Shown here in pieces: positions 1-64,000 of a DNA stretch of 64,000 nt; the first letter of the stretch is position 1; every line of letters begins with the position of its first letter. The stretch is taken from the NCBI RefSeq assembly GCF_001194135.2, contig NC_068991.1:8953927-9017926 (forward strand). The letters are read 5' to 3'. The notes beneath the pieces are model-generated. The model was not told where the DNA came from and did not search any database. It worked only from the letters and a program-made list of their open reading frames with translations. This stretch comes from Octopus bimaculoides (taxonomy: Eukaryota). Both the position numbers and the translations under genes were made by a program.

Positions 1-410
1 AGTAGTGGTGGTGGTGGTGGTGGTGGTGATAGTAGTAGTAGTAGGTGTGGTAGTAGTCGTCGTCGTAGTAGTAGTGGTGGTGGTGGTGGTGATAATAGTA
101 GTAGTAGGTGGTGGTGGTGGTGGTAGTAGTCGTCGTCGTAGTAGTGGTGGTGATGGTGGTAGTAGTAGTAGTAGTAGTAGTAATGCATTTGAAAGCATTG
201 GACCAAGCAACGATGGTGCAGACTGGCAAAGTGGCAGGCCCAGTGTCGTTGTATTTTTACTTGTCTTATTGCATTGTTCTGAGGTGGTTGGGGTTAAGGT
301 GGGGGTGGCTGGCATTCTTCTAGCATTGGAGAGAGAGAACTGGTTTCAAAAATCTCCTTGTCTGTCTTTGTTTGTCCCCTCTATATTTAGCCCCTTGTGG
401 GTAATAAAGA

Positions 411-441
<31 letters not shown>
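1..441. repeat. (GGT/AGT)n and (ATA)n microsatellites, representative of many in the window
   Basis: Further tracts include (TG)n 7081-7195, (TATG)n 7320-7440, (GAA)n 10365-10425, (CAC)n 6170-6540 and (CT)n 57690-57790. Confidence 0.95.
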
Positions 442-446
<5 letters not shown>

Positions 447-850
447 GTTGTTGGCAACTAAACCAGTAACCCTCATCAAGCTTGTTTGATGAAGAGGGCG
501 ATGTTTGGGCACCCTGGGGATGAGAAACAAAACCTGTCAAAGGTTGGATGAACCCATGAGAATCAATGGCCATCCAATTGTGTATATATGAGAGTTGGTG
601 TGGACTCTCTGAGCCTCGGTTCACAACCCACCTAGGGAGGGGAAACGAACAGTACATGAAGAATTGTCACAAAGCAGGGTGCCATTAAAGACCAAATTGA
701 AAAGATGTGATGCTAGCTGCAAAGGTTAGAAGACTACTTTTTGAGGAAATAGAGGGAGAACTACACACGAGGGGCATCTGTCCATTGAAAATTCACCTCA
801 GCAAACTTGGAAAAGGGACGTTAAAATGATGATGATAATGATGATGATGA
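440..850 (+). mobile_element. Probable LINE 3' remnant with (GAT)n tail
   Basis: GC-richer block ending GGACGTTAAAATGATGATGAT; protein similarity is weak. Confidence 0.35.
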
Positions 851-1318
851 TAAAAATGACAATGACAATGCTGTAGTTTCAGTGATTTTATTTTTAAATT
901 TTATGTAAGAACAGAATCTTGACATGCCTTGAAAACAATGTGTTTTGATAATAAAAAAATTGCTTGAAATGAATCTTTGATAAAGACAAAATATTGAACA
1001 AACTCTGTCATGTAATAGATTTAGAGCACTGAACATAGATGTATCAAAGTTAAGGTACACTTTAGATTAACGATTTCTTAACAGACAAACACACGTGTGT
1101 GTGTGTTGTGTGTGAGATAGATAAACAGAGAGATAGATACATTGTATTTACTTGTGTATAAGCCATACATCTAATTTAGTGTTAACTTGATGTAAATATT
1201 GAAAGAGTTAGCTTTATCTTGCACATAAGTTGCAGCCAAGTTTTTTTCAGTCAAAATCAAGAACAAAATAGGGAAGCTTAAGACACAAGTAAACATAGTA
1301 TGTATATGTATGCATGCA

Positions 1319-1365
<47 letters not shown>

Positions 1366-1427
1366 TATATTACATTATAATTTATAATATATATATATAC
1401 ATATATGCATAGATACATGCATATGTG

Positions 1428-1464
<37 letters not shown>

Positions 1465-1622
1465 TATTTTTGTTAAGAAAAACAGAAAGTTGCTAATTTC
1501 AAGCATTTACTAAGGATATTGATAATGACAAAAGTGAAGCAATTCCATGATATCAATCAAAGCCACAGCTGTGGGACCAAGTGCTTCACTTTGTGCCTCC
1601 TATCACTCAAACCCAGAATACA

Positions 1623-1868
1623 TTATCCGACTAAATCTCGATCTCTTATAATTCCAGCTTCATGTAGAGACATTAGCATAGCTTTCACTACCATCACCAG
1701 GTGACCATGGGGATTGTTCTTCCCTTCGTAATCATGGGCCTGCAGCAGTTGAATTGCTTCTCGGCTGAGTTTGGTGAACAGGCTCAGCATGTGATTGAGA
1801 TCCTTCAAGCCAAATGAGTCTGCTGCTCCAACCAGCTGCCAGATGCGGTTAATTGTTGAGGATGTGTC
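1623..1868 (-). CDS. Exon of an unidentified protein, probably terminal
   Basis: Acceptor TATTTTGCAG| then DTSSTINRIWQLVGAADSFGLKDLNHMLSLFTKLSREAIQLLQ...RDRDLVG*; amphipathic helical pattern in non-repeat DNA. Internal donors near 1693-1699 cannot be excluded. Confidence 0.6.
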   Translation of the reverse strand, partial: DTSSTINRIWQLVGAADSFGLKDLNHMLSLFTKLSREAIQLLQAHDYEGKNNPHGHLVMVVKAMLMSLHEAGIIRDRDLVG

Positions 1869-2962
1869 CTGCAAAATAGTATGTTAATAATACGTTATGT
1901 AAAGTAATAGAAGTATATTACATGATGTGTAAGTACTATCAAGTATTGAATTTGATATTAATACATAATGGCAATTAATCCATATGTGTTTTCTAAATGT
2001 CAGAAATATCATTTATGCATGTGGCAATAAATCTATCTGTTTTTTTTTTGTTTTCAATTCTGTTTCTATCTCTCCACACATTGACACACACATACACACA
2101 GGCATACATCCCACCTCAAATATATATGTGTACATAGCATGTGTTTGTACACACACACACACATACACACACACACACATACACACACACACATGCGCGT
2201 GGTGGTGGTGGTGGTGGTGGCGGCGGCGGCATGGTTCCTATGAGTTAAGGACTGCATTGTATACCAGTGGATCCCCAATTTTTTATGGACCCCTATGGGT
2301 CATTTGGACCCCAGTTGAGAACCATTGCTTTTAACTGTGGTGTGATTTGAGAGGTATTTGACTGCTATTTCTAGCAACCAGCTCTACTACCCATGTTAAG
2401 GCTTTTTCATCAGCTTGTCCCAATAGTGTTAGATAACCATAGAGGGAAGAGCATGTAATGAAAAATATAGTTTGACCAGGTTCTAAAGTACTTACATTGT
2501 TTGAAACAATTTGCATTTCTAAGTGACTGAGTTGATACTTCAGTTGCTGTATAATCTGGTTAGTCATCAGGGACTTCTGAGAAGGGCCACTGAAGGAAAA
2601 AATGTTGGACAATGAGTGTGTGGCATAACAATGTGAGCCTAAACTGTGGTGGTGTTGAGTAATACGATGTTGTGTTGTATTCGTTTATTGTAGTGCAATG
2701 TGTAATATATTATATTAAAAGTTGGCATGGCTGTGTGGTAAGAAGTTTGCTTCCCAACCACATAGTTCTAGGTTCCATACCACTGTGTTTCACTTTGTCT
2801 TTTACTAAAGCTTCATACATAGATGCATACATAAATACATACACACATATATATGCTTGCTTACATACATACATATGCTTACATTGATAGATACACACAT
2901 ACATTAATACACTCATACATGCATACACACATACATATATAAACACGTACTTACATACATAA

Positions 2963-2997
<35 letters not shown>

Positions 2998-4052
2998 CTC
3001 TTTTACTTGTTTCAGTCATTTGACTGTGGCCATGCTGGAGCACCGCCTTTAGTCGAGAAATTCGACCCCAGGACTTATTNNNNNNNNNNNNNNNNNNNNN
3101 NNNNNNNNNNNNNNNNNNNNNNNNNNNNNNNNNNNNNNNNNNNNNNNNNNNNNNNNNNNNNNNNNNNNNNNNNNNNNNNNNNNNNNNNNNNNNNNNNNNN
3201 NNNNNNNNNNNNNNNNNNNNNNNNNNNNNNNNNNNNNNNNNNNNNNNNNNNNNNNNNNNNNNNNNNNNNNNNNNNNNNNNNNNNNNNNNNNNNNNNNNNN
3301 NNNNNNNNNNNNNNNNNNNNNNNNNNNNNNNNNNNNNNNNNNNNNNNNNNNNNNNNNNNNNNNNNNNNNNNNNNNNNNNNNNNNNNNNNNNNNNNNNNNN
3401 NNNNNNNNNNNNNNNNNNNNNNNNNNNNNNNNNNNNNNNNNNNNNNNNNNNNNNNNNNNNNNNNTCTACCAAATCCACTCACAAGGTTTTGGTCGGCCCG
3501 AGGCTATAGTAGCAGACACTTGCCCAAGGTGCCACACAGTGGGACTGAACCCCGAACCATGTGGTTGGTAAGCAAGCTACTTACCACACAGCCACTATAT
3601 ATATATATATATATATACTTGCTCGCATACATACACTTTAACATATTAAGAGTGTAACATGGCTGTAGTATGATGTAATGGTGTAGATGTTTTATTCTGA
3701 GATGTGGGCTGGGAAAATATATTCTGAGATAATTGTACTTCATACAAAGAGAAACAGAAAGCCATTTGTATTACCTGTTCGTTTTGTCAGAAACACCTGT
3801 CTCTTGTATAATTTCATGTTGCGGTTTGCTGGAGAGTGTCAGATACTGGTCCGGCTTCTCTCTGCCAAGGAAAATATCACAATGCATCAATGAACGTTCC
3901 TTTTCCAGCTTTTTTTTACTCCCCACACTCTGTCTCACTCCATATGTGTGTGTGTGTGTGTGTGAGTATAAATATCTATATATGTAAAAATGCATGTATA
4001 TATATATGTGTGTGTATATATGTGTGTGTGTATATATATATATATATTCGTT

Positions 4053-4167
4053 TATATTTATATAAGGGCATTACTACAGAATAATGCCACACACTAGACT
4101 TCCCAAATAAACACATTTTAGTCTAGTGTGTGGCATTATTCTGTAGTAATGCCCTTATATAAATATA
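4053..4167. repeat. Perfect inverted repeat, 48-bp arms, 19-nt loop
   Basis: 4053-4100 is the exact reverse complement of 4120-4167. Confidence 0.92.
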
Positions 4168-5123
4168 NNNNNNNNNNNNNNNNNNNNNNNNNNNNNNNNN
4201 NNNNNNNNNNNNNNNNNNNNNNNNNNNNNNNNNNNNNNNNNNNNNNNNNNNNNNNNNNNNNNNNNNNNNNNNNNNNNNNNNNNNNNNNNNNNNNNNNNNN
4301 NNNNNNNNNNNNNNNNNNNNNNNNNNNNNNNNNNNNNNNNNNNNNNNNNNNNNNNNNNNNNNNNNNNNNNNNNNNNNNNNNNNNNNNNNNNNNNNNNNNN
4401 NNNNNNNNNNNNNNNNNNNNNNNNNNNNNNNNNNNNNNNNNNNNNNNNNNNNNNNNNNNNNNNNNNNNNNNNNNNNNNNNNNNNNNNNNNNNNNNNNNNN
4501 NNNNNNNNNNNNNNNNNNNNNNNNNNNNNNNNNNNNNNNNNNNNNNNNNNNNNNNNNNNNNNNNNNNNNNNNNNNNNNNNNNNNNNNNNNNNNNNNNNNN
4601 NNNNNNNNNNNNNNNNNNNNNNNNNNNNNNNNNNNNNNNNNNNNNNNNNNNNNNNNNNNNNNNNNNNNNNNNNNNNNNNNNNNNNNNNNNNNNNNNNNGT
4701 GGGTGCTTTTACGTGTCACCCGCACGAAAACGGCCACGCTCGAAATGGTGTCTTTTATGTGCCACCCGCACAGAGTGAAAAAACTACAGAAGGCTTGTGT
4801 TACATGGTTAAAGTATATATTTAAATTATGTCAGAAAAATGTTATAAGATCTTTTTGGTATATAAACATTGTATTTTGATAATTTAAATATATACTTTAA
4901 CCATGTAACACAAGCCTTCTGTAGTTTTTTCACTCTTATTATCTTTTATACATTCAACCACATGCTTTCACATACCAACTTTCTCACCCTATATATATAC
5001 ATATATATATGTATATTCTCAACTCTCTGTCTCACTCGATATATGTATGTGTGCATGTGTGTATAAATATAAATATGTGTGCATGTGTGTACACATATAT
5101 GTATTTATCATAGTGATTTCGTT

Positions 5124-5309
5124 TTAAAAAAAACCAGTGATAGACGAACCAGTGATAAATGAATCATTTCCACACACTTTGTGGATAGAATGAATGATAG
5201 ATTCAATGACACCAAACTTGTGGCCCACAGCAGCAAAGCTTCCACTGTCATGTGTTTTCTTGATCATCTCTCTACCTTTTTCTGTGAAGGAAATACTTGT
5301 CTGTATCAT
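5124..5309 (-). mobile_element. pogo/Tigger transposase N-terminal HTH remnant
   Basis: ISFTEKGREMIKK...SFAAVGHKFGVIESIIHSIHK resembles the CENP-B/Tigger helix-turn-helix. Confidence 0.5.
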
Positions 5310-5733
5310 TTGAAAGGGTCAGGTGGCTTTGCTTTTATTTCTGCTCACTGACACCACGTTGATGGGTACCAGTACATAAATTTATATTAAAAAATTTACA
5401 TAACCTCATGGCATGGTCATCTAAACACATGTGATAGTGCGTTCTGAATTACTGGGTATTATGAGTGGTTGCTGGAATGCATTTTTGTGGTACAAGCGGA
5501 ATCTCTAACTGATCTCTGGCCTGTGATATCACAGATCAATCTGTGATAAGCACAATGTGGTCCACAATTGAGCATACTGTGTTACACCAGATCAGTGATG
5601 AATAAATAAAACTGATGGACAAGTTTACGTGTATTGGAAACAGAATATAAACTATCAACCCTTTGGCTGGTTGCCTAATGTTCTATACAATCAAACAGTC
5701 ACAGTAATAATTAGATTCCATTTCAAATATTAC

Positions 5734-5755
5734 CTTCTTTTGTGATTTCCACAAC
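5734..5755 (-). CDS. Candidate 22-nt microexon of the same minus-strand gene
   Basis: TTGTTTTCTTTTTTTGTTTCAG|GTTGTGGAAATCACAAAAGAAG|GTAATA. One frame (LWKSQKK) exits in phase 0, matching the 1868 exon. Confidence 0.4.
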
Positions 5756-6611
5756 CTGAAACAAAAAAAGAAAACAACAAATTTTATTATGGTAAGCTGC
5801 AACAAAGAAATCCTTTAAGTAATATAAAAGAAAATAAGGAAGATCTTCAGAGAGTTCTTTTAGATTGGAACTTTATCCCACTGTTTACAATGGAGAACTA
5901 TAATTTTTCTGTTGCTTATTTGCAATTCAAAGTCCTGGTAAGAAATTTTATCTCCTGACATGTGTTATTCAAAACAAGTGAAATCAAAGTATAAGAACCA
6001 GATATAAAAGGCAAAAATGGTGTTGAGGTTCTGGTCTTGAACATTTACAAGAACCTACAAGCCTACCATTTATGCCACCACTGGGACAATATCAAACCCC
6101 TGCCTCCACGAAATGGCTACAATAATCACATCTTCGCCAATGAGCAATGAGTCAAATATAACAATAAGAATCACCATTTCCACCACCACCACCACTAGCA
6201 CCATTAGCACCAGCAGCACCACCATCACCACCACCGTCGCCGCCACCACCAAATCACCACCATTAGTTACACATCAACAACACAGCACAATTTTTTCACT
6301 GGCAATAACTACCACCACTATCTCCTCCTCCACCCCAATACCACTACCATCACCATCACCTTCACTACCACTACAACTACCACTATCACCACCACCACCA
6401 TCCCCACTACCACCAACACAACAACAACAACAGTGACCACCACCACCAGCAGCTATCAACAACAGCAACAACAACAACAACAGTACCAACAAGAGCAGTA
6501 GCAAATGCAGTAACAACAACCACAACAGCAGCAGAGAAGCAGCTTCAAGAACAAGAACTAATCACACTTCTATTACTGTAACAATAACTGCCGCCCAGTA
6601 ACCCCTAAATA

Positions 6612-6738
6612 CAGGGTGTCCACAAAGTCTGGGTACATGGGGATTAACACATACTTTAAGAAATTATTGTTTCTTATATTTAATTGTTTATGTTATGATT
6701 TTATTTACTCCATGTACCCAGACCTTGTGGACACCCTG
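6612..6738. mobile_element. Tc1/mariner-type MITE
   Basis: TA|CAGGGTGTCCACAAAGTCTGGGTACATGG ... CCATGTACCCAGACCTTGTGGACACCCTG|TA; about 29-bp TIRs, TA TSD. Confidence 0.85.
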
Positions 6739-6805
6739 TATGGATACCCTGTATGGACACCCAGTATGGACACCCTGTATGGACACCCTGTATGGACACC
6801 CTGTA
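6728..6805. repeat. 13-bp tandem array (TGGACACCCTGTA) x6
   Basis: Direct count; the unit equals the MITE terminus plus TA. Confidence 0.9.
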
Positions 6806-7076
6806 TAACATACCTGCAGTGTTCTGCCAACAAAACAAAACTGCTGTGATAAAAAAGAGGGTCTTCATTGCTAAAAAAAATAGAAAAGACAAAATGCCTG
6901 ATTTCAACTGTTACTAAATATATAACAGCTACTGGTGTGTAGGTGTGTGGTGTAGTGTGTAGTAATAAGCTACACACAAACACACACACACAACTGTATC
7001 AAAATTTCATGCATTTATTTGTGAAGTTTAGGAAGTTATTAAGAATTGAAACTCATCAGTGACTTTTGGGACACCC

Positions 7077-7188
<112 letters not shown>

Positions 7189-9436
7189 TGTGTGGATGTG
7201 GATGTGATTTTCTTTATGTGATTTTCTTCATCCTTGGTAAATACACTCTGATAGCCAGTATTTGCAAGAGTGCTAACTGAGGAACCAGCTCGAATTTGTT
7301 AATCATCCTCTTATTTGGTATGTATGTATGTATGTATGTATGCATGTATGTATGTATGTATGTATGTATGCATGTTATGTATGTATGTATGTAAGCATGT
7401 ATGTATGTATGTATGTATGTATGTATGTATGTATGTATGTATTGAAGGTGACTCTTTGTACTGAACTCCGAACATGTAATTTTAAAAATCAAAATCACAT
7501 AATTACATAGGTTATATATAGCATATATGTTGCCTCTTTATCACTCTAATTCAAAAACATGAAAGATTTATATCAAAATTGGATTTTATATTTATACACG
7601 ATGTGTGTGTGTGTGTGTGCACGTGCATTTGATGTTTGTGTATGTTTATGTATCTACACTATATTTTTGAAGTGAATACATATCCATACTCATAAATGCA
7701 CACACAACACACACACACACATTTGAAGGAAAATTATTTTAAGTCTTCTCAAATATGAGTTAATTAATTCTGTCCAGAATATATTTCTAGCCTTGCTCTA
7801 AACAAATTTCGGTTTTATTACATTCAGATTTATTTAATTAGCTCATATGGTCAATGCACACACATAGTCTCTCACAAACACAAACACAAACATGGGCACA
7901 CACACACACATGTATATGTATGTGTGTGTATATATACGATCACACACATGCAAATACATACACACACATATAATATATATATATAAAAACATACATATAC
8001 ATACATACATACATACATACATTCATACATATATACATACATATTTGTGTGTGTGAATATATATATATTTATATATATATATATATAGGTTGTAATATTT
8101 TTTTGTCATGCACTAAATGGGAGATCTACATTGCCAGGTAGTTTATTTTTAATTTTCTTTGATATACAAAATACCTGATTGAAAATATGTATGGTTCTGA
8201 TGATATAACCTCTAAACTGAATCGCAGCCAATTTGGACAAAACAATGTATTATATCTTTGATTTGGAGCAAAACTAATAATATATTCTAGAGTAGAGCTA
8301 ATTAATGTAGGTATAAATTGATATTTGTTCATACATATATATATTTATATACACACATATATATATATATATAACAATACACACACATACACACGTAACT
8401 GCGTGATAAGAAGTTTGCTTCACAACCACATGATTCTGGGTTCTGTCCCACAGCATGGTACCTCAGGATATTGTCTTCTACTTTAACCCTGGGCTGATGA
8501 AAATCTTGTGAGAAGATTTAGCAGATGGAAACTGAAAGAAGCCTGTCATATATGTGTGTGTATTTGTGTGTGTGTGTGTAGTAAAATAAAACGAGCATTA
8601 GAATAGTGAGCCATAGTGTGCAAAAGAGAAGACTGCATTGGGAGGGAGATGTGATGCATTTGAAAAATTGAAATTTGGATGAAGATGAGTTAAACAACTC
8701 AAGTGACAGGAACATTCAGAAGAGGAAAACTAGAAAATGTGGGATTAAGTGCTGAACGCTTTTGATCTCAGATGCTGAACTTCAGAACAGAGACGATGCC
8801 AGGGTACTGCAATAGACTGAAGTGAATAGACACTATGATAGAGCAGGTCCATCATCATATGTCAGCACTGGAAAAATGGACATAAAATGATGAAAACTGA
8901 TAGAGTTTCATTTCTAAAGATGACGTTAATAGTTTGAAAAATTATTTTATCTTATTGATGACTCAGACAACACTCAAACAAGAAATAACATATCTATTTG
9001 TACTGTTTTAATTGTGAGTATGAAGGAAACAAAGAGAGACAAATTAGTTGTAAATCGGGAGATTTGAGGTAAAAAAAATTTCATTAGCAACCAGATTACC
9101 GTTTGTACACGGCTGTATGTGATTAATCCAGTTATTTCTTTATATTATAAATGTTCCAGTCTTGCAGAGTTGAATGGCGATGGTTATAAAACTTGAGAGT
9201 TTCTTAGGTTGAGTATATATGATTTGTTTAAGGCAGAGATTATTGACTGTGATAGCAAAGAGTTGTGTATCGGAAGCGCTGTCTATCGGGGATGTGGTTG
9301 TGGTGCTGGTGGTGGAGCTGTGGCAAGTAGGCTTGGGATCAATTCTTAAATAAAGTAACCTGCTCTGTTCTAGGTTTGAGAGCATTACAGATGGCACTTA
9401 GGAAGTTATCTTATCTATCAATGTACTTATGTAAGA

Positions 9437-9480
<44 letters not shown>

Positions 9481-9959
9481 ATGCGTGCGCATGTTGTAAT
9501 ATGTGTGTGTGAATGTTTATGTTTGACTGTGTTTGTGTGAATGTATATGTATTAATGTATTTGCATGACGATGTGTTCGTACGAGTGTNNNNNNNNNNNN
9601 NNNNNNNNNNNNNNNNNNNNNNNNNNNNNNNNNNNNNNNNNNNNNNNNNNNNNNNNNNNNNNNNNNNNNNNNNNNNNNNNNNNNNNNNNNNNNNNNNNNN
9701 NNNNNNNNNNNNNNNNNNNNNNNNNNNNNNNNNNNNNNNNNNNNNNNNNNNNNNNNNNNNNNNNNNNNNNNNNNNNNNNNNNNNNNNNNNNNNNNNNNNN
9801 NNNNNNNNNNNNNNNNNNNNNNNNNNNNNNNNNNNNNNNNNNNNNNNNNNNNNNNNNNNNNNNNNNNNNNNNNNNNNNNNNNNNNNNNNNNNNNNNNNNN
9901 NNNNNNNNNNNNNNNNNNNNNNNNNNNNNNNNNNNNNNNNNNNNNNNNNNNNNNNNNNN

Positions 9960-10015
<56 letters not shown>

Positions 10016-10023
10016 GTATATAA

Positions 10024-10067
<44 letters not shown>

Positions 10068-10128
10068 GAATGAGTAAACATGAGTGTGGATTTATGAATG
10101 AGTGTCTGTGAGGGTAAGTGACATTGTA

Positions 10129-10166
<38 letters not shown>

Positions 10167-10681
10167 TGTGCGCGTGTGCGTATGCATGTGTGAATATGAC
10201 TCAGTTTATGTGATTGTTTTTGTGTGACTCTGATGTGACTGTGAGAGAAACAGATATCTCAAAATCTGTTTCAAAGAATTTTAAGATTTAACCTTTTAGC
10301 ATTCAAATTACTCTGTCAAATTTGATACTTATTAAGGGTTAACGAATATTGAAGAAGGAGAAAAAGAAGAAGAAGAAGAAGAAGAAGAAGAAGAAGAAGA
10401 AGAAGAAGAAGAAGAAGAAGAAGAACAACAACAACAACAACAATCCTTTCTATTAAAGGCATAAGGCCTGGAATTTTTGGGGAGAGGACTGGCCAGTTAC
10501 ATCGACCTCAGTGTTTACTTAATTTATCAACCCTGAAAGGATGAAAGGCAAAGTCGACCTCAGTGGAATTTGAACTCAGAATGTAAAGATGGGTGAAATA
10601 CCGCTAAGCATTTTGCCCAGCATGCTAACGATTCTGCCAGCTTGCCATCTTAAACAACAACAACAATAACAATAATATGTG

Positions 10682-10712
<31 letters not shown>

Positions 10713-11971
10713 TTGTACACATGTATGCATGCATAATAATGAAGTTATTGTATGCAGTATTCAGGTGCCACAGCAACTTGTTAGATAAAGGATAAAAGAG
10801 AGGACAAAAAGCATGAATGAGTCAAGTAAAATGTAAAAAAAAAAACAAACAATGAAAGCTAAAAATGCATGTGAACATTCCACGGAATAAAACACATAAA
10901 AAAAAAAGAAAAGAAAGCAGTAAAAGAGCCACACACACACACACACATGAGCGCCCCTCCCTGCACATCTATAGTGAATGAATGTAAAAGTAATCTAATG
11001 TCAATTCTATGCTAATCTTTACCCTGGTGACTGAATGATGAAATATTACAACAGTTACACAATTACCTGTTGTGCAATTATTCAATTGATATGAATAGAC
11101 AGGTAAGGTGACGAACTGTCAAAATCCTTACCTTGTTGGACAAAGTAATAAGTGGCACATCTTCCGAATTCACATTCTGAGTTCAAGCTCCTCCAAGGTT
11201 GATTTTGTCTTTCATCCTTACGGGGTCAATAAAATATGTACCTGCTGAAAACTGGGGGTCTATGCAATTGGCTTACTCCTCCTCTAAAATTACTGGCCTT
11301 GTGTCAAAATTTGAAACCAGTATGTGTAAACAAATAATAGACCTAATCTAATAATGATAGAGGATTTAGTCAACTTTTATTACTTAATACATCATCATCA
11401 TCACCCTGTGTTTTAAATCCGGGTTTTCTCCCCATTAATCTACCTCAATGTCATAGCAACTGAGGTAGCCAGGTGCAGCCTACTCCAACCTTTGGGCTCC
11501 AGCATGGCTACAGTTAAATGATTAAAACAAGTAAAAGATAAAGGATGTTAATGAAAGTATTGTGCCCCTTTGTTCATTTATAAGTAGTCGTAAAACTTGC
11601 CCTTTCTGCATGTTGCTTTTTAATGTTCACTTTCCATTTTGTCTAGTATGTTGTGAACTTTCACTTTACCTTCAGCCTTAGAAAAGCTTTTACTTTCACC
11701 AATCTGTCCTGCTATATGTGTACTGCTTTTTCAACCACACAAGGAAGTAAAATAAGATAAAGCATAGTTCATATAGCTTAATCTGCTTTCCTTTGATAAA
11801 TGTAACTAGGGTAAATTCTAAGCTTACGTCATTCAATTTTTTAAAGAAACAAACAATTATGCTTCAGATTTGTATATTTAATAGTTTTTCTAGAATACCT
11901 ACACATGAGCTGCCCTCCCTCTAAGGGCATAAGCTCTCTCACCATGACAAGGTAGTACCGGGGTAGCTGCC

Positions 11972-11975
11972 TGCA

Positions 11976-12018
<43 letters not shown>

Positions 12019-12040
12019 AGGCATTTTGGCTACCTTAAGA
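11972..12040 (-). rRNA. Dispersed 28S rRNA fragment (47 bp) plus a 22-bp duplicate of its R2-target portion
   Basis: Minus strand reads CTCTCTTAAGGTAGCCAAATGCCTCGTCATCTAATTAGTGACGTGCA, one mismatch from the conserved eukaryotic LSU sequence as recalled. Not a functional gene. Confidence 0.9.
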
Positions 12041-12679
12041 CAGACTTTGTTTCCTCATAACATTCAGAAAAATAGATGTTTTTAAACAAAGCTTTCTACA
12101 AATGCCTTTCAGATGGTATAGATTGCGATTATATAGGAATTTATGAAAAAAAAACATTGGTGAGCACTCACATACACAGGCACATCACATATATATCTAC
12201 AAAATACAACTTGAAATTTTGAAAACATTGTCTCAGAATGTGTGAACACCCACCAATTTTTTTTTTTTTTTTTCTCTATAAATTTCGATATAATCACAAT
12301 CAACACCACCTGAAAGGTATTTGTAGAAAGTAAAACAAAAATATCCCCCATTTTTAATATTTGCTGCTTTAAATTCGCAAAAATTTCCCCAAAATACCAA
12401 AAAGTTAGAAAGAGTTATGACGGGTTAAATGATGTGCTTCGATCAGAACTTCGTTAAAAGCCCGTAGTAATTAAATATTTGTGTGTATGTGTATGTATAC
12501 TCTTTTAACTCTGGAGCACCGCCTTTAGTCGAGAAAACCGACCCCAGGACTTATTCTTTGGATGCCTAGTACTTATTCTATCGGTCTCTTTTGCCGAACC
12601 GCTAAGTTACGGGGACGTAAACACACCAGCATCGGATGTCAAGCGATGTTGGGGGGACAAACACAGATACACACATACA

Positions 12680-12713
<34 letters not shown>

Positions 12714-12929
12714 CATATATACGACGGGCTTCTTTCAGTTTCCGTTTACCAAATCCACTCACAAGGCTTTGGTCGGCCTGAGGCTATAGTAGAAGACACT
12801 TGCCCAAGGTGCCACGCAGTGGGAATGAACCCGCAACCATGTGCTTGGTAAGCAAGCTACTTACCACACAGCCGTCTGTCCCTCACTACCGCTTGACAGT
12901 CGCTGCTGGTTTGTTTGCATCCCATAACT

Positions 12930-13140
12930 GGTACTACTAAAGCAGAGTGGTCCCGAACGCGCACCCGCGCAGTCGCGCGTCCGCACTAGCTAGTCGTGCG
13001 TGGTCGATCCTAACCCTAACCCTAACCCTAAACACATGTATTCATTTGCGCACGCGCACTTTTTGTAGGATCGACCACTCACGACTAGCTAGCGCGGACG
13101 CGCGACTGCGCGTTCGGGACTACTCTACTTTAGCAGTACC
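12930..13140. mobile_element. Merlin/IS1016-like MITE, 211 bp
   Basis: TIRs of 83 and 75 bp beginning GGTAC; 9-bp TSD CCCATAACT (12921-12929 and 13141-13149); (TAACCC)3 in the spacer. Confidence 0.8.
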
Positions 13141-13299
13141 CCCATAACTTAGATGTTCAACGGAAGAGACCGACAGAATAAGCACCAGGCTTTGAAAACA
13201 ATAAGTACTAGGATCGATTCGTTTAGCTGAAACCCATTAAAGCAGTACCCCCTCCCACCACCACTACCACCACCGCCGCCACAACAACAACACAGCCGC

Positions 13300-13700
13300 A
13301 GTTCGATGGCTAAAACAAGTAAAAGATAAACGGTTAATAGAAAGAAGAGTTCTGACAATAGTTTCGTTAAGTATCCGGGCATTACCTCCGCTTGATTCGG
13401 CGCATGCGCATAAGAGGGCACATGTTGTGCTTCTGCCGCCGCCGCCGCCGTCATAGTGATTGAGTCATTTAAAGCCGACAAGCAGACATTTGATTTGGAT
13501 TGGAACACGTCGCTAGAATATTTTGGTGTTCAATCCCGATCGAACACGCCAACAACAAACACTTCCTCAACTATCGAAAGTACCGTTTAAGTAATTCCAT
13601 TACATATATATTCAGTGAACACCTGAAATCATTCGAACAATTATTTTCTGAAACCCTGTTGCTTAAAAAAAAACAAAAAACATTTAGGTAAGTCTTTTAT
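13300..13700. promoter_or_regulatory. CpG-rich, probably bidirectional promoter
   Basis: CpG retained from about 12.9 to 16.4 kb; (GCC)n; NRF1-type palindrome GCGCATGCGC at 13400-13409; outward-facing donors at 13385 (-) and 13688 (+, AG|GTAAGT). Confidence 0.55.
13386..13454 (-). CDS. Candidate first coding exon (MTAAAAAEAQHVPSYAHAPNQAE)
   Basis: ATG with A at -3, poly-Ala N-terminus, donor GAG|GTAATG, inside the CpG-rich island. Confidence 0.4.
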
Positions 13701-16700
13701 AGGATTATCTCTTTTGTCTATGTATATATACACTCATCTGTTTTTTCTGTTATCGGATGTAAGTTGTTGTTTAACCCCAACTAAGCCTTGATCGAGCTGA
13801 CTGAGTGAAATACGATCAAAGTCTTCCCAGCCGTGACTATCCCATCTGTAGTGGATATCTAAGACTACGCTATCTGATGTATCCTTCCATTTACTGAGAT
13901 TGATTGCATGCATTTGGAGTGGGATTTGGTTGCTATTTCTTTTAAATCGAGCAGCCGTTCTCTGTTGTGACCGGGCCGGATTCATACAAGTTTTCGTTAA
14001 TCATACAAAAAACCCTGCATGGACAGCAATTAAGTATCTCCCTTTGAAAACAACAAAACAAAAATTTCAAACGAAGGTAACAGAAATCATCTACGATGTG
14101 TGGATGGTTTTCTTCGTTGAATATCAAAGCGTATGTCTTGACAACCTGGACAGCTTTATGCGGTTAATCAAATATGTGAGGCACGAGTTTTCTTGGTACT
14201 AGTTAGAAAACGAGATATTTAGAAATCACGAGTGTTTTTATGCAATTTACTGGTGGTGTGTGTTCGTTGCTTTGTCGCATTGTGTGATGTGTGAGCCCTT
14301 CTCTGTTTAAAAATCTGTTTTGTGTGTGTATTTTACACCTAACACTTAAAAAAGCTTATAATGTGCCGTAACCCGTTTAGCGAACAACGAACAGCGCATA
14401 CTAATTCAGTGAACCGACAAAAGGTTGAAAATACATGCAGTTGATAGGCAATTACAACAGTTTATGTTGCAGACAAATATAGACAAGAGTATCTTGTGAA
14501 GACAAAGAAGACTCTGGTACGGATATTATTGGTATAACTGCTTTATTCTTACTATGTTAAGCATCCCTTGACAGCTGAAGCTGTCCGCATTATGTCTAAA
14601 ACAAGCCGATCGACCTCCTTAACAAATGCAACATGTCCTTTTATAACTTTTTTCGCGGCTTGCTTTCGATTTTTAGTTGAAGCAATATAGTACTTATGTC
14701 GCTGACACGAAAAGCATAAAAGTTACATAGTCTTGATCCCCACTTCAGCTCTATAAATTAAGAGGATCTTCTTTAAGAAGAAATCATGAATGTTTCTCTT
14801 TATCTTTTCATTATACATCGATTTTTCCACTTCGATTCCTAATTGGTGTCGCTTCACTTGTGTTGCTTGAGCCCTTATTGGAAAGCATGATCGTCACTGC
14901 ACCACCGTTCCCCTGCGCTCACTCGATAATTTTTGTCAATGGTTGAAAATATTGTCGAGTAAAATGCTGTTTCGATAGATTGCATCATCTCTTCTCCCAA
15001 CGAGTTCACACGTCTGTTACACTTTCCGCCTTCACACACGAGTCAATGAGGGAACTTTCCATAGTCGCTCGACTCGCTAAAAACAGCGGTCAAATTTCTA
15101 GAAAAAAAAAAAGGGATTCGTTTAATGGGGCATGCGGTTCCCAACATATATGAAAAGGGACTGAGCTAGCGCTAAACAATACCTTCACAATACAACTCTT
15201 GTAACTAGCTTTCGTTTTGCGATCAAGAAAACTTTTTTTCTTTTGACTTATGTTAATAATACTCTTGAGAATTTGGACGTCACATTTTCATATTGTCCTA
15301 ATCTTTAGACAAACAAATGTTGAAGAAAGAGTTTTTTTGTATTCGTTATATTAGCACATCATAAACAGTGTGGAAAATAAAGCGCAAACCAATCTAAGGA
15401 TACGGCAAGAAATATCTGGATGCGTGATTACAGCGGCGTGTGTGTAACTAATTTTGTCATTTTTTGTTCTATGCTTTTAATATTGAAGACTTACGATCAA
15501 TAGGCTTCCAGTCAGAACTAATCAGTCTTTTTAGAGGTATCTTAAAAACATTATTCACTATGTTCCCCCTTTTCACGACAATGTGATTTAAAGGACGTAA
15601 GGCTGCTATTTCTAGCAGTTTGAGAAACTACAAGCATAAGAGTTCAATGGCCTGCTGTTTAATGACTGTGAAGATGTTTTGTGTGTGAATGTAACGTTTG
15701 CCTATTCTTATTTGAATAACGAAATTGTTCACTTAAATATTGTCTCGATTTTCCAATCCGTTCATGGATCTCTCTCACATACACACACATATACACAAAT
15801 AATATCCTTAATCTTTTCAATTAGCTCTCGACAGTCCTAAGTTTATATTCCCCTTTCACTTTTGTCAGTCAAACGATACAAGTTGCTGATCGACAGTGAG
15901 TGAAAGTGCCATGTTAAATTGCAGTATCACCTTGTCTCTTTTTTGCTTGTTTTTTTATTTTTTTGTGCGTCAGTTCGTCCCTTTGTACGGAATCAGTTTC
16001 TGACTAGCATCGTATATGAGAAAGCAACACCCTACTACGATTGATCCAGTTTCGCTTCTCTCACTTCTTTTTGCAATATTCCGTTCTCTCTTCTAAAACT
16101 AGTGCCGTGAAAACAGATTACTATTCCGTCAAAATTACATTCGCTCGACGAGAAGCTCGTATAAACTGATATAAGTTCAGAGTAGTTGTACTGGAAGATA
16201 TAAACAAAGTATTCTCGATGAAATATTCCCCTGGTTGAAGTTTAAAAAAAAATTAAAAGATACACTCCTGGGGGACTCCCAAAGAAAAGGGGAGGTAATT
16301 TCAAGGAATTGAGAATTAATCTCAAAATTAATTTAATTGAAAATGTGATCATTGTTTGGTGGTATTAGACAGATGAAGGCATGTTTTGATATCGTTGGAC
16401 ATCAACAGCATAGTACAGTTTCTGCAAAACAACGGTGTCGGTATTTTAGAGGCATAACATCACGAATACATGTTTAGAGTTAGGTTATTGGTTTGACTTT
16501 TCAACTCCAATACCATTATATAAATTCGATGTTTCTAAACTGTCTTTTTAAAGATTCTTTTATAGTATTCACATTATTGAAAGCATTGTTTCTGTTAGTA
16601 TTGTAGACTTTCGATCTCAACATATCGTTTCTTTGTGTCTCAACCTTGTCAAATACTGAGGCTGGTTTAATCAACTGTACCACACCCCTTGAACTAATTA

Positions 16701-17029
16701 TTATAAATAAATATTATCATATTCTCTCTGGAGTTGATATGTTAAATACCAGTCATGTTTTTGAGGTTGATTCTAATTTGAGGCTTTGTATCAAAATTTG
16801 AAATCGCCATTGTAATTATTGCTTTCACAAACTGGGCAAAGCCATGCCTATATTAAGAAAGAGATATACTCACTAATCCACTGCTTAATACTTTGATATA
16901 AATAGTTAATCATTGTACAAGATGCTTTATGATATTTACTCTTTTGTGGCCCCTTGTTCCTAAGTTCAAATCCTACCAGGATTGATTTTTGCCTTTTTTC
17001 CTGAGCATCATTATCATCGTTTTTTTTAC

Positions 17030-17362
17030 ATTCACTTTTCTATGCTGTCATGTGTTGGCAGGGTCATTTTCCCCATAGTGTCCATCCAGTTGTTGCAGTC
17101 CTTCCTCACGTCCTATGTGAAGTTTCGCATCCTGAAATCATTTCTCACCACTTCTATCCACATCGTATTCCAGCCTTCCTCTTCCATAGTTTGTCATTTT
17201 TTCATCAACTATTATTCTATGTCACCTGTCCTTCATATCATCACAGTCTTCTTCTTTTGCATATCACAGCATTTCCTCTCAGTATCTTTGTGATTCATGT
17301 TCTGTTATTCCTGCACACTGATATTACACATCCACCTCAGTACACTCATCTCATTGTGTAAT
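17030..17362 (-). mobile_element. RTE-like LINE 3' remnant
   Basis: Degenerate MSVLRWMCNISV and GRGR..W.EVVRND motifs. A similar + strand remnant (KRRLHW) lies at about 8605-8740. Confidence 0.55.
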
Positions 17363-20305
17363 TCATACCAGTTTACAAACAAATGGATGATTCGGAACGT
17401 TCAGAGTTATAACCTTAATTTTCTTTATGCTGATGATGAGGTACACTCTCTGCATTTATTAGAGAACTGCCTTTGCCAGTGTAAAAGGTAAAGAATTCAT
17501 AGGGCTGGTTTTCTAGGGCCTGTGGTGTCTATATCCCACCTGGACAGGACACCAGTCTGTCACATAATCACTCATTTTTGCCAGCTGAGTGGACTTGAGA
17601 ACTGTGAAGTGAAGTGTTTTGTTCAAGATCAATGCATTGCACACTCCAGGAATCAAAACCACAATCTTATGATTGTAAATTCAACACCCTAACCACTGAG
17701 CCATGCACCTCCACTTTACCAATGTAGTTCAGAGGACAACAAAAGCAGTTTATCTGGTACCAGTTTGGTTATAGGAGTTGCTAGAGAAACTGTCACAAAA
17801 ACATATCTTACCACCTGCAAAGCTCTACTCAGATATTTCTGTCAATCTAAGATTTATTTTAATCTTATACTGTTTCCAGTACTTACAGAACAGTGATACT
17901 ATTTGATCTGTAGCTGGAGTGTGTGTGGGGACTGTTGATAGGTGTTAGGTTATGATTAAACACTGGTAGCCAACATGTTAGGTCACTGATAAGCCCTCGG
18001 TTCATTAAACCTGGGACTGAAGGAGCCTCAGGTTCAGTGTGAAGAGGGAGAAGAAAAGGCGCAGATGTGGCTATGTGGTAAGAAGTTCTGGGTTCAGTGT
18101 CACTGATACATGAGAAAATACTAATTTCTGAATTTGCTATCATCATCATCATCATAATCATCATTTAATATCTATTTTCCATGCTGCTATGGGTTGAATG
18201 GCTTGACAGAAGCTGGTAAGGGCAGGGGCTACACCAGGCTCCATTGTCTGTTCTGGCATGGTTTCTATGGCTGGATGCCCTTCCTAATGCCAACCACTTT
18301 ACAGAGTGTACTGGGTGCTTTTTATGAAGCACCAGCACCACTACTTTTTACATGGCACCAATGCTTTTTACATGGTACCATCACTGGTGCTTTTAATGTG
18401 ACACCAGTATCGATTCTGCCAGATGCCTTGGTCTTTGTTTTATAAAGAAAAATTATAACCCATGTTCATGCGCACGTGCACACACACACACACACACGGA
18501 GCTTCCTCAACACATGGCTTTGTGAAGTGCTGCTATATATACATAACCACAAATATATTCATCATATAAGCAATGCTCACTGGATATTACACAAAATTTC
18601 TGTTGTGCAACAAGTACATAGCAATACGCCTATAATCGGACATCATTCAACGATTAGATAATCTTATAAACCAGCTGGGAATATATGATGTAGTTGATGA
18701 ACGTGAGGTTGCTAAACATGAGGGGAATTGGGGGTGGATGAATGGAAATTATGTTCCATATTTGGAAATTGCACTATCAATGGTAAAGTCAATATCCTCA
18801 TCATTATTGCCACTATCATTACATTTATGGGTTTTTTTTTTTATCGGCATCATAATCACCATTAGTGGACACACAGCATTCATCAATAAATCATTATGCC
18901 AGACAGCCACACTGCTCGAAACACCGAATATTCTGTGTATGATGGATTCTACATGATGAAGTACAAACACTGTTTTTACTGGTCTATAGACTTATAAAAA
19001 AGTCTATTAAACATTTTGTTACTAACCCACCTGAGAATGTTCTTGTCCCGGTAACACCAAGTGTAATATATTTTCATGCATTTACTCATTAAAATTTGAG
19101 GTTAAGACCAAATTAAATACCAAGTTGCTGCTTCCATACTAAATCATTTTTTTAAAAACCAAATAGTTTGTTCACATTTTACTTCATTTTTATATTGGAT
19201 TTACAAATTGTTGACGTGAAAGTTGCAAACAGCTTCAAAAGAACTTTAACAAATAACTAATTGATTAACTTGCACATTAAACAAACGATCAGTTAGTTGG
19301 TTTGATAATTAATTAACAATAAAGAAGTAGAGTTGAATCTGTGTATGTGTTGTTATTGGCATAATGACTCTCACAAGACACAACAAAATTTATTCAAATT
19401 TACCCAGATGTAAAGTATCAGATGCAACCCACAGGCAGGGTTGCCATTTGGTACCTTTTCATTTCAGATTATCAACCTTGATTGAGCAAAACTATGGTCC
19501 AAAATGTTTCTGCTATGATCCTCGTATCTTTTTCCTGACATGTGCATAACTAAAGTGCTTTTTTAAGATCTTTTTAATGCAGAGTGTAATTTGAGGGAAA
19601 TTTGGCTTCTGTTTTTAGGGGGTTTTATTAATCACATAGAAACTTCCTTATTGGGCTTACTCATTTCGTGCTATTGTGGGGCAATGTTCAGCTGTGGCAA
19701 GGAGCAGTGTATTGTGGATTCATAATATGATAAAAGTCAGTTCATGTATTCAACTGATCACCATAGAAATCTTTGTATTTTAACTGTACTTAGTATTTAT
19801 GCTTCATTAATTTCCCACTGTATTGAAGACATTTTTTTCTATATTGAGGTCTTTATTTTTATTTGTCATTCTTTCACTTGGGAAAGTGTTCCACTTGGCT
19901 GTATTTGCTTGTGTAAATAGCAAAAGCGTTTGTATGACCACGGTAATTCACTGAAGCAAAGAATATTTTTAATTTGTGCATATGTATGCTTTGTACTGAG
20001 TATGCAACAAATGCTCTGTGTCTACAAACTACGTTTAGTTGTAGAATAAGTTTGCTTGAAAACCTGCTACTTACACATAGTTGTCCAGTAGGTAAGAGAT
20101 ATTATATATGTTTTAGGTTACAGTCCCACCTTATTTACTTACTATGAGTGATAGATATAGTTTCTTGATGATAGATGTGGTTGTATTAAACCCCAAAACA
20201 ACATAAAGGTACATCCATCCTTTTTTTTTAATAGTTTGTCTAGAACTACACTGTCTATAACAGTGATGATAGGGTATGGTTTAGAAGACTTGCCTTCTAT
20301 TTTAA

Positions 20306-20526
20306 CCCTTATGATACCAATCTGCCTGAAACTTCTCTGGCTTAGGAGTACAAATGTCTTGTTTTCAAAAGTTCCGAATTAAAATCTTCCACCAAACCTT
20401 AGTCACAATTTATGTTCCTAACACTAGCTTAATGATAACTAAGTTATTTTACTAAATTCTTTGTTATATTTTAAATTAATTGAAAGAAACACAGAGCAGC
20501 TCAACAGAAATATGGTAACAAAAGGG
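20306..20526. mobile_element. piggyBac-like MITE
   Basis: TTAA|CCCTTATGATACCA ... TGGTAACAAAAGGG|TTAA. Confidence 0.75.
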
Positions 20527-20599
20527 TTAAGCATTTGGGGAGATACTACATAGAGGCTGATTGCTGACCCAGTTTTTCTTAAAAGTGTTTTGCCATTAA

Positions 20600-20804
20600 C
20601 CCCTTCAGTTAATCTATTTGTCGAAATGTATTCTCCTTGTCTTAATCAATTTTGAAAACAATGACAAATTTAGTAAAATAATTAAGTTAATGTTTGAGAC
20701 ATAAGATGAAATTTTGAAGGAAGGTTTTAATTTAGATCTCTTTTAAGTAGGGAAATTGTATCAGAGAACCACAGATGTTCTCAGGCAGTTTGGTATCAAA
20801 AGGG
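20600..20804. mobile_element. piggyBac-like MITE, same family, opposite orientation
   Basis: TTAA|CCCC ... GGTATCAAAAGGG|TTAA; its right end is the reverse complement of the left end of the 20306 copy. Confidence 0.65.
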
Positions 20805-20905
20805 TTAAACTTCATTTTATATCCATTAATAAATAACCTTGGGAGCCACTTGCACATTAATTTCATGAGCAGGCTTTTCCATTGGCTGGCTCTACTGGAA
20901 CACAC

Positions 20906-22069
20906 TTTGAATGTAAAACAAGTAGAAAATTTGGGCTCGACATGGCTAGAGGGTTAAACATCGTCCTCATTTGATGTCCACTATTCCATGCTTGCATAGG
21001 TCAGATGGAATTTGTTGAGACAGATTTTCTATGATTGGATGGAGTGCCAAGTTGCACACAGTATCATTGACCAAGTGAAGAGGTAGACTTGTATCAATCC
21101 AAGAGAAAATGACCTCATTTCATGTCCTTGTTGGTGGTGTTTCACTTAACATTATTAATACTTTTAAGAAAGATCTAAACATTGTATATCCCCATTTTAC
21201 TTGTACATATTTCTCTCACTATATCTAATGTATGAAATATTATTAGTCAGTTATGATGACACATTTTAGACAAGCTTCCTATTTGTATGGTTGCATAAGG
21301 ACTTAATTTTGTTTGTGTTAGTTTACCTAACATTGCTTCTAATGTGTTTGAGAAATGCTGTGCATGTTTAGACATATTGAGACATATTTAAACATATTGT
21401 TTATATAAATAACATAACTTGACTATACCAGGTTACCAATAAAACGTATATATAAATTGGATTTAATGTCTGTTTGCCATGCTGTAAAAATCATGCCAAA
21501 ACTAACCTCACCTGTGTTAGTGCCATGTAAAAAGCACTGAATCCACTCTGCAGAGTGTAAAAATTATGCCAAACAGAAAGTAGCTTAGGGCAGTTTTCTA
21601 CCCGGCTGGCTCCTGTCAACTGTCTTACCCATGCATGCATGAAAGATGGACGTTAAATGATGATATATATATATATGTGTGCAGATGTAGCTGTGTAACC
21701 AAGAAGCTTGCTTCCCAATCATGTCGTCCTCAGTTCCGTGTCGCTGTGTAGTATTCTGCACAAGTTTCTTCTACCATACCCTTAGGTCAACCAAAACCTT
21801 GTATAATGTACATGTACATCTGTGTGTTTGCGTGTATTCTTGTTTTGAAGTCGTGATGGTTGTAAGTGATCTGTTTGGTCATGAGGAAATATTACCCTAC
21901 TTAGAAATGGGCATAGGTTGATGACAGGAAGGGCATCCAATCATAGAAAATCTGTCTCAACAAATTCCATCTGACCTATGCAAGCATGGAATAGTGGACA
22001 TCAAATGAGGATGATGCTTAACCCTCTCACCATATTGAGCCCAAATTTTCTACTTGTTTTACATTCAAA
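20906..22069. repeat. 136-bp inverted duplication (20906-21041 / 21934-22069)
   Basis: Manual alignment, over 90% identical. Confidence 0.9.
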
Positions 22070-22159
22070 CTGGCCGCATCCAGCTTCTCACCCCTACTCT
22101 ACAATCTCATTATAAAAATAAACAATCACATCATCAAAATCTCAAAGCTAAGAGATAAT

Positions 22160-22465
22160 GCATGATTAAAGGACTTTCGAGTGAGATCGTTGCCAGTGCC
22201 CCTGGACTGGCTCTTGTGCGGGTGGCACATAAAATACACCATTTTGAGCATGGACGTTGCCAGTACTGCCTGACTGGCCTTCGTGCCGGTGACACTTAAG
22301 AGCACCTACTACACTCTCGGAGTGGTTGGCGTTAGGAAGGGCATCCAGCTGTAGAAACTCTGCCAAATCAGATTGGAGCCTGGTGTAGCCTTCGGGCTCC
22401 ACCAGTCCTCTGTCAAATCGTCCAACCCATGCTAGCATGGAAAGCGGACGTTAAATGATGATGAA
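22160..22465 (+). mobile_element. Retroposon family C with (GAT)n tail
   Basis: 3' end CCAACCCATGCTAGCATGGAAAGCGGACGTTAAA(C/T)GATGATG recurs at about 35110(-), 51325, 57230 and 60950-61105. Confidence 0.8.
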
Positions 22466-23255
22466 TAGATTAGCATTACATTTGACACAGTAATCCGAGT
22501 GCTGAAGAGTGAAAAACAAAACTCGTAATATAATTTTCAGCCGATGGTGATTTATAGTCATTTTGTTTATTTTACATGATTTGTCAGTAGATAAGAAATC
22601 TGTTTTTGTCAATCTACATAACTTAAATAATTGTGTGTGTGTGTGTGTGTTGCATTCTTGTTTGAGCTGCCTTTGCCATTCAACAACTGTATGTAGCTCT
22701 TTTCTCACAAGCTATACAGGTATAAGTGTTAGTACCCTGGAAAATGTCATCAGCATGGTGTAACTCACTGCTCCGCAACCAGTATGTCACAGCACACTGG
22801 TGTGCCACGAGGCGATGCGAGGGGTGCCGCGAGGTGTGCCACAATATCCTTAATATAACTTTTAGTTCAAGTGTATTGCCCAATTTTGCAAAGAATATAA
22901 GCGTACTGCGTGTGAAAAAAAGGTGAACTGGTATAACTAAAATTTCTCAATGTTACAGTTTTGTTTTTAAAAAACTGTTTTATCATTCTGATACATTTAT
23001 ATTTGAATACATTTGCTGTACTTATTTATAGTTCTTTAAGTATTAGTGGCATTTTGTATGTTTCTGTGGTCTGAGTTCAAATTCCACTTAAGTCGACTTT
23101 GCCTTTCGTCTTTTGGGATTGATAAAATAAATACCAGTTGAATACTGAGGTTGATTCGACTAAAAAATTCTTCAAGGTGGGGCTCCAGCATAGACAGTCT
23201 AATGACTGAAAGAAGTAAAAGATAACAAAAAATAAAATATAATTCATTAATTATA

Positions 23256-23645
23256 GGCGTAGGAGTGGCTGTGTGGTAAGTAGCTTGCTTATGAACCACA
23301 TAGTTCTGGGTTCAGTCCCACTGCGTGGCACCTTGGGCAAGTGTATTCTACTATAGCCTCGGACCGACCAAAGCCTTGTGAGTGGATTTGGTAGACGGAA
23401 ACTGAAAGAAGCCTGTCATATATATGTATATATATATATGTTTGTGTGTCTGTGTTTGTCCCCCCAACATTGCTTGACAACTGATGCTGGTGTGTTTATG
23501 TCCCCGTAATTTAGCGGTTCGGCAAAAGAGACCGATAGAATAAGTACTAGGCTTACAAAAGAATAAATCCTAGGGTCGATTTGCTTGACTAAAGGTGGTG
23601 CTCCAGCATGGCCGCAGTCAAATGACTGAAACGTGTAAAAGAGTA
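23256..23645 (+). mobile_element. tRNA-derived SINE family A, near full-length copy
   Basis: A/B-box-like head TGGCTGTGTGGTAAG...GGGTTCAGTCCC and an internal (TA)n. Other copies at about 2727(+), 3003-3596(-), 8400(+), 12498-12872(-), 24605-24852(-), 26730(+), 27075(+), 35240(-), 43030(+), 52330(+), 59030(+). Confidence 0.85.
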
Positions 23646-26359
23646 ATTGGTATCGTTTTTCTCCCCCCCTCCCTCATTGCTCATTTATTTCCTGTTATAG
23701 CGATGTTGCCTGTATTAGTTATATTAGCACAACCATCTCATGTGCCATGCCTACAGGCGTAAGCGAGCGATTATGGATTTTTATGTCAAAGTCTGAAGAC
23801 CATAACTTTCTCTTGGAAAAGATACAGAAATGGTTTCTTTTTGTTTTCTGCCTGTTTATTAAATAGTTTGCTCTGTTACCCCACTTCTCTCTTGTGCTGA
23901 CTCTTGAGAAATAGGGCCTGTTTAATCCTAAAGCAAAGGGACTAGTTCCTGTGACACTGAGACATGTGCACACACTGGTGGACCTGTATAACTGGTATCT
24001 AGGGCCCAGCCATCTGGGATTTGTGTGATTTAGTCACAGGACCATCTTCTGCTATTTGACCAATAACTGAAGTCCTTGAGCTACACTGCTGCCCCAGTGC
24101 CAGAGCTCTCCTGGAAGTGGCAGTAGTTAAGGCATAATTCATACTTTCCATAACTGCTGAGCGTCCAAGCTGGAGCCTTGCTACTGGATACAGGTAACTG
24201 TCTTGGTCATGACAAAACAGATAAGGAATTATTGCAAGGAAATGAATTTACAAAGATCTATTTGATGTGCAATGTCAACTTATAAGAAAAGTTAGAAAAA
24301 TGCAGGGGTACATATATATATATATATATATATATANNNNNNNNNNNNNNNNNNNNNNNNNNNNNNNNNNNNNNNNNNNNNNNNNNNNNNNNNNNNNNNN
24401 NNNNNNNNNNNNNNNNNNNNNNNNNNNNNNNNNNNNNNNNNNNNNNNNNNNNNNNNNNNNNNNNNNNNNNNNNNNNNNNNNNNNNNNNNNNNNNNNNNNN
24501 NNNNNNNNNNNNNNNNNNNNNNNNNNNNNNNNNNNNNNNNNNNNNNNNNNNNNNNNNNNNNNNNNNNNNNNNNNNNNNNNNNNNNNNNNNNNNNNNNNNN
24601 NNNTTGTCAAGCGATGTTGGGGGGAAAACACAAACACACAAACATATACACACACATACATACATATATATATATATATACATATATACGATGGGCTTCT
24701 TTCAGTTTCCGTCTACCATATCCATTCATAAGGCTTTGGTCGGCCCAAGGCTATAGTAGAAGACACTTGCCCAAGGTGTCACACAGTGGAACTGAACCCA
24801 GAACCATGTGGTTGGTAAGCAAGCTACTTACCACACAGTCACTCCTGCGCCTATATATGAGTGTGTATGCATGTTAGTATAATATGAATTGTTAAAGACT
24901 ACGTAGCAGGAATTTATAATGTTACAATAATTTAATTTGTCCACCTACACAACTAACATGCTTACTAGTGTGTGTCTAGGTTTGTAGTATATTGTTGTTG
25001 TTGTGGTGGTGGTGGTGGTGGTGGTGGTGGTGGTAGTGTTTGTGTGTTAAATATGTAATAACTCTCTATTAGATATATAATGTGTGCATATGTTTTGCAG
25101 TTGCTATGGCAACATATCTGTAGCCATCATTAGTATATCATATCCATGTTGCTACCCTCCCCTATCCACTATTCAGGCAGGCAAGGGAGCTAAACAACAA
25201 AGACCAATAAAATGAGGGGACTACTGTGTGGTCACGTGACTGCCTGGGAATAACAGTAACGTCTCCCTATTGTCTTAGAAAAAGGGGAAAATATTTAGAA
25301 TAATGTTGTCTACCATTACTTGCTTAATGAAAAAAAAAACAAAGGGCGAGGATGGTCAAGGCTGGAATGCCTTTAAATGGTGCTCACTTGGAGCTAAAGA
25401 ACAATGGAGACTTAGAGCTGTATTTTATAGATGGATCTTAAGTGAGCGAATAACTAGCTATTAAGTCTCTTTCTCTCTCTCCCTCCCTCTCTCTCTCCCT
25501 CCCTCCCTCTCTCTCTCTCCCTCTCTNNNNNNNNNNNNNNNNNNNNNNNNGTACAACAGTAAACAACAACAAACTTAAACTATCAGAAATGAAAAAAAAT
25601 AACAAGAAAGAAAAAAAAAATAAAGAAACCAACAAATTCTTGATAATTATTGATTAATATTTTTTTTCTCTCCTTTTTTCCTCCTCCTTCCATCTCCAAG
25701 AGGAAATTAATATTTTGGTGTAACTTTACATGTAATTTTACCAGATATAATTTGCAATTCATTAATGTTATATCAGTATAACAACAACAACAACAACAAC
25801 AGGAACAGCAAAATTAACAGGGAAATAAAAAAAACAAAAAATCGTAGATAGCACCGCCACCACCACCACCACTTATTATAGTATTACAGCTCGTTGATTT
25901 TCATTTGAATAAGAACCCAAGATAGTTATGTAGAGAGTGCATAACATCTTGTTCTCATAATATATATATAATAGATATGCCTTAATTATTAACAACTGAG
26001 GCTGCTAGGGAGCTCGTTACCATCATCTGAAGTAACTTCGTTTCTGATTAATTCTGTTCAGATCCAATATAGATTATTTGATTTTGTAGTTAGTTTCCTG
26101 ATGATTCATCTAAACTCAACTCCACACATCTCATCAGTGTGTTTTAAAGCGATAGCCAAAGATGGCCTTCAGCTTTTACTGGAATTTATTCATCTTCATC
26201 TTATGTTGAGGTCAACATTGTTTTTGCTGTTGCCCTTTCATTGAACTTTCAATATTACTGAAACAGTTCGTTAAGCTTTTGGAACTCGAATTATCCGTCA
26301 TAGAATAGATTTTAAGCCACTGAAGGAAATCTCATCCTTGTAGCTAATACAGGAAATCA

Positions 26360-26403
<44 letters not shown>

Positions 26404-64000: not shown

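Follow-up and report, generated by a model that had tools for sequence, protein, structure and literature searches.

A short, partly duplicated 28S rRNA fragment spanning the R2/I-PpoI site in a GC-rich island outside rDNA

In the 64,000 nucleotides analyzed here (the window, numbered from its first letter), a short piece of 28S rRNA sequence lies in AT-rich DNA, and the part of 28S that it represents contains both the insertion site of R2 retroelements and the I-PpoI site. The question raised by this locus is whether the piece was left behind by R2-type target-primed reverse transcription or template jumping, as the first-pass annotation of the sequence proposed, or whether it is a stray copy of rRNA-derived sequence that happens to include a famous site.

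The 47-bp minus-strand match to the large-subunit rRNA described in that annotation was confirmed by two kinds of search. When a 28S segment was used as the blastn query, the minus strand of 11972-12018 (aligned as 12018-11972) was identical to eukaryotic LSU rRNA at 46 of 47 bases, with E=1e-17. In Rfam, model positions ~2265-2315 of LSU_rRNA_eukarya (RF02543) aligned to 11972-12019 on the minus strand with 32.7 bits and E=1.3e-6 in a search of a 171-nt stretch alone. This score was under the gathering score because the match is only 48 nt long, as expected, and in Rfam searches of 2 kb and of 64 kb the match was lost to speed filtering. Relative to the R2 nick, the match covers 28S positions -11 to +36, and both the Rfam and blastn alignments place the ends of the 28S homology at -11/-12 on one side and +36 on the other. 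On the rRNA structure, this segment runs from helix 69 (its 3' strand) through the hairpin of helix 71. The sole difference from 28S in the 47-base match is GACGCGCA>GACGTGCA at 11975, a CpG>TpG transition, and a 19-nt core is matched exactly, for which the chance expectation is nil (0 of 100 shuffles). The full I-PpoI site and the R2 insertion point were both present as the annotation had stated: the I-PpoI 15-mer CTCTCTTAAGGTAGC is intact at 12004-12018 (minus strand), and the R2 nick (TTAAGG/TAGCC) falls between 12008 and 12007. The stretch 11972-12019 on the minus strand, supported by RF02543, blastn, and the exact 19-mer, consists of a T followed by 28S -11 to +36, and is referred to below as unit 2 with its continuation.

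Immediately upstream of unit 2 on the same strand, at 12020-12044, is a partial copy in tandem, 25 nt long and corresponding to 28S -12 to +12, TCTGTCTTAAGGTAGCCAAAATGCC, which was identified by Tandem Repeats Finder, a repeat search, and direct reading, and is referred to as unit 1. Tandem Repeats Finder reported an array at 11994-12044 with a period of 25, 2.1 copies, and 92% matches, and the separate repeat search recovered 20 nt of the duplicated unit at 95%. Compared with 28S, unit 1 has one substitution and an additional A, and its equivalent of the R2 nick, between 12033 and 12032, is intact. The alignments thus bear out a captured 28S piece that is centered on the R2/I-PpoI site and partly duplicated, and the second copy of the target core is real and abutting according to Tandem Repeats Finder, with a length of 24-25 nt in place of the 22 originally given.

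Read directly, the minus strand from 12044 to 11898 consists of unit 1, unit 2 with its continuation, and an adjoining flank, in the form (acaaag) TCTGTCTTAAGGTAGCCAAAATGCC / TCTCTCTTAAGGTAGCCAAATGCCTCGTCATCTAATTAGTGACGtGCA / GGCAGCTACCCCGGTACTACCTTGTCATGGTGAGAGAGCTTATGCCCTTAGAGGGAGGGCAGCTCATGTGTAGG (tattctag...), where the slashes separate the three parts. The junction between unit 1 and unit 2 has a 2-nt microhomology (..GCC/TC), and 28S +13,+14 are also TC. By direct reading, the junction between 28S and the flank at +36 is GCA/GGCAGC, with GCA(G) common to both sides. The 2-4 nt of microhomology at both internal junctions is of the kind left by template switching or by microhomology-mediated end joining. 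Additionally, the repeat unit and the 28S homology begin within one base of each other, a coincidence that plain slippage inside the 47-nt fragment would produce roughly 1 time in 12-24. An extension of the 28S sequence upstream of unit 1 (-12..-19) was also considered, where 5 of 8 bases match and the blastn alignment reaches 12051. It was not significant, and it was rejected because so poor a match clashes with the low divergence elsewhere in the insert.

The flank joined to 28S +36, named Y1, is a 74-nt segment of about 57% GC delimited from the GC profile at 11898-11971 on the minus strand. Together, the two 28S units and Y1 form a sharply bounded island of ~147 bp (11898-12044) with 43-57% GC, set in surroundings of 20-33% GC in the same profile. 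No origin was found for Y1: an Rfam search at E<=10 assigned it to no family, metagenome contigs scanned twice for exact patterns gave no match, and a protein-level search with the overlying 47-aa ORF returned no candidate. Since Y1 matched no template, the patchwork is only half demonstrated. The similarity of Y1 to 28S was not significant in either orientation. Blocks resembling CTCTCT..AAGGTAG occur on the plus strand of Y1, and the possibility that Y1 is a diverged direct or inverted copy of the 28S core was dropped after Smith-Waterman comparison against shuffles (p = 0.04-0.8). The hairpin proposed earlier for this flank (11907-11936) does appear in the minimum-free-energy fold of the sequence within Y1, and its stability is not beyond chance, with z-scores of +0.28, -0.17, and -0.71 against shuffles. 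The proposed dispersed family of such fragments also found no support, as neither the 28S core nor Y1 recurs elsewhere within the 64-kb window.

No clear case of a poly(A) tail or target-site duplication was found around it. The only candidate target-site duplications were A-rich, low-complexity 12-mers at 11838-11849 and 12079-12090, and the sequences beside the island at 11835-11853 and 12046-12064 form 19-nt imperfect inverted repeats of low-complexity A/T. Both sets of candidates were set aside as unconvincing, being low-complexity A/T sequence.

Three weak similarities to parts of the locus were found elsewhere in the window. A decayed second copy was considered at 10943-10975, where a 20-mer with 2 mismatches is accompanied by GATGTGCA, which resembles a doubly deaminated GACGCGCA. 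The blastn-short E-value was 0.35, and the extended alignment was carried mostly by the 20-mer and was treated as chance. The 20-mer itself is a near-repeat between 10943-10962 and 11901-11920, both on the minus strand, of the form AGGGAGGG(C/G)(A/C)GCTCATGTGT. It lies 958 bp downstream of the fragment on the same strand, with GATGTGCA before it and (TG)n after it, and it is at chance level (E=0.35), yet could conceivably represent a shared repeat terminus. A third core-like 19-mer at 31108-31126 on the plus strand, CTGAAGGCAGCCAAAAGCC, has 3 mismatches and flanks without 28S similarity, and was likewise attributed to chance. The AT-rich sequence immediately 3' of the island (GTGTAGGTATTCTAGAAAAACTATTAAA) contributes a 28-nt match between 11877-11904 and 20227-20251, both on the minus strand, with 86% identity and E=0.006-0.014. 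The latter site ends in A9, and the match may be a retroposon tail common to the two loci, with statistics that are marginal.

The window as a whole has a GC content of 36% and contains many microsatellites and several SINE-like and MITE-like families. It is interrupted by six N runs totaling 1713 bases (3080-3464, 4168-4698, 9589-9959, 24337-24603, 25527-25550, and 50624-50758), and therefore derives from a scaffolded draft assembly. The top-scoring inverted repeats, 9692-9986 versus 24309-24603, were discarded as an artefact of N aligned to N. No family reached its gathering score in an Rfam search of the whole 64 kb, ARAGORN called no tRNA gene in the window, the ten longest ORFs of the window had no Pfam match, and exact look-ups of four window ORFs returned no match. 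With conserved segments of 18S, 5.8S, 28S, and 5S rRNA as blastn queries, this locus was the only one found in the window. At Rfam gathering thresholds the 64 kb contain no rRNA gene, blastn with these segments gave no other rRNA piece, and the fragment therefore lies outside an rDNA unit or array.

An R2 cleavage product or co-transcript should begin or end at the nick. Both units instead carry 28S straight across the R2 nick (between 12008 and 12007, and between 12033 and 12032), and in neither of them does an element abut 28S at TTAAGG/TAGCC. This continuity counts against R2 and indicates that what was copied was mature rRNA or a 28S gene without an insertion. No trace of an R2 coding region was detected either: translations of 10440-14949 in all three minus-strand frames, in which X stood for stops, matched no Pfam family at E<=0.1, no remnant of a reverse transcriptase, endonuclease, or zinc finger was found near the locus on the 28S-sense strand, and no ORF of >=120 aa was found near the locus. 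A Pokey-type piggyBac insertion at the TTAA inside CTCTCTTAAGG was not observed, as the TTAA is uninterrupted in both units.

Next to the fragment is a palindromic MITE-like element at 12092-12331, which lies outside the 28S sequence by 47 nt. Its 63-nt arms (12092-12154 and 12268-12330) are 84% complementary, its termini are CTTTCTACAAAT.../...ATTTGTAGAAAG, and A-rich AAACAAA motifs are found on its flanks. Models of plant miRNA precursors matched this element below threshold (45 bits for MIR8562, whose gathering score is 211), and these matches were taken as spurious.

The presence of the well-known R2/I-PpoI site is not in itself evidence that R2 was involved. On the reading favored below, that the fragment falls at this site is a coincidence plus reader ascertainment, and the position weighs little because this stretch of 28S is one that readers readily recognize. 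R2-superfamily elements occur in cephalopods (PMC10294476), so with a cephalopod host an argument against R2 from the lack of any R2-like element in the species would not apply, and their occurrence still does not amount to a positive link. Of the original proposal of a by-product of R2-type target-primed reverse transcription or template jumping, an origin through a reverse transcriptase that jumped between templates is compatible with the locus, and the tie to R2 is not supported.

A further possible connection is through ribozymes, since upstream 28S may supply the P1 strand of R2 ribozymes, with cleavage falling 9-36 nt upstream of the insertion site, including position -13 in Nasonia (PMC3774820). 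A descriptor search following the R2 ribozyme criteria of that study was applied to 28S -12..-5 together with Y1. An HDV-like topology could be drawn, with P1 CTCTCTC/GAGAGAG, P3 ACC/GGT, L3 TTGTCAT, and P2 GGTACT/GGTATT. The same topology was also obtained in 79 of 1000 flank shuffles (7.9%), P1.1 is absent from the candidate fold, L3 is without the conserved G, and no HDV-like family was found in Rfam at E<=10.

Considering these results together, our tentative reading, to which we assign a probability of about 0.45, is that the island is a ~147-bp GC-rich patchwork representing a one-off capture of rRNA-derived sequence in AT-rich, repeat-rich non-coding DNA. On this reading, the insert would lie well away from any rDNA array and would have no function. 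The attributes of an rRNA pseudogene are present, namely similarity to rRNA, location outside the rDNA unit, and substitutions at universally conserved positions. Since these substitutions (at 11975 and in unit 1) fall on universally conserved rRNA positions, the fragment is non-functional. For the capture itself, we favor an RNA route, namely template switching by a reverse transcriptase onto 28S rRNA, with DNA filler capture and slippage as a close rival, and sequence alone does not separate the two routes.

Under the RNA route, a reverse transcriptase would have acted at a chromosomal break or nick, either in LINE-type target-primed reverse transcription or through cDNA capture in break repair. 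The Y1 template would have been copied first, followed by a switch through 3-4 nt of microhomology onto the abundant 28S rRNA at +36. Copying would then have proceeded to about -11, where re-annealing at +12 through the 2-nt microhomology would have allowed the same end to be copied again before the product was ligated into the chromosome. The insert would have been inert since then, with slight decay seen in the CpG>TpG change at 11975 and the two differences of unit 1. Against this account stand the lack of a clear poly(A) tail or target-site duplication, and also the boundaries: the start of the repeated unit and the end of 28S just past the hairpin ~36 nt beyond the R2 site might mark a defined RNA terminus, for instance one cut by the ribozyme of an element, rather than a random switch.

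The rival in which DNA was captured directly proposes that a piece of rDNA, chromosomal or extrachromosomal, was used together with Y1 as end-joining filler at a double-strand break, and that microhomology-mediated slippage, during repair or in later replication, gave rise to the 25-nt tandem repeat. In its favor are the GC-rich patchwork island, the TC microhomology that bounds the duplicated unit, the GCA(G) at the 28S/Y1 junction, the lack of a tail and of a convincing target-site duplication, and the simple 2.1-copy array of Tandem Repeats Finder. It is nevertheless judged unlikely, because slippage would put the unit start at the fragment end only ~1 time in 12-24, and because rRNA is far more abundant as a template than rDNA fragments. 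Rather more doubtful is a by-product of an rDNA-specific retroelement, a broadened form of the initial idea. In one version, the 28S sequence would be the co-transcript leader of an element inserted ~36 nt downstream of the R2 site (the R4 insertion site lies midway between the R2 and R1 sites), an HDV-like ribozyme would cut this leader ~47 nt upstream with P1 on 28S CUCUCU, and Y1 would represent the element's 5' end. In the other version, an R2-type element with its nick at about -11 would have brought the 28S along as flank. The tandem unit would in both cases be a 5'-junction duplication, formed when the cDNA end was joined without a heteroduplex. Such an origin would account for the start of both units at 28S -11/-12, and there are parallels in the 28S cleavage by R2 ribozymes 9-36 nt upstream (-13 in Nasonia) and in the 13-28-nt tandem 28S duplications at R2 5' junctions (PMC3774820), in a ctenophore R2 with flanking rDNA from 11 bp upstream of the canonical nick (PMC13188248), and in the hydra element R2Hm-B, which is shifted by 15 bp (PMC5035012). 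The drawable HDV-like topology points the same way, but it recurs in 79 of 1000 shuffles with neither P1.1 nor the conserved G of L3, and Rfam gave no HDV-like family. In addition, neither unit has its 28S interrupted at the canonical nick, the minus-strand frames of 10440-14949 hold no reverse transcriptase, endonuclease, or zinc-finger remnant, and the foreign sequence ends after 74 nt, which requires a 3' truncation that target-primed reverse transcription does not produce.

The remaining alternatives were considered improbable to differing degrees. The island could be one copy of a dispersed repeat (SINE, LINE tail, or MITE core) with an acquired 28S module, represented once in these 64 kb. 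Its plausibility, slightly below that of the retroelement by-product, comes from the 28-nt match of 11877-11904 to 20227-20251 (86%, E=0.006-0.014) followed by A9, from the 20-mer with 2 mismatches at 10943-10962, from the density of SINE-like and MITE-like repeats in the window, from the 19-nt imperfect inverted repeats beside the island (11835-11853 and 12046-12064), and from the existence of transposable elements with rDNA modules (PMC10946416). On the other hand, abundant families of the window recur 5-13 times, and no second 28S core or copy of most of Y1 is present in the 64 kb; the 20-mer is at chance level (E=0.35), the inverted repeats are low-complexity A/T, and the metagenome contigs and protein collection gave no matches. 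It would be a long shot for the locus to be the ectopic 5' end of an undescribed 28S-specific retroelement inserting ~36 nt downstream of the R2 site, with 28S -11..-5 as the HDV-like P1 strand ~47 nt upstream, or to belong to a family of scattered 28S decoys that R2-type enzymes can still nick; a cut ~47 nt upstream exceeds the 36 nt known for R2. Least probable of all, and very much so, is an assembly artefact in which high-copy rRNA or rDNA reads were threaded wrongly into a gap-rich draft scaffold. The six N runs and the great abundance of rDNA k-mers in read sets would allow for it, but the CpG>TpG change and the two changes in unit 1 are unexpected from rRNA reads, and the nearest gap (9589-9959) is 2 kb away.

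A one-off capture of rRNA-derived sequence agrees with types of sequence already on record. Pseudogenes and 'junk' DNA derived from rRNA are a listed known class (review PMC10946416), and in primates, sense chimeras of 28S and LINE-1 of 50-482 nt have been attributed to template switching by reverse transcriptase (bioRxiv 10.1101/2025.02.02.635956). Like such 28S retropseudogenes, rDNA orphons, and 28S-LINE chimeras (bioRxiv 10.1101/2025.02.02.635956; PMC10946416), the locus contains a short sense piece of 28S outside rDNA that is fused to unrelated sequence, mutated relative to functional rRNA, and inert; template switching by a reverse transcriptase is the origin proposed for both. It differs from the chimeras in that its partner Y1 is unmatched and in showing neither a LINE body nor a tail nor a clear target-site duplication. 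Within the primate range of 50-482 nt it is at the short end, with a 25-nt tandem repeat of its 5' half, and its host is an invertebrate-like genome instead of a primate.

Resemblances to R2 elements are more partial. The 13-28-nt duplications at R2 5' junctions (Eickbush et al. 2013, PMC3774820) share with the locus a sense 28S repeat of ~25 nt near the R2 site with a fixed start. In those junctions, the duplicated 28S stops where R2 is inserted and R2 comes next, whereas here it continues to +36 and gives way to the 74 nt of Y1, with no R2 present and outside rDNA. Similarly, 28S sequence near the site travels with the element in R2 with shifted junctions, as in the hydra R2Hm-B and several fish R2 whose 3' UTR contains 28S-like sequence (PMC5035012) and in the ctenophore element beginning at -11 (PMC13188248). 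The 28S-like parts of these are inside a recognizable R2, in contrast to a locus without element sequence or ORF. An rRNA-derived module within non-rDNA sequence is also found in SINE28 of mammals, which acquired a 28S-derived module, and in other transposable elements with rDNA modules (PMC10946416); these are multi-copy families with defined ends, whereas the present locus has one copy in the 64-kb window.

The event type is already known, and the locus looks like one more stray rRNA-derived fragment rather than an R2 footprint. Read in this way, it adds one more case of rRNA-derived sequence scattered in an animal genome and matters little. If many copies were to share the -11 and +36 boundaries together with the flank, they would suggest a new rDNA-specific element or an ectopic pool of R2-type targets, and either would bear on the escape of retroelements from rDNA and on the off-target risk of R2-based insertion tools.

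The repeat families that surround the locus showed their own patterns. The most abundant is a SINE-like family with the core GTTCTGAGTTCAAATTCCGCCGAGGTCGACTTTGCCTTTCATCCTTTCGGGGTCGATAAATTAAGTACCAG, which has at least 8 copies that are 60-89% identical, including those at 10516-10657 (minus strand), 11105-11272, 26407-26574, 32970-33174, 33428-33632, 42481-42715, and 46918-47152, among others. ARAGORN called no tRNA in these copies, and a literature search with the SINE sequence string returned no match. The family with this core is reminiscent of cephalopod SINEs.

A second family occurs in both orientations with 74-93% identity at 3465-3596, 8382-8580, 12557-12876, 23252-23459, 24648-24855, 26711-26886, 27069-27212, and 59019-59162, where one copy is ~500 nt from the 28S fragment. 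A short motif, TCTTTTACTTGTTT..CATTT.ACTG..GCCATGCTGGAGC, has ~13 occurrences, including one at 11496-11546. A foldback or MITE-like repeat was also observed, with inverted arms at 20301-20481 and 20644-20809 that are 68% identical and further copies at 48972-49151 and 46011-46089.

Two other features of the window have unusually high identity or are adjacent to assembly gaps. A 107-nt inverted repeat (35093-35199 and 61000-61106) is 99% complementary across arms 25.8 kb apart, which is unusually high for this window and may reflect a recent repeat pair or an assembly duplication. A tandem block of ~68-nt units extends over 50408-50974, where the segments 50476-50623 and 50759-50906 are 100% identical; these identical segments bracket the N gap at 50624-50758, and they are probably a collapsed or gap-filled satellite.
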